Below, one piece after another: positions 1-64,000 of a stretch of DNA of 64,000 nt. The translations under genes were made by a program, and so were the position numbers. How positions within the stretch are numbered: the first letter of the stretch is position 1; every line of letters begins with the position of its first letter. This DNA is from Gammaproteobacteria bacterium (lineage in GTDB: Bacteria > Pseudomonadota > Gammaproteobacteria > Eutrophobiales > Eutrophobiaceae): the NCBI GenBank assembly GCA_963422205.2, contig CAXMWX010000012.1:114800-178799 (forward strand), in the 5' to 3' direction. The notes under the pieces were generated by a model. That model was not told where the DNA came from. It saw only the letters and a program-made list of their open reading frames with translations, and searched no databases.

Positions 1-1
1 C

Positions 2-754
2 CATTCAAAACGGTTTTTCTGGGATGCTGACGGCCAGCCGATCAACTACGACCCGGCTCATCGGCCACGACGGCAGGATTTTACCGGTTGGCAGATGGAG
101 AACGGGGCGTTTTATTTCACCCGTGCTAAGGTGCTGAAAACACACCGCTCTCGCCTGGGCGGGCGTATCGGTCTCTATGAGATGAGCGCCGAGAATGCCC
201 TTGAGGTTGACGAGCCGGTCGACTGGCGGCTGGCCGAACAGCTGTTATTACAGCACCAGCGGGCGGCCCCGGCCGAGACCATAGCGGTGCTGCTGGTGGA
301 TGTGGACGGCACCTTGACCGATGCGGGCATGTACTATGGCGCTGAGGGCGAGCGTTTAAAAAAATTCAACACCCGTGATGGTTACGGCCTGCTGCGGCTT
401 GCGGCCAGCGGCGTTAAGGTTGGCGTGATCACAGCCGAGGACAGCCCGGCGGTGGCAGCGCGCATGAGAAAACTCGGCATTACCCATTACTACCCCGGCA
501 TCAAGGACAAGCTGCCACTGGTGAAAAAACTCATCAGGGACTGGCGCCTTACCCCCGCCCGGCTGGCCTATATTGGCGATGATCTGAATGATCTGGACAG
601 CATCGCCCATGCCGGCCTGTCCGCCTGCCCGGCCGATGCCGTTGATGAGGTGCGGCAACAGGCAGCCTATGTCTGTGAACGGCCTGGCGGCGGCGGGGCG
701 GTGCGCGAGTTTTGCGAGCTGATTTTGCACCATAACCGCAAGCTGAAAAAATGA
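2..754 (+). CDS. Acylneuraminate cytidylyltransferase (NeuA-like) fused to KdsC/YrbI-type HAD phosphatase; 5' end outside window
   Basis: Frame is open from base 2 (PINYDPAHRPRRQDF...ENGAFY, NeuA-like C-terminus), then DVDGTLTD, KKFNTRDG, YIGDDLND, GGGGAVRE (KdsC motifs). Confidence 0.85.
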   Translation, partial: HSKRFFWDADGQPINYDPAHRPRRQDFTGWQMENGAFYFTRAKVLKTHRSRLGGRIGLYEMSAENALEVDEPVDWRLAEQLLLQHQRAAPAETIAVLLVDVDGTLTDAGMYYGAEGERLKKFNTRDGYGLLRLAASGVKVGVITAEDSPAVAARMRKLGITHYYPGIKDKLPLVKKLIRDWRLTPARLAYIGDDLNDLDSIAHAGLSACPADAVDEVRQQAAYVCERPGGGGAVREFCELILHHNRKLKK

Positions 755-2466
755 AGGCGCTCAGGGCGTTTTTGCTGGCCTATCCCAAGCGCAGCGTGAT
801 CGTGTTGCTCGCCTTTCTGGCGGCGGGCCTGGCCGAGGGCGTGAGTCTGGGCACCTTGCTGCCGCTGCTCTCCATCATCGGCGGCAATACGCCGCAGTCT
901 GAACTCAACATTCTCATCACGGCGAAGCTGGCGGCGCTCAATATTCAGCCCACCATCGTCGTGCTGCTGTGCATCATCATCGGTAGCATGTTTGCACGCA
1001 GCATCCTGTTGCTGCTGGCCAATCAGCAAATCGGCTACAGCGTTGCCGGGGTCGCCACCAGCCTGCGTCTGACATTGATCGAGGCGCTGCTGGCCAGCCG
1101 CTGGCAGTTCTACCTGCACCAGAGAACAGGCGCACTGGCCAATGCCATCGCCACCGAAGCCTACCGTGCCGCCATCGGCTTTCAGCACGGCACCCGGATC
1201 ATCGCCCTGAGTATTCAAGTCATCGTTTATGCCAGCGTGGCCCTGCTGATATCCTGGTGGGCAACCATCGCCTCGCTGCTCATCGGCCTGCTTCTCCTCC
1301 GTATACTGAACCGCCTGGTGCGGGCGGCCTGGCGCGCCGGGGCGGGGCAAACCCGCTTGCTAAAATCCCTGCTCAGCTACTTAACCGATATGCTGGGCTC
1401 GGTGAAACCCTTAAAGGCGATGGGCCGAGACAAGGTGGCCAATACCATTTTGCACGATCAAACCAAAGAGCTGGAAGGCGTGATCCGGCGAGAGGTTTTC
1501 AGCAAGGAATCACTGCGTGCCCTGCAAGAGTGCCTGCTCGCCTGCCTGGCTACCGCTGGCTTGTATCTGGCGGTGCTGTGGCAGTTAAGCCTGGCCTCGG
1601 TCATGGTGCTGGCCTTTTTGCTGGTCAGGTTACTGGGGCTGCTCAATCGGGTGCAAAAAGAGTTTCAACAACTGCGGGTGACGGAAACGGCCTACTGGTC
1701 GCTGCTGGCCACCACCCGGCAAGCCAGAGCAGCCGCCGAGCCGCCCATGGGCAGGCAGCAACCCGCCCTGCAAAAAGCCATTCGTCTGCACCAGATCCGG
1801 TTTGACTACGGCAGGGGCGCGGTCTTCAACGGGCTGGACCTGGACATCCCCGTCGGCGCATTCATCGCCATCAGCGGCCCGTCCGGGACGGGTAAAAGTA
1901 CGCTGCTGGATTTGCTCTGCGGACTGCTGCAACCGGATGCTGGCGAGGTGCTGATAGATGACGTTCCCATGCAGCAGCTGGACTTGCACGCCTGGCGGCG
2001 CATGATCGGCTATGTCTCACAGGACACAGTGCTGCTGCATGACAGCATTTTGCACAATATCACCATCGGCGAGGCCGGCTTAACCGAGGCCGATGCGATA
2101 CGTGCCATGCACCAGGCGGGCGTGTGGGAGTACGTCCAGAGCCTGCCCGAGGGCATGCATACCGTGGTTGGCGAGCGCGGCGGCCTGCTCTCCGGTGGCC
2201 AGCGACAACGCATCGCCATTGCCCGGGCGCTGGCGCATAACCCCCGGCTGCTGATCCTCGATGAACCGACTAGCGCGCTGGATCAGCAAAGCGAGCGGAT
2301 TATCTGCGATACCCTGCACAAACTCAGGCGCACGATTACCATCGTTGCCGTCTCTCACCAGCCGTTGCTCAATGCCGTGGCCGATGAGATCTATCAGCTA
2401 CGCCACGGCAGACTGGCAATCGTACCCGCCGCCACCGAGGCGGCAGATCTCCCCGGCCTGCCATGA
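751..2466 (+). CDS. ABC transporter, fused permease/ATP-binding (MsbA/PglK-like, glycan export)
   Basis: N-terminal TM helices; Walker A GPSGTGKS, LSGGQRQR signature, LILDEPTSALD. Confidence 0.9.
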   Translation: MKALRAFLLAYPKRSVIVLLAFLAAGLAEGVSLGTLLPLLSIIGGNTPQSELNILITAKLAALNIQPTIVVLLCIIIGSMFARSILLLLANQQIGYSVAGVATSLRLTLIEALLASRWQFYLHQRTGALANAIATEAYRAAIGFQHGTRIIALSIQVIVYASVALLISWWATIASLLIGLLLLRILNRLVRAAWRAGAGQTRLLKSLLSYLTDMLGSVKPLKAMGRDKVANTILHDQTKELEGVIRREVFSKESLRALQECLLACLATAGLYLAVLWQLSLASVMVLAFLLVRLLGLLNRVQKEFQQLRVTETAYWSLLATTRQARAAAEPPMGRQQPALQKAIRLHQIRFDYGRGAVFNGLDLDIPVGAFIAISGPSGTGKSTLLDLLCGLLQPDAGEVLIDDVPMQQLDLHAWRRMIGYVSQDTVLLHDSILHNITIGEAGLTEADAIRAMHQAGVWEYVQSLPEGMHTVVGERGGLLSGGQRQRIAIARALAHNPRLLILDEPTSALDQQSERIICDTLHKLRRTITIVAVSHQPLLNAVADEIYQLRHGRLAIVPAATEAADLPGLP

Positions 2467-3374
2467 ACCTGTACGCACAACTGATGCGGCTGGTTGAGCG
2501 CTGCTATAAGCCTGAACGGGACCCGGGGCGGGTTAAGCGCATCTATCATATATACGATGTGGATCGTGGCTACCAGCACTACCATCTACTCTGCCAGCAA
2601 CGCTTGAAGCGCCCAGTTGCTGATCAGCCGACCACGCCCCTGCATGAGCGGGGCTTTGCTTATCTTGATGTGATCACGCCGTCAGCGGCGGCGATCATCC
2701 GGGCGGTCTGTGCATCCGGGCCGCCTGCCCGAATCAAGAAAAACAGCAGGCCACTCAAGGGGTATCGGCTGACTGATCGGCAGTTGATTGAAGGCATTTT
2801 GAAACAAGTGTTCACGACCGCGCTTGATGAGCAACTGGTGAATTTTTTTCGCAGCGAGTATCTGGTACACTGGCTGACCTTTGCGGCGACCACACCAGCC
2901 GCCGCGCAAGACATCGTCTCCTTTCGCTGGCACTGTGACAAGGGGCCGAGCCAACACCTGAAACTGATCATCTATCTCAATGCCAGCGGTGAGCATGGCG
3001 GCAACACCGAGTTCATCACGCTGGCCGATACGCAGGATGTTGGCGCATGTGGCTATGTGTTTGGCTGGACCCGGCGGCGCACCAGCGAGGTCAGATATCT
3101 GGAACAACTCGCCGGCCACCCCATCAAGACGCACCGGCAAGCCATGGAAGCCGGTCAGGGCGTGTTGTTCCAGCCGGCCAATGTGCTGCACCGTGGCGTC
3201 AGCCCCAGCCGTGGCGAGCGCTATGCACTGACCCTGAACCTGCTGCCCAGCCCAGTACCCTGGCAAACCGCCCTTCACAGGGGCGCCCTGTCAGACCTCA
3301 CCAAAGAGGCGAACTGGCACAGTCATGCCGATGTGTTGTTGCAGACCCCGCACCTGCAAGCAGGGCAGTCATAA
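2463..3374 (+). CDS. Putative Fe(II)/2-oxoglutarate-dependent dioxygenase (PhyH-like)
   Basis: WHCD (HxD), LKLIIYLN, GGNTEF, distal LHRG and ERYAL pattern; ATGA overlap with the ABC gene. Confidence 0.6.
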   Translation: MNLYAQLMRLVERCYKPERDPGRVKRIYHIYDVDRGYQHYHLLCQQRLKRPVADQPTTPLHERGFAYLDVITPSAAAIIRAVCASGPPARIKKNSRPLKGYRLTDRQLIEGILKQVFTTALDEQLVNFFRSEYLVHWLTFAATTPAAAQDIVSFRWHCDKGPSQHLKLIIYLNASGEHGGNTEFITLADTQDVGACGYVFGWTRRRTSEVRYLEQLAGHPIKTHRQAMEAGQGVLFQPANVLHRGVSPSRGERYALTLNLLPSPVPWQTALHRGALSDLTKEANWHSHADVLLQTPHLQAGQS

Positions 3375-3383
3375 GCGATACGA

Positions 3384-4450
3384 ATGATGCGGATCTGTCA
3401 AATCATATTAACCCCTGGAAGAGAATTTGGCGGTGTTGAGCGCTATGCCGTTGATCTGACCAGGGCGCTGTGTGAACGGGGCCATGAGGTGCTGGCTGTC
3501 TCAGTGCGTGGCTCTGAGTGTAACGCCTTATTTCAAGCCACACCCAACTTGCAGCAGGCCCCGCTCTCCCCATGCCGGGTGTTCAGGATCAAGAAATGGT
3601 TTCCCTTTGTCGCCAGCAAAATACAGCGTATCCTCGCTGATTTTAAGCCCGATGTGGTGCAGGCACAGCAAACTCCGGCCGTCTACTATGGCGCTAAAGC
3701 AGCCAGAGAACTGAAGCTGCCGCTGATCGCACATATTCATAATGACTACGTTAAGCTCAAGTATTACCGCCACGCCGACAGGTTCATCCCGCCAACAGAT
3801 ACGATATCTCACTACCTGAGAAGCAATCATATTCCGGCGGAGAAAATCAGCCTGATCCGGAACTTCTCCGCCCTGGCCGCAGTGGAGCGCATCAAAGCAC
3901 GTCAAATTACGGGGGGGGGGTGAAAACCATCGTCAGTCTGGGGCGTTTCAGCCATGAGAAGGGGTTTGATGTGCTGTTGGCGGCATTAACGAAGATCAGC
4001 GATCAGACCATACAGCTTCATCTCGCCGGTGATGGCAAGGAGCGCGGGCGCATTAAGAAATCAGTCGCCGCATACCGGTTGGAAGACCGGGTGCGGCTCA
4101 TCGGCTGGCGGCATGAGGTGCGCGATTTTCTCATGCAGGGCGATCTGTTTGTGCTGCCCTCCCGCTATGAAGCCTTTGGCATTGTCCTGCTGGAGGCGAT
4201 GGCCTGTGGCATTCCCATCGTCACCACAGACTGTGACGGGCCGCTGGAGATCCTCGATGAGAGCTGCGCCTGGTTCTGCAAGGCGGGCAGTGCAGACTCC
4301 CTGGCCGCTGCCATAGCAGAGGCGCTGGCCGACCCGGTCGGCAGGCAGTTACGGGCCGAGAATGCCTTGCAGCGCTACCGGGACAGGTACACACTGGATC
4401 AGGCCGTGCTGAAATTCGAAGCACTGTATCAACAGCTGGCCGGGGCGTAG
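3384..4450 (+). pseudogene. GT4 glycosyltransferase split by a frameshift at a G10 tract (phase-variable or assembly error)
   Basis: 3384..3923 is the N-half (FGGVERY) and 3920..4450 the C-half (EAFGIVLLEAMACG); both are collinear with the intact paralog 6137..7192. Confidence 0.85.
3911..3920 (+). repeat. Poly-G (G10) tract at the GT4 domain junction
   Basis: attac-GGGGGGGGGG-tgaaaacc; G8 or G11 restores the frame. Confidence 0.95.
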
Positions 4451-4470
4451 AGGCCGCATATGAGTCCACC

Positions 4471-4787
4471 ACCTATTGCACATTTTATTGTACTTGATCA
4501 TGTACTGCACGGGGATTTGTCATCCTGGGGGATACAGGACGACGACATGGATGCAGGAGGTAGAGAATGTCAGGAACATACTCTCGAGGTAGAAAACGTC
4601 GGGAACAGGTTTTCGAGCGACTGTAAGAATCTGCCATGTCGTCCCCGTCATCCTGAGCGCAGCGAAGGATCTCTCCTATCTATCACGATAGATCCTTCGA
4701 TCGCTTCGCTCTCTCAGGATGACGCAGAGAGGCAGCATGGCGGAGTGATAGGGCATTCGTTTTCCCCCTCCATTAAGTGCAATAGGT
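4471..4787. mobile_element. MITE-like/REP-type composite palindromic element
   Basis: Terminal IR acctattgcac (4471-4481)/gtgcaataggt (4777-4787); inner IRs gacgacatgg/ccatgtcgtc and cgtcatcctgag...ctcaggatgacg (4646-4724). Confidence 0.65.
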
Positions 4788-4900
4788 TTCTGAACTTGTA
4801 CAGGCCGCATGAAAGCGTGCTGTGAAATAACAGGCGCGGTCGGGCTCGATACAGTGGGCGAAGGGGTGACTCACAGGGTGAAGGCCAAGAGTTAAGCATC

Positions 4901-6124
4901 ATGTACGACTTCCTTATCCTGACCACGGCCATTACCCGACCGGACCTGCACCAGCGCATCCTCCCGGCCACCCTGCAATTCATTGACGGCCTGGCGGTCA
5001 AGTGGCTCATCAACGTGGATGACATAGATAACGAGGCCTCCATCGCCGCCACCGTTGAGAATTTCAGCACGCTGTTTGCCGGGGCGGACAACATCGATGC
5101 CGAGTTCCTGTACGCCGAAGGGAAGAGCTGTTTTTTCTCCGCCGCCCGGCGGCTGGCGCGGCATGCCCATGAACTGCTGCCGCAATGCAGAACCGGCGTG
5201 CTGTGGCTGGAGGATGACTGGGAGCTGACGCCGAGGGCAGCACTGGCGCGGTGGCTCAATCAGTATCGAGTGAAATATCGCAAGGGCAAGTTTGGCAAGA
5301 CGCTGCTGCCCTGCCCCGGCAGCTTGAGAGCAAAACAGGCCATCATCGAGGCACGATGCGATAATCAGGCGGCCTGGTGGTATGTCTCACTGGTGCCCAA
5401 GGCCAAAGTATCATTCAACCCCGGTATATGGTCGAAGGCGCTGTTTGACAAGGGCATCTATCAACCACTGACATGTATAGAGAACGGACGCCTTAACGAC
5501 CCGGAGAATCACTGTTTCGACCCACAGAATGAGGCAGAGCAATACCAGAGGACATCCGTATTTGTCGATCCCCCGTTCCAGGATGTCGGTCAGCGCTGGC
5601 TGTCCTTGCGTGATCTGAAAAAATGGCAGAAAGACAGCGCCGAACTGACAACCCGGGGCCGGGCAACATACAGCAAAAGCATAAAGGCATCGGCAGCGAC
5701 ACAGCACGCCCTGACCGGGTGCTACCTGCTGCCGGATTTTGCCTTCAACTCGCCGCTGACATGGCTGGTAGCGACCGCATACCATAACGGCAGGCTGACA
5801 GCACGGCTGCCCGGCGTCCCATGGCTGTCGTTTGAGCTGATCGTTGCTGATGATCTGCATGCCGACATCTACCTTAATCGCATGCACGGCTGGTCGGAGA
5901 AATCCGGGTTTATGAGAACGACGGCGACACTGCGCTGGCAGTGTGATCCGGCTTCCGGTCGGCCTTCGAACGTGGCGATCCGATCCAAGCTGGGCAACGT
6001 TACCGCCAGCTACCGCAGGCGCTGGCCGCTATCTGCCCTATGGATCGTTCCCATGCAGAGTCTTGCTGGCCTGGGGCTGTATCTGTTTACCTTATACAAG
6101 CTGATGCAGGGGCTGAAATACTAG
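4901..6124 (+). CDS. Hypothetical protein with GT-A-like N-terminal domain and C-terminal TM segment
   Basis: LILTTAITRP start, WLINVD, VLWLEDDW (DxD-like); glycan-cluster context. Confidence 0.55.
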   Translation: MYDFLILTTAITRPDLHQRILPATLQFIDGLAVKWLINVDDIDNEASIAATVENFSTLFAGADNIDAEFLYAEGKSCFFSAARRLARHAHELLPQCRTGVLWLEDDWELTPRAALARWLNQYRVKYRKGKFGKTLLPCPGSLRAKQAIIEARCDNQAAWWYVSLVPKAKVSFNPGIWSKALFDKGIYQPLTCIENGRLNDPENHCFDPQNEAEQYQRTSVFVDPPFQDVGQRWLSLRDLKKWQKDSAELTTRGRATYSKSIKASAATQHALTGCYLLPDFAFNSPLTWLVATAYHNGRLTARLPGVPWLSFELIVADDLHADIYLNRMHGWSEKSGFMRTTATLRWQCDPASGRPSNVAIRSKLGNVTASYRRRWPLSALWIVPMQSLAGLGLYLFTLYKLMQGLKY

Positions 6125-6136
6125 GCGGCAGCGGGG

Positions 6137-7192
6137 ATGAGGATATGTCACATTGTCCTGACCCGCCGGGCGTTTGGCGGTGCTGAGCGCTATGCGGTTG
6201 ACCTGACCCGGGGGCTGGTTGAACGCGGCCATGAGGTACTGGCGATATACTCACGTGGCTCTGCCTGCGAGGCCCGGTTTGCGCCAATCCCGAACCTGCA
6301 CCAGTACGCCCTGTCCGTATCCCTGCTGGGTAAATGGGATCCTACGATCAGCGGCCAGCTACGCCGCCCCCTGACAGATTTCCAACCCGATGTGGTGCAG
6401 GGGCATCTGGCCCGCGGCGCCTCGATGGCCGGCAGGGCGATGAGGGAACTGGCCATCCCCCTCGTTGCACACACGCACACGTTTATCAAGCTGAAATACT
6501 ACCCCCATGTCGATCTGTTCATCCCGGCCACACAGGCACAATACGACTACCTAAGAGCCTGCCACATCCCGGCGGCGAAGATCTGCCTGATCCCGAACTT
6601 CTCCGCCTTTCAGGCGATAGCACAAGTCAGGCGGCGGCAGCGGGTGAGGATCATCGTCAGCCACGGTCGCCTGGTGCATAAAAAAGGCTTTGATCTGCTG
6701 CTGGCGGCATTCAGTCGCATCAACGATCACGATCTACAGCTATATCTCGCTGGTGATGGCAGCGAACGGGAGCGGCTTGGCCGGTTGGTCAGGCGTTATC
6801 AACTGCAAGAGCGGGTGCGGCTTATCGGCTGGCAGGAGAACATTCGCGATTTTCTCATGCAGGGCGATCTGTTCGTCCTGCCCTCCCGTGATGAGCCTTT
6901 CGGCATCGCCCTGCTGGAGGCCATGGCCTGCGGCATTCCAGTGGTTGCGACCGACTGCCACGGGCCGGTGGAGATAGTTGATGAGAGCTGTGCCTGGCTG
7001 TGTGCAGCAGGCAGTGCTGACGCCTTGACCGAGGCGATAGCAGAGGCGCTGGCCGACCCGGCTGGCCGGCAGTTACGGGCCGAGAATGCCTTGCAGCGCT
7101 ATAAAGCGCATTACACCCTGGACAAGGCCGTGCCGCAATTCGAAGCGGCGTACCAAAGGCTGGCGGCATCGGCCATCGCTGATGCTTCGTAA
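6137..7192 (+). CDS. Glycosyltransferase family 4
   Basis: FGGAERY, GRLVHKKGFDLL, EPFGIALLEAMACG. Confidence 0.92.
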   Translation: MRICHIVLTRRAFGGAERYAVDLTRGLVERGHEVLAIYSRGSACEARFAPIPNLHQYALSVSLLGKWDPTISGQLRRPLTDFQPDVVQGHLARGASMAGRAMRELAIPLVAHTHTFIKLKYYPHVDLFIPATQAQYDYLRACHIPAAKICLIPNFSAFQAIAQVRRRQRVRIIVSHGRLVHKKGFDLLLAAFSRINDHDLQLYLAGDGSERERLGRLVRRYQLQERVRLIGWQENIRDFLMQGDLFVLPSRDEPFGIALLEAMACGIPVVATDCHGPVEIVDESCAWLCAAGSADALTEAIAEALADPAGRQLRAENALQRYKAHYTLDKAVPQFEAAYQRLAASAIADAS

Positions 7193-7266
7193 CAGTTGCC
7201 GCTCCTGCCCGCCAGGCGGCAGGTTGAGCCTGCACCCATCATCCCGTACACTGTCGCCCGTATCGG

Positions 7267-7343
7267 CGGGGTGTAGCTCAGCCTGGTAGAGCGCTGCCTT
7301 CGGGAGGCAGAGGTCGTGAGTTCAAATCTCGCTACCCCGACCA
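7267..7343 (+). tRNA. tRNA-Pro (anticodon CGG)
   Basis: Acceptor stem cggggtg/taccccg, anticodon arm ctgcc-ttCGGga-ggcag, GTTCAAAT T-loop, encoded CCA end. Confidence 0.97.
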
Positions 7344-7464
7344 TGCTTGCAGTGGATTACGCATAACTTACAGTTGATTACCGATAAAATAAGCACGGGG
7401 CTGGTCACTTTTGCTATGCTACTCACTATGCTTAAACAAAAATAACACCACAGGATTTAGAACA

Positions 7465-9870
7465 ATGAAACACCTTACTCGAAAAAAATCGTTTATTTTA
7501 TACGTCTTGGTATACGTGTTGGCAGCGTTCAGTGTGCTGTTCGCAGGCGGGGTCAACACCGCCCTGGCGCAGCGATCGGCCCTCGTACTGGAGGAGGTCG
7601 TCGTGACCGCCCAAAGGCGTGAGGAGACGCTGTTGGAAGTGCCGTTGTCAATCACCGTATTCAGTGGCAAGTCGCTGGAAGAGGATGGCATCAGCAGCTT
7701 GCAGGACATCGGCAGCCAGACGCCGGGGCTGGTCTTCACCGCCTTTAGCGTTGGTCAACCGGAGATATCCATTCGCGGCATCTCCACCAAGGAGGACGGC
7801 GCCTCGGCGAACGATTCGACGGTGGTCTCTGTCGATGATGTCTACATCGCCGCACGCACCGCACAGGTGTTTGATATCTTTGATTTGGAGCGGGTGGAAG
7901 TGGTGCGCGGCCCGCAAGGCACCTTGTACGGCAAGAACTCCATCGGCGGCTCGATCAACTTCGTCACCTTAAAACCCTCGGATGAGAAGATCGCCCGCAT
8001 CGCCCAGACCTTCGGCAATCACACCCGGCTGGATACCGGGGCCTTGTTAAGCGGCCCCTTATCTGACCAACTGGCGGCCAAGATAGCCTTCAGCCGCCGT
8101 GATCACGATGGCTTTTTAAGGAATTTGTTAAACGGCGAGGAGCAGGGCGAGATGGAGACCTATGCCTGGCGCGCCCAGGCTCTCTGGACGCCAACGGCCG
8201 AGTGGGAATTGACAGCCACGCTGGATGGCGCCCATGATGATTTGGGGCAGTCCAATCGTGAGCCGATTGGCAGCCAGGGGCCCTTGCATGACTGCGGTTG
8301 TGCGGCCAACCCGGTGGCAGTCAACCAGGCATTGGGCGGTGCGGGCAGTGCCTTTGATACCCTGGCCGAGACCGAGGGCTTTACCAACCGGGAGGTATTC
8401 GGCGCCAGCCTCAAGAGCGCCTGGAATTTTGCTGACTGGGGATCGCTCATTGCCATTACCGCCTGGCGTACCAGCGACTTTGACTGGCTGGAGGATTCAG
8501 AAGGGCTGCCACCGACCGCAGCGCATGTTGATTTGCGTCCTGCCAGCCCGGCGGGCGGCCCGCCGCGTGATGTTGCCATCCTGACCGGCCCGGCCTCATC
8601 CGGCTTCTCGTTTGACGTGAACGATGCGGCAAGGGAGAAGACCGATCAATTCACGCAGGAGCTGCGGCTGATCTCCAGTGCCGATCAACCGCTGCGCTGG
8701 CTGGGTGGTTTTTTCTACAGCCATGAGGATATTGAACGCACTGAAACCTACAGCTTCACTGCGCTGGGTATCGGCCCGGAAAATGATCAGCAGCGCTCCG
8801 TGCAGGAAAACAAGACCAACAGCCTGGCCTTGTATGGGCAGGCACAATATGATGTGCTGGAACGGCTCACCGCCACCCTGGGGCTGCGTTATTCTTATGA
8901 GAAGAAAAAGGCCGGCATCGGTGCTGATAATCTCACCAATAACCCCAGCGCCATTTTACTGCGCGAAGCGCCTTTTCCCGACCCTGATAATGATGGTGTG
9001 CGCGATGGGCTGGTGCGGGCCGAGGCCAGTTTTAACAACGTATCGTGGCGCGTGGCGCTGGATTACGCCCTGCATGATGCGCTTATCCTGTTCACCAACA
9101 TCGCCACTGGCTTTAAGAGCGGCGGCTTCAGCGGTTCGGCCTCAACCGAAGAGCGCGCCACCACCCCTTTCCGGGAAGAGGAAGCCATCAGCTACGAGTT
9201 TGGCATGAAGTCACGCTGGCTGGATAATCGCCTGATGCTCAATATCAGCGGCTTTCTGGTGGATTATGATGACTTGCAGGTCACGCGCTTTTTCCAGCCC
9301 CAGGGCAATGCCTTCGGGGAATTCATCACCGAGAATGCGGGCAAGGCGAAGATCAACGGCATTGAGATTGATCTGGCCGCTGTCCCTGCCGAACATATTG
9401 AAATCGGCGGCAACTATGCCTACCTGGATGCAACTTTCAAGGACTTCACCGGCTCGCCTTCCGTGGCCGCTGACATGACAGTTATCGACCCGGGCACCTT
9501 CAACGGCAACCGCCTGCGTATCGCCCCCCGCCATGCGGCCAGCGGCTACATTCGGCTAAACCACCGCCTCGGCGATGGCAGCCCGCTTGATGGCAGCATC
9601 GATAGTAAATTCAAGATCCGCTATCAGGGTAAGCTGTTCTTTGACCCGGATAACAACCCCATCAACGTCAGCCCCGGCCATACCATCCTCGATGCCTGGG
9701 TGGCCTATACCACCGGTGATGGGGCATGGCAGATCAAGCTATGGATGAGGAACATCACGAACAAGGAATACATCACCCACGGCTTCACCCAGCGTGGCAG
9801 CCGCATCGCCTTTGGCCTGTATGGCGAGCCAAGGACCTATGGTGCTACGGTGACCTATAACTTCTTTTGA
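7465..9870 (+). CDS. TonB-dependent outer membrane receptor
   Basis: Signal peptide, LEEVVVTAQRREE TonB box region, VEVVRGPQGTLYGKN plug motif, C-terminal PRTYGATVTYNFF. Confidence 0.93.
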   Translation: MKHLTRKKSFILYVLVYVLAAFSVLFAGGVNTALAQRSALVLEEVVVTAQRREETLLEVPLSITVFSGKSLEEDGISSLQDIGSQTPGLVFTAFSVGQPEISIRGISTKEDGASANDSTVVSVDDVYIAARTAQVFDIFDLERVEVVRGPQGTLYGKNSIGGSINFVTLKPSDEKIARIAQTFGNHTRLDTGALLSGPLSDQLAAKIAFSRRDHDGFLRNLLNGEEQGEMETYAWRAQALWTPTAEWELTATLDGAHDDLGQSNREPIGSQGPLHDCGCAANPVAVNQALGGAGSAFDTLAETEGFTNREVFGASLKSAWNFADWGSLIAITAWRTSDFDWLEDSEGLPPTAAHVDLRPASPAGGPPRDVAILTGPASSGFSFDVNDAAREKTDQFTQELRLISSADQPLRWLGGFFYSHEDIERTETYSFTALGIGPENDQQRSVQENKTNSLALYGQAQYDVLERLTATLGLRYSYEKKKAGIGADNLTNNPSAILLREAPFPDPDNDGVRDGLVRAEASFNNVSWRVALDYALHDALILFTNIATGFKSGGFSGSASTEERATTPFREEEAISYEFGMKSRWLDNRLMLNISGFLVDYDDLQVTRFFQPQGNAFGEFITENAGKAKINGIEIDLAAVPAEHIEIGGNYAYLDATFKDFTGSPSVAADMTVIDPGTFNGNRLRIAPRHAASGYIRLNHRLGDGSPLDGSIDSKFKIRYQGKLFFDPDNNPINVSPGHTILDAWVAYTTGDGAWQIKLWMRNITNKEYITHGFTQRGSRIAFGLYGEPRTYGATVTYNFF

Positions 9871-10007
9871 TGTCTTTATTAAGGAATATGACCCCTTACA
9901 GCCAGATGCAAGCGAGACTCACCCATGGCAGCCCAAAATAGCGGTTGAAAATATTACCGAAAATTGACAAGAATATAGCCTCATCCACTACAGCCTAAGG
10001 ATCGCTT

Positions 10008-11028
10008 ATGCAGTATGCTTTTTTAGGCCAGTCAGGCATGGCCCTCTCCCGCCTGGCCTTTGGTGCCATGACCTTTGGCACTCAAGATATGGTGCCTGGC
10101 GTGACCAACACCATCGATGTCAAGACCGCCGATACCATGGCGGCCATGGCGATGGATGCGGGCGTTAATCTGTTCGATACCACCGATCTCTACACAGGCG
10201 GTCAGTCAGAATAGATTCTCGGTGAGGTGCTTGGGAATAAACGCCCGGAGGTGCTGATTGCAACCAAGTGTGGTTTTCCTGGCAGTGACAACCTCAATAA
10301 CAGGGGCCTTTCCTATCACCATATTATGCGTTCTATCGAAGGCAGCCTGAAACGCTTGAAGACCGATTACATCGACCTGTTCTTTTTTCCATATCCCTGA
10401 TCCCTATACGCCATTGGAAGAGAGCCTGAGGGCGCTGGACGATGCCACCCGTGCCGGCAAGATCCGTTATGCAGGGCTTTCCAATCACTCGGCCTGGATG
10501 GTGCAAAAAGCCCTGGGGCTGCAACAGGCGGCGGGGTATGCGCCCGTGCAAATGACGCAGATGTACTACTCCCTGCTGGGGCGTGATCTGGATCAGGAAT
10601 TTATCCCCTTCCTGAAAGATTCCGGCCTCGGCTTGATGGTATGGAGCCCGCTGGCCAGCGGTTATCTGACCGGCAAGTACACCGGTACTGAAGCCTCGGG
10701 CCGGCGCCAGAACTTTGCCTTCCCACCAGTCGATACCGAACAGGGCGACAAGGTGGTAGGCGTTCTGCGAGAGCTTGCTAATGCTAAGGGGGTGAGCCCG
10801 GCAGAGATCGCCCTGGCCTGATTGCTGACACGAGATTATATCAGCACCATCATCGTCGGTGCCAGTCGTGTTGACCAACTCAAGACCAACCTCAATGCGG
10901 TATCGATTGAGCTCTCTGCCGAGGAAGCCGCCAAACTCGATGAGATGACGCAGCAGCCACCGAACTATCCCGCCTGGATGCTGCCCATGGGAAGCCATGA
11001 GAGATTGGAGCAAATCGGCCATCGCTAA
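10008..11028 (+). pseudogene. Aldo/keto reductase, disrupted
   Basis: LAFGAMTFG, FDTTDLY, WSPLASGYL; TAG at 10212 (E expected), frameshift at T6 10383-10388, TGA at 10819 (W expected). Confidence 0.88.
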
Positions 11029-11115
11029 CAAGGCGCTTGTCAGCGTGGCGGCGTACCGGCATCCTCAACTGATCGCACCTTAAATTCACTTAACAACACG
11101 CCGGGGAGTTACCTG

Positions 11116-11670
11116 ATGAAGCACCTGATGATGGGTTTATGCAGTTTGTTTTTAGCGGCTGCTGTGCTGGCCTCTGCAAGCGATGAGAAAACAGAGATTA
11201 TCGAGACCATTAACGCGATTGGCTTTTATGCCGACATGGGCGACTGGGACAAGGTCGCCGAGCAATTTCACCCGGACGGCGTTGTCATTGACTACACCTC
11301 CTACCAAAACGCCTCGGCAGGTACTGAAAAGGCCGGTGGCACCCGGATGCAACCGGCTCAGGTCGTTGCCGCCTGGCAAAGCGTGTTGCCCGGCTATGAT
11401 CACACCCGCCATGTGCAAAGCAACCACCTGGTCGATGTTGAAGGCGACAAGGCAACGGCTCTCTCCAGTATTCACGCAACGCACGTCCTGCCAAATGAGG
11501 CAGGTGAAGACTTCTGGATTTTCCTCGGTGATTACTACCATGAGTTAGAGAAGACGGAAGACGGCTGGAAAGTGACCCTGATGCGTGCCAACTTGCGTTC
11601 GCAGCTGGGCAACCCAAACCTGCCTGCCATGGCTACCGAGATCGTCAAATCCAGACAGGCTGCCGAATAG
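11116..11670 (+). CDS. Exported SnoaL/NTF2-like protein
   Basis: Signal peptide; DWDKV..F..D..IDY, TRHVQSNHLVDVEGDKA, GDYYHELEKTEDGWK. Confidence 0.75.
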   Translation: MKHLMMGLCSLFLAAAVLASASDEKTEIIETINAIGFYADMGDWDKVAEQFHPDGVVIDYTSYQNASAGTEKAGGTRMQPAQVVAAWQSVLPGYDHTRHVQSNHLVDVEGDKATALSSIHATHVLPNEAGEDFWIFLGDYYHELEKTEDGWKVTLMRANLRSQLGNPNLPAMATEIVKSRQAAE

Positions 11671-11814
11671 TCAACATGCCCTGCTTGCCGAGTGCGGCTG
11701 TATGTAATGACCTGGTTTATCACGGGCCGCCTGTTATAGTAGGCAGCCGGGTGTGTTGTTAAGACGCTGTGCGGACAGCATGCAAATGACGACTTTATAT
11801 AACCGAGGTGTGCC

Positions 11815-12276
11815 ATGATCAAGTTCAGGTTAAACGGTGAAGAGCAGGTTGTTGATGTTGAGGGATACCCCCCTGCTGTGGGTGATCAGAGAGAACTTCA
11901 ATCTGACCGGCACCAAATACGGCTGCGGTATCGCCCAGTGCGGCGCCTGCACGGTGCATCTCGATGGTGCGCCGGTGCGCTCCTGTTCCTTTCCGGTGTC
12001 GGCGGCTGAAGGCCGTGCCGTCACCACCATTGAGGGCATCAGCGCCGATGGCGCACATCCGGTGCAGCAGGCCTGGATCAAACATCAGGTTCCCCAGTGT
12101 GGCTACTGCCAATCCGGTCAGGTCATGGCGGCTGTGGCCCTGCTGGAGAACAACCCGGCCCCTACGGATGCGGACATTGCCGAACAGATGACCAATATCT
12201 GCCGTTGCGGTACCTACCAGAGAATTCGCAATGCGATTCATGAGGTGGCTGGCAACGCCGCCGAGGAGGCACAATC

Positions 12277-12280
<4 letters not shown>
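11815..12280 (+). pseudogene. iorA: Isoquinoline 1-oxidoreductase alpha-like (2Fe-2S) subunit, frameshifted near 11862
   Basis: MIKFRLNG..., then in another frame [34 protein letters not shown]. Confidence 0.85.
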
Positions 12281-14865
<2,585 letters not shown>

Positions 14866-14915
14866 TTGACGTTGATGTAAATAATCGTATCTGGTAATTG
14901 GAACAATTAGTATTT

Positions 14916-15854
14916 ATGCCGCTTTTTGAAATAAACAAACTTAAACTTGCTTCCATAGAGCAATCAAATTTTAATCTTGAAAAAGATCTTCAGGATCTCA
15001 TAGAGAAAAATATAGACGTCGTTTTTAACAGCCGATTAGTGGCGTCTGAATTTCGTACTGGGACTGTGCATGCGGAAAGAATTGATACACTGGCCATTTC
15101 AGAAGATAGCAACCCGGTCATTATAGAATACAAGAAAGTAGAATCTTCAGATATGATCAATCAAAGTCTTTTCTATTTATCATGGATAAACGATCATAGA
15201 GGTGATTTTGAAATCGCCGCCAGGAATGCTGTGGGTAATGATGTGCAAGTGGACTGGTCAGATATTCGGGTTATATGTATTGCGCCAAATTATAAAAAGT
15301 ATGATTTACATGCCGTGCAGATGATGGGGGCAAATATAGAACTTTGGACTTACAGGCTTTTTAAAAATAATAGTCTTTACTTGGAAAAAGTATTCAGGAA
15401 ATCATTAACTTATTCAAGCGCTATTGATGATTCTTCCGGCAAGAATCCGGTCATGGTTGCCGCCGGGAAGAAGGCGACCATAACCAGAGCCACGGGCTCA
15501 TATAGTATAGAGCAACATTTAAAGGGAAAGTCAGATAAAATAAATAAACTGTTTACCAGTATTCAGGAATTCATTTTGGGATTAGATTCTGCAATAGAGG
15601 AGGTACCCAAGAAAAAATATATAAGTTACAGAATCTCTCAGAACATTGCTTATGTAAAGATTCAGTTAGGCAAAATTCTTATATATTTAAAACTGAAAAC
15701 AAAAGATATTGATGTATTGCCGGATAACGCAAGAGACGCAACTGATATTGGTTATTTCGGTACAGGAGATATTGAAGTCAGTATAAAAAATGATGACCAA
15801 CTGGAATCTGCAAAACCATTGATTACTAAAGCCTATCAAAAAATAGGCGGATAA
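14916..15854 (+). CDS. NucS/DUF91-like PD-(D/E)xK nuclease fused to DUF5655-like domain
   Basis: LEKDLQ...RIDTLA...PVIIEYKK...Q.L.Y; C-terminal KKYISY...GYFGTGD; AT-rich. Confidence 0.7.
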   Translation: MPLFEINKLKLASIEQSNFNLEKDLQDLIEKNIDVVFNSRLVASEFRTGTVHAERIDTLAISEDSNPVIIEYKKVESSDMINQSLFYLSWINDHRGDFEIAARNAVGNDVQVDWSDIRVICIAPNYKKYDLHAVQMMGANIELWTYRLFKNNSLYLEKVFRKSLTYSSAIDDSSGKNPVMVAAGKKATITRATGSYSIEQHLKGKSDKINKLFTSIQEFILGLDSAIEEVPKKKYISYRISQNIAYVKIQLGKILIYLKLKTKDIDVLPDNARDATDIGYFGTGDIEVSIKNDDQLESAKPLITKAYQKIGG

Positions 15855-16028
15855 ATGACAGACAAGCCGTGCCTATTAGAATATGCCTTATGATGAAGGT
15901 GATGTGATGTTGGGCCGGGTGGCGATGAAGGTAAAGAAAAACGCCGGTATTAGTGACCGGCGTCGGGCCGAGGCACGAAAACCTCGGTGTTGTTTGCAAG
16001 GATGATAACCATGCCCGTAGATTTGTCA

Positions 16029-16133
16029 ATGTCCATTGACACTCAGACACTCCGGGCTGTGGTTTATATCGACGGCTATAACCTTTACTACGGGATGCGG
16101 GAAGCACCCGGTGGCAAGTATAAGTGGATTTAA
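16029..16133 (+). pseudogene. N-terminal fragment of a NYN (LabA/DUF88) domain protein
   Basis: AVVYIDGYNLYYGM...KYKW then stop. Confidence 0.6.
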
Positions 16134-16387
16134 TAGCGAATTTTGAACTGACCAAACACGCTGTACAGGTTATGGAAGAAAGGCAAATTCCTGTGGCATG
16201 GGTGGAACGTACTATGACGTCGCCAGAATTACGATTGCCTGATCCGAATGATGAGGAAATAGAAAGACGTTTTCTCAGAATTCCCGAGTCTGGCGGCAGA
16301 GTATTGCGGGTGGTCGTCAATAATAAGGCTGTACCGGAGTTGATTGTAAGTGTATTCTTTGATCGAAGCATGAGAGGTAAATTATGA
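16124..16387 (+). CDS. DUF4258-like (RelE-type) putative toxin
   Basis: LTKHA..MEERQI...GRVLRVVV....IVSVFFDR; ATGA overlap with the next gene. Confidence 0.75.
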   Translation: MDLIANFELTKHAVQVMEERQIPVAWVERTMTSPELRLPDPNDEEIERRFLRIPESGGRVLRVVVNNKAVPELIVSVFFDRSMRGKL

Positions 16388-16584
16388 AACTGCACGTAGA
16401 CAAAGAAGCCGATGCGCTTTATCTGCGCCTGGATGATTCAAAAATCGTCGAATCGGATGAGGTGGCGCCTGGCGTTGTTCTCGATTATAGCGAGCAGAAT
16501 GAAGTGGTTGGCATCGAAATTCTGCACCTGTCCCGGCGCACCCCGGACCTGAAAACAAATGCGCTGGAATTCGAAGCGGTTTAA
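16384..16584 (+). CDS. DUF2283 putative antitoxin
   Basis: DKEADALYLRL...ESDEVAPGVVLDY.....VVGIEIL. Confidence 0.85.
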   Translation: MKLHVDKEADALYLRLDDSKIVESDEVAPGVVLDYSEQNEVVGIEILHLSRRTPDLKTNALEFEAV

Positions 16585-16596
16585 TCTGCTGTTAAT

Positions 16597-16631
16597 TTAA
16601 GGACGCCCTGAGTTAATCAGCGTTTCCTTAA
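16597..16631. mobile_element. Collapsed IS/MITE terminal inverted-repeat footprint
   Basis: ttaaggacgccctga-gttaa-tcagcgtttccttaa; imperfect IR bounded by TTAA. Confidence 0.4.
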
Positions 16632-16805
16632 CTGGCAAACCGAAAGCCGAAGAAGATTTATAGCCGATAAAGTAAAAGTCTGGTCTCGAAGTACATTTTT
16701 CCGACGTTGCCGGTTACGGAAAAGCGACTGCGAATGACGCATTGACGGAACGGTGAATCGGTTTCACTATTCCTGGCGTTAGCCGACTCAGCAAGAACAA
16801 GCCGC

Positions 16806-17027
16806 TCACTGCTGTTTCGGCTGAATGGCCAGTTCATTGATCGTATCTTCCCAACCCCCAAGCTGTGGTTTCGACCAGTCGCCATAGGCCCGCCTGGTGG
16901 TAATGCGTCCGTGCGCTGCTATCTCATCGAGACTATCTTTCAGCTTCGATTTCTCTGCATTCTCGGCATCAATCAAAACGGCGATGTTATTGTGTTTAGC
17001 CAAGCCTGTCATCCGCATCCCCTGCAA
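16806..17027 (-). pseudogene. Truncated NYN (LabA/DUF88) domain protein
   Basis: IAVLIDAENA...GRITTRRAYGDWS...W...AIQPKQQ then stop. Confidence 0.75.
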
Positions 17028-17217
17028 CCCGGGCCTTACACAACATGGACTTTCAGCTTGCGCCTGTCAAGAGCAGCGAATCCGTATGCTTCCACCTGCT
17101 CTACCATCTCCCAGAAATTATCACACCGGGCGTGATCTGCTGATTTGTCCGACATCTGAATGACCTGGTCGACATCCAGAAAGCAGCACCCCTCATCACT
17201 ATTCTAAACAGGCGGCG

Positions 17218-18270
17218 TCAGGGCCTTACAAGCGGCGGGGGGGGGGGGGGGGGTAACAGCAATTTTTTGATTGATGCCTTGATGTAGCGATACATCGCTT
17301 CGCGCCTGCTTTCCCGGGGGAGATAGGGAAGAATGCGTTTTCTATGCAGTAGCGGCACATTCCCGTCACCGTACTCGCCCCGTTCAATCCGTTCAATCAA
17401 GGTGATTAACATGGGCGGAATGTTGTATTCGTAAAGCACCAGATCACGTGCCTGCAAAAGCTCTGCCCGGTATTTTTGGTCAAATGCGTGCAGAATAGCG
17501 TGGTCGATAAGAGTAACCGCTCGATCAAAATCATGGATGTCTATGGACAAAAAGGCGTTCTCTGGAAAATACTGATTTAAATTCGGGCAGCCATAGTAGA
17601 CAGGATACGTGCCGGTTAAAATACAATCATTCAACTTTTCCGTAAAATAGTGCTCAGATGATGTATTCTCCAGGGCAATGTGAAAACGATACGCCCCAAG
17701 AGCCTCCAGCTTATCTTGCACGGGCGCAAAGCCACGGCCATAAAAATCCAGTCTCTCCCCGTAATGCGCTTTAAGCCTTTGAGCAAACTGAAAACGCACT
17801 CTGTGTGGATCAGAATGATTCTTGTGTTGTGAAGCAATCACAGAGAGCAGTTTGGATTTGGGGTGTTCAAAGAGGGTGGCCACCTGATGAAGATCCATGG
17901 GCATGGAAAAATCCTTGCCTACCCACCAGGCGTGCCCCCCGCAATGAGGGATCTCTCCCGCCTGGCTTGTAGTCTTTCCTAACCCGGTGTGCCAGGCAAA
18001 TTGCGCCCGGTAGTCTTCAGGGTACAGACCAATATCCCCCAGCGGTGGCTCCGTTGCGATATGAATGGTGTTTTGCTCAGGACACAAAGGCTTAATCGGA
18101 TGGGGCAGATCATCATAGACCACAAGGTAGTCATAGTTTTCCTTATCAGCATTTAATAAAAAGCACCATTCACCCCATTGGGGGATGGAGTCGGGAAAGA
18201 ATCGCAACCACAAAGGATCAAGGTGTACTGAGCAGACATTAATGGTTCTTGTAGTCAATGCGTATTCCAA
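17218..18270 (-). CDS. Glycosyltransferase family 10 (alpha-1,3/4-fucosyltransferase-like)
   Basis: YRFHIALEN...YFTEKLNDCILTGTYPVYYG motif; poly-C tract near the C-terminus. Confidence 0.8.
   Translation of the reverse strand: MEYALTTRTINVCSVHLDPLWLRFFPDSIPQWGEWCFLLNADKENYDYLVVYDDLPHPIKPLCPEQNTIHIATEPPLGDIGLYPEDYRAQFAWHTGLGKTTSQAGEIPHCGGHAWWVGKDFSMPMDLHQVATLFEHPKSKLLSVIASQHKNHSDPHRVRFQFAQRLKAHYGERLDFYGRGFAPVQDKLEALGAYRFHIALENTSSEHYFTEKLNDCILTGTYPVYYGCPNLNQYFPENAFLSIDIHDFDRAVTLIDHAILHAFDQKYRAELLQARDLVLYEYNIPPMLITLIERIERGEYGDGNVPLLHRKRILPYLPRESRREAMYRYIKASIKKLLLPPPPPPPLVRP
17237..17253. repeat. G17 (C17 on coding strand) homopolymer
   Basis: Direct read; encodes the poly-Pro end of the GT10. 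Confidence 0.9.
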
Positions 18271-18480
18271 GCGGACGTATTCCCGACGGTGTTATCTTTC
18301 GCCGTGTCTTAACATTCTGCCCACTTTGCCTGCACATACAAGGCAGCCCTATCTCCCCTGTGGTCAGTATGAACAGACAGAGAATGACACAATAACGGCA
18401 AGAGAGCGACTGGCAAAATCCCGCCGCCAGCCATGCAACCGGTCTTTGCCTGAGCCATTATCATATCGAGGCTTTATTTA

Positions 18481-18517
18481 ATAGTTAAAGACTATCATTT
18501 TATTTAAAATAATAAAT
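18481..18517. promoter_or_regulatory. OxyR-type (LysR) binding site upstream of katG
   Basis: ATAG-ttaaaga-CTAT (ATAG-N7-CTAT) followed by an AT-rich degenerate second half. Confidence 0.6.
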
Positions 18518-18547
18518 TAGAAAAATGATGGTGTGGCATTACAATAG

Positions 18548-20776
<2,229 letters not shown>

Positions 20777-20798
20777 TCCAGCGTCAAGCCCAAGAAGT

Positions 20799-20852
20799 AA
20801 CGGCGGCGTTTCCGGTGCATCTATCTGCACTGTGGAACGCCGCTGTTTTTTT
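20799..20852 (+). terminator. Rho-independent terminator after katG
   Basis: cggcggcgtt...aacgccgctg stem followed by T7. Confidence 0.75.
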
Positions 20853-20903
20853 GGCGATTGACTTCTCAAAATCCAGGTGTGAGCAGCCAGTCCACGTCCT
20901 GTC

Positions 20904-21425
20904 TCACCCCGTCCGCTTCACCCCGATCACGCTGCCCTGCTGTGGCGGCCGGGGCAGCCCCGCATGTGCCTCTGCCACCGCTTGCAGGCGGGCCTGAATA
21001 GCGGCAGGCATGGCGCTGACCCGGCGCGTTTGCATATCCATATACAAGGTGATCAATTCATTGGTCGCCGCCAGATAGCCCTGGTCGGCATGATACATGT
21101 GATGGAAATAATGCAGGCGCTTGCTGTCATAGGCCAGCAGTTGTGTGGTGATATACACCGCATCCCCCTCTACCAGCTCTTTAAGGTAATTGACATGAAT
21201 CTCGGCGGCAAACGTGGAGGCCTGCCGGGCGTGGCGAAAGGATTGCGTTAAGCCCAGGTAATCGAGAAACTTGTCGGTGGCGTGATCGAAGATCAAGACA
21301 TAATAGGCCAGGTTCATGTGGCCATTGTAGTCGATCCATTCGGGGAGGATGGTGGCCTCATGAAGCCTTGGCAAATCGGCAGGCGGGGGCAAATCGGTGG
21401 GCGGGGCGGCGTGCGACATGTGCAA
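20904..21425 (-). CDS. Hot-dog fold acyl-CoA thioesterase
   Basis: EWIDYNGHMNLAYY..FD, E.H..YLKE. Confidence 0.85.
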   Translation of the reverse strand: MHMSHAAPPTDLPPPADLPRLHEATILPEWIDYNGHMNLAYYVLIFDHATDKFLDYLGLTQSFRHARQASTFAAEIHVNYLKELVEGDAVYITTQLLAYDSKRLHYFHHMYHADQGYLAATNELITLYMDMQTRRVSAMPAAIQARLQAVAEAHAGLPRPPQQGSVIGVKRTG

Positions 21426-21431
21426 CTCGGC

Positions 21432-22236
21432 CTAGCGCAGCCCTAACACATCCTGCATGTCATACAGTCCCCGGTCCTGCCGTGCGAGCCATTCGGCGGC
21501 GCGCACAGCCCCCGTAGCGAAGGCACGGCGGCTGGTAGCGATGTGTTTTAACTCCAGCCGCTCGCCGGCGCTGGCAAACAGGGCGGTATGCTCGCCGATG
21601 ATATCACCGGCACGAAGGGTGGCGAAACCGATGCTCTGTGGATTCCTGGGGCTGGTCTGCCCCTCACGGCCATAGACGGCGTGCGTTGTCAGGTCTCTGC
21701 CCAGAGCAGCGGCCACGATCTCACCCAGACGCATGGCCGTGCCGGAGGGCGCATCGGTCTTCTGGTTGTGATGGGCTTCAATGATCTCAATGTCGCTGGC
21801 ATCACCGATGTGCCGGGCGATCAGTTGCGCCAGCTTGAACATCAGGTTGACGCCGATGCTCATATTGGGCGCAAAGACGATGGCGATATCCTCAGCCGCC
21901 GCTTTTATCTCGGCACGCTGCCCCTCATCCAGTCCGGTCGTGCCAATGACCATCGGCCTGCCAGCTGTACGGCAATGGTGCAGGTGATGCAGTACGGCAT
22001 GGGCGGCAGTGAAATCGATCCACACATCAGCCGCATCCAGAACGGGCTGCATGGAGTCAGTAACCAACACGCCCTGCCTGACGATGCCGACAGCAAGGCC
22101 AGCATCCTCACCCAGCACAGGCGATTCACCGTGTTCAATGGCCGCCCCCAGGCTCATGCCATCGGTTTCATGGATAACCTCAAGCACCGCTTTACCCATC
22201 CTGCCAGCACTTGCCGCAGACGCCTGCCCGTATCAT
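21432..22236 (-). CDS. dapB: 4-hydroxy-tetrahydrodipicolinate reductase (apparent 1-nt insertion near 22211)
   Basis: MIRAGVCG/SAGRMG split across frames; IDFT, IGTTG, EAHHNQKTDAPSGTA, RAGDIIGEH. Confidence 0.93.
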
Positions 22237-22252
22237 TGGCTCAAGCAGCGCA

Positions 22253-23393
22253 TTATGAGGTCATGGAGTCGAAGAAATGCTTCACGCCGTCCAGCCAGGA
22301 GTCGGCGCGCGGGCTGTGCGGCTTACTGTCCTCGTTCATGGCGGACTGGAACTGCCGCAGCAACTCTTTCTGTTTTTTGTTCAGGTTGACCGGGGTCTCC
22401 AGCACGGCGCGGCAGAGCAGATCGCCCTTGGCGGAAGCCCGTACCGACTTGACACCCTTGCCGCGCAAGCGAAATAACTTGCCGCTCTGCGTCTCGGCCG
22501 GGATCTTCAATTTGACCTTGCCATCCAGCGTGGGGATCTCCAACTCGCCGCCCAGCGTAGCGGTGGCGAAACTGATGGGGACTTCGCAATACAGATCAGT
22601 ACCTTCACGGGTGAATATATCATGCTCCTTAACGCCGATATGCACATACAGATCACCCGGCGGGCCGCCCTGCTCGCCAACCTCCCCCTCAGCGGACAGG
22701 CGAATACGATCGCCGGTATCCACCCCGGGCGGTACTTTGACGGCAATCGTTTTGCTGTCTTTCACCCGCCCCTGACCATGACAGGCACCGCAAGGGTCGT
22801 TGATGATCTTGCCATTACCCCCGGCACTGCGGGCAGGTCTGCTGGACCGAAAAGAACCCCTGCTGCATACGCACCTGGCCGACGCCGTTACAGCTGGGGC
22901 AGTTGACCGGGGCCGAACCTTTCCTTGCACCGCTGCCATGACAGCGTTCACACCTAACCAGCTTCGGCACACGAATCTTGATATGGGTACCGGCGACCGC
23001 CTCTTCCAGCGTCAAGTCAAGATCATAACGCAGATCAGCACCACGATAGACGCGCTGCCCGCCGCGACCGCCAGCCGAAGCATTGCCGAAAATATCGCCG
23101 AACACACTGTCGAAGATATCACCAAAGCCACCGCCAAAACCCTGCGCGCCTGCCCCGATTGCGGCCTCCACACCCGCATGGCCGAATTGATCATAGGCAG
23201 CACGCTTGTCCTTGTCACTCAGCACATCATGCGCCTCCTTGGCCTCTTTGAATTTCTGCTCGGCGCTCTCATCATCGGGATTACGATCCGGATGGTACTT
23301 CATGGCCAGCCGCCTGAAGGCCTTTTTTATATCCGCATCGCTCGCTGCCCTTGAGAGCCCTAACACCTCATAATAATCACGCTTGTTAGCCAT
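22253..23393 (-). CDS. dnaJ: Chaperone DnaJ (apparent 1-nt insertion in C5 run 22818-22822)
   Basis: [14 protein letters not shown] region, CxxCxGxG repeats; C-terminal half in frame 22253..22972. Confidence 0.96.
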
Positions 23394-23435
23394 CGCTTTA
23401 TATCGTTACCTCACTGATCTGATACTCTTTATACA

Positions 23436-23472
23436 CAAACAAGCCCGGCGAGAGGGCGCTCTGCCGGGCTGT
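23436..23472 (-). terminator. Terminator-like hairpin between dnaK and dnaJ
   Basis: Minus strand agcccggc...gccgggct followed by tgtttgt. Confidence 0.5.
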
Positions 23473-23561
23473 CCGTAGGCGATCTGTCACTGCCCTGTCA
23501 TGCGAGGTGTGGCACCGCCGCAACGCCCGGCCATGATCCGGGGCGATGGATACCTTAGCGA

Positions 23562-25499
23562 TTACTTCTTCTCATCGTTGACCTCTTCGAATTCGGCATC
23601 AACCACATCGCCCTCGGCCTTGTTATTGTCATTATCGGCTGCTGCGCCCGCCGCCTGCCCGGCGCCCGCCGCATCGCCTTGCGCCTGCTGATAGGCTTTT
23701 TCCGCCAGCTTGCCAGCGGCTGTGGTCAACTGCCGGGTCTTCTCCTCGATCAGCGCCTGATCATCGGTCTTTATCGCCTCTTCCAATTCGCCTATCGCTG
23801 CCTCGATCGCCTGCTTCTCCTCAGCCTCTACCTTGTCGGCTAACTCATCCAGCGACTTCCTGGTAGCATGGATCATGTTCTCTGCGGTATTACGCGCCTC
23901 GATCAGCGCCCGGGTCTTGCGATCCTCCTCGGCATGGGCCTCGGCATCCCGCACCATATTCTCGATCTCCGCATCAGACAAGCCGCTGGATGCCTTGATG
24001 ATGATCGACTGCTCCTTGCCCGTGGCCTTGTCTTTGGCGGATACATTCAAAATCCCGTTCGCATCAATATCGAAGGTGACTTCTATTTGCGGTGCGCCGC
24101 GCGGGGCCGGCGGGATATCGGACAGATCAAACCGCCCCAGCGATTTGTTACCGGACGCCATTTCGCGCTCGCCCTGCAACACATGCACGGTGACCGCCGT
24201 TTGATTATCCTCGGCCGTTGAGAAGACCTGCTGGGCATTGGTCGGGATGGTGGTGTTCTTCTCGATCAACTTGGTCATCACGCCGCCCAGAGTCTCGATG
24301 CCCAGCGATAGCGGCGTGACATCCAGAAGCAACACGTCCTTGACATCGCCGCCCAGCACGCCGGCCTGAATCGCAGCACCAGCGGCCACCGCCTCGTCCG
24401 GGTTGACATCTTTGCGCGGCTCTTTGCCGAAAAACGTCTGCACCTGCTCCTGCACCTTGGGCATACGGGTCTGCCCGCCCACCATGATCACATCGGTGAC
24501 ATCACCGGCCGACAGGCTGGCATCCTCCAGCGCCTGCTTGCAGGGGGCGATGGTGCGAGTAATCAAGTCATCCACCAAGGACTCCAGCTTGGCACGGCTG
24601 AGTTTCAGGTTCAGATGCTTGGGCCCGCTGGCATCGGCGGTGATGTACGGCAGATTCACATCGGTCTGCTGGCTGGAGGATAATTCAATCTTGGCCTTCT
24701 CGGCCGCCTCCTTCAGGCGCTGTAATGCCAGCGGATCGTTGTGCAGATCAATGCCCTGCTGCCGCTTGAACTCATCACACAGGTAATCAATGATACGCAG
24801 ATCAAAGTCCTCGCCGCCGAGAAAAGTATCGCCGTTGGTGGACAGCACTTCGAACTGATGCTCGCCATCAACCTCGGCGATCTCGATGATGGAGATATCG
24901 AACGTACCGCCACCCAGATCATACACCGCAATGCGGGCATCGCCGTGTTTCTTGTCCATGCCATAGGCTAATGCGGCAGCGGTTGGCTCGTTGATGATGC
25001 GCTTGACCTCAAGGCCGGCGATCTTGCCGGCATCTTTGGTGGCCTGGCGCTGTGAGTCGTTAAAGTACGCCGGCACGGTAATGACGGCTTCTCGCAATTC
25101 TTCACCCAGGTAGTCCTCGGCCGTCTTTTTCATCTTCATCAAGACCCGGGCGGAGATCTCCGGCGGGGCCAGCTTCTTGCCGTTGACTTCAACCCAGGCA
25201 TCGCCGTTATCGGCCTTGACGATCTTGTACGGCACCATGTTGATGTCTTTTTGCACGATCTCATCTTCAAAGCGACGGCCGATCAGGCGCTTCACTGCAA
25301 ACAAGGTGTTGTCGGGGTTGGTCACGGCCTGGCGCTTCGCCGATTGACCGACCAGTACCTCATCACCATCTGCAAAGGCCACGATTGAGGGGGTGGTACG
25401 CCCACCTTCGCTGTTCTCGATCACCTTTGCCTCGCCACCTTCCAGCACAGCCACGCATGAGTTGGTTGTACCCAAATCAATACCGATTATTTTAGCCAT
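23562..25499 (-). CDS. dnaK: Chaperone DnaK
   Basis: [32 protein letters not shown]. Confidence 0.99.
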
Positions 25500-25567
25500 G
25501 TAATCAACTCCGAGATTCTTAACACATTGAAATGATAAAAATTTTAATCGCTCACATCGTTCAGCCT

Positions 25568-25596
25568 ATATGCGGGTGAGGCGGTGGTATTTCAAG
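25568..25596 (-). promoter_or_regulatory. Sigma32 promoter of dnaK
   Basis: Minus strand CTTGAAA-N13-CCCGCATAT. Confidence 0.7.
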
Positions 25597-25645
25597 CCTG
25601 CCGGGCAATATTGCCGCCGCCATCCGCCTTAACTATTCTGTCGCC

Positions 25646-26281
25646 TTACTTCGCCACCACCACCATCGCCGGGCGCAACAGGCGACCATTGAGATCGTAG
25701 CCTTTTTGCATCACCCGGATGACCTTGCCGGACTCCACGCCCTCTTGTTCTATCACAGAAACTGCCTCATGAAATTGCGGATCAAATCTCTCCCCCAGCG
25801 GATCATGCGCCACCACGCCAGACTTCTCCAGGCAATCACCGAACATCTTCAAGGTCAAGTCCATGCCCTCTTTCAAGCCCTCTACACTGTCGGCATTGTC
25901 GGCCGATTCTGTGGCATTGATACCAAGCTGCATACTGTCCATCACAGGCAGCAGGGCCTGGACGAATTTCTCCAAGGCATATTTATGGGCATTTTCTATA
26001 TCGCGGGAAGTGCGCTTGCGGACATTATCCAACTCGGCCGTGGCGCGCACGGCCTTGTCAAGATTCTCCTGCTCTTTTAACTCCAGGCTCTGCACCTTTA
26101 ACTTCAGGCTTTCGATCTCCGCTAACAAGGCATCACCGGCATCGCTGGCCTCATCAACCTCATGGGGCTTGCCATCCTCCGGGTCGGCGGCCATCTCAGT
26201 GTCAAGCGTCGCTGGCTCGATCACCTCCTGCAAGGGCGCTTGCTCTTCCTCAGCAATCTGTTTGCTCTCTTCTTCAGTCAT
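25646..26281 (-). CDS. grpE: Nucleotide exchange factor GrpE
   Basis: AELDNVRKR, FDPQFHEA, QKGYDLNGRLLRPAMVVV. Confidence 0.97.
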   Translation of the reverse strand: MTEEESKQIAEEEQAPLQEVIEPATLDTEMAADPEDGKPHEVDEASDAGDALLAEIESLKLKVQSLELKEQENLDKAVRATAELDNVRKRTSRDIENAHKYALEKFVQALLPVMDSMQLGINATESADNADSVEGLKEGMDLTLKMFGDCLEKSGVVAHDPLGERFDPQFHEAVSVIEQEGVESGKVIRVMQKGYDLNGRLLRPAMVVVAK

Positions 26282-26348
26282 GTATCTACCTGATTATGAT
26301 AGGGAAAGTATCCTGATTTTATTCGGGGGCGCGGTGCCTTGTCAGGCT

Positions 26349-26376
26349 AGGTGGGGGCTAGGCCGTGGAATTCAAG
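26349..26376 (-). promoter_or_regulatory. Sigma32 promoter of grpE, overlapping the hrcA stop
   Basis: Minus strand CTTGAA-N13-CCCCCACCT. Confidence 0.65.
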
Positions 26377-27416
26377 GCAGAGCCGAGCATTTTTGCAGTG
26401 ATGTTGACGATTGGGATGACGCGCTCATAATCCATGCGTGTTGGCCCGATCACACCCAGCACACCGACGATCTCGCCATCCACCTCATACGGCGAGGTCA
26501 CCACGCTGCACCCATCCAATACCTCATAATCGGACTCCTCACCGATAAATATCTGCACCCCCTTGGCTTGGATCGAATTCTCCAGTATATGCAGCAGGTC
26601 GCGCTTTCTGTTAAACGTATCAAACAAACGCTTCAGCTTCTCCAAATCGCCCAGATCGGCCACCCCCATCAGGTTGGTCTGGCCAGACATGATGTAATCA
26701 TCCTGCTTGCCGCTGCTGTCGGTGAAGGCGTACTGTGCCATTTCAATCGCACTTTGCATCATGCTGTTGACCGCTTCCTTGACCTGTCGCAGCTCGGCGA
26801 GCAACTCCTGGCGCACCGTATCAAGGTCTTTGCCGCCGAAGCTGGAATTTAAGTAATTGGCGGCCTCTTGCAGCTCTGCCTGCGTGAATGTGCGCTCGGT
26901 GTGGATGATACGATTTTGGATTTCATTGTTGCTCATCACCAGTATCACCAAGATGCGATTATCCCCAAGCGCAACGAATTCAATCTGTTGCAGGGCTGTC
27001 TGGGTCGTGCGCGGCAGCATCACCACCCCCGCCAGGCTGGTGATTTCGGACAGCATACTGGAGGTTCGCTCCATCAGCATCTGCTTGTCCTTGCTGGCCG
27101 CCAACATGTTGGCAATTTCCTGCACTTGTTCATCATTGAGCCGATCAATGCGTAACAGACTGTCCACAAACAGGCGATACCCTTTGACCGTCGGCACCCG
27201 CCCGGCGGAAGTATGCGGCGAGTGCAGCAGACCCAGGTCTTCCAGGTCGGCCATCACGTTGCGGATGGTCGCCGGGCTAAGGTTGAGTTTCATATCCCGT
27301 GCCAGGGTGCGAGACCCGACCGGCAGACCATCATGGATGAAGTGTTCCACCAGCGACTTAAATAAAAACAGGCTGCGCTCATTTAAATCGTAGGCATTCG
27401 CTGGGGCATCGCTCAT
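26358..27416 (-). CDS. hrcA: Heat-inducible transcription repressor HrcA
   Basis: PVGSRTL, SPATIRNVMADLE, PHTSAGRVPT, GVIGPTRMDY. Confidence 0.98.
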   Translation of the reverse strand: MSDAPANAYDLNERSLFLFKSLVEHFIHDGLPVGSRTLARDMKLNLSPATIRNVMADLEDLGLLHSPHTSAGRVPTVKGYRLFVDSLLRIDRLNDEQVQEIANMLAASKDKQMLMERTSSMLSEITSLAGVVMLPRTTQTALQQIEFVALGDNRILVILVMSNNEIQNRIIHTERTFTQAELQEAANYLNSSFGGKDLDTVRQELLAELRQVKEAVNSMMQSAIEMAQYAFTDSSGKQDDYIMSGQTNLMGVADLGDLEKLKRLFDTFNRKRDLLHILENSIQAKGVQIFIGEESDYEVLDGCSVVTSPYEVDGEIVGVLGVIGPTRMDYERVIPIVNITAKMLGSALNSTA

Positions 27417-27468
27417 CGGTTAAATATTGTCCAGTTTATTCGTAACAGTGCGGTAATTGGTTGAAAAT

Positions 27469-27495
27469 TTAGCACTCAAGTGACCGGAGTGCAAA
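27469..27495. promoter_or_regulatory. CIRCE element (HrcA operator)
   Basis: TTAGCACTC-aagtgaccg-GAGTGCAAA, one mismatch to consensus. Confidence 0.92.
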
Positions 27496-27565
27496 ACGGG
27501 ATTGGCCGCTGCTTAAATAGCATGTTACTTTCTGCGCTTAAAAAACCACCAGAAACCGGATAACC

Positions 27566-28426
27566 ATGTTTAACAAGATTTTACTTATCACCAATAAAAG
27601 TGCGACCGAGGTCGTTGACACCCTGTCCAGCGTGATTGATTTTCTGCTATCACGGGAGATGGAGATCGTCCTTGATGAGTTCAGCGCCGCCCTGATCCCC
27701 AACGCCAGCCTGCGGGTGACCGGCAAAGATGCCATTGATGCCGATTGCGACCTGGCGATTGCCATAGGCGGTGATGGCACCATGTTACGTGCTGCCCACC
27801 TGCTGGCCGACTATGACATTCCGCTGCTGGGCATCAACCGAGGTCGGCTGGGTTTTCTTGCCGATGTCCCGGCACATGCCATCACCGCCACCCTCAGTCA
27901 GGTATTGACCGGGGAGTATATTGAAGACATACGCTTTCAACTGTATTGCGAGGTCATCCGAAACGACAAACACCTGATGGAGACCCATGCCTTCAATGAT
28001 GTGGTGATCCAGAAGGGCAATGTCGCCAAGCTGGTTGAGCTGGATACCTTTGTAAATGACGACCTGCTGCACCACCAGCGCTCGGATGGCATGATCATCG
28101 CCTCGCCCACCGGTTCAACCGCTTACGCCCTGTCCGGCGGCGGCCCGATTGTGCATCCTGATCTGGATGCGCTGGTACTCGTGCCTATCTGCCCGCACAC
28201 ATTAAGTACGCGCCCGATCGTGGTTGATGGCAACAGCACCATCAAGGTGGTGCTGGTAACACAGCAGGTCGAAATCGCCAAACTCACCTGCGATGGTGAG
28301 ATCGTCTGCGAGCTGGATGTGGGCGATTTTGTTATCATCGAGAAAAGAAACCGCAAGATCCGGCTGATCCACCCGGTCGGCCATGATCATTTCAACATTC
28401 TCCGGGCAAAACTGGGCTGGGGTTGA
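27566..28426 (+). CDS. nadK: NAD+ kinase
   Basis: GGDGTML, GINRGRLGFL, TGSTAYALSGGGP; hrcA-nadK-recN synteny. Confidence 0.96.
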   Translation: MFNKILLITNKSATEVVDTLSSVIDFLLSREMEIVLDEFSAALIPNASLRVTGKDAIDADCDLAIAIGGDGTMLRAAHLLADYDIPLLGINRGRLGFLADVPAHAITATLSQVLTGEYIEDIRFQLYCEVIRNDKHLMETHAFNDVVIQKGNVAKLVELDTFVNDDLLHHQRSDGMIIASPTGSTAYALSGGGPIVHPDLDALVLVPICPHTLSTRPIVVDGNSTIKVVLVTQQVEIAKLTCDGEIVCELDVGDFVIIEKRNRKIRLIHPVGHDHFNILRAKLGWG

Positions 28427-28433
28427 GCCAGGC

Positions 28434-30110
28434 ATGTTAAAACGCATGCAAATCGCCAACCTGGCGGTGATCGATCATCTGGAGTTGAACTTTGCCTCCG
28501 GCATGACGGTGCTGACCGGTGAAACCGGTGCCGGTAAGTCTATCCTCATTGATGCGCTCGGCCTGATACTCGGCAACCGCGCCGATACCTCTGTGGTCAG
28601 AACGGGCTGCGAGCGCACCGAAATCGTCGCCATTTTCTCCATTCCCCCGGGCTCACCTGCCGCCCGCCTGTTACAGGCACAATCCATCACCATGCAGGAT
28701 GATGAGCTTATGATCCGGCGGGTGGTAAACCGAGATAGCGGCTCCAGGGCCTATATCAATACAACGGCAGTACCGGTGCAATTACTGCGCGAACTCGGCG
28801 AGCACCTGATTGATATACATGGGCAACAGGCCAATCAGGCCCTGTTCAAGGCGGAGAACCTGCTGATGCTGCTGGATCGTTACAGTCATCATGCTGATCA
28901 ACTCGCCGAGGTGCAGGACTGCTACCACGCCTGGCAACAAATCAACAGGGAATTGCAGGGGCTGGCCAGTGATGCCGGAAAATTCAATGCACAGGTCTCA
29001 TTGCTGGAATATCAGCTTAAAGAGTTGGAAAATCTTGACCTGGAAGAGAATGAAGTGGAACAACTGGAAAACGACCATAAACGCCTGACCCACATCGAGC
29101 AGTTGCTGCACAGTACCCAGACTGCCCTGACCGATCTGGATGAGGGCGAGCATTCCATCAGCAACCGGCTGGGCGGCATCATGCGGGATCTGAATGCACT
29201 GGCATCGCACGATGCCAGGCTCGGCAGCATTAGCGGCCTGCTGGAACTGGCGCAGATCCAGATCGCAGAAGCCTGTACTGAAATGGAACATTATCTCAGT
29301 ACGCTGGAACAAAACCCCGAACAACTGCACAAACTGGAACAGCGTCTTGACCTGCTGCATGATGTGGCCCGGAAACATCATATCCATCCTGACCAGTTGT
29401 TACCGCATTTTCAGTCGTTAAATAAAAAATGGCACGAGTTGCTGGATAACAAGCATCGTATCATGGCCCTGGAACAGCAACAGGCCAAGACCCTGCAACG
29501 TTACAAGACCTGCGCTGAAACACTGCACCAACTCAGAGAACAACAGGCGCGCAAAATGAGCGTAGCGATCAGCCGGCAGTTACAGCGCCTGGGTATGCCG
29601 GACAGTCAGTTCACCGTCAAAGTCAATAAATTATCTGATCTTAAACCGCACCGTCACGGCATCAGTCAGGTCAATTTTTATTTCTCCGCCAATCCCGGCC
29701 AGGCGCCTCAGCCCATGCGTAAGGTCGCCTCTGGCGGTGAGTTATCGCGCATCAGCCTGGCGATTCAGATCAACGCCAGACAGGACAGGGTAACAGCCGG
29801 TATGGTATTTGACGAGGTGGATGCGGGCATCGGCGGCGGCACGGCGGAGATCGTCGGCCAGCTACTGCATCGCCTGGCGGGTGATAATCAGGTGTTATGT
29901 GTCACGCACCTGCCGCAGGTCGCCTCGCAGGCAGACAATCACCTGCTGGTCAGCAAGCAGAACGAAGCTGGACATACCCACACCGCCGTGACCGTCTTGT
30001 CCAGGGCTGACCGGGTAGAGGAGATAGCACGTATGCTGGGCGGGGTGAAGATATCAGAGCAGACCCGGCATCATGCGATGGAGATGCTGGGGATAGGGCG
30101 CGGGAGTTGA
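28434..30110 (+). CDS. recN: DNA repair protein RecN
   Basis: TGETGAGKS, IDIHGQ, ASGGELSR, FDEVDAGIGG, THLPQVA. Confidence 0.97.
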   Translation: MLKRMQIANLAVIDHLELNFASGMTVLTGETGAGKSILIDALGLILGNRADTSVVRTGCERTEIVAIFSIPPGSPAARLLQAQSITMQDDELMIRRVVNRDSGSRAYINTTAVPVQLLRELGEHLIDIHGQQANQALFKAENLLMLLDRYSHHADQLAEVQDCYHAWQQINRELQGLASDAGKFNAQVSLLEYQLKELENLDLEENEVEQLENDHKRLTHIEQLLHSTQTALTDLDEGEHSISNRLGGIMRDLNALASHDARLGSISGLLELAQIQIAEACTEMEHYLSTLEQNPEQLHKLEQRLDLLHDVARKHHIHPDQLLPHFQSLNKKWHELLDNKHRIMALEQQQAKTLQRYKTCAETLHQLREQQARKMSVAISRQLQRLGMPDSQFTVKVNKLSDLKPHRHGISQVNFYFSANPGQAPQPMRKVASGGELSRISLAIQINARQDRVTAGMVFDEVDAGIGGGTAEIVGQLLHRLAGDNQVLCVTHLPQVASQADNHLLVSKQNEAGHTHTAVTVLSRADRVEEIARMLGGVKISEQTRHHAMEMLGIGRGS

Positions 30111-30177
30111 ATTTCCTCTTAACCGCCATTATGTCCACACACAGACGGCGGCGAGAAGAACTCTGGCAGGGCTATCC

Positions 30178-30564
30178 TCAGCCGCCCGCATCGCCTTCGG
30201 GTGAATTGGGACGACCATCGGCCAAAGGCACGCTGGCAGGGGCATCAGCCCTGGCACCTGCTGGCCTCATGGCATCGCCACCTTCCTGAAATCGGGCATA
30301 ATCAATGCCATTAACAATAATGCCAGCCCTGGCCAGGGCGACCAGCATTCTATTCTGGTTTGCCTTTGTCACTTTCAAGTCTGCCCTGATCTCGGCGACC
30401 TCCTGGGCAATGTGGTGAACACCAAGGCGCAGTTCAACATAACCGGCGATGACCGCCGCCGCAGCAATCACCATCGGCCAGTATTTCTGTATATTTTGCA
30501 ATAAGCTGTCCATGACCTCTGCCTTTGGTAAGCCCGGCGGTGCTGTCTCTTCAATGGCGAACAT
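30178..30564 (-). CDS. Hypothetical single-TM coiled-coil protein
   Basis: ORF with hydrophobic segment WPMVIAAAAVIAGYV then heptad pattern; start uncertain. Confidence 0.4.
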   Translation of the reverse strand: MFAIEETAPPGLPKAEVMDSLLQNIQKYWPMVIAAAAVIAGYVELRLGVHHIAQEVAEIRADLKVTKANQNRMLVALARAGIIVNGIDYARFQEGGDAMRPAGARADAPASVPLADGRPNSPEGDAGG

Positions 30565-30681
30565 GGCGGTAGGCCCCGCATATCTTGCCTGCTTGGTAAA
30601 AACATAGCATCAACAAGGCCCCTCAGCAAGTTTCGGCACAATCTTTGACCACCGTCCAGACATGGCATTAAGGCGAAGAAA

Positions 30682-31080
30682 CTACTTGGGCTTCACATAC
30701 AGCACCAGGCTGTGATCCACCAACTCATACCCATGCGCCTCAGCGATCTTGTGTTGCAGGGTTTCAATCTCCTCGTTTTCAAACTCGATCACCTGGCCGG
30801 TCTCGGTACACACCATGTGGTCATGATGCTTGCCACGATCCAACTCAAACACCGAGTGACCCGAATCAAAATTATGCCGTATGACCAGGCCGGCTGACTC
30901 AAACTGAGTCAACACCCGATACACGGTCGCCAGCCCGACATCCTCGCCCGCCTGCAACAGCGCCTTGTAGACGCCTTCAGCACTGACATGTTTCTGATCG
31001 GAACTCTCCAGAATTTCCAGGATGCGAAGCCGCGGCAAGGTGGCCTTGAGGCCGGCTTGTCTGAGATCAACGGATTCCAT
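30682..31080 (-). CDS. fur: Ferric uptake regulator
   Basis: GLKATLPRLRIL, GLATVYRVLTQFE, HHDHM; divergent from bamE. Confidence 0.96.
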   Translation of the reverse strand: MESVDLRQAGLKATLPRLRILEILESSDQKHVSAEGVYKALLQAGEDVGLATVYRVLTQFESAGLVIRHNFDSGHSVFELDRGKHHDHMVCTETGQVIEFENEEIETLQHKIAEAHGYELVDHSLVLYVKPK

Positions 31081-31169
31081 GGTGATATTGTTCAGCGTTA
31101 TGGTGTTCGGATTGTAATTTTCAGCAACTGCGTTACTATGCCAGATTCTATGAGTATACTGCATATCGC

Positions 31170-31823
31170 TTGCGTTTATCTACACCCACAGCAACAACAC
31201 AAACCACATTCAACCCGTTGTTTTATATGATATTCAACACAACGAACCCGAATCTGTACGGGCTGCTGATCAGCGCTGGCATTGCCAGTGTGACCCTGGG
31301 CGGCTGTGCAAAAGAGGGGGATTTCAAGCTGCCTGGGGTATATCGCATCAACGTACAACAGGGCAACGTGATTGAACAGGAGATGCTGCTCAAGCTGAAA
31401 CCGGGGATGGACAAGAACCAGGTGAAGTTTATCCTGGGAACGCCAGTGCTTGTCGATCCGTTTCGCAGTAACCGTTGGGAATATGTCTACACCTTATCCC
31501 GTGGCGGGCAGGTACGGCAGCAGCGCCACCTGACAGTCTATTTTGAAGAGGGCAAACTGGCCTACGTAGCGGGGGATGTCGTCCCCGGCACGGTGCGTGA
31601 TGAGGTGATCGCACCTGCCAGCCAGGCCCGGACAGTTGAAGTCCCGCTGCAAAAGCAAAAAGACAAAGGCTTTTTCCGCACCCTGTTTACGCTGCTGCCC
31701 TTTATTGATGATGAGGCTAAGAAACCTGCTGCCACAGCAACCGGGAGCAGCGCTGTTAAGGCAACACAAAACACGCCAGACAGCGAGCAGGAACAGACCA
31801 GGACGCCCGAAGCCCCTAGATAA
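31170..31823 (+). CDS. bamE: Outer membrane protein assembly lipoprotein BamE (true start probably downstream)
   Basis: LGGC lipobox, YRINVQQGN, GMDKNQVKFILGTP, RWEYVY. Confidence 0.92.
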   Translation: MRLSTPTATTQTTFNPLFYMIFNTTNPNLYGLLISAGIASVTLGGCAKEGDFKLPGVYRINVQQGNVIEQEMLLKLKPGMDKNQVKFILGTPVLVDPFRSNRWEYVYTLSRGGQVRQQRHLTVYFEEGKLAYVAGDVVPGTVRDEVIAPASQARTVEVPLQKQKDKGFFRTLFTLLPFIDDEAKKPAATATGSSAVKATQNTPDSEQEQTRTPEAPR

Positions 31824-31890
31824 AACCGACATGCTGAATAAACCTCCTGATCCGAGATGTTATAAATAGGGTACTGAAAACATGGTAATT

Positions 31891-31924
31891 ACGTTATGAG
31901 GCGTTATGAAGCGTTAAGAAACGT
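31891..31924. repeat. 10-bp-period repeats at the prophage left end (candidate transposase sites)
   Basis: acgttatgag gcgttatgaa gcgttaagaa acgt. Confidence 0.55.
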
Positions 31925-31965
31925 GGCCGAATTTTGAAATGATTTCAGGTATTTTGAAAAACAAT

Positions 31966-32490
31966 TCACGCCTTGTTTTCGGCCCTTTTGAGTATCTGCT
32001 GGAGGCGATGATAGCCGATCCCGTATTTCAGGCACAGTTCTCTTTTCTTTTCCTGGGTGCCATCAAACTCGCTACAGATTGCCCTATCCCGTTCGGTATA
32101 GTAGTCGGCTTCCAGTTTTCGGATATAGACGGGTTGCGAAGCTAACAGGTGGCGTGTCTGCTCGGTCAGTTCTGCTGCCGCCTGTGTTGCTTCGGTCTGA
32201 CTGAGGCCGGCCTGCTGGAAGGCATCGGCGGCGGTATTGGTCACATCGGCCAGGAAGTTGTCACCGGTATTGGCGGCGGCTTTATCATGCGGTACGGCGG
32301 ATTTAAGATACACCGGCTGACCGCCCCAGAGGATACGGACACGTTCACAGATAGCCTTAGCAGCTTCCTTGGCCTTGATGCCATTCAGTCTTTTGTCATC
32401 GGCGATGACCTGTTCGGCGAGTTCGGCCAGGTCATGCAGGATATCCTCTCGTTCAGTCATCATCGTTGGTGCGTATGTCAAGCTGCTCAT
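31966..32490 (-). CDS. Mor/C family transcription activator with duplicated N-terminal domain
   Basis: WGGQPVYL and LASQPVYI repeats, ERDRAICSEFDG, C-terminal HTH. Confidence 0.8.
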   Translation of the reverse strand: MSSLTYAPTMMTEREDILHDLAELAEQVIADDKRLNGIKAKEAAKAICERVRILWGGQPVYLKSAVPHDKAAANTGDNFLADVTNTAADAFQQAGLSQTEATQAAAELTEQTRHLLASQPVYIRKLEADYYTERDRAICSEFDGTQEKKRELCLKYGIGYHRLQQILKRAENKA

Positions 32491-33034
32491 TCAGGCGTTC
32501 AATTTGGCGTTTCAGTGCTTCTGTGGGCGCCATGTCGTAGAGTTGGGTAAAATGTCTAAGGTCAGCGTTTAGGGCTTGAATATGGGCATTGTGTGCGCCC
32601 TGCTGGCTTGTTGGGCGATGCCGGCGTTGCGCCTCGCGCTGGCGTTCAGCTTCGGCCTCGGCTTTATCGGCCAGTCCGGATAGGACATCCAGCAGGTAGC
32701 CATGCGATTTAAGCGGCAGGGTGAAGGTATGACGGCGATCAATCACATCCTGCAAGGCCTGTTGCCAGTGTGTTTGTAAAACCGCCCAGGGGCGTCCTCT
32801 GCAGCTAATCTGGCCGCTTTTGATGGCGGGGAGCAGTTCACTTAACAGGGTATGGGTACGCCGCCAGGTGAGGCCGGCCTTGGGTGGCTTGAACAGGGAC
32901 AGGTATTCCAGCAGTAAGGGCGTCAGCTTGGGCGGTAGCTCTCCCAGCAGCGCCGCCACCCGGCGGGCATCGCTATCATTCATGCCTGCGATCAGGGGGA
33001 ACTTAATCGCACAGTTCGGGCAGGTGATGTCCAT
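32453..33034 (-). CDS. Phage hypothetical protein with N-terminal CxxC
   Basis: MDITCPNC...YLSLFKP...LPLKSHGYL, resembling early proteins of transposable phages. Confidence 0.7.
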   Translation of the reverse strand: MDITCPNCAIKFPLIAGMNDSDARRVAALLGELPPKLTPLLLEYLSLFKPPKAGLTWRRTHTLLSELLPAIKSGQISCRGRPWAVLQTHWQQALQDVIDRRHTFTLPLKSHGYLLDVLSGLADKAEAEAERQREAQRRHRPTSQQGAHNAHIQALNADLRHFTQLYDMAPTEALKRQIERLNEQLDIRTNDDD

Positions 33035-33036
33035 GC

Positions 33037-33462
33037 TTACTTCTCTCGGCCATGCCGCCTGGCATCATAAGCCAGGGCTGCCACGATGCGGTGTAACTGA
33101 TCGGGTTGGCAGAATTCCAGCTTGTCCACACGGAACATGTGTCGGGCCATTGCATGGGCATAGTTCCAGGGGCGTTTGGCCTCGGCCAGTTGTGCTTCTA
33201 TTTTCTTGAGTAGTCGCCCCCGCTCGGCGCTGTTGATGTTATGTGGCCGGCCTGGGTAGCTGTGTTTGGCTTTGAAGCCCACAGCACGCAGATGGTCAAG
33301 GACTTTATGGCGTCCGGCGTGATCTAAGTCCTTGGCGGAGCGCACGCGGGCAATAGCAAAGAGCATATCTCGGTAGGTATCCTCATCCATACCGAGTTGC
33401 TTTTTAGCGATATGGATTTTAGCGAGTTCCGCATTGCGGGTAGGGTATTGTCGTTTACCACT
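33037..33462 (-). CDS. GemA/gp16 (DUF1018) family protein
   Basis: LAKIHIAKKQLGMDEDTYRDML...SAKDL...GF. Confidence 0.88.
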   Translation of the reverse strand, partial: SGKRQYPTRNAELAKIHIAKKQLGMDEDTYRDMLFAIARVRSAKDLDHAGRHKVLDHLRAVGFKAKHSYPGRPHNINSAERGRLLKKIEAQLAEAKRPWNYAHAMARHMFRVDKLEFCQPDQLHRIVAALAYDARRHGREK

Positions 33463-34336
33463 CATCGGGGAACTCCTGAATGCGAAGGTGCGCTGGCCAC
33501 TCGGCCGGGCTGCTTCCTTTTTTATCAAACGTAATTATGACCCCGCCATGACATATTGGGTTTGTTCCCACCTGCTTGACAAACACAGGCACACTGGCGG
33601 TCTGGCATTGCTGAACGATGTCCGCTATCCACTCGATAGCGCAGGGGCGTACCTTGCCCTTAGCTCCGGACTCACCGCCGACAATCACCCAGTCGATGTC
33701 TTCCAATAATGACGTCAGGTTAATCGGCTCCAGCAGGGGTTCGGTGCTGATAAAGCGCAGCGCCGCTGCTGTTTCCACAAGCAAGGGAATGCGCTCGTCA
33801 GCCGCCGCTTGCGTGCCTGCCGAGACCCCCAGCCAGACATTCGGGAGCGGCCAGTACGCCGCAGACGGATAACGCGCATAGTTCTCATCATAGCCCGTCT
33901 CAAATAAGGTGGTCGTATCTCAGGCATTCGGCCTGATAGCCAGTATCTCATCCACCAGCCGTACTTGGGTGTCATCATCATTGATATACTCACGCATCCT
34001 CATCGGGCGCTTGGTTAGGATTTGGAAGCTGTGATAGTGATCGACAGCCATGACCTCGAATACCTTGTCGATAAACGCATCCGGCACATCATCATGGAAC
34101 AGGTCACTCATGGAGTTGACAAATACCTTTAACGGACGTTTGACTTTCAAGGGTTGCATTAGCCGCTCAGGGTGGCATTTGACCTCGGTGAACTTGCGAT
34201 CAGGGTAAGGCCGTCTGAACTGCCGCTCGGCATAACAGTGTTTACACTCAGCACTCACCTTGGTGCAGCCAGTAACGGGGTTCCAGGTGGCATCTGTCCA
34301 GGCGATGCCTTTGTTAGTTTGAGGGTAGATGTTCAT
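33455..34336 (-). pseudogene. DUF5131 (phage gp37/gp68, radical-SAM-like) with in-frame TGA at 33920
   Basis: WNPVTGCTKVSAECKHCYA, FVNSMSDLFH, QILTKRP; same frame continues WPLPNVWLGVS, EPLL, WVIVGGESG. Confidence 0.88.
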
Positions 34337-34345
34337 GCTGCCTTC

Positions 34346-34564
34346 TCAAGCCAGAGGCATCACCTCATCGGCATGACGTTGTATTGCTTCGGCCTCATGC
34401 GGATTGGTGGCTACGCTACAATCGCTTTCGTTTATCTCGATATTGCCATCGGTGGTATGGTTTTCTGCTGCCACGCCGATTGCATCAGCAACGCATTGGT
34501 TATCTTCAACCTCTATCGCATAGACAACATGGGTTGTTACGGGTACTTCAATCCACTTGCTCAT
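34346..34564 (-). CDS. Phage hypothetical protein
   Basis: Packed ORF in the early operon with GAGG RBS. Confidence 0.55.
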   Translation of the reverse strand: MSKWIEVPVTTHVVYAIEVEDNQCVADAIGVAAENHTTDGNIEINESDCSVATNPHEAEAIQRHADEVMPLA

Positions 34565-34588
34565 CGTCTCACCTCGTCATGTTAAGTT

Positions 34589-34786
34589 CTAAGCCGCCCA
34601 CTCTGGCTGTTTTGCTTTTCGCTCATCCATCAGACACTGCGCTACGGCGCTGGTATCATCGGGCCGGCGTATGGCACGGGCAAGGGCATGACAACTCTGC
34701 TCGTTCTCTACTGGCACGATGAGTTCAACCGAAGTACAGCCTGGCGCACATACGGTGATGAGATAGAGCAGATACCATTCAGTCAT
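34589..34786 (-). CDS. Phage hypothetical protein
   Basis: Packed ORF in the early operon. Confidence 0.5.
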   Translation of the reverse strand: MTEWYLLYLITVCAPGCTSVELIVPVENEQSCHALARAIRRPDDTSAVAQCLMDERKAKQPEWAA

Positions 34787-35026
34787 TTATCTATCCTTAG
34801 GAGGCAGTATCTCGGTGATGTCATCTTTATGCCTTCCGCTCAAGGCACAGACAATCGGCTTGATGGTACGCAAAAAGTCCGTCTGCTCCACGATGCGATT
34901 AACCATGACTGACAAGCCCGTGCTGGTCTCGGTCATCAGCATGATGCGTACCTCGCCGCTATGGGTCAGCGTAACCTCAAAGCCAGAACTCCCTGGCTTG
35001 CTCACGCCGCAGGTGGGACAGTTCAT
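34787..35026 (-). CDS. Phage hypothetical protein (CPTC)
   Basis: ATGA overlap with the upstream gene. Confidence 0.55.
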   Translation of the reverse strand: MNCPTCGVSKPGSSGFEVTLTHSGEVRIMLMTETSTGLSVMVNRIVEQTDFLRTIKPIVCALSGRHKDDITEILPPKDR

Positions 35027-35388
35027 GGCGCCTCCCCTTCAAGTTCGTGTTCCATGCGCATCTTGTACCGCAGCACATGAGCTGAGGATAAGAAGCGGTG
35101 AATGGCCTCAGCAGTCGGGGTAGCAATCACCTTCGCTTCCGCCGCTTCAGCCAGGGCGCTTTGCAGTTGTGCTTCATTAAATGCCCAGTAACCACTGATC
35201 AGGGGATATGGCATGGCCGCTTCCCGGTAACGGGTGTTGACCAGCAGGTGTTTGGCTTCGGCCTGTTCTGAGAGCAGAAAGGCACGGGTGAGGGTGGCCT
35301 CATCCTCGCTCATATCACCGCACTCCCTGGCCGTCTGCAAGGCAAACAGCAGTTGCTCGTTAGCAAATACCCAGTAGCGCAGGCTCAC
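35023..35388 (-). CDS. Phage hypothetical protein with internal duplication
   Basis: YWVFANEQLLFAL...FLLS and YWAFNEAQLQSAL...FLSS. Confidence 0.65.
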   Translation of the reverse strand: MSLRYWVFANEQLLFALQTARECGDMSEDEATLTRAFLLSEQAEAKHLLVNTRYREAAMPYPLISGYWAFNEAQLQSALAEAAEAKVIATPTAEAIHRFLSSAHVLRYKMRMEHELEGEAP

Positions 35389-35479
35389 CGAAGCACCCCG
35401 ACACAGTCACGCTGAAAGCGCAAGTCTTTCTGCTGGGGCAATATGTCAAGTGCCTGCGGTAAGCTCATCTCATCGTCAT

Positions 35480-35698
35480 TCATGCCACCTCTCCCAGCTT
35501 GCGTAATCGCCGCTGGATACGGCGCACCACTGTCTTTTGTAACACCATCCGCTCATTGGCAAGGGCGGCCCGGCACTCTGCTACAGTGAAATCACTGGCG
35601 AGGCGGCAACGCTCGGCACTGTCACGCACCATCAGTGGGGCCTTACCCATATAACCACCATCGAACGGATAATATGGATGCAGCGCATCGCCGCTCAT
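35480..35698 (-). CDS. Phage hypothetical protein
   Basis: ATGA overlap with gam. Confidence 0.55.
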   Translation of the reverse strand: MSGDALHPYYPFDGGYMGKAPLMVRDSAERCRLASDFTVAECRAALANERMVLQKTVVRRIQRRLRKLGEVA

Positions 35699-36210
35699 TC
35701 GCCTTCCCCCAACTCATCGACCAGCAAGGCATCCACCAGCTTGTCAATGTCACCCTCAACCGGACGGATAACGACCTGATCGCCGGCCCCCTCAATGGTT
35801 ATCCCTAAGCGCTTTAACTCAGCAGTCGGCAGCTTCTCCAGGGCATCCTTGTTAGGCTTCTCCTCGGTCTTGATCAACACCCCACACTCATCATCAAACA
35901 GTTGCTTGATCTTATTGATCACGCCTACCGCACTCTGCCATTTCAGTCGACCCTTGCCTTTACGGAACCCCACCTTGATGTCATGCAGGATGCGGGTGCG
36001 GGGTTTATCGAATAAGGCCGGCGCCTGTTCAATGGCGGCTTTGAGCTTGAGCTTGGCATCCGCTGCCTGGGAGATAAGCGCATTCAGCCTCTCTCGGCGC
36101 TGACGTTTGATGTGTTGTAACTCATCATCCAACTCGGTCGCAAAGCCAGCCAGCGCACGATGGGCCGCTGCATACTCAGCGGTTAGTTGTTCTATGGTGT
36201 GAATGTTCAT
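35695..36210 (-). CDS. Gam-like host-nuclease inhibitor
   Basis: Helical N-terminus, LFDKPRT...VGFRK, KTEEKPNKDAL. Confidence 0.75.
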   Translation of the reverse strand: MNIHTIEQLTAEYAAAHRALAGFATELDDELQHIKRQRRERLNALISQAADAKLKLKAAIEQAPALFDKPRTRILHDIKVGFRKGKGRLKWQSAVGVINKIKQLFDDECGVLIKTEEKPNKDALEKLPTAELKRLGITIEGAGDQVVIRPVEGDIDKLVDALLVDELGEGE

Positions 36211-36222
36211 GGTGTCCTCCTG

Positions 36223-36564
36223 TTATGTGGGTAGTTTCAGTTGGCCGGCCAGATCAGGCAGTGATATGCGCTTCATGGCCGAGATTTGGGTAAGGGAAGT
36301 CATTGCCCGCTCATAGAGAAATAGGCAGGCTTCATTTAACTCTGCTGGGCTTCGGCACAGGTAATAACCGGTTGAGGGATGTGCGCCGATATGATGTCCC
36401 TCATGGCGTAACTCAACGATCACCTGCCGCAACTGCCGCTCATCCAGCAGGCAGAACATATCGCCGGATATTTTTCGTACCAGGCGGGCAGCGCTGATGC
36501 CGTTTTCCTTGCCGATGTGTTCACGCAAGGCGACCAGTACAGTATCGCGGGTGATAGTGTTCAT
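36223..36564 (-). CDS. Winged-HTH phage protein
   Basis: HIGKENGISA..L...ERQLRQVIVELRHEG..I.....GYY. Confidence 0.7.
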   Translation of the reverse strand: MNTITRDTVLVALREHIGKENGISAARLVRKISGDMFCLLDERQLRQVIVELRHEGHHIGAHPSTGYYLCRSPAELNEACLFLYERAMTSLTQISAMKRISLPDLAGQLKLPT

Positions 36565-37364
36565 ACGCCACACATCCCCTCGCATTCATTGCCGAACAGA
36601 TCGATCTGGTGATCATCGGCTTGGGTGAGATCGATCTCATCCAGCGGCTGTCTGCTGTCATTGATAAACAACTGATGCTGAACACCTCTGACCCCTGTGC
36701 GTATCAGTGCATCTATCTTGACTGCCCGGTCGAACTCATCGGGGTGGTTGTCTTTGATCCAGCGCCAGGATGTACGTGAATGATAGGGGCAGAAGTAGCA
36801 GGCGGAACGGGCCGGTTCAGGATAGCCGTGCTGCTCCATCCATTGGTAGCAGTCATGACGGGTTATTCTGTTATCCACCAGGGGATAGATGCTTTTAATG
36901 TAATGCTGTGGGGATGGCTTCATGCGGTGCGCCTCATCCAGGGAGATGCCCACCCACTGAATGACCTGCATGCCTTTCCTAGCTCGCTCACCTGGCTTTA
37001 GCCCTAGCAACTCACGGGTCTTTTGTATGATCGGCTTGAGCTTAAAATGGCTGGTACACTGGCGGCGCAGGATGCCTTTTTTACTACCAGGCGATAAGGC
37101 AAAGAACGGGATGGCGGGATACCATTTATCCGCTGTGAACGAGTCGTGTATGGCTTGCTCTAAGCCCTTATCCTGCATCACCCGGTATACCAAAAAAGGC
37201 AACTGCCGCTCCAGCCAGTCATAGACGTAACCCGGCTCGGCACCCGTGTCGGCAAAGATGGCCGCATCCGGCATCGGGGTCAACTCACCTGATGCGGTCA
37301 TCAACGCCATAGCCGATGACTGCACGCCAGCCCCTAAGGAGATGATGTTCAAGGGTTCAGCCAC
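36561..37364 (-). CDS. PAPS-reductase-like (PP-loop) phage protein
   Basis: ISLGAGVQSS, IFADTGAE, RQCTSHFKLKPI, GISLDEAHR, SACYFCPY, CEGMC. Confidence 0.75.
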   Translation of the reverse strand: MAEPLNIISLGAGVQSSAMALMTASGELTPMPDAAIFADTGAEPGYVYDWLERQLPFLVYRVMQDKGLEQAIHDSFTADKWYPAIPFFALSPGSKKGILRRQCTSHFKLKPIIQKTRELLGLKPGERARKGMQVIQWVGISLDEAHRMKPSPQHYIKSIYPLVDNRITRHDCYQWMEQHGYPEPARSACYFCPYHSRTSWRWIKDNHPDEFDRAVKIDALIRTGVRGVQHQLFINDSRQPLDEIDLTQADDHQIDLFGNECEGMCGV

Positions 37365-37675
37365 GACACCACCGGATGATATTCATGGGCAGGTTAAACA
37401 GCCACCAGGCGGTATAGGCCACACTCACCAGCAGGACAATAGCGATGACCATCAGCGACATGATGCTGACCGCCAGGACGTCAATGATGAGCGTCATCGT
37501 GTTCATTGACCTTGTATCTGCCCCGGTGTGATTGATGACTTACCAAAGCACACCGCCCAGAGATACTTCTCCGGGGACTGCAAAAACCGGATAAAGGTCA
37601 GGCCGGGATAACGCTGACGGAGATGGTTGGCACGGAAGATCTCGGCCCAGCGGTCAAGGGTGATATCGTCCATCG

Positions 37676-38860
37676 CTACACCCCCTTAATGATCTCGGCA
37701 TTGATACGGGCAGCGCCCATCTCAGCGGCCAGGTTCAAGCACTTGACCACAGTGTTATTGACAATCAAGGGATAGTGCATGGCCAGCGTCTGATGGCTGC
37801 CCCGCCGGTGTAGCGTTAAGCGCTGCCGGATGGCATCAAAGGCATCGGCTTCAAAGATGTCTTTGGTCGCTTTACCGATGCGATCAAACTTGAGTTTAAG
37901 ATAGGCTTCCAGGTCACCATTTAAGGGTTCAAGCTCGGCCACCTCACAGCGGCGGATGACTTCCCTGGCTTCAAAATTCTGTCGCTCATCCAGTTTGTTC
38001 GCCAACTCCGGCTGGCCGATCAGGATGATGGCTAACAACTTCTTAAAGCCGTCCTCCAGTTCCCAGAAACGCTTCAGGTACTTCAGAGTCTTGACATGTA
38101 AATCATGTGCCTCTTCGATAATCAACGCATGGGCATAGCCGCCCCGGGAAGCGTTAATCAGCATCTGCTCCACGCATCGTGAGCGGCTTTCCAGGGACAG
38201 TCCCACCCGGGCCTCAGGACTGACATCCTTGATGATGGCCTCACAGATACTGCCTGCCGTTAAACGGGTCTTATCAAAGCTGCGCGGCTGGATGATGGTG
38301 ATCGGATGGCCTTCTCTACGGATGCGGTCAATCAGATCACGGCGCAGGATGGACTTACCCGCCCCGCTCTCACCGATGACAGCCAGAAAGCCGCCGTGCC
38401 TGGCGGTATTGAACAGGGTCTCTCGGATATAGCGCTGCTCGGTTGACAAGAAGACATCATCCGGGCTTTGTACATCATCCTCAAAGGGGTTTTGAAATAA
38501 CTTGAAATGTTTCTTGGCATGTTGTGTCAGCATATCGTTCTCCGGTAGTTGGTCTGTGAATGATGTGGTGGTATTCGGTGATGCGGTACGGCGGTCAGCT
38601 ACAGCAGGGGCATCGCTCTCCCAAATGCCGACCATGTCATGATCAGCAACACCACAGGCACGCAGGTAGTCCTCGGTTTGTTGTCTGACTGACTTGGCAG
38701 GCGTGGCCTTGGGATAGGTGTTACTGTTCAGCAGCAGGCTGGCGGCGGCCGGCGATAGTGAGCGTCCCTTACCATTACCGCCACCCTGAATGACATGACT
38801 TGCCCAGTCACGCTGGGCAATGCTGTATTTAACCAGTATGCTTTTCAGTCTTAACGGCAT
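37676..38860 (-). CDS. Transposition AAA ATPase (ExeA/MuB-like, B3 type)
   Basis: GESGAGKS Walker A, IIEEAH Walker B, LIGQPEL; adjacent to the transposase. Confidence 0.9.
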   Translation of the reverse strand: MPLRLKSILVKYSIAQRDWASHVIQGGGNGKGRSLSPAAASLLLNSNTYPKATPAKSVRQQTEDYLRACGVADHDMVGIWESDAPAVADRRTASPNTTTSFTDQLPENDMLTQHAKKHFKLFQNPFEDDVQSPDDVFLSTEQRYIRETLFNTARHGGFLAVIGESGAGKSILRRDLIDRIRREGHPITIIQPRSFDKTRLTAGSICEAIIKDVSPEARVGLSLESRSRCVEQMLINASRGGYAHALIIEEAHDLHVKTLKYLKRFWELEDGFKKLLAIILIGQPELANKLDERQNFEAREVIRRCEVAELEPLNGDLEAYLKLKFDRIGKATKDIFEADAFDAIRQRLTLHRRGSHQTLAMHYPLIVNNTVVKCLNLAAEMGAARINAEIIKGV

Positions 38861-40638
38861 GATTGCTTCCTTGCGATGCAGCCCGGATCATCACGCAGCA
38901 TGGCTATCAACGTGTCCAGCACAGTCTCGGTGATGCCGTCTGGATAGTCAGAGGTCATCAGTTCGTAGTAGTTGATATCTTCCCGCCGGCCTAACGCCGC
39001 CAGCAGCCGTTTACAGGCTTCAGTCGGGCTTAACAATCGATCGTGTTTCTCTACCCGGTCAGGCACAGGTAACTCACTGCCGGGCCGGCGCATAAAGGCC
39101 GGTGCGACCACATCCTTAAGATGCGAGTGCGCATCTATCTGCCCGTTGAATGGCACAGCATTCTTTGCCCTGACTTTCTCGATCTCTTCCAATGACAGGT
39201 CGGGAAAAGCCGCCTTGTCCAATTCTCTGCCGGCTTTCTCTATGCGGGTATCGGGCTTAGGCCTTTATTCCTGCCCAAACACCGGCCCGGCCACAGGCAT
39301 CCCGTCAAAGGTGTTAATGGCGACAGGCTCGATGAGGTACTCGTGGCTTTCGCCCTTGTAGTCCTCGCAAATGATGCGTACCGGATGGTTGCCGTAGATT
39401 AACGGGGCAACCTTAACAATGGCGCCTGGGTAGACATGCTCAATATGCGATACGTCATAGCGGCAGGATTGTCTGGAGGTCGGGTGCTTAAAGCTAATCG
39501 TGCCGTTGGCGCGTACCTGCCGCTCTTGCGAATCGGCAGATAAGAGTTGCCGGCAGACAGCCTCATCAGGCAGCAGCCTGAGTTGCTCTTGCCGGATGAC
39601 TTGCCAGAGCGCATAACGGGCTTTTGGCTCAGTCATCCCCTGGCGGTTAAGTCGGGCATCATATTCAGGCAGCGCATCGGCATTGTAAGCGTTATACCAA
39701 TACTCAACTGCCGTATTTAACTCATCCACATTGCTAACAGGCTCATAGCGCAGACGGGATTCAAACAGCTTCTCCACCCGGTTGTTCGCCTCTTCCACCG
39801 CGCCCTTGCCACGCGGGTTGCCAGCCTTATGTGTATCGTGCTTCACATCCAGTGCGTTCAGGGCGTTCTGAATAGCTTGCGAGGTATTGGCAGCCCCCTT
39901 GTCCCAGTACAGCATGGTCGGCACACCATGAAACAAACGCCCATCACACTGCTTCCAGGCATACAGCAGGAAGTCATACAGATTGGCTTGCGTCTCTCCC
40001 CTGGCCTGGTAGTAACGGACAATGATGGTGTTGGAGTAATGATCGACCAAGACATAGCGCCAGACCCGTAAGCGTTCAATGGGCGACAGGTTATCCGGTT
40101 TGTTCTTGTAGAACGTATCCTCATCCATGATGTGCTGGCTGCCGTCTTTTAAGTAGTAGATAAGGCACAAGGACGGGTCAACCTGATGCACATGATTGGG
40201 ATGTAAGGAAGCCAAGTCCTGATGCGGTGGTGGTTGTTTCTGCATCGCTGTACTCTTGCACTGCTGTCTGAGTAACCGGTTAAGCTGGGCATTACCCACC
40301 TTGAACTCATGACCATTGGCCGCCAGCATGGAGCGGGCATTGGGCGTCTGCATGGTGGCTTTGCCGTTCTTGCGTATGCCTAAACGTAAGGTGGCCGCCA
40401 GCTTGTTCAGTGCCGTCTCATCCTGCGAGGTCGTGCCTTTGTCTGTCCGCCGCTTGCGACCACCGCGCCAACCGATGCTCTTCAGCCGCCGATAGACGGA
40501 CTGCACCGACAGGCCATAGTGCCGGGCATATTCACTCACCAGAGCGCCACGCTTACCAAAGGGCGCATCATCCAACTCCCGTGCCAAGGCTCTTAAGGCA
40601 TCCTGGATGTGCAGCGTGATAGGCTCGCTAATCGGCAT
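38851..40638 (-). pseudogene. DDE transposase (MuA/B3-like) interrupted by in-frame TAA at 39265
   Basis: RKRRTDKG, HQVDPSLC, YWDKGAAN, KGAVE; FGQE*RPKPD continues in frame to 38851. Confidence 0.88.
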
Positions 40639-40654
40639 GGAAGCTGACCGCTGC

Positions 40655-41623
40655 CTAGGCGTCCTTCGAGGGTGGCGGCGAGTTAGGATTGTCCGGGTCA
40701 AACAACGGGGTGGGATCGTCCGGATTGAACATCGGCCTGGCCTTGTTCTTATATCCCCGGAACACTTCATGGCAGCGGTGCATCAACTCATTGGCATGGT
40801 TGAACACTTGAGAACACGCGTCATAGTAGACCACCGCCATCGCATCAAAGGCGACATCGGACATCTCGCCATGTTCCATGTTGTGGTTCGGCTCAAAATT
40901 CAAGATGGCATCACGGAAGACATCTAGCTTCTCTAAGCCCTTCAACACATCATAAGCAGCTACTGTGACATCAATGTTGAGCGGCTGCACCGCCTTCGGC
41001 CAGTTAGCCTGCTGTATGTCCTTCTCGTGCAGCTTCCTGTCCAATTCATTCAGTTTCTCATCCTTGCGCTGTAACTGTTTATCGTGGACTTCCTTGTCGT
41101 GCTTCACCTTGTCCTTGACCTTGCGTAATTCGGTACGAAGTTCACGGGTAGACATCCTGTCAATATCATCCAGGGTCATGCCTGCCACTGTGCCACCCTT
41201 GTCCAGTTCGTCCAGAGATTCGTCATCCAGGGTAGCGAGCTCAAGGAGCTTACTGCGGTTAATAGAAGAAGCTGCGATATTTTTCTTGGTGGAAAACTTC
41301 GTGGCAGCAGACATGAAGCGCCTCGCCATGCGGGGATCAATATCGATTTGTGTTTTCAGCACCTCTTCAAACTTGCCGTGTGGCAGATGCTCTTTGATGC
41401 GGGTCAATTCTCGCCCACCAGTGAGTAATAACTCTGCCGCGCCAGTGAATGCACCCCGCGTTCGCTGAATAGATCGCTCTAGATTGAAAGGTTCACCATC
41501 ACCGAACACCTCCTCAACCTGCCTTAACCTAGCCGCCTCTTTATCCAAGGCTTTCATGTCTTCTTCCATGACTTCTGTATTAGTGCTGTCTTTTGTGACT
41601 ACTCTTTTTGATTTTGGCATCAA
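40655..41623 (-). CDS. DUF3102-family protein
   Basis: GRELTRIKEHLPHGKF...ARRFM, SKLLELA, DDIDRMSTRELR. Confidence 0.8.
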   Translation of the reverse strand: MMPKSKRVVTKDSTNTEVMEEDMKALDKEAARLRQVEEVFGDGEPFNLERSIQRTRGAFTGAAELLLTGGRELTRIKEHLPHGKFEEVLKTQIDIDPRMARRFMSAATKFSTKKNIAASSINRSKLLELATLDDESLDELDKGGTVAGMTLDDIDRMSTRELRTELRKVKDKVKHDKEVHDKQLQRKDEKLNELDRKLHEKDIQQANWPKAVQPLNIDVTVAAYDVLKGLEKLDVFRDAILNFEPNHNMEHGEMSDVAFDAMAVVYYDACSQVFNHANELMHRCHEVFRGYKNKARPMFNPDDPTPLFDPDNPNSPPPSKDA

Positions 41624-41645
41624 GGCTGCTCCTCATAGTTAAGGG

Positions 41646-41671
41646 CAAAACGGATCACGTGATCCGTTTTG
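41646..41671. promoter_or_regulatory. Perfect 26-bp palindrome upstream of the DUF3102 gene
   Basis: CAAAACGGATCACGTGATCCGTTTTG. Confidence 0.75.
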
Positions 41672-41705
41672 AATACGTGAAACTCTTTCAGAATATAAGA
41701 CATGC

Positions 41706-42014
41706 TCATGTCCGATCCCGCGTGTAGCGTTGCTCAATCTCGGATAACTTGCGTTGCTTTTGATTGAGGTTGTTCAGCATCGCCATCGCTATCTGCGGCA
41801 CCTTGGGTGTCAATCTCCAGCGTTTGGTCTCCAGCAACTGCTCGGCCAGGCCAGCCAGTGCCAGGTTAGCCAGATCATGAGTTACTTGGCTGGGCTTGAT
41901 ATTCAGGCTGTCGGCAATCTGTTGAGGGGCGAGGCCGTCTACCTCATGGCCACCCAGAATGAGCAGGACTTTGAGAATGCGCTGCTGGGGAGCCGATCGG
42001 TATTGCTCGCTCAT
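41706..42014 (-). CDS. IclR-like HTH phage protein
   Basis: RILKVL..L...GL....IA..L......VTHDLANL...GLAE......WRL. Confidence 0.75.
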   Translation of the reverse strand: MSEQYRSAPQQRILKVLLILGGHEVDGLAPQQIADSLNIKPSQVTHDLANLALAGLAEQLLETKRWRLTPKVPQIAMAMLNNLNQKQRKLSEIEQRYTRDRT

Positions 42015-42025
42015 GGTGTATCCAT

Positions 42026-42089
42026 AAAAACACCCACCGCACCGGAGGCTGTGTCACTGCTAGGGGAAGCATGGCCCGGTGCGGTGGGT
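42026..42089 (-). terminator. Long hairpin with T-run in the early operon (terminator/attenuator)
   Basis: 14-bp perfect stem acccaccgcaccgg/ccggtgcggtgggt followed by gttttt on the minus strand. Confidence 0.55.
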
Positions 42090-42144
42090 AAAGGGGTCGC
42101 AGACTGTTTAGGAGTTAAGTAAGTGATCTGCGGCTGTAAAAAGA

Positions 42145-42408
42145 TCATGCGCTTTTTCTCTTTTCCAGAAGGAACAGGACAGTCTCTCGGTCTGCACCAT
42201 CAATGATGGCCTCCATCGCTTGACTGGCTTTAGGGCCTCGCCATACCCCATGCAGCGCAGCGCGGGCGTTTTCTCGGTTGATATCGTTTGCATCACACCA
42301 ACTGGCGAACGTCTTACCCTGCGCACGGAAGGCACCGATCACCGCCTGATAGAGATGCAAAGATGGTTCAATCTTTGCCAGGACATTGTCCTTTTGGGAT
42401 AATTGCAT
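42145..42408 (-). CDS. Ner/Cro-like DNA-binding protein
   Basis: FRAQGKTFASWCDANDINRENARAALHG; divergent from the repressor. Confidence 0.75.
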   Translation of the reverse strand: MQLSQKDNVLAKIEPSLHLYQAVIGAFRAQGKTFASWCDANDINRENARAALHGVWRGPKASQAMEAIIDGADRETVLFLLEKRKSA

Positions 42409-42455
42409 TACCTTTAATCTCCACACTATGTGTAACTAAAAGAGATAATTACCCA

Positions 42456-43829
42456 ATGAGTGTCAAAAATCAAGGGAAAATTTACACAAAACGGGTCATA
42501 TCGGCAGCAGACATCCTAGATCGGCTTTCTTCCACACTTGAAGTGGAAAATGACTCTCAATTAGCGCGTGCAATTGGAGAAAGGCGCTCAACTGTTGGAA
42601 ATTGGCGTAACCGGAACTTGCCAGCCGCCACAATTATTGAGATTGCAGGGCAGCACGACATATCATTGGATTACCTGTTTTATGGTAAACATGAAAGCAG
42701 CGCATCCCGTGGGGATCGGCATGACAAGGTCACTGAATTGCCCCCCGCCTATGAGCCTACCCCGCTCACCTTTATTGCGACAGAGTTGCCGTTCAATGGC
42801 CGTGCGCAATGCGGCATGGATGTGCAGAAACATCGCCACTATGTTGCCCCGATCACTGAGGATGAGTTGCCAGAACCGGAGGGCTTAAGCGATGATCCGG
42901 ATGTGTTTTATGTCGTGGCTGAAGGGACATCCATGATCCCGGAAGGTATCTCGCCGGGGGACTACTGCCTTATCTCGCCCAATACCCCACTGGCAGTGGG
43001 CCAGAGGCTGTGGATGGATGATGGCAATGGCACCGGACGCATCAAGCGTTTGCTAGGTTTTACTGACACGGACTTGACGCTGCGGGGCTGGGGTGAGCCG
43101 AACACAGGCCGGGTGGGCAGCGTGAATGAGCAAGCCAAGCGGAGCTTTATTACTCGCCAGGGTGCCGTGGTGGGGGTATTCCAGGATAAGCCGAAGGCGG
43201 GGATGACAGCTATACCAGCCCCTGACCCACGGGCGTATGAGTGGCAGCAGGCGCCGTTAGCACCGCCTGTCAAAGGCGTTGAGAAAACGGCTGTTGAGGA
43301 TCACACTCAGGGGCTGGTACGTGCGGTGCATGAGGCGGGGGGCGACCCGATACCGGATGATCTGCGTGATGTATTACTGCCTGGTACTGCGGTGGCTGAG
43401 GATAACGACACCCCGCCAGCGGCTAGGCCCGTGCCTGTGGTGGAGATACAAGCAGCTGCAGGCGGCGGCATGGCGATTGATCTGGAACAGACCACCGGTC
43501 AGTTATGGTTTCGCCGTGACTGGCTGGACGAATACGGCCTTGATGCTACTCAATGCGCCATCATCGGAGTAGCAGGTGAGAGCATGGAGCCGACCCTGGT
43601 GGAGGGGGCGAAGATACTGGTCAATCGCTTGTGCACGGACTGGCGGGCTGATACGATTTACGTTGTCCGCACAGGCGATGGTCTGGTGGTTAAGCGGGCG
43701 GGGCAAGATGAGACTGGCCAGCGACTGATGGTGAGTGATCATCCGGCTTGGGAGGATATTCCCCTGCCTGCTGATGCCGAGGTGATTGGCGAGGTGGTAT
43801 GGACGGCGCGGACGTTGCGCGGGCAGTGA
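42456..43829 (+). CDS. CI-like repressor: HTH plus two S24 peptidase domains
   Basis: DSQLARAIGERRSTVGNWRNR HTH; EGTSMIPEGI...IKRL and GESMEPTL...VKR; start uncertain. Confidence 0.85.
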   Translation: MSVKNQGKIYTKRVISAADILDRLSSTLEVENDSQLARAIGERRSTVGNWRNRNLPAATIIEIAGQHDISLDYLFYGKHESSASRGDRHDKVTELPPAYEPTPLTFIATELPFNGRAQCGMDVQKHRHYVAPITEDELPEPEGLSDDPDVFYVVAEGTSMIPEGISPGDYCLISPNTPLAVGQRLWMDDGNGTGRIKRLLGFTDTDLTLRGWGEPNTGRVGSVNEQAKRSFITRQGAVVGVFQDKPKAGMTAIPAPDPRAYEWQQAPLAPPVKGVEKTAVEDHTQGLVRAVHEAGGDPIPDDLRDVLLPGTAVAEDNDTPPAARPVPVVEIQAAAGGGMAIDLEQTTGQLWFRRDWLDEYGLDATQCAIIGVAGESMEPTLVEGAKILVNRLCTDWRADTIYVVRTGDGLVVKRAGQDETGQRLMVSDHPAWEDIPLPADAEVIGEVVWTARTLRGQ

Positions 43830-43901
43830 TAACCTGCAGTCAAACCCCGAAAAAACTGCTAAACCATATTGCATGTGATCAATTAAGAGAGGCCTGCCGC
43901 C

Positions 43902-44495
43902 ATGAGCGATCAGGGGAAATCTGAAACTGGTGCAAACAAAAATCAGTCAGATGAGTTGGTCACAGTGAATATCGCCGGCCCAGTAGATATTCGCCCCCAT
44001 GAATCTCGCATTGAGAAGTCTTTCAAATATCTGGCGCTTGTCATATCGGTAGCAGCCTTAATCATTTCTGGCTTGACTGCCTACTGGTCTCGACAGGCCA
44101 ATATTCTTTCAGTGCGACCGAAGCTGAATTATCACTATCAGAAATCGGTATCGAATAATGATGATTTGGTTGGTCTGTTTCTTGATAATGCGGGAGTAGG
44201 CCCCGCTGTGATCAAGTTGTTCCAGATTAAGTATAAAGGGCAATATGTCGACAATTGGGATAATGTTGTCCAGCCTCTATTACACAAGGTTTTCATTGAA
44301 AACCGACCGAGCTACAACACTTTGTTTGAAGATGACATGATGAAGGTAGGGGGGTGTCTTAATCTGTTGACCACACCTCAGAAAAGAATAGCAAAGGGAA
44401 ATGGTCGTGACCTTATGAATGATCTTTTTCAGAAGCAGCTTGATGTAGAGATTGTGTATTGCTCAATTTATGACATTTGTTACCGCACATGCTGA
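43902..44495 (+). CDS. Hypothetical membrane-anchored cargo protein
   Basis: One TM (LALVISVAALIISGLTAY), RPKL, NAGVGPAVI; AT-rich. Confidence 0.65.
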   Translation: MSDQGKSETGANKNQSDELVTVNIAGPVDIRPHESRIEKSFKYLALVISVAALIISGLTAYWSRQANILSVRPKLNYHYQKSVSNNDDLVGLFLDNAGVGPAVIKLFQIKYKGQYVDNWDNVVQPLLHKVFIENRPSYNTLFEDDMMKVGGCLNLLTTPQKRIAKGNGRDLMNDLFQKQLDVEIVYCSIYDICYRTC

Positions 44496-44660
44496 CTGAA
44501 TCCGGAGTGCAAAAACAAGGCAATACCGATCGGGAAATACAGGGCTTATCAAAAATAAGCTGGCCAGTGACCTATTCAATAAGGAAACGTGTTATCTAAT
44601 AGAGCTTAGGACTAACTTCAAACATTCAATTACTTATCTAATGTATAGGGGGAGAAAGTC

Positions 44661-45470
44661 ATGCGATATCTGTTAATTCTGCTGTTTTCGTTATTTATTT
44701 CCGTGGAAATTTATAGCAACGAGGAAATAAGCAGAAGCGGTGGCGGCGAACCAATCTCATATAGACCATATAGCGTTGGCGGTGGCGGCGAGGAGATCCC
44801 ACCTAAAGACTGGCAAGGCTTAATGATAGCCCCTGAAAATCGCTGTTCACCTTACGATAAGAAAAAGGACTATCCCTACACACAGTCGGTTGAGCAGCAG
44901 ATTGTCGCTGAGATGGGTGGTCGTATTTATGGCCCTTACACAGGGCGGACATTCACCGATACGGGGCAGACCGATATTGAGCATATCGTGGCTGCTTCGG
45001 AGGCGCATGACAGCGGCTTGTGTGCAGCGAGTGCAGCAACCCGAAAGGCATTTGCTCAAGACACGCTTAACCTGACGCTGGCCAGCCCAGAAGTGAACCG
45101 CTATCAAAAGCGTGGCAAGGATGCAGCCGAGTGGCTACCGGACAAAAACCAGTGCTGGTTTGCTGATCGCATTGTTCAGGTGCGGCAGAAGTATCATCTC
45201 ACTATTGACAGGCAAGAGGCTGAGATGTTGGAGAGTGTGTTATCTGAGTGTAGTTCGGTGGAGATGGTGTTTTATGCTGATGATGCTCCGGTCGTTGCGC
45301 CTGAACCGGCTGAGGATACTGTTGATGCGCTGTTGTTATGGGATGACAATGGCAATGGTCGGATTACTTGTGCTGAGGCCAAGCGTCACGGGATTGCGCC
45401 AGTGCCGAGCGACCATCCGGCTTATCGTTATATGCGGGATGGGGACGGCGATGGCATGGTGTGTGAGTGA
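44661..45470 (+). CDS. Secreted HNH (DUF1524-like) nuclease with Excalibur Ca-binding domain
   Basis: Signal peptide; GPYTG, DIEHIVA..EAHDSG, NL..ASPEVNRYQK, W.P; C-terminal C.EAK..G..P.....PAY...DGDGDGMVCE. Confidence 0.8.
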   Translation: MRYLLILLFSLFISVEIYSNEEISRSGGGEPISYRPYSVGGGGEEIPPKDWQGLMIAPENRCSPYDKKKDYPYTQSVEQQIVAEMGGRIYGPYTGRTFTDTGQTDIEHIVAASEAHDSGLCAASAATRKAFAQDTLNLTLASPEVNRYQKRGKDAAEWLPDKNQCWFADRIVQVRQKYHLTIDRQEAEMLESVLSECSSVEMVFYADDAPVVAPEPAEDTVDALLLWDDNGNGRITCAEAKRHGIAPVPSDHPAYRYMRDGDGDGMVCE

Positions 45471-45499
45471 AAGTTTGAGTCTTTTTACAAATAGGGGGA

Positions 45500-46324
45500 A
45501 TGAATATGTCTAAGCAAATTGATCCGTATGAAACCAGGCTGCATCCGGGGAATGCCTACTGGATGGCTAAAATTTCAAAGCTCATTTATGCGTGTAAAGC
45601 AGGCAGTAAACACCCTGATGAGGCATTGATATTAAGTCAATTAAAGGACGAGGATTCGGGTTTTCTTTCTGTTGTGGGCGAGGATAAAAATACTGCCCAG
45701 GCAGCCTTGATAGAGCATAAGGATTTTTTATGCATGGTTTTCCGGGGTACTGATGAGTTGGGGGACTGGTTGGACAACATTAATGCGTTTCCTGTAAAAG
45801 TGTTGTTTGGTGATTTTCATCGTGGTTTCTGGGGTTCTGTTAATGATGTTTGGGACAAGATAAATGGTCGGTATGAAGAATGCCGGGGAGAGAGAAAGCG
45901 GCCTTTATTTATCACTGGGCATAGTCTGGGTGGTGCGATGGCCACGATAGCGGCTTCAAGGCTTATTCATGACGATAAGCCATTTACTTCAGTTTATACA
46001 TTTGGTCAGCCAAGGGCGATGAGCCGTGAGACGGCTCAGTTTTTTAGTGTAGAGGCTAAAGGACGTTGTCACCGGTTTTTAAATAATGAAGACATTGTCA
46101 CCCGTGTCCCCTCAAGATTGATGGGGTATGGGCATGTTGGTAATTGTTTGTATATTGATGCGAAGGGGAAAATCTATAACAACCCGGGTTTATGGTTCAG
46201 GTTTTTAGATGTGGTTGAAGGGGCACTGGATACTATTAAAAAAGCGGGTAGTTTAGGCGCTATTGATGATCATGATATTGACAAGTACCTGAGTGCGGTA
46301 GAGAGGTGGGATGTGGATTTCTAA
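45500..46324 (+). CDS. Lipase class 3 (alpha/beta hydrolase)
   Basis: VFRGT, HRGF, ITGHSLGGAMA, YTFGQPR, DIVTRVP, DHDI..Y. Confidence 0.9.
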   Translation: MNMSKQIDPYETRLHPGNAYWMAKISKLIYACKAGSKHPDEALILSQLKDEDSGFLSVVGEDKNTAQAALIEHKDFLCMVFRGTDELGDWLDNINAFPVKVLFGDFHRGFWGSVNDVWDKINGRYEECRGERKRPLFITGHSLGGAMATIAASRLIHDDKPFTSVYTFGQPRAMSRETAQFFSVEAKGRCHRFLNNEDIVTRVPSRLMGYGHVGNCLYIDAKGKIYNNPGLWFRFLDVVEGALDTIKKAGSLGAIDDHDIDKYLSAVERWDVDF

Positions 46325-46337
46325 GGTGAGGGGAATT

Positions 46338-46529
46338 CTATAAATTCTCCAGTGCATACTGTACCGTATAGGGGGCATCTCGCTCATTATCACCAAGATA
46401 AAAGCGCAAGGCGCGGTCGGTGATACCGATGCGTCTGGCGGCCTCTCGCTGGCTGATGCCTGCCTTGTCAATCAGGGTGCGCAGGTAGTCAGGATCGGGG
46501 TTATGTAAGGCGGCGTCAGGTTTGGGCAT
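46338..46529 (-). CDS. Small XRE-like HTH protein
   Basis: LRTLIDKAGISQREAARRIGITDRALRFYL. Confidence 0.75.
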   Translation of the reverse strand: MPKPDAALHNPDPDYLRTLIDKAGISQREAARRIGITDRALRFYLGDNERDAPYTVQYALENL

Positions 46530-46567
46530 GGCATGGAGAGGCGCAGGCTGGGCCTGCGCCTTTGTGG

Positions 46568-46729
46568 TTAGACAAACAGTTTGGCGAACGCTACGGTAGC
46601 CAGGGTGACTGAGACGATGATCACCACCTCATACCAGCGGGTTTCCTTGTTGGCCTTGGCGGTCTGTGCCATGAGGTAGCTGATCTCAGCGTGGATTTTC
46701 AACAATTCAGTTTCCGTTAATTCTTTCAT
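46568..46729 (-). CDS. Small membrane protein
   Basis: MKELTETELLKIHAEI...C-terminal TM; GAGG RBS. Confidence 0.55.
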   Translation of the reverse strand: MKELTETELLKIHAEISYLMAQTAKANKETRWYEVVIIVSVTLATVAFAKLFV

Positions 46730-46817
46730 ATTTTTAACCTCTCTTTCGATGGTTGTTTTGTTAAGTTGCAGGGGCAGTATAGGAACTATATTCCTACATG
46801 TCAAGGCTTTTTAAGTC

Positions 46818-46842
46818 TTTTATTAAAACGTTTTAATAGAAC
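46818..46842. promoter_or_regulatory. Late-promoter palindrome, copy 1
   Basis: ttttattaaaacgttttaatagaac with core palindrome TATTAAAACGTTTTAATA; identical copy at 53846. Confidence 0.75.
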
Positions 46843-46860
46843 TCACCCTTTCCTGCCGCC

Positions 46861-47406
46861 ATGCTGGGCGGCATGTCTGATTCAGCATTCACTGCGGTTG
46901 CCCTGCCCTGGATACTCAAGATCGAGGGCGGCTATGTCAATGATGCGGCTGATCGTGGCGGTGCCACCCGCCACGGCATCACGATTGGGTTGCTGAAGGC
47001 CATCCGTGGTGAGGGGGTGACGGCAGCGGATGTCCGGGCTTTAAGCGAAGCGGATGCGGCTGAGATTTATCATACCCATTTCTGGCTGGCTAACGGTTGT
47101 AATGCGTTGCCCTTGGCTATTGCCCTGTGTCTGTTTGACGGGGCGGTGAATCATCAACCGGCCACGGCCAGGCGTCTGTTGCAAAAGGGCTTAGGCGTGA
47201 CTGCCGATGGCATTATCGGGCCGGTCACGCGGGCGAGAGCAGGTCGGGCAGATGCCAGTGTCTTTCTGCCTGATTATCTCTCTCACCGGGGCAAGTTCTA
47301 TGCCCGGCTGGCAGAGAAGGATCCCTCACAGGTTAAGTTTCTGCGTGGCTGGCTTAAACGCCTGTTTCTACTTCAACACACTATTTATCAGGAGGTTTAC
47401 CCATGA
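46861..47406 (+). CDS. Endolysin, glycoside hydrolase family 108 with PG-binding domain
   Basis: EGGYVND..DRGGATRHGIT, FDGAVN, DGIIGP, KFLRGWLKR. Confidence 0.92.
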   Translation: MLGGMSDSAFTAVALPWILKIEGGYVNDAADRGGATRHGITIGLLKAIRGEGVTAADVRALSEADAAEIYHTHFWLANGCNALPLAIALCLFDGAVNHQPATARRLLQKGLGVTADGIIGPVTRARAGRADASVFLPDYLSHRGKFYARLAEKDPSQVKFLRGWLKRLFLLQHTIYQEVYP

Positions 47407-47783
47407 AACTGTTATCTGCTATTTCCATGCTGTTTACTTTATTGCTTGTCACTGGCTGTGGTTCGCTGCCCTGGAACCCACAGGGCAATGCCGGTATTAC
47501 CCACGTGGAATTATCCGGCTGTGAAGCCGATGAGGGGGCTTCCGGCCAGCTATTCTGTGACATCGACATCATTGATGGTAAAGAGAAGACCAATGTGGAT
47601 GTCAAGGTTGTTCGTGATCTGGATAAGAACACGGTGACGGCGACCTATACGGCCAGGAACGTAGCAGCCTTTGAGGGTCAGGCCATACGGGGTGAAGTAG
47701 AGCAGGCGATTACGGAAAGTATCCGGCAAGTGTTACCGGCCATGACCGGTGAGATCATCAATGGCATCAAGGGTACGCCTTAA
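47403..47783 (+). CDS. Lipoprotein in the lysis cassette
   Basis: LLVTGC lipobox; ATGA overlap with the endolysin. Confidence 0.65.
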   Translation: MKLLSAISMLFTLLLVTGCGSLPWNPQGNAGITHVELSGCEADEGASGQLFCDIDIIDGKEKTNVDVKVVRDLDKNTVTATYTARNVAAFEGQAIRGEVEQAITESIRQVLPAMTGEIINGIKGTP

Positions 47784-47807
47784 AGCCGAGGCGATGGGAT
47801 TATTGAA

Positions 47808-48203
47808 GTGATGCCACCCTTGGAGTTAATCGCTGCCCTGCTTGGCCTGCTCACGGCCTGGAGTGCGTCTCTGATCTGGGCAATGCGCTGGGTCTTGGCC
47901 AGTCAGCGTAAGTATATGGATGAGAAGGTCGCTCACCTGACGGCCTTGATTGACAGCCATGCCAAGGCGATGGCTGAGGTGGAGCGTGAGCTGTCCGGGG
48001 CGGGGGTGAAACTTGAGCGTGAGTTGATGAGTTTGAAGGCGGAGCTGCCGGAGAAGTATGTCCGCCGTGAGGACTGGATACGTTTTGCCAATGTGGTGGA
48101 TGCCAAGCTGGATGCCTTGAATGAGCGTCAGAGCAATACCAATATGCGCATCGGCAGTCTGGCAGAGAAGGTCGAGCATTTTATGTGCAGGAGCGCAGGG
48201 TAA
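47808..48203 (+). CDS. TM/coiled-coil protein (Mu gp25-like position)
   Basis: N-terminal TM, LPEKYVRREDW. Confidence 0.65.
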   Translation: MMPPLELIAALLGLLTAWSASLIWAMRWVLASQRKYMDEKVAHLTALIDSHAKAMAEVERELSGAGVKLERELMSLKAELPEKYVRREDWIRFANVVDAKLDALNERQSNTNMRIGSLAEKVEHFMCRSAG

Positions 48204-48207
48204 GGCC

Positions 48208-48528
48208 ATGAGCCAGCACTTACTGGAAGTCAATCAGAAAAAGATCGTGCGCTGGCGCATCTTAAAGACTTTGGATGCGGGTCGTCCGGTGCCGGTGAAG
48301 GATGGGTTGTTATTGCAGGTGATTAACGATTGTGATCTGCATACCACCCGCACGGGCTTGTTACGGGCTTTGAATTACCTGGAAGAGAAGGGTTATGTCA
48401 GGACAGAGAAGAGGCACATTGCCGGTGTGGGTGAGGTGCTTGATGCCAGCTTAACGGCCAAGGGCATTGACTTCATTGATTACACTTTGCCTGACGATGC
48501 AGGCATTCACCGGCCGGTGCCGCTCTGA
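48208..48528 (+). CDS. Winged-helix protein (Mu gp26-like position)
   Basis: RWRILKTL...LNYLEEKGYV...LTAKGIDF....GIHRP. Confidence 0.7.
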   Translation: MSQHLLEVNQKKIVRWRILKTLDAGRPVPVKDGLLLQVINDCDLHTTRTGLLRALNYLEEKGYVRTEKRHIAGVGEVLDASLTAKGIDFIDYTLPDDAGIHRPVPL

Positions 48529-48610
48529 GGACAGAGGATAGATGTTAGGGGATACCGCTTCACGGCATACCTATTCTCTGTCTTCTGACCTCTGACTTCT
48601 GTTATCTGAC
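48529..48610. repeat. Inverted heptamer-array element, copy 1
   Basis: ggacaga/ggataga/tgttagg - core ataccgcttcacggcat - tctgtct/tctgacc/tctgact/tctgtta/tctgac. Confidence 0.7.
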
Positions 48611-49153
48611 ATGCCGCCCCGTTCTAAAATCTTATCTTTGCCGACTGACTTGCAGGAGGCTTTGAATGCCCGGCTGGTCGGCACCGGTTTTCAGAACTAT
48701 CAAGCGCTGGCCACCTGGCTGAACAGGGAGCTGGAGCAACGTGGCTTGACGCTGCGTGTCTCAGCGATGTCGATACACCGGCATGGGGAGAAGTTCGAAG
48801 AGAAGCTGGCGGACTTGCGCCTGGCGACCGAGCAGGCCAAGGCCTTAGTGCAAGGTGCCGCCGATGATGAGGGGGCAATCAATGATGCGGTGCTTCGCCT
48901 GACCCAGGAACGTTTGTTTACGTTGCTAAAAGAGATGGACCGGATTGATCCGGACAAGGTGAACATCGCTCAACTCTTACGTGGTATTGCCCAGGTAAGC
49001 AATGCTACGGTGCCGCAAAAGAAGTGGATGGTCGAGGTGCGCGAGAAGGCCAAAGCGGCCGTCAAGGCAATCAAAAAGACGGCAGTCAAAGGCGGCCTGT
49101 CACAAGCGGCGATTAAAGAAATTGAAGAACAGGTATTAGGTATTGTCCGCTAA
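48611..49153 (+). CDS. DUF3486 / Mu gp27-like small terminase
   Basis: MPPRSKILSLP, S.IHRHG, GLSQAAIKEIEEQVLGI. Confidence 0.85.
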   Translation: MPPRSKILSLPTDLQEALNARLVGTGFQNYQALATWLNRELEQRGLTLRVSAMSIHRHGEKFEEKLADLRLATEQAKALVQGAADDEGAINDAVLRLTQERLFTLLKEMDRIDPDKVNIAQLLRGIAQVSNATVPQKKWMVEVREKAKAAVKAIKKTAVKGGLSQAAIKEIEEQVLGIVR

Positions 49154-50585
49154 ATCCCCCAGCAGTTACTTCCTGCCCTACCAGTTAGCCTGGATCAAGG
49201 ATGTTTCCCGTTTCAAGATTTGGGAAAAATCCCGCCGCATTGGGGCAACCTATGCGCAGAGTTATGAGGATGTGATTGATGCGGTACGTGCTAAGGGGGC
49301 AATGGATGTGTGGTTCTCATCCGCCGATGAGTCTGCTGCCAGGGAATATATTCGCTACTGTACTCAGTGGGCAAAGTTATTTAACTATGCCGCCAGGGAG
49401 CTGGGCGAGGTGGTCATTGATTCTGACAAGGACATCAAGGCGTATGTGATTGCCTTTGCCAACGGCAGGCGTATTCATGGGTTATCATCCAATCCCAAGG
49501 CATTCCGTTCCAAGGGCGGCAAGCTGGTCTTGGATGAGTATGCTTTTCATGGTGATCCGGACGCCTTATGGAAGGCGGCGTATCCGATTGTGACCTGGGG
49601 TTATCCGGTCAGGATACTGTCCACCTACAACGGCAAGGGCAATCGTTACTACCGCATGGTCTCGGACGCTAAGAAAGGTAATCAATGGGCATTACACACC
49701 ACCTCCATTGAAGATGCAGTTACCCAGGGTCTGGCAGACAAGCTGCACGGCAGGCCCTTAACGGCAGCAGAGCGTACAGCCTGGCTTGCCGAGCAACGGG
49801 CAGGTGCTGGGGATGAGGAGACCTGGCAGCAGGAGTATCTGTGTATACCGGTGGATGAGGCCACCGCTTGGCTGACCTGGGAAGTCATTACTGCCTGTGA
49901 GCATCCCGATGCCGGCAAGCCGGCACATTATCAGGGCGGGGACTGCTATGTCGGTATTGATATTGGCCGGCGCAAGGATTTATTCGTCATTGAGGTGGAT
50001 GAGCTGGTGGGCGATACCCTCTGGACACGGGAGGTGATACGTCTTAAAAATGCCACCTTTGCTGCCCAGGATGCCGAGATTGACCGCATCTTTGCGAGCT
50101 ACCAGGTCAGGCGGGCCTGTATGGATCAGACCGGCATGGGGGAAAAACCGGTGGAGGATGCCCAGCGGCGGCACGGGCAGTATCGGGTGGAGGGCGTGGT
50201 GTTTACCGCACCGGTCAAGCAGCATCTGGCGACCTTAATCAAGCAGCACTATGAGGACAAGCGGCTACGCACGCCTGAAGAGCGTGCCTATCGGGAGTCC
50301 CATCATGCGGTCAGGAAGCTGATGACCGTGGCGGGTAACCCACGCTTTGATGCCGAGCGTACCGAAGCCGGTCATGCCGATGAGTTCTGGGCGCATGCCT
50401 TAGCCATCCATGCCGCCGAGGAACAACAGCAGCCCGCCGCCGGTGTCTCTGTCAGTGAGGCGCCTGCCGATGATCCTTACCGCCCGCAATCGCTGCCCGC
50501 CACACATCGCCGCAGTGCCATTTTCAGGGCGAAGGCTAGTCAAACTACCAACTCTGCCAAAGCTGGCTTTATAAAGGCCTTATAA
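49143..50585 (+). CDS. Terminase large subunit (Mu gp28-like)
   Basis: LPYQ..W, EKSRRIGAT, LDEYAFH, QEYLC, GIDIGR, DQTGMG, GHADEFWA. Confidence 0.93.
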   Translation: MSAKSPSSYFLPYQLAWIKDVSRFKIWEKSRRIGATYAQSYEDVIDAVRAKGAMDVWFSSADESAAREYIRYCTQWAKLFNYAARELGEVVIDSDKDIKAYVIAFANGRRIHGLSSNPKAFRSKGGKLVLDEYAFHGDPDALWKAAYPIVTWGYPVRILSTYNGKGNRYYRMVSDAKKGNQWALHTTSIEDAVTQGLADKLHGRPLTAAERTAWLAEQRAGAGDEETWQQEYLCIPVDEATAWLTWEVITACEHPDAGKPAHYQGGDCYVGIDIGRRKDLFVIEVDELVGDTLWTREVIRLKNATFAAQDAEIDRIFASYQVRRACMDQTGMGEKPVEDAQRRHGQYRVEGVVFTAPVKQHLATLIKQHYEDKRLRTPEERAYRESHHAVRKLMTVAGNPRFDAERTEAGHADEFWAHALAIHAAEEQQQPAAGVSVSEAPADDPYRPQSLPATHRRSAIFRAKASQTTNSAKAGFIKAL

Positions 50586-50636
50586 AGCCCCTAATGGGCA
50601 ATAACAAGGCGATTTCAATGCGGGACAGTCAGATAA

Positions 50637-52040
50637 ATGAACATGTTGGATAAAATCCTTTCACCATTTAAGAAAACACCGGCGCCCGTGCGCGAGGCCT
50701 TCGGTGCAACAGTGGATGAGGACGAGACCAACTGGCGCCCCTTGACCGCCGACAGCCAGCGTGACCTGCCGGTCTTGACTGCCCGGCGGATGCGGGAGAT
50801 CTCCACCTGGCTGTGGCAGAGTAACTTGCTGGCCAACCGCCTGATTGAACTGCCGGTGGCTTATCTCTTGGCCGAGGGAGTCTCAGTCAAGGTGACCGAT
50901 ACCGAAGCACAAGCCGCCATCAATGCCTTCTGGTCTGATCCCATTAACCGCATGGACATCAAGCTGCCGAGGAAGGTACGGGAACTGGCGCTGTTTGGTG
51001 AGCAGTGCTGGCCGGTGTTTGTCAATCCCGTCAATGGCCATGTGAGGTTAGGTTATCTTGATCCAGAGCTAATTGAGACAGTGGTGACCGATCCGGACAA
51101 TGCCGAGCAGCCGGTTGGGATTGTGACCCGGCGGGGCAAGCATGGCAAGGCCAGACGTTATCGCATCATCATCAACGGCCCGGAGAGTTGTTTCTCGCCT
51201 CGTACCTGCAAGCTACGTGCGGGCTTTACTGATGGGGCATGTTTTTATTTCACGCTGAACAGTTTAAGCACGGGTCGGCGTGGGCGGGGTGACTTGCTCG
51301 CCCAGGCGGACTGGCTGGATGCCTATGAGCAGTTCATGTTTGGTGAGCTTGACCGGGCGAACTTCATGCGCAGCTTTATCTGGGATGTGGAGCTTAAAGG
51401 AGCTACACCGGACGAGGTCAAGCAGCGCACCAAGCACATCCATGCCCCCGCCCCGGGGACAGTGCGGGTGCATAATGAGGCCGAGGTCTGGAATGCTGTC
51501 ACGCCGGAGTTAAAGTCTGCCGATTCCAGTCAGGTCGCCAGGCTGTTCAGAAATCATATCTTAGGGGGAGCCACCATGCCGGAGCATTGGCATGGCGGGG
51601 GTGGGGATGTCAATCGGGCAACGGCCTCGGAGATGGGCGAGCCGACCTTCAAGATGTATTCCATGCGGCAAAGAGAATGGAAATATATCCTGGAAGAGCT
51701 GGCCACCTTTGTCATTAACCGCCGCTATGACCCGTCAGGCGAAGAGATGCTGATCGATGTGTTCAACCCCGATCCGGACTTCATACCAGAGGCTATATTC
51801 CCGGAGCTGACCACCCGTGACACGACAAAATACGCCTCGGCCTTGCAGCAGGTGACGGTGGCCGTGGGCTTAGGTGTGGAGCGGGGTTTGATGCCAGAGT
51901 TACTGGCCGTCAAGCTAATCCAGAGTGTGGCTGAACGCTTAGGTGTGGAATACGAGGCAGAAACGGAACTGGAACAAGCCAGGGCGGAAGCGGCCGAGCG
52001 GGCCGAGGCGGATACATTCGGTGAACCAGAAGACAGATGA
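50637..52040 (+). CDS. Probable portal protein
   Basis: 467 aa between terminase and MuF; PEHWHGGGGDVNRATA. Confidence 0.7.
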   Translation: MNMLDKILSPFKKTPAPVREAFGATVDEDETNWRPLTADSQRDLPVLTARRMREISTWLWQSNLLANRLIELPVAYLLAEGVSVKVTDTEAQAAINAFWSDPINRMDIKLPRKVRELALFGEQCWPVFVNPVNGHVRLGYLDPELIETVVTDPDNAEQPVGIVTRRGKHGKARRYRIIINGPESCFSPRTCKLRAGFTDGACFYFTLNSLSTGRRGRGDLLAQADWLDAYEQFMFGELDRANFMRSFIWDVELKGATPDEVKQRTKHIHAPAPGTVRVHNEAEVWNAVTPELKSADSSQVARLFRNHILGGATMPEHWHGGGGDVNRATASEMGEPTFKMYSMRQREWKYILEELATFVINRRYDPSGEEMLIDVFNPDPDFIPEAIFPELTTRDTTKYASALQQVTVAVGLGVERGLMPELLAVKLIQSVAERLGVEYEAETELEQARAEAAERAEADTFGEPEDR

Positions 52041-53521
52041 CAGAGGACGAAGGACGTAACAAACGCTTCAAGGCAGCACAGCGAGAAGTCATCAAGCAGC
52101 GTACTGCCATCCAACGGGAGACTGCCAAAGAGATCACCCGTCTGCTTAAGGTCTCGCTGGATAAGGTTACGGCTGCCCTGGCTGCCCAGCCGAGTGATTA
52201 TCAGCAATGGGCATTGCCGCCCTTGAAGCAATCCATACAGCGCACCCTGCATGAACTATCCGCTAAGGCCAGTGCGGCGGGTGAGCAGGGCATGGTTGAT
52301 GCCTGGGGTGCAGGCAAGGACGTGGTGGATGCACCGCTCACCGCTGGCGGTATTAATCTGCAAGGTATTGCCCAGAGCATGGACACTCGCCAGTTATTCG
52401 CCATGCGGGAGTTTATGACGGTGAGGATACAGGATATTTCAGTTAAGGCCATGAACCGCATCAACAGCGAGCTGGGCTTGATTATCACGGGGATACAATC
52501 GCCCAGCGAGGCAGTGGGTAACATCGCCTGGGTATTGAATGAGACCTCCAGGCGGCGGGCAATGACCATTGTCAGAACTGAACTAGGCCGGGCCTTCTCG
52601 GTGGCCAGCCACGAGCGCAGCGTGCAGGCCAAAGACATCCTGCCGGGTTTGAAGAAACAATGGCGGCGGTCGGGGAAGACCCATTCCCGTCCTGCCCATG
52701 ATGCGGCTGATGGGCAGATACAGGAAGTGGATAAGCCGTTTACCCTGGGAAATGGCATCCAACTGCTGCACCCGCTTGACCCCGCCGCCCCCGCATCAGA
52801 GACCATTAACTGTGGCTGTGTGGCACTGGACTACATGGCACACTGGGAGATGTCACAGCCAGGGGCAAAACCCTTTAGTGCCGATGAGCTTGCCCGCAAG
52901 CGGGCGGCACAGGGACACGCCGTGGCAAGCGGTCATACCCTGGCTGCACCCAGACGTTCAGGAAACCGCAATAAGGCCCGTCCACCCGTCCAGGGTAACG
53001 TAGCCAGACAGAAGTCAGGTCGCCGGGTGCAGCGTGTGATCGCTGAGTATGAGAACAAGTGGGCTGGCCTGCCCGTAGAGAATGCCGTGATCATCTCCAA
53101 GTCTGGTGAGGTACTGGCAGAGACGGCGGGCAGTGAGATGCAGGTGGGTTTTACCCGCTCAGAATTACGCAAGATGAGAGGCGCCATTGTGTTGCACAAT
53201 CATCCGGATGTGGCGTCTTTTTCCAAGGATGATATTGCCACGGCTGCCACACAGCGAGTGGCCGAGATACGGGTAGTGGATGCACAATACACCTACAGCA
53301 TGAAACCAGCTAAAGGGGGCTGGAATAAAACCCTGTGGCAGAAAATCATAGAACCAGCTATGGTTGATGCTGGATCAAAGGTTTACAAGCGTATGCGAAA
53401 AGCTGAACACGATGGTAAAATGACCCAGGCACAGTTTGATGCGGATCACTACCATGAGGTATGGGAAGACGTGGCAAAACAAACTGGCATTATTTATAGA
53501 CGACAGAAGAGACAAAAGTAG
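52037..53521 (+). CDS. MuF/SPP1 gp7-like head protein with C-terminal JAB/MPN-like extension
   Basis: RAMTIVRTE, KQW...RPAH...DGQ, P.DP...ETINCGC; after a basic linker, ENAVII...LHNHPDVASFSKDD. Confidence 0.85.
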   Translation: MTEDEGRNKRFKAAQREVIKQRTAIQRETAKEITRLLKVSLDKVTAALAAQPSDYQQWALPPLKQSIQRTLHELSAKASAAGEQGMVDAWGAGKDVVDAPLTAGGINLQGIAQSMDTRQLFAMREFMTVRIQDISVKAMNRINSELGLIITGIQSPSEAVGNIAWVLNETSRRRAMTIVRTELGRAFSVASHERSVQAKDILPGLKKQWRRSGKTHSRPAHDAADGQIQEVDKPFTLGNGIQLLHPLDPAAPASETINCGCVALDYMAHWEMSQPGAKPFSADELARKRAAQGHAVASGHTLAAPRRSGNRNKARPPVQGNVARQKSGRRVQRVIAEYENKWAGLPVENAVIISKSGEVLAETAGSEMQVGFTRSELRKMRGAIVLHNHPDVASFSKDDIATAATQRVAEIRVVDAQYTYSMKPAKGGWNKTLWQKIIEPAMVDAGSKVYKRMRKAEHDGKMTQAQFDADHYHEVWEDVAKQTGIIYRRQKRQK

Positions 53522-53727
53522 TGAAACGGCTTGACCCTGCCCATCCTCGCGCTGTCTACAGTCCGGTGTGTTTTCACTGCGAGCATGCCACCTCTATGGT
53601 ATCGCGCCTTTGTGAAGCTTTCCCCGATGGTATTCCGCATGAGATCTGGATAGGCGAGAACAAACATACTGAACCCTACCCAGGCGATAACGGCATCCAG
53701 TTTGAGCAGTACCAGCCGGATAAGTGA
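53521..53727 (+). CDS. Small Cys/His protein (candidate immunity/partner of the MuF extension)
   Basis: CFHCEH...CEAFPDGIP.EI..G...H..PYPGDNGIQFE; start overlaps the MuF stop. Confidence 0.75.
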   Translation: MKRLDPAHPRAVYSPVCFHCEHATSMVSRLCEAFPDGIPHEIWIGENKHTEPYPGDNGIQFEQYQPDK

Positions 53728-53845
53728 AGCGCTTGCCTGCTTAGTTATTTCATCTATTCTGAAACTCTTTTCCCTATTTGAAAATCTGACGCCAGACTAG
53801 TCACGCATCTGCTCTTAACCCTTGCCTGTAACCCTATGCTAAGGG

Positions 53846-53870
53846 TTTTATTAAAACGTTTTAATAGAAC
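53846..53870. promoter_or_regulatory. Late-promoter palindrome, copy 2
   Basis: 25-bp identity with 46818-46842; TATGCT at 53888. Confidence 0.75.
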
Positions 53871-53935
53871 AGCGTATTTGGCTGCTCTATGCTTTGCTCC
53901 AGGTAACTATCTGTAGTGATTCAGGAGCTAATGTC

Positions 53936-54166
53936 ATGTTCGTCAAAGATAAACCCGAAGATAAACCTGCCACGACAGCCAGCCAGCTAACGAAAGCACA
54001 AGCGGCGAAGCTGGTGAGACGCCCAGTTGAAGAAATTAAGAATGGCAAGACCATCACAAAAGAGGTCGCCATTAAGCCTGAGGAGGTGTTTAGCTTTACT
54101 GAGTATGCCGATCATATCGTGGTGGTCACGACCGATGGTCGGAAGTACCGGGGAGACAAGAAATGA
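53936..54166 (+). CDS. Phage hypothetical protein
   Basis: AGGAG RBS; HIVVVTTDGRKY. Confidence 0.65.
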   Translation: MFVKDKPEDKPATTASQLTKAQAAKLVRRPVEEIKNGKTITKEVAIKPEEVFSFTEYADHIVVVTTDGRKYRGDKK

Positions 54167-54306
54167 AGGCTGGCCGCTCCTGTGCATCCTTAGCACCGCG
54201 GCATACGACCGCTAGGGAAGGCGGAGCAGCCATCGTTCCTGACGATGGCTTTGCATACACTCCATCCCTGGAGATAAATGTCGTGAATGCAGGAGCAAAT
54301 TCATGA
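54167..54306. repeat. Cluster of AGGA/TCCT-loop hairpins inserted before the capsid gene
   Basis: Five stem-loops; first unit recurs inverted at 58374-58406; bounded by ATGA on both sides. Confidence 0.65.
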
Positions 54307-56627
54307 CCGCACATCCTGTACATATCCCTGAGACTGGCATTGAGGGTGAGGTACGCTTAAAAGAAGCGGCCGCCGGGGATTATCAGGCCATCATGGACTT
54401 GGTACGGGCGGCAGTAACGGCAGCGCTCTACCCCGGAGAGGCCAACCGCTATATCGGCATGGAAGCGATTTATGCTGATCGGGTCATCATCAACAAGGGT
54501 GATGGGCGGTTGTGTTCTTATCCTTATACCCTCAATGAGGCTAATCAGGTAGAGCTGGGACAACCGGAAGAGGTGATTGTCGATCATCAGCCGGTGACTG
54601 GGCAGATGACGGAAGCGAGTGGGGCGTTCATTGAAGCGGTCAACGGCACGGATGATGCGGTGGGTTTGAACTACAACGTCCGTATCATCCGTGCCGGTGT
54701 CTCGGCCAACCGCAATTACTACACCGATGCGGTGCTGCGGGAAGCTGCGCCTTTGTTCAGTGGGGTGCGTGTGTTTGCCAAGAGTGATGATGAGCATATC
54801 AAGGGCGGTGGCAAGGACTTCAGCAAGTTAATCGGTCGTATCAGTGAGGCCAGGTTTATCCCTGGCGCCTCGGCCGATACCGGTGAAGTCCAGGGCCGGC
54901 TGGAGTTACTTAAATCCGCCTCCCCCATTCCTGAGAAAATCTATGAAGCCTATCAACGGGGGATGCACAACGATTTGTTTGGTTTTTCTATTGATGCCAG
55001 TGCCAGGATCAAGCGCCGTCAGGTGGCGGGTGTGCCAGTCAGAGAGGCGGTACATTTGGGCAAGGTCAACTCTCTGGACTTGATTATTGAGCCGAGTGCC
55101 GGTGGTGAGATTATTCAACTGATTGAAGCGGTTAATGAGGAGCATAACGACATGAAACTACGAGAGCGAATGGTTGAGGCAGTCAGGTCTGCCCACAACG
55201 GGGTGTTACCGACAGGCTTGGATACCGATGATGATGCGGCACTGGAGCGTGCGTTCCGGGAGGCAGCGGCCAGAGAAGGCCGGCAGGGTCATCCAGAGAC
55301 GTCACCCCCTGCTGGGGTGACTGAGCAGCAACTCAACGACACGGTGCGCATGGTGGAAGCACGGGCGGATATGCGGGTGGCCATAGCTGAGTCCGGCCTG
55401 CCGGCCAAGGCGAGGCAGCGCCTTATCGATGACTTTGCCCGGCGGGATGCCTTTACTGAGGCTGATGTGGTCGAGGCAATCAAGACCGAGAAGGAGTATA
55501 TCAGCACCTTAAGCAACGATGGCCATGTGACTGGCCTGGGTGAGGGATCGGTGATTGAGGCTGGCGAGGGTCAGCCGGAGAAGCTGGCTAAGATGTTTGA
55601 TGCGTTCTTTGATGCAAGCAATCGTGAGGTGGTCAGTATCAAGGAGTGCTATATCCACGTAACGGGCGATAAGCGTGTGACTGGACGGCTTCAGGACTGT
55701 GATCGTGCCAGGCTGCGTGAGGCCGCCGGCCCGATGCGTGAAGCCATTGACAGTGCCACCTTTGCGAATGTCTTAGGAGATTCCATCACCCGGCGCTTAA
55801 TCGGCGATTACCGGCAAACATCGCATTATGATGTCTGGCGTTATCTGGCTGGCACTCCCGTGCCATTGAATGACTTTCGCAGCAATGAGCGCACCCGCAT
55901 GGGTGGCTATGGCGACCTGCCCGCCGTGGCCCAGGGCGCAGGCTATCAGGCCTTAAGTTCGCCCACCGATGAGAAGGCCAGCTATGCGGTGACCAAGCGT
56001 GGGGGTACCGAAGAGGTGACCCTTGAGACCATCAAGAACGATGATGTCGGGATCATTATGCGCATCCCCATGAAGCTGTCCCGCGCAGCGAGGCGTACCT
56101 TGTCCAAGTTCGTGCTGGACTTTATCAAGGATAACCCGACCATCTATGACAGCAAGACCCTGTTCCATGCCAGCCGGGGTAACTTAGGGGATGCCGCTTT
56201 ATCAGCCGATACCCTGGCCGCCGCCAGGATTGCGGTGTTAAAGCAGACCGAGTTATCATCTGCCGATCGCATCGGTATCCCGCCAGTTAATCTGTGGGTG
56301 CCGTTTGACCAGGAAGAGACGGCCTTTAATCTGTTCCGCCGGCAGAACAACAACGACACCACCTTTGTGCAGTCCCTGCAGATGACTGTCCTGCCGGTAT
56401 GGTACTGGACAGATGCCAATGACTGGGCGGTGAGCGCCGATCCGAATGACATTCCCATCATGGAGTTGGGTTTTCTGGACGGCAATGAAGAGCCGGAGTT
56501 ATTCGTGCAGGATAATCCGACGGTGGGGTCACTGTTTTCTCACGATAAAATCACCTACAAAATCCGTCATATCTATGGTGGCAATGTGGTGGATTATCGT
56601 GGTGTATACAAGTCGGTAGTCGGATGA
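54303..56627 (+). CDS. Fused prohead protease/scaffold-major capsid protein
   Basis: IIRAGVSANRNYY, GFSI, SLDLIIEPSAGG (protease-like); C-terminal GFLDGNEEPE...YKIRHIYG....DYRGVYK (gpT-like capsid). Confidence 0.82.
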   Translation: MTAHPVHIPETGIEGEVRLKEAAAGDYQAIMDLVRAAVTAALYPGEANRYIGMEAIYADRVIINKGDGRLCSYPYTLNEANQVELGQPEEVIVDHQPVTGQMTEASGAFIEAVNGTDDAVGLNYNVRIIRAGVSANRNYYTDAVLREAAPLFSGVRVFAKSDDEHIKGGGKDFSKLIGRISEARFIPGASADTGEVQGRLELLKSASPIPEKIYEAYQRGMHNDLFGFSIDASARIKRRQVAGVPVREAVHLGKVNSLDLIIEPSAGGEIIQLIEAVNEEHNDMKLRERMVEAVRSAHNGVLPTGLDTDDDAALERAFREAAAREGRQGHPETSPPAGVTEQQLNDTVRMVEARADMRVAIAESGLPAKARQRLIDDFARRDAFTEADVVEAIKTEKEYISTLSNDGHVTGLGEGSVIEAGEGQPEKLAKMFDAFFDASNREVVSIKECYIHVTGDKRVTGRLQDCDRARLREAAGPMREAIDSATFANVLGDSITRRLIGDYRQTSHYDVWRYLAGTPVPLNDFRSNERTRMGGYGDLPAVAQGAGYQALSSPTDEKASYAVTKRGGTEEVTLETIKNDDVGIIMRIPMKLSRAARRTLSKFVLDFIKDNPTIYDSKTLFHASRGNLGDAALSADTLAAARIAVLKQTELSSADRIGIPPVNLWVPFDQEETAFNLFRRQNNNDTTFVQSLQMTVLPVWYWTDANDWAVSADPNDIPIMELGFLDGNEEPELFVQDNPTVGSLFSHDKITYKIRHIYGGNVVDYRGVYKSVVG

Positions 56628-56705
56628 CAGAAGGCAGAGGACAGATGATAGAGAATGCCACTCTGCGGCATCCTCATTCTCTGTCATCCGTATTCCGTCC
56701 TCTGT
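56625..56705. repeat. Inverted heptamer-array element, copy 2
   Basis: tgacaga/aggcaga/ggacaga/tgataga - core atgccactctgcggcat - tctgtca/tccgtat/tccgtcc/tctgt. Confidence 0.7.
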
Positions 56706-56724
56706 AATGGGCAGACTGTAGAGC

Positions 56725-57396
56725 ATGCCTTTAACAGACTATCAGACCCGTATTGCTGATCTGCTACGTGACAGCGAGGCCGAAGTCACTGACAGGCAGC
56801 GTGCTACTGCTCTGATTGATGCGGTGCGTGCGTATTCCAGGTACCGGCCTGATGTCAAGGTCGTGGATGTTGCGGGTGCGGGTTCTCGCCTCATTGCCTT
56901 GCCCGCAGGCTGGGATGCGGATTTCTCACACATTGAGTCGATGGAGTATCCCATCGGGCAGTTACCCCCCGCTATCTTGACCAGGCATGATATCTATGCC
57001 GCACCGGATGTCATTCAGATCATCCTGCCGGTGACTGTCATGGAGACTGAGCAGGTGCGGGTCACGTTTACCGTACCGCATCGTCTGGATACAGATAACG
57101 ACACCATCCCAGCGGCTGATATGGCGGCAGTGTGCTGTTATGCCGTGGCCGGGGTGCTGGAGCAACTGGCGGTGCGGTATGCAGGCGATCAGGATGCCAC
57201 CATTGCCGCTGACAGTGTTGATCATCAGGGCAAGGCCGATGTGTATCGCCGTCAGGCAGCATTGATGCGCAAGCGGTTCTATACCTTGTTAGGTGTTGAC
57301 CCTAGCCGGGTGCTGGCCGCCGGTCAGGTGGTTAATCTGGATATGTACAGCAGTCGTGGCCATGACCGCTTAACCCATTCCAACCGCTACAGATGA
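56725..57396 (+). CDS. Probable head-tail adaptor
   Basis: Position after the capsid gene; 223-aa ORF. Confidence 0.55.
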   Translation: MPLTDYQTRIADLLRDSEAEVTDRQRATALIDAVRAYSRYRPDVKVVDVAGAGSRLIALPAGWDADFSHIESMEYPIGQLPPAILTRHDIYAAPDVIQIILPVTVMETEQVRVTFTVPHRLDTDNDTIPAADMAAVCCYAVAGVLEQLAVRYAGDQDATIAADSVDHQGKADVYRRQAALMRKRFYTLLGVDPSRVLAAGQVVNLDMYSSRGHDRLTHSNRYR

Positions 57397-57397
57397 T

Positions 57398-57904
57398 ATG
57401 GCTGCTTTTAGGATTGCATTGGATATTCAAGGGGTGGCAGAGTTAGCCAGGCTGTGGGAAGCTGCGCCGGATATTACTCGTGAAGAGTTATCACGGACGA
57501 TGACAGAAGCGGGTTTATTGCTCAAGCGGGAAGTCAAGGAGCGCACCCCGGTAGCCACCGGGACCTTACGGAAAAGTATAACAAGCCGCCAGCGTGTCCT
57601 GGCTGGTAATGTCATTGGTGTGGTGGGCTCACCCCTGAACTATGCGGTATCGGTGGAGTTGGGTACCAGGCCGCACTTCCCGCCAGTTGCGCCGTTAAAG
57701 GACTGGGTGAAGCAGAAATTGGATTTACCCTCTAAGCAGGCGGGCGCCGTTGCCCATGCCATCGTTCGCACGATTGGGATGCGCGGCACTAAAGGCACAC
57801 ACATGTTTCGTGATGCCTTTGCCGCCAATCGTGAACAGATAGCGCGGTTATTTGAGGCGGCGCGTACCCGTATCGTTGCCCGCCTGGGAGAGGGCAGTGC
57901 CTGA
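57398..57904 (+). CDS. HK97 gp10-like neck protein
   Basis: TPVATGTLRKSI, YAVSVELGT.PH. Confidence 0.85.
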   Translation: MAAFRIALDIQGVAELARLWEAAPDITREELSRTMTEAGLLLKREVKERTPVATGTLRKSITSRQRVLAGNVIGVVGSPLNYAVSVELGTRPHFPPVAPLKDWVKQKLDLPSKQAGAVAHAIVRTIGMRGTKGTHMFRDAFAANREQIARLFEAARTRIVARLGEGSA

Positions 57905-58364
57905 AGCGGCTGATATCCGCACAGCGATCGTCTCGGTCATGGAGCGCATCCCCGGCATCGGCATGGTGCATAGTTATGAGCGTTATGCTGACAAGCAGTC
58001 GGATTTTAAGCAGTTCTACACATTGAGACGGGATGGTACGGATACTATCTGTGGCTGGTTTATCCGCCGTCTCTCACGTGCTGAGAGCAGTGACAGCTTG
58101 GGGCGTGTGGTGGTCGTGATGGGCTGGCGCATCCAGGGCTATATGGGTTTGGTGGACAGCCAGGAGAGCGAGCTTGCCTTTGATGGTTTGATTGATGCGC
58201 TGGTCGCTGCTTTTCGTGCCGATGAAACCCTGGGTGGTGTGGTGGACTCCACTATTGTCGGCAGCGATGCAGGCTTGCAGATTGAGGATACCGGCCCGGT
58301 GATGTTTGCCGGGGTGTTATGCCATGCGGTGCAGGGGCGGTTGATGAGTCGGCACTATGTATAG
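57897..58364 (+). CDS. Probable tail terminator/completion protein
   Basis: Position; FRADETLGG, PVMFAGVLCH. Confidence 0.6.
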   Translation: MPEAADIRTAIVSVMERIPGIGMVHSYERYADKQSDFKQFYTLRRDGTDTICGWFIRRLSRAESSDSLGRVVVVMGWRIQGYMGLVDSQESELAFDGLIDALVAAFRADETLGGVVDSTIVGSDAGLQIEDTGPVMFAGVLCHAVQGRLMSRHYV

Positions 58365-58427
58365 GATATACAGTATGCCGCGGGCGCATGGATGCACAGG
58401 AGCGGCTTTATTAGGGGAGAGAACATC

Positions 58428-58634
58428 ATGAATCAGGGCGGCAGCTACATCATAAAGAAGAACAGCCAGCAGATGACGTTGTTGGAACGCACGACAGATC
58501 ATCCTGAGGGCAGCCGGCCACGGGTTCAGAAGACAGAAGTCAGAGGACAGAAGACAGATAAAACAAAGTCTCTCGTGCTTCCTGCACACAGAACCAAACG
58601 CAAGATAAAACCTGAACAAACCACGAAGGAGTAA
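58428..58634 (+). CDS. Small phage protein containing an in-frame heptamer array
   Basis: GGAG RBS, MNQGGSY; cagaagacagaagtcagaggacagaagacaga at about 58527-58558. Confidence 0.5.
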   Translation: MNQGGSYIIKKNSQQMTLLERTTDHPEGSRPRVQKTEVRGQKTDKTKSLVLPAHRTKRKIKPEQTTKE

Positions 58635-58639
58635 GACAC

Positions 58640-59581
58640 ATGACCGCACCTTTGAAAGCACGCAAGAAAGTCATCCTGCTGAAGATTGAGCAGACCTATG
58701 GCACGGATGCTGCCCCGACCGCTGCCAGTGATGGTATGTTGGTGGCGAATGTGGAGTTCACCCCGTTTGAGTCCAATAACATCGAGCGCGAGGTGGTGCA
58801 GGCACACCTGGGCAGTCGTGGGCAGTTAGTGACCGACCCGCACGTCTCGCTTAGTTTTGATATTGAGTTGGCGGGCGCTGGCGGTGAGGCCGATGCGGTG
58901 CCGGCCTATGCGGCTGCCCTGCGCGCCAGTGCGCATCAACAGGTGGTGAACGAAGCGGTGAGCTGCCAGTTCAGGCCGGTAGACAGCAGCGAGGAATCGG
59001 CCACTATTCACTTTCACATGGATGGGCAGAAACATGCAATGGTGGGCTGCCGGGGCAGTTGTGAAATCCGTTTAAGCGCCAATAGCATCCCCTACTTCCA
59101 TTTTGAGTTCATGGGACTGTATGTGACCCCTGTGTCAGTGGCCGACCCGTCTCCGGCCCTGTCCAGTTTCCTGCTACCGCAAACAGTGAACAACCGCCAC
59201 ACGCCGACTTTCACCCTGCATGGCTTTGCCGGCAAACTCTTAGAGCTGACGCTGAACCAGGGCAATGCGGTGGAGTATTTTAATCTGCCGGGGGAGGAGT
59301 CAGTACAGATCACCGACCGGCAATCGGTTGGCAGCATCACGCTGGAGGCGCCGCCGTTAGCCACCCAGGATTTCTTTACCGCCGTCAAGGAAGAGCGCCG
59401 GGGCGCATTGCAGCTCATCCACGGGAGCGAGGCTGGTCATATTGTTCAGTTGGATGCCCCGGCGGTGCAACTGCTCAATCCCAACTATGGCGAGCAGAAC
59501 AGCCGTGTGACCTTGTCAATGGAGCTGAACTTTATCCCGTCCGATGCGGGCAGTGATGAGTGGCAGATAACGACCCGCTAA
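58640..59581 (+). CDS. Tail tube (major tail) protein
   Basis: KIEQTYGTD, ELAG.G, HG..AG.IV; precedes chaperone pair and tape measure. Confidence 0.8.
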   Translation: MTAPLKARKKVILLKIEQTYGTDAAPTAASDGMLVANVEFTPFESNNIEREVVQAHLGSRGQLVTDPHVSLSFDIELAGAGGEADAVPAYAAALRASAHQQVVNEAVSCQFRPVDSSEESATIHFHMDGQKHAMVGCRGSCEIRLSANSIPYFHFEFMGLYVTPVSVADPSPALSSFLLPQTVNNRHTPTFTLHGFAGKLLELTLNQGNAVEYFNLPGEESVQITDRQSVGSITLEAPPLATQDFFTAVKEERRGALQLIHGSEAGHIVQLDAPAVQLLNPNYGEQNSRVTLSMELNFIPSDAGSDEWQITTR

Positions 59582-59609
59582 CTTTACCTACGATCATAAG
59601 GAGCAGCCT

Positions 59610-59936
59610 ATGTTTATCTTACGAGACCCCAGTCAATCCTTACAATGGCCAGTGCAGGTATCCATCCCGCAGGATGGCGGTGGTATTCGCCGTTATCAGT
59701 TTACCGGCCATTTCAAAGTCCTGCTGCAAGCCGAGTTAGAACAGGTGGTGGAAGATGATGAGCGCTTTATTGCCGCCATGCTGGTGGGCTGGGGTGATGA
59801 TCTATGTGATGAGAACCAGGCGCCTATTCCCTATTCGGATGTTGTACGTGAGAAGCTGGCAGCGATCAGCTACATCAAGCACGCCATCATCACCGCTTAC
59901 TGGCAACTCTCTGCCGGGCGCACAGCAAAAAACTGA
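59610..59936 (+). CDS. Tail assembly chaperone (gpG-like)
   Basis: WPV...P.DGG, LVGW, ends AKN* on slippery A AAA AAC. Confidence 0.8.
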   Translation: MFILRDPSQSLQWPVQVSIPQDGGGIRRYQFTGHFKVLLQAELEQVVEDDERFIAAMLVGWGDDLCDENQAPIPYSDVVREKLAAISYIKHAIITAYWQLSAGRTAKN

Positions 59937-60337
59937 TTGAGGCCGGTTATCACTGGATGGACAGAGGGCTTGCCAGTGATGCCGGTCAGGATGAGGTGGC
60001 TGAGGATTTACGTCAATTCGGTGAGTTTGAGGCCGCCGTTGACTATGAGGCCGGGCAGGATGAGCAGTCCGATCAGTTTCTCATTGAGCCGGAGAACTGT
60101 GATGCAGTGCAGGCGTTTGTGTTGGTGTCATCTCAATTCCGTGATGGGGCATTTCGCTATGAGGGCGTGGCAGCGGGCCTGGCGATGGCTGGCATAAAAA
60201 AGACAAAGATAAAAAAATTGTTTCCCAAGCTGCGCCTGATGGAAGCCGGTGCGCGTGAGCGTCTGGCTAGCGATTACAGGGATGTAATCGGTAGAGCGAA
60301 GCAGGAAGCCAGAGCCGAGGCGCAGGATACGACATGA
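59927..60337 (+). CDS. Tail assembly chaperone extension (gpT-like, -1 frame)
   Basis: -1 frame open from the slip site: KLIEAGYHWMDRG...ENCDAV..F....SQFR. Confidence 0.75.
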   Translation, partial: KKLIEAGYHWMDRGLASDAGQDEVAEDLRQFGEFEAAVDYEAGQDEQSDQFLIEPENCDAVQAFVLVSSQFRDGAFRYEGVAAGLAMAGIKKTKIKKLFPKLRLMEAGARERLASDYRDVIGRAKQEARAEAQDTT

Positions 60338-63300
60338 GCGAGATGACCTTACAAGTTCGTCTGACTGCTGATGGGGCTGAACTCATCGGGGTAACGCAAA
60401 AGAGCAGTGCTGCGTTGGGCAAGCTGGCCGACAAACAAGTCGATGTCGGCAAGGGCGGCAGAAAGGCCAGTGCCGGGATGGACAAGTTTGCCCGCAGTGC
60501 CAGACGAGGGAATGAGGCCGTCTCATCCATGAAGCGCTCTCTGGTGGCCCTGGCCGCCTCGTATGTCAGCCTGCGAGGGGCAAAGGATTTAGTAGCCACC
60601 TACCGGGTGCAGGAACGGGCAGTACAAAAACTGGATGCCTCCATTGCGTCTATGGGACGCACAACCCAAGGCTTGTCCGCCAGGCTGCAAAGCCTGGCCT
60701 CACAGGTACAACATGAGGGTATCATCGGTGATGAGGCCTTAATTGAGGGACAATCGTTCCTGACCACCTACAGCAAGATCAGTGATGATCTCCTGCCCCG
60801 CTCTACCCGTGTGATGGCCGATCTTGCGGCCAAGATGAAGGGCGATGTGGTTGGTGCGGCCAATCTGGTGGGCAAGGCCTCTATGGGTATGACGGGTGAG
60901 CTGACACGGGTTGGTATTACCTTGTCTGAGACCGCCAAGCGCTCCAAAGACTTTGAACTCATCTTAACCGAGATTGAATCGCAGGTGAAAGGCACTAACC
61001 GGGCCCTGGCAGCGGGGGCCGGGAGGTATGATCAGTTAGGCAATCGCATCGGTGATGTCAAAGAGAGGATAGGTGAGTTAATCGCCACCAGCCCCGCACT
61101 GCAAAGTTATGCACGTGATTTTGTGTCCGGCATAGAGTGGATGGCCGATGGTGTAGTCAAGCTCTACAGTGCCTTCGGCTCGCCCGAGGAGAGAATGAAA
61201 AAGCTGACGCGGTTTTTCTCGGCGGGTCAGTTGACCGCACAGATCAATGAACTCAATACGGCCATTGCCGAGATTGAAAATGCCAATGCCACACAGCGCC
61301 AGGCACTGGATATGAAGTTGCAAAAACTACAGGATGAGCGGCTGTTGAAGATGGCAGCCCGGGCCAAGTTGCTACGGCAAGCCGCACAGACGACCAGTCA
61401 AGGTCAGCAGGCAGACCCGGCAGCCGCAGTTAATTCTGACACCCTGGATATCCTTGAGAAACAAAACGCCCAGCTTAAAGAGCAGCATGCGCTGTATGGC
61501 AAGACCAGTCATGCCGCCAGGACAGGGTATATGCTCAAGCAAATGGGCGCAGATGTCGCTAATTCTGCATTGGGCAAAGAGAACATGCAACTGTCCAGAA
61601 AGCTCGATGCGCTGGAGGCTGAAACCAAGGCTGAAGAGAAGAGTGCCAGGAAACGAAAAGAGCGTGAAGAGGAGCGCAAGCGGCTGGACAAGCAGAAAGC
61701 GCGGGAGCTGGATAATAACCTGGCGGCCTTGACTGATCGCCTTAGAACCGAGGCTGAGTTGCTGGAGCGGCAATATCAAAAGGATGTCGCCTTGCTGGTA
61801 GCGGCGGAGAAGGAGAAAAAACTCACACGCGCACAAGCGCATGAACATCGCCTGCGGCTGGAAGGGCGGCATCAGGATGCGCTGGCAGATATCCGCAAAC
61901 GTGCCGAGGCCGAGCAGCAAAAGCGTGAGAAGGAAGCTGCGATGCGCCGGGCCGGGTTGATGCTAGAGCCATTCAAAAACGCCATCAAGGGCATACAAAG
62001 TCAATTCACGTCCTTTTTCGAGAATGTCTTCCGGGGCGGTATCAATTCCTTTGGTGATTTAGCCAGGGCAGTGAAAAACATCTTTATCCGTCTGGCCGCA
62101 GAGATGGCCTCACTACTGGTTTTTAAGCCCGTGGTGGGTGGTGCCTTAAGCGCAGTTGGTGGCAATGCGCTGGCGAGTGCATTGGGTGTGGGCGGTGGTG
62201 GCGGGGGTGCCGGGTTCAGTCTGCCCTTGCCTGGTGCTTCCCGCTTCCTGTCGCCCGTCACCTCAGCGATTAACCGCTTCGGGGCGGGCCTGGGCTTTGC
62301 CTCACCCGTGGCTGCTGGCCTGCCGGCAGCAACGTCTGGCTTAACCGCCCTCGGCGCACAGACGGCCGGGGCGGGTCAATTCTTTGCTTCGGCCGCCGGG
62401 GGCAATGTGGCTGGTGTTGCTCCCGGCGCCTTCTCATCCGCCTCACTGTCCAGTGTCTTAGGGGCAGGTGGCTTGGGGTTTATCGGTGGGGGACTGACTG
62501 CTAGGCTGCTGGGACTGAACAGCAAAGGTGGCTCTATCGGTAAAGGTGGCTCTATCGGTGGGGGTATTGGGGCCGCCATCGGTACCGCCACCCCCTTAGG
62601 CCCGATAGGTGGTCTCATCGGTGGCGCGCTGGGTTCAATCGTCGGCGGGTTGTTCGGCAAAAAGAAATCCGATAAAGGACAGGGGATCACCTTAACCGCT
62701 GCCGGCATCAGCGAGTGGGGCTTGACCGGCAAGAAGTTTGATGGGCAGCTGCGCCAGGCAGTCGATGGCATCGGTGCCGAATTGCAACGGGCGTTGAAGT
62801 CGATTGAAGAGCAGGTTGGAGCAAGATTAACTGGCGGCCTGCAAGTCAAGCTCGGTCGCCGTGATGGGCATTATGTGCGTGGTAGCGATGGCCGGCAGCA
62901 ATACGTTGAAGGCGATACCAAAGCGATATTTAAGACGGCTTTATCGCAACTGGTGAAACAGGTGAATGGCGGTGATAAAAAACTGCTTAGCGTTTTGCGT
63001 GCCGAGTTTGCCAGGGCTAAGGACATCAACCATGCACTGACCGTCGTTGGACAAGCCAAGGCCGTGGCCGAGCAGATCAAGGGCTTAACGGCCACCAACG
63101 GCCCGCTGGTGGCCTTGAACAAACGCTTTGCTGAACTCAAAGCCAATGCCATGAAGTATGGCCTGAGCCTAACCCAAGTCAACCAAGCGTATATGGCTTC
63201 CATCAATCAACTGAAAAGTGAAACCCGCGCCGGATTACAGCAACTGGCCGGGCAGGCAAAGCAGTTGCTTAATATCGACAGCTTGAAACAGTTTCGCCAA

Positions 63301-63816
63301 TCCTTATCTTATGCCGATGCCGCTCCGCTCTCACCAGTTGAGCGGTTTAAGGCCGCCCGTGGCCTGCTGGACAACACGGCTGAGAAGGCACTGGCGGGGG
63401 ATATTGATGCCGGCAACCGCTTCCCCCAACTCGCCCAGCAAGTGCTGCAATTAGGCCGGACGACATTCGCCAGTGGCAGTCAGTACGGCGAGTTATTCAA
63501 GGATGTCAACACCACCTTAAATCAAGTCATCAACGCCAGAGAGACGACCCTGGCTGGCTTTACCGACAACCTCAACATCCAGTTCGACAACAGCACCAAT
63601 AAACAGATTGCTGTCTTAACCGAGATGCGTGATGCGCTCTTAGCGCAAGAGAGAAAAGCCGAGCAGCGTCTGGTTGAGATACGAGAGGAGATCAGGGCCG
63701 CCGAGGAAGAGCGCCGTCAGGCCGAAGCCGAAGCGGCCGCTGCCCGGGCAAGGCAAGAAGAACAAAGACAGAGTGCCGCCTACTGGCGCGGACGCTTTGC
63801 GCATGTGAGGTTCTGA
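60334..63816 (+). CDS. Tape measure protein
   Basis: 1160 aa, Ala-rich coiled coil, Gly-rich hydrophobic region; follows the chaperones. Confidence 0.9.
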   Translation: MSEMTLQVRLTADGAELIGVTQKSSAALGKLADKQVDVGKGGRKASAGMDKFARSARRGNEAVSSMKRSLVALAASYVSLRGAKDLVATYRVQERAVQKLDASIASMGRTTQGLSARLQSLASQVQHEGIIGDEALIEGQSFLTTYSKISDDLLPRSTRVMADLAAKMKGDVVGAANLVGKASMGMTGELTRVGITLSETAKRSKDFELILTEIESQVKGTNRALAAGAGRYDQLGNRIGDVKERIGELIATSPALQSYARDFVSGIEWMADGVVKLYSAFGSPEERMKKLTRFFSAGQLTAQINELNTAIAEIENANATQRQALDMKLQKLQDERLLKMAARAKLLRQAAQTTSQGQQADPAAAVNSDTLDILEKQNAQLKEQHALYGKTSHAARTGYMLKQMGADVANSALGKENMQLSRKLDALEAETKAEEKSARKRKEREEERKRLDKQKARELDNNLAALTDRLRTEAELLERQYQKDVALLVAAEKEKKLTRAQAHEHRLRLEGRHQDALADIRKRAEAEQQKREKEAAMRRAGLMLEPFKNAIKGIQSQFTSFFENVFRGGINSFGDLARAVKNIFIRLAAEMASLLVFKPVVGGALSAVGGNALASALGVGGGGGGAGFSLPLPGASRFLSPVTSAINRFGAGLGFASPVAAGLPAATSGLTALGAQTAGAGQFFASAAGGNVAGVAPGAFSSASLSSVLGAGGLGFIGGGLTARLLGLNSKGGSIGKGGSIGGGIGAAIGTATPLGPIGGLIGGALGSIVGGLFGKKKSDKGQGITLTAAGISEWGLTGKKFDGQLRQAVDGIGAELQRALKSIEEQVGARLTGGLQVKLGRRDGHYVRGSDGRQQYVEGDTKAIFKTALSQLVKQVNGGDKKLLSVLRAEFARAKDINHALTVVGQAKAVAEQIKGLTATNGPLVALNKRFAELKANAMKYGLSLTQVNQAYMASINQLKSETRAGLQQLAGQAKQLLNIDSLKQFRQSLSYADAAPLSPVERFKAARGLLDNTAEKALAGDIDAGNRFPQLAQQVLQLGRTTFASGSQYGELFKDVNTTLNQVINARETTLAGFTDNLNIQFDNSTNKQIAVLTEMRDALLAQERKAEQRLVEIREEIRAAEEERRQAEAEAAAARARQEEQRQSAAYWRGRFAHVRF

Positions 63817-63820
63817 GGCG

Positions 63821-64000
63821 ATGTCCATTGATGTGGCCGCCTGGCTTAGATCGCACACTGCCACCCGTATTGTCCTGCTGGAAGCAGAACACCTCTCGCC
63901 ATCAGGCACAAAATACATCGCCAGTCACCCCTATATCTCGCACAGCACAGATACACCGCCACACCAGCCCTATGATGACTATCTCACCGATACACCGGAG
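63821..64000 (+). CDS. Tail protein, 5' part (truncated by window)
   Basis: GAGG RBS, frame open to the window end: MSIDVAAWLRSHTATRIVLLEAE... Confidence 0.6.
   Translation, partial: MSIDVAAWLRSHTATRIVLLEAEHLSPSGTKYIASHPYISHSTDTPPHQPYDDYLTDTPE

Follow-up and report, generated by a model that had tools for sequence, protein, structure and literature searches.

The locus described here raises the question of what role a C-terminal, enzyme-like domain plays on a phage head protein, and how it relates to the 68-aa Cys/His protein encoded directly downstream. Of the ways in which temperate phages carry enzymes inside their capsids, MuF fusions are understood least, and the available text of two reports gives Apk2 and Bxa as the only two enzyme types characterised among them (PMC12226406, PMC11699363). 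We consider it about an even bet (probability near 0.5) that the 494-aa fusion protein (hereafter, MuF-JAB) is a capsid-delivered effector with a dedicated 68-aa partner, most plausibly an inhibitor. The features of the locus are listed in Table 1; the window refers to the whole 64-kb stretch of DNA that was analysed.

Table 1 Features of the MuF-JAB locus, in window coordinates.
Feature	Coordinates	Strand	Basis
Portal gene (context only)	50637..52040	+	phrog_10963 portal protein, E 2.9e-65; no Pfam match
MuF region, aa 1 to ~270 of the 494-aa protein	52037..52846	+	PF04233, phrog_2468, ETINCGC
Basic low-conservation linker, ~aa 271-320	52847..52996	+	sequence; divergence from P0163
JAB-like (RadC-clade) domain, aa 321-494	52997..53518	+	family, conserved residues, AF2 model, Foldseek
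68-aa CCCH(+H) small protein gene, GTG start	53521..53727	+	ORF list, phrog_33375, conserved residues
Palindromic 25-nt element, candidate late regulatory site	53846..53870	.	repeat D9; second copy 46818-46842

In the ORF list, MuF-JAB spans 52037..53521 (+ strand, 494 aa) and the small ORF 53521..53727 (+ strand, 68 aa, GTG start). The MuF-JAB start is overlapped by the stop of the portal gene directly upstream, and its own TAG stop (53519-53521) shares one base with the GTG start of the small gene (53521; AAG TAG TG AAA), which bears out the overlap of the two genes claimed in an earlier note on this DNA. The N-terminal part matched PF04233 Phage_Mu_F at aa 169-263 (38.7 bits against a cut-off of 29.6) and the head morphogenesis family phrog_2468 at aa 15-264 (E 3.5e-27). 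The same note had ended the MuF domain at ETINCGC and placed a basic linker behind it, and both placements agree with the data: ETINCGC occupies aa 255-261, with the Pfam match ending at aa 263, and the translation contains a basic stretch (RKRAAQGH..PRRSGNRNKARPP..RQKSGRRVQR, ~aa 285-333) after the MuF domain. The basic run reaches ~aa 333, by which point the first helix of the JAB-like domain has begun. The linker of P0163, the closest relative at 69% overall identity, has diverged and has a 13-residue gap.

The head module runs from TerL upstream, through the portal gene directly before the MuF gene, to the capsid gene downstream. A Pfam scan of the 56 window ORFs identified Mor, GemA, Gam, an rve transposase, an S24 repressor, endolysin, TerL, and capsid and tail genes, and the prophage also encodes a protease-capsid fusion (phrog_4523 + phrog_133). 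Judging from these matches, the 494-aa protein is a MuF-type minor head protein of a Mu-like transposable prophage, and the phage is temperate. Nucleotide searches with the locus, by blastn against the phage collection and by megablast against E. coli genomes, returned no match. Just after the gene pair lies a 25-nt palindromic element (repeat D9, 94% identity over 31 nt) that has exactly two occurrences in the 64 kb, where chance alone predicts 0; its other copy is upstream of the endolysin gene. For the suggestion that the next late promoter closes the pair, this palindrome is a candidate site; neither a sigma-70-type promoter nor an intrinsic terminator was found in 53400-54400.

The C-terminal domain comprises 174 aa (aa 321-494). 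The motif previously reported from its ~170-aa C-terminus, E...HNHP-x5-S-x2-D, was located at E348 (VENAVII) and H387-N-H389-P-x5-S396-x2-D399 (LHNHPDVASFSKDD), equivalent to E28/H67/H69/S76/D79 in domain numbering. Across 42 aligned homologues each of these five residues is either invariant or conserved to at least 90%, so the motif does not reflect chance, and HxH..SxxD is kept in 165 of the 169 domain copies in the 150 representatives listed. They are the predicted metal-binding and catalytic residues. The HNHP..S..D signature is typical of RadC and is shared with RadC-like JAB proteins (PF04002; 2qlc). The domain of the window itself had no match in Pfam (E ≤ 10), NCBIfam or the PDB sequences, and its lack of a Pfam match at this threshold extends to RadC (PF04002); a profile of the 42 sequences likewise found nothing significant among the PDB sequences. 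Weak Pfam RadC matches were obtained for 4 of the 42 aligned members (best 0.034), and the sister copies in two relatives (P0005 and P0009) scored 28.8 and 28.1 bits against a cut-off of 22.1, with the RadC and Prok-JAB matches falling inside the sister copies of the JAB-like domain. RadC is the nearest sequence family. Tox-JAB-2/DUF4329 (PF14220) had no Pfam match to the window's domain or to the 42 aligned members and was an Atlas lead at 0.77 only; Atlas searches yielded unnamed clusters at 0.93-0.95 and weak named leads.

In the AF2 model of the domain (pLDDT 96.9), HxH lies at the end of a strand (64-68) and S..D at the start of a helix (77-85), and the JAB core is embellished with a helix on its N-terminal side and a long helical hairpin on its C-terminal side. 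The best Foldseek matches in the PDB, almost all of them JAB/MPN proteins, were CSN5, RadC (2qlc), PfJAMM1, an Rpn11 homologue, AMSH, Bil DUB and Cap3. E-values were 4e-3 or weaker (none ≤ 1e-3), with TM-scores of 0.3-0.5 and rmsd of 4.5-5.5 Å over ~107 columns; RadC 2qlc had a probability of 0.97-0.99 and a TM-score on the target of 0.40-0.45, and PfJAMM1 also reached 0.97-0.99. The fold matches in BFVD (36 at E ≤ 1e-3) included 'minor capsid protein' fusions and RadC-like JAB proteins. The conserved motif, the confident model and the dominance of JAB/MPN structures, at weak E-values, among the matches of the C-terminal part support the earlier reading of this domain as JAB/MPN-like, with a predicted JAB/MPN-type fold bearing the E/HxH/S/D signature.

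At 50% clustering the JAB-like family comprises 1952 representatives, distributed across bacteria, methanogen proviruses and cyanophage; a word-based protein search returned 2 near-length MuF-JAB proteins, a number that is a lower bound and no sign of rarity. MuF-type domains were present in 14 of the 33 relatives scanned. Other relatives in this set, up to 3010 aa long, combine the JAB-like domain with ART, DRAT, 2H phosphoesterase, lipase or inteins, and giant proteins hold 2-4 copies of it between other domains. Solo copies occur in virion modules, for example gp044 of Aphanizomenon phage CL131, between head and tail genes. These architectures (MuF, ART, giant proteins) match the picture of polyvalent proteins and MuF effectors given in the available text of PMC5512222.

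The small protein contains every element of the pattern first noted for it, CxxCxH...C..FPDGIP...H (C17, C20 and H22, then C31, FPDGIP and H49). Since all of the 62 small-protein sequences compared have C17, C20, C31 and H49, the pattern is not due to chance, and the GTG start is favoured over an internal Met26. The protein matched phrog_33375 (unknown function; E 3.2e-7), and at least 295 confirmed relatives were found in genomic contigs of bacteria and archaea; the word-based search returned 12 relatives, again a lower bound rather than an indication of rarity. The 68-aa Cys/His protein comes from a genuine, conserved gene and is predicted from its residues to bind metal through Cys3-His (hereafter, CCCH protein). 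Its AF2 model (pLDDT 84.6) had one meaningless Foldseek match in the PDB (E 8.2). Identity to the nearest relatives is 86% for the small protein compared with 66% for the enzyme domain, and such conservation is unusual for a fast-evolving immunity protein.

To profile the genomic context of the small gene, we used a neighbourhood census of 79 genomic loci that started from this gene. A JAB-like domain adjoins it in 21 loci, 12 times in long, mostly MuF-fused proteins and 9 times as a stand-alone gene, and the motif is kept in 20 of these 21 copies. The Pfam-scanned neighbours of five stand-alone cassettes (L004, L005, L007, L010, L011) were ordinary cellular genes, with no phage structural genes among them, and one MAG holds three stand-alone cassettes (L005, L007, and L019 at a contig end). 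Another 6 loci have the small gene behind a MuF protein without the JAB-like domain, i.e., MuF-ART fusions (L033, L069), MuF2 proteins (L031, L074) and others (L025, L075), and phage lotta8-2 is a further case. A hidden JAB-like domain in these 6 loci was ruled out by hhalign (probability <1%; controls 99.5-100%). Neither a MuF nor a JAB-like gene was present in ~50 of the 79 loci. Overlapping or abutting starts of the small gene were seen in many other loci.

Among the upstream genes with a Pfam MuF-type domain, 9/15 carry the JAB-like domain, as compared with 3 phage-collection records that match the JAB-like part out of 657 that match the whole MuF-JAB protein. In the reverse direction, two of these 3 records have no small-gene homologue nearby, and the third has the small gene on the opposite strand, at a contig edge. 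JAB adjacency was scattered over the small-protein tree, with at least 13 changes, and no JAB-linked clade was seen in this poorly resolved tree (92 proteins, 64 columns, 48 of 88 forks open; rows with E > 1e-10, i.e., L046 and one L043 copy, were left out). The pairing proposed in the earlier note is therefore recurrent, both MuF-fused and stand-alone, but it is not limited to extended MuF-JAB proteins; likewise, the JAB-like domain is one C-terminus that co-occurs with the small gene, and MuF-ART, MuF2 and other MuF proteins do so too. The genomic pairing of the small gene with the JAB-like domain is real, and it is not exclusive. A literature search found no paper on the pair.

We propose that the JAB-like C-terminus is tethered to the MuF part by a flexible basic linker. 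Within the JAB metal-hydrolase superfamily (deaminase-like fold) this C-terminus would belong to the RadC branch, as a divergent member that is probably catalytically intact. If the protein behaves like other MuF fusions, the enzyme would be brought into the capsid by the MuF part during packaging and then injected with the DNA into the next host cell, where it may act as an early effector or toxin. The substrate predicted for the RadC and Tox-JAB clades in the available text of two studies is nucleic acid or nucleotide (PMC5512222, PMC3482391), and a peptide or isopeptide would be the alternative. The translationally coupled 68-aa protein most likely binds the JAB-like domain physically as a dedicated partner, and most plausibly would be an immunity- or antitoxin-like inhibitor that silences the enzyme in the producing cell. 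A MuF protein with a variable C-terminus and a small ORF in a temperate phage fits the toxin-plus-small-ORF pattern published for MuF proteins, as far as the available text of these reports describes it (PMC5576092, PMC11699363). A wider proposal, which we offer tentatively and regard as rather doubtful, is that the JAB-like domain and the CCCH mini-protein constitute an undescribed, widely mobile two-gene module of an enzyme and a zinc-protein inhibitor (toxin-immunity or toxin-antitoxin). It would exist free in bacterial and archaeal chromosomes, would have been fused repeatedly to MuF by phages of bacteria and methanogens for capsid delivery, and its orphan and tandem small genes would be immunity stockpiled against incoming JAB-like effectors.

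The many small genes away from any JAB-like domain suggest a different explanation, in which the small protein is a general zinc-binding protein (a regulator, a metal-handling protein or a head-module accessory) that often follows MuF genes, its adjacency to the JAB-like domain being secondary. The ~50 loci with neither partner point this way, as do the MuF-ART, MuF2 and other JAB-less MuF proteins that the gene follows with the same tight coupling. Its chromosomal contexts are conserved in Salinibacter-like genomes, with a Salinivenus/Rhodothermales synteny of rhodanese, sulphur transport, TonB receptor and fructosamine kinase genes, and in L012 and L052 it precedes CDF zinc transporters. The EPYPGDxGIQFE motif of the small protein is nearly invariant in all of these contexts, and one small ORF next to the toxin gene of the Bxa MuF-ART cluster failed to neutralise the toxin, according to the available text of the report (PMC11699363). 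Against this, nine stand-alone JAB-like genes directly adjoin the small gene without any MuF, amid cellular genes in the five scanned cassettes and three times in a single MAG, and the share of small-linked MuF genes with the JAB-like domain far exceeds that in the phage records. Furthermore, JAB-linked small proteins are marked by W43 (21/21 vs 21/41) and S14 (20/21 vs 11/41). We therefore consider a general zinc protein unlikely, if worth keeping in view.

Two other readings concern the enzyme. It could be a morphogenetic or self-processing peptidase that cuts the MuF linker, head proteins or polyvalent segments and is not injected as an effector; the JAB enzymes of known activity among the structures matched by Foldseek are peptidases or isopeptidases, a long basic linker precedes the domain, and both the solo copies in virion modules and the repeated copies within giant proteins would suit such a role, peptidase domains having been proposed to free effector domains in polyvalent proteins (PMC5512222, available text). 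Yet this prophage already has its protease-capsid fusion, the stand-alone cassettes have no phage structural genes among their scanned neighbours, and the nearest sequence relatives are RadC proteins rather than known processing peptidases, which makes a processing role improbable. The earlier note had also raised a capsid-borne deconjugase acting against ubiquitin-like anti-phage systems (Bil, CBASS Cap2) or eukaryotic ubiquitin. Such an enzyme would be well timed if delivered with the DNA, the catalytic motif is intact, and the Foldseek matches include Bil DUB (8tyx_B, E 4.1e-2) and Cap3 (9ild_A, E 8.9e-2) as well as PfJAMM1 with SAMP2 and AMSH with ubiquitin. However, these Ubl-enzyme matches are weaker than or equal to RadC, none at E ≤ 1e-3, and the sequence affinity, including an Atlas lead, is to RadC. 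The RadC and toxin JAB clades are described, in the available text of the literature, as having no conserved groove for the Ubl tail (PMC5512222, PMC3482391). The Pfam scan found no Ubl, E1 or E2 gene among the 56 window ORFs, PADLOC gave no match for MuF-JAB, the small protein or four neighbours, and a literature search found no report of a phage JAB counter-defence. The very wide spread of the family and its cellular two-gene cassettes are more in keeping with a toxin-like module than with a countermeasure to rare systems. With nothing in the window to support an anti-ubiquitin/Ubl role, we regard it as highly improbable.

For the proposed capsid-delivered MuF-JAB effector with a putative inhibitory partner, the wider interest lies in a large family that is invisible to Pfam, keeps its catalytic residues and recurs in MuF, giant polyvalent and solo proteins. 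Knowing its substrate would inform the long dispute over what RadC-type JAB proteins do, RadC's own function being described as unsettled in the available text of PMC5512222. The CCCH family, with at least 295 genomic copies, has no annotation and no fold match, and its recurrent, non-exclusive pairing offers a handle, as candidate inhibitor or cofactor, on the biochemistry of the JAB-like domain.

The architecture is not without precedent, as MuF proteins with a RadC C-terminal domain are already listed in Table S5 of Jamet et al. 2017 (PMC5576092) and JAB-fold toxin domains were described by Zhang et al. 2012 (PMC3482391), both as given in the available text; MuF-JAB is a variant of these catalogued forms. 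Compared with the MuF+RadC proteins of Jamet et al., its C-terminal domain goes undetected by Pfam RadC and by every other model. The Ct_MAD extensions of proteobacterial Mu/D3112-type F proteins (PMC5576092, available text) are also unannotated C-terminal MuF extensions in temperate proteobacterial phages; identity with the JAB-like domain was ruled out (hhalign probability 0.22% against the MuF protein gp32 of JBD5, a listed Ct_MAD carrier). Tox-JAB-1 and Tox-JAB-2 (DUF4329) similarly join a C-terminal JAB-fold domain to a delivery module and have a small immunity gene next in line, whereas in the available text of PMC3482391 their immunity families (Imm65, Imm-NTF2-2) are not CCCH mini-proteins and MuF is not listed as a delivery mode. 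That source also reports Tox-JAB-2 in NCLDVs, and NCLDV proteins (FV3 3R, ASFV F317L, EsV-1-200) were among our BFVD fold matches. RadC-like JAB proteins give the best-probability fold match and the weak to moderate Pfam matches on sister copies, and they too occur in giant multi-effector phage proteins (Iyer et al. 2017, PMC5512222, available text); in contrast to RadC, the window's copy is below the Pfam threshold, and in the minimal form the spacing between HxH and S is shorter by one residue. Relative to the MuF polymorphic toxins, the downstream gene here is one of a broad CCCH family whose members are not tied to a single toxin type, and the toxin and neutraliser roles here are putative. 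[quoted passage not shown]

Inspection of the window's ORFs by a Pfam scan (56 ORFs of host and prophage) assigned roughly the first 31.8 kb to host genes (hrcA, grpE, dnaK, dnaJ, NAD kinase, recN, fur and bamE), followed by a Mu-like transposable prophage with Mor, GemA, Gam, an AAA ATPase, an rve transposase, an S24/CI repressor, a GH108 endolysin, a Mu gp27-like protein and TerL. The portal gene (phrog_10963, E 2.9e-65) is followed in order by those for a 494-aa protein, a 68-aa protein, a 90-aa product and a 774-aa protease-capsid fusion, and tail genes are also present. The TAG stop of the 494-aa ORF and the GTG start of the 68-aa ORF have one base in common. All strings quoted in the earlier note were recovered in the translations of the two ORFs, i.e., ETINCGC (aa 255-261), a basic stretch (about aa 285-333), VENAVII (including E348) and LHNHPDVASFSKDD (including H387, H389, S396 and D399) in the 494-aa protein, and C17-x2-C20-x-H22, C31, FPDGIP and H49 in the 68-aa protein.

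A 25-nt palindromic element occurs at exactly two sites in the 64-kb window (0 expected by chance), and its copies are 94% identical over 31 nt. It is a candidate late-activator (Mor/C-type) site that would define two late units. The copy behind the gene pair fits the earlier proposal that a new late unit starts there, whereas neither a sigma-70-type promoter nor a terminator was detected around the end of the pair. Two kinds of repeats were also found at the ends of late gene blocks. In the capsid fusion, Phage_capsid_4 matches aa 480-771, the major capsid protein, and the long N-terminal region matches head-maturation protease PHROGs. The 90-aa ORF had no match in Pfam, PHROG or PADLOC; it occupies the slot where Casadabanvirus JBD5 has anti-CRISPR genes, between the MuF/neck and protease-scaffold genes.

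Elsewhere in the window, the prophage cargo genes encode a protein with GmrSD_C nuclease-like and Excalibur domains and a class 3 lipase (Pfam), and neither had a PADLOC match. The dnaJ ORF covers only the J domain and part of the zinc-finger region and is overlapped by a second minus-strand ORF in another frame, which could reflect a frameshift or a sequencing error. A GT4 glycosyltransferase is split into Glyco_transf_4 and Glycos_transf_1 ORFs, and a low-GC island contains a DUF5655 protein and a family-10 fucosyltransferase-like gene (Pfam).

Positions of the gene pair and other features in the window
Feature	Position	Strand	Remarks
MuF-JAB ORF, 494 aa	52037..53521	+	ORF listing of the window
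Small-protein ORF, 68 aa	53521..53727	+	ORF listing of the window; GTG start
90-aa ORF	53894-54166		Between small gene and protease-capsid gene
Protease-capsid fusion, 774 aa	54303-56627		
25-nt palindromic element, copy 1	46818-46842		Upstream of endolysin gene
25-nt palindromic element, copy 2	53846-53870		Just after the pair, upstream of 90-aa ORF and capsid genes
79-nt intergenic repeat (71% identity)	48527-48605 and 56630-56708		Ends of late gene blocks
GACAGAGGACAGA-rich short repeats	52026-, 56620-, 58526-		Ends of late gene blocks
Prophage cargo, two genes	44661-45467 and 45500-46321		Between repressor and lysis genes
dnaJ ORF, 192 aa	within 22253-23393	-	Overlapping second ORF
Split GT4 glycosyltransferase	3384-3923 and 3920-4450		4-nt overlap
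Intact GT4 paralogue, 351 aa	6137-7192		Next to split pair
Low-GC island	14001-18000		GC 0.45-0.49 vs about 0.56-0.6 around

By its sequence matches, the N-terminal part of the 494-aa protein is MuF (PF04233 at aa 169-263, 38.7 bits vs a cut-off of 29.6; phrog_2468, head morphogenesis, at aa 15-264, E 3.5e-27). P0163, the closest relative found, has an overall identity of 69%, and its linker region has diverged and includes a 13-residue gap, as expected of a flexible tether. We infer from the literature (PMC5512222, PMC11699363) that the protein would be packaged via MuF and delivered with the DNA.

Searched alone, the C-terminal domain (aa 321-494) had no significant match among PDB sequences, in NCBIfam or in Pfam (E<=10), and a 42-sequence profile run against PDB sequences found nothing either. 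An exhaustive phmmer search at E<=1e-3 retrieved 1952 representative proteins; 471 pass E<=1e-10 and eight pass E<=1e-30. Among 150 listed relatives, 62 are of solo size (<=260 aa), 69 have 261-700 aa and 19 exceed 700 aa, several of the last with 2-4 JAB-like copies. Giant relatives (P0002, P0005, P0009, P0011, P0034 and P0039) carry 2-4 tandem copies, each predicted to be catalytically intact, in one polypeptide, possibly forming intramolecular JAB pseudo-dimers. The Pfam architecture scan covered 33 of the 150 and detected Phage_Mu_F in 13 and Phage_min_cap2 in one; domains added in others were ADP-ribosyltransferase, DRAT, 2H phosphoesterase, DnaJ, lipase, LRAT, XkdF protease and intein.

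An alignment of 42 sequences (the JAB-like domain and solo homologues; domain position + 320 = protein position) showed H67, H69, D79 and Y167 to be invariant and E28, N68, P70 and S76 to be at least 90% conserved. Of 169 domain copies that span 120 or more profile positions, 165 kept the HxH..SxxD motif; 145 of the 150 listed proteins have such a copy. In the AlphaFold2 model built on this alignment (mean pLDDT 96.9, pTM 0.90), HxH is placed where strand 64-68 ends and S..D where helix 77-85 begins. The JAB/MPN fold proposed earlier was corroborated by this motif and by a Foldseek top list from the PDB that consists almost entirely of JAB/MPN proteins, with none at E<=1e-3. The list includes CSN5 (E 3.9e-3), RadC 2qlc (aligned over about 107 columns at E 6.4e-3 to 9.5e-3, with probability 0.97-0.99 and TM on target 0.40-0.45), PfJAMM1 (probability 0.98), an Rpn11 homologue, the Prp8 Jab1 domain, AMSH, the Bil deubiquitinase and Cap3; a few RibD entries of deaminase fold are also listed. 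Among viral models (BFVD), 36 matched at E<=1e-3, most of them 'minor capsid protein' fusions or RadC-like JAB proteins, with several NCLDV proteins. Fold matches in eukaryotic large DNA viruses (E 1e-5 to 1e-3) were Frog virus 3 3R, ASFV F317L, EsV-1-200 and IIV3 229L, echoing the published presence of Tox-JAB-2 in NCLDVs. Pfam RadC scored 28.8 bits on P0005 and 28.1 on P0009 (cut-off 22.1) and less on P0039, in each case inside JAB-like copies, and weak matches to RadC (4/42) and Prok-JAB (2/42) were seen among the aligned members. Given these sequence and model comparisons, we conclude that the domain belongs to the JAB superfamily as a divergent member, predicted to be catalytically intact, and that RadC is its nearest clade.

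The small protein matches phrog_33375 (unknown function; E 3.2e-7) and had no match in Pfam or NCBIfam. A word-limited search found at least 12 relatives; among 360 pattern matches from a scan of genome contigs, tblastn confirmed 295. We analyzed 79 loci from the best 80 of these 295; because they were ranked by similarity to the window's protein, counts over them describe its nearer relatives. Many bacterial phyla are represented among the loci, as are Methanosarcinales, Methanothrix and Methanocella. The window's protein was aligned with 61 of 80 candidate references, a list drawn up after 11 long-branch rows had been taken out. Conservation is complete at C17, C20, C31, P35, I42 and H49 and reaches at least 90% at H22, a pattern that supports the 68-aa reading and a putative Cys3-His (plus His) metal site. 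The AF2 model (pLDDT 84.6) has little regular secondary structure and no fold match in the PDB; Atlas neighbours are unnamed, mostly viral clusters.

To profile the genomic context of the small gene, ORFs called in the 79 loci were searched with an HMM of the JAB-like alignment, and 221 neighbour ORFs, taken from a crude longest-ORF gene call with at most two upstream and one downstream at each locus, were scanned with Pfam. At 12 loci the JAB-like domain is adjacent, in a long protein (at least 412 aa, up to at least 1076) that ends at the small-gene start. Eleven of these were scanned (all but L023), with PF04233 in seven, Phage_min_cap2 in two and no MuF match at the Pfam threshold used in L008 and L080. 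Those at L009, L013, L027, L036 and L067 are MuF-JAB fusions on Methanolobus, Methanosarcina and other Methanosarcinales contigs, so that archaeal proviruses also carry the module. At nine further loci the domain is a stand-alone gene of 127-279 aa, co-directional with the small gene in eight and divergent in L006. Five of these solo cassettes (L004, L005, L007, L010 and L011) have ordinary cellular genes as scanned neighbours, i.e., M16 peptidase, methyltransferase, WD40, PhyH, LysR, PALP and ABC transporter. HxH..SxxD is kept in 20 of the 21 JAB-adjacent copies, and L004 and L030 are N-terminally short.

Other contexts were also found. A MuF-type protein without the JAB-like domain lies upstream at six loci (L025, L031, L033, L069, L074 and L075), those of L033 and L069 being MuF-ADP-ribosyltransferase fusions; a hidden JAB-like domain was rejected for all six (hhalign probability <1%; controls 99.5-100%). 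The small gene precedes the MuF gene in L047 and follows an ART fragment in L071. About 50 loci have neither a MuF nor a JAB-like gene and include R-M methylases, conserved Salinivenus/Rhodothermales contexts, CDF zinc transporters and tandem arrays. Arrays of 2-4 copies occur in L020, L025, L035, L043, L044, L052, L057 and L070, and the upstream side is not visible in L015, L019 and L062, where no more than 200 nt separate the small gene from the end of the locus. Small genes lie directly upstream of CDF (Cation_efflux and ZT_dimer) transporters in a methanogen (L012, 4920-5195) and, as three tandem copies, in a Dehalococcoidales MAG (L052, 3830-5195), suggesting that some members of the family may have a role related to metals.

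The JAB-like domain is in 9 of 15 upstream genes with a Pfam MuF-type domain. In a phage collection, 657 records match the whole 494-aa protein (almost all via MuF) and only three match its JAB-like part, a rough comparison as these counts come from single-sequence tblastn. Two of the three (CL131 and FNU_1P) had no small-gene homologue, and in the third (MT837107) the small gene is next to the MuF-JAB gene, but on the opposite strand and at the contig edge. The small gene overlaps the end of a MuF gene without the JAB-like domain in Flavobacterium phage lotta8-2 and lies in a DNA-metabolism region in Brevibacillus phage Jenst. W43 is found in 21/21 JAB-linked small proteins vs 21/41 others, and S14 in 20/21 vs 11/41 (counts that ignore relatedness). 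On a poorly resolved tree of 92 rows, JAB adjacency requires at least 13 changes; a starred clade of three rows (L033, L069 and L028) makes up a distinct subclade next to another toxin type. The small protein is linked to the JAB-like domain far beyond chance. Solo cassettes show this linkage to be independent of MuF, and it is not exclusive.

Our first-ranked reading of the small protein is a dedicated JAB partner with a probably inhibitory role. The coupled downstream gene, the mobile two-gene cassettes, the orphan and tandem copies and the distinct subclade resemble polymorphic-toxin immunity superfamilies, for which Zhang et al. 2012 (PMC3482391) and the Bxa study (PMC11699363) describe the same pattern. 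A classical immunity protein agrees less well with the strong conservation of the small protein (86% identical to its nearest relative vs 66% for the JAB-like domain), its near-invariant motif and its housekeeping-like contexts. Our second-ranked reading is a general zinc protein whose place behind MuF genes is incidental; the JAB linkage seen independently of MuF in solo cassettes speaks against it. As to the enzyme, its RadC and Tox-JAB affinities speak for a nucleic-acid or nucleotide substrate, as predicted for these clades in PMC5512222 and PMC3482391. Deconjugation of ubiquitin-like proteins, an activity proposed in the earlier note, is less favoured given these affinities and since no Ubl system was found in the window; a processing peptidase is possible.

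Within the literature searched, this Pfam-invisible JAB-like family and its recurrent CCCH partner appear to be undescribed. Earlier studies establish MuF toxins with adjacent immunity genes (Apk2, PMC12226406; Bxa, PMC11699363) and describe the JAB-fold toxin domains Tox-JAB-1 and Tox-JAB-2 (DUF4329; 2012, PMC3482391), RadC domains in polyvalent proteins (2017, PMC5512222) and MuF+RadC proteins (Table S5 of Jamet et al., PMC5576092). The published Ct_MAD domain is distinct from the JAB-like domain.
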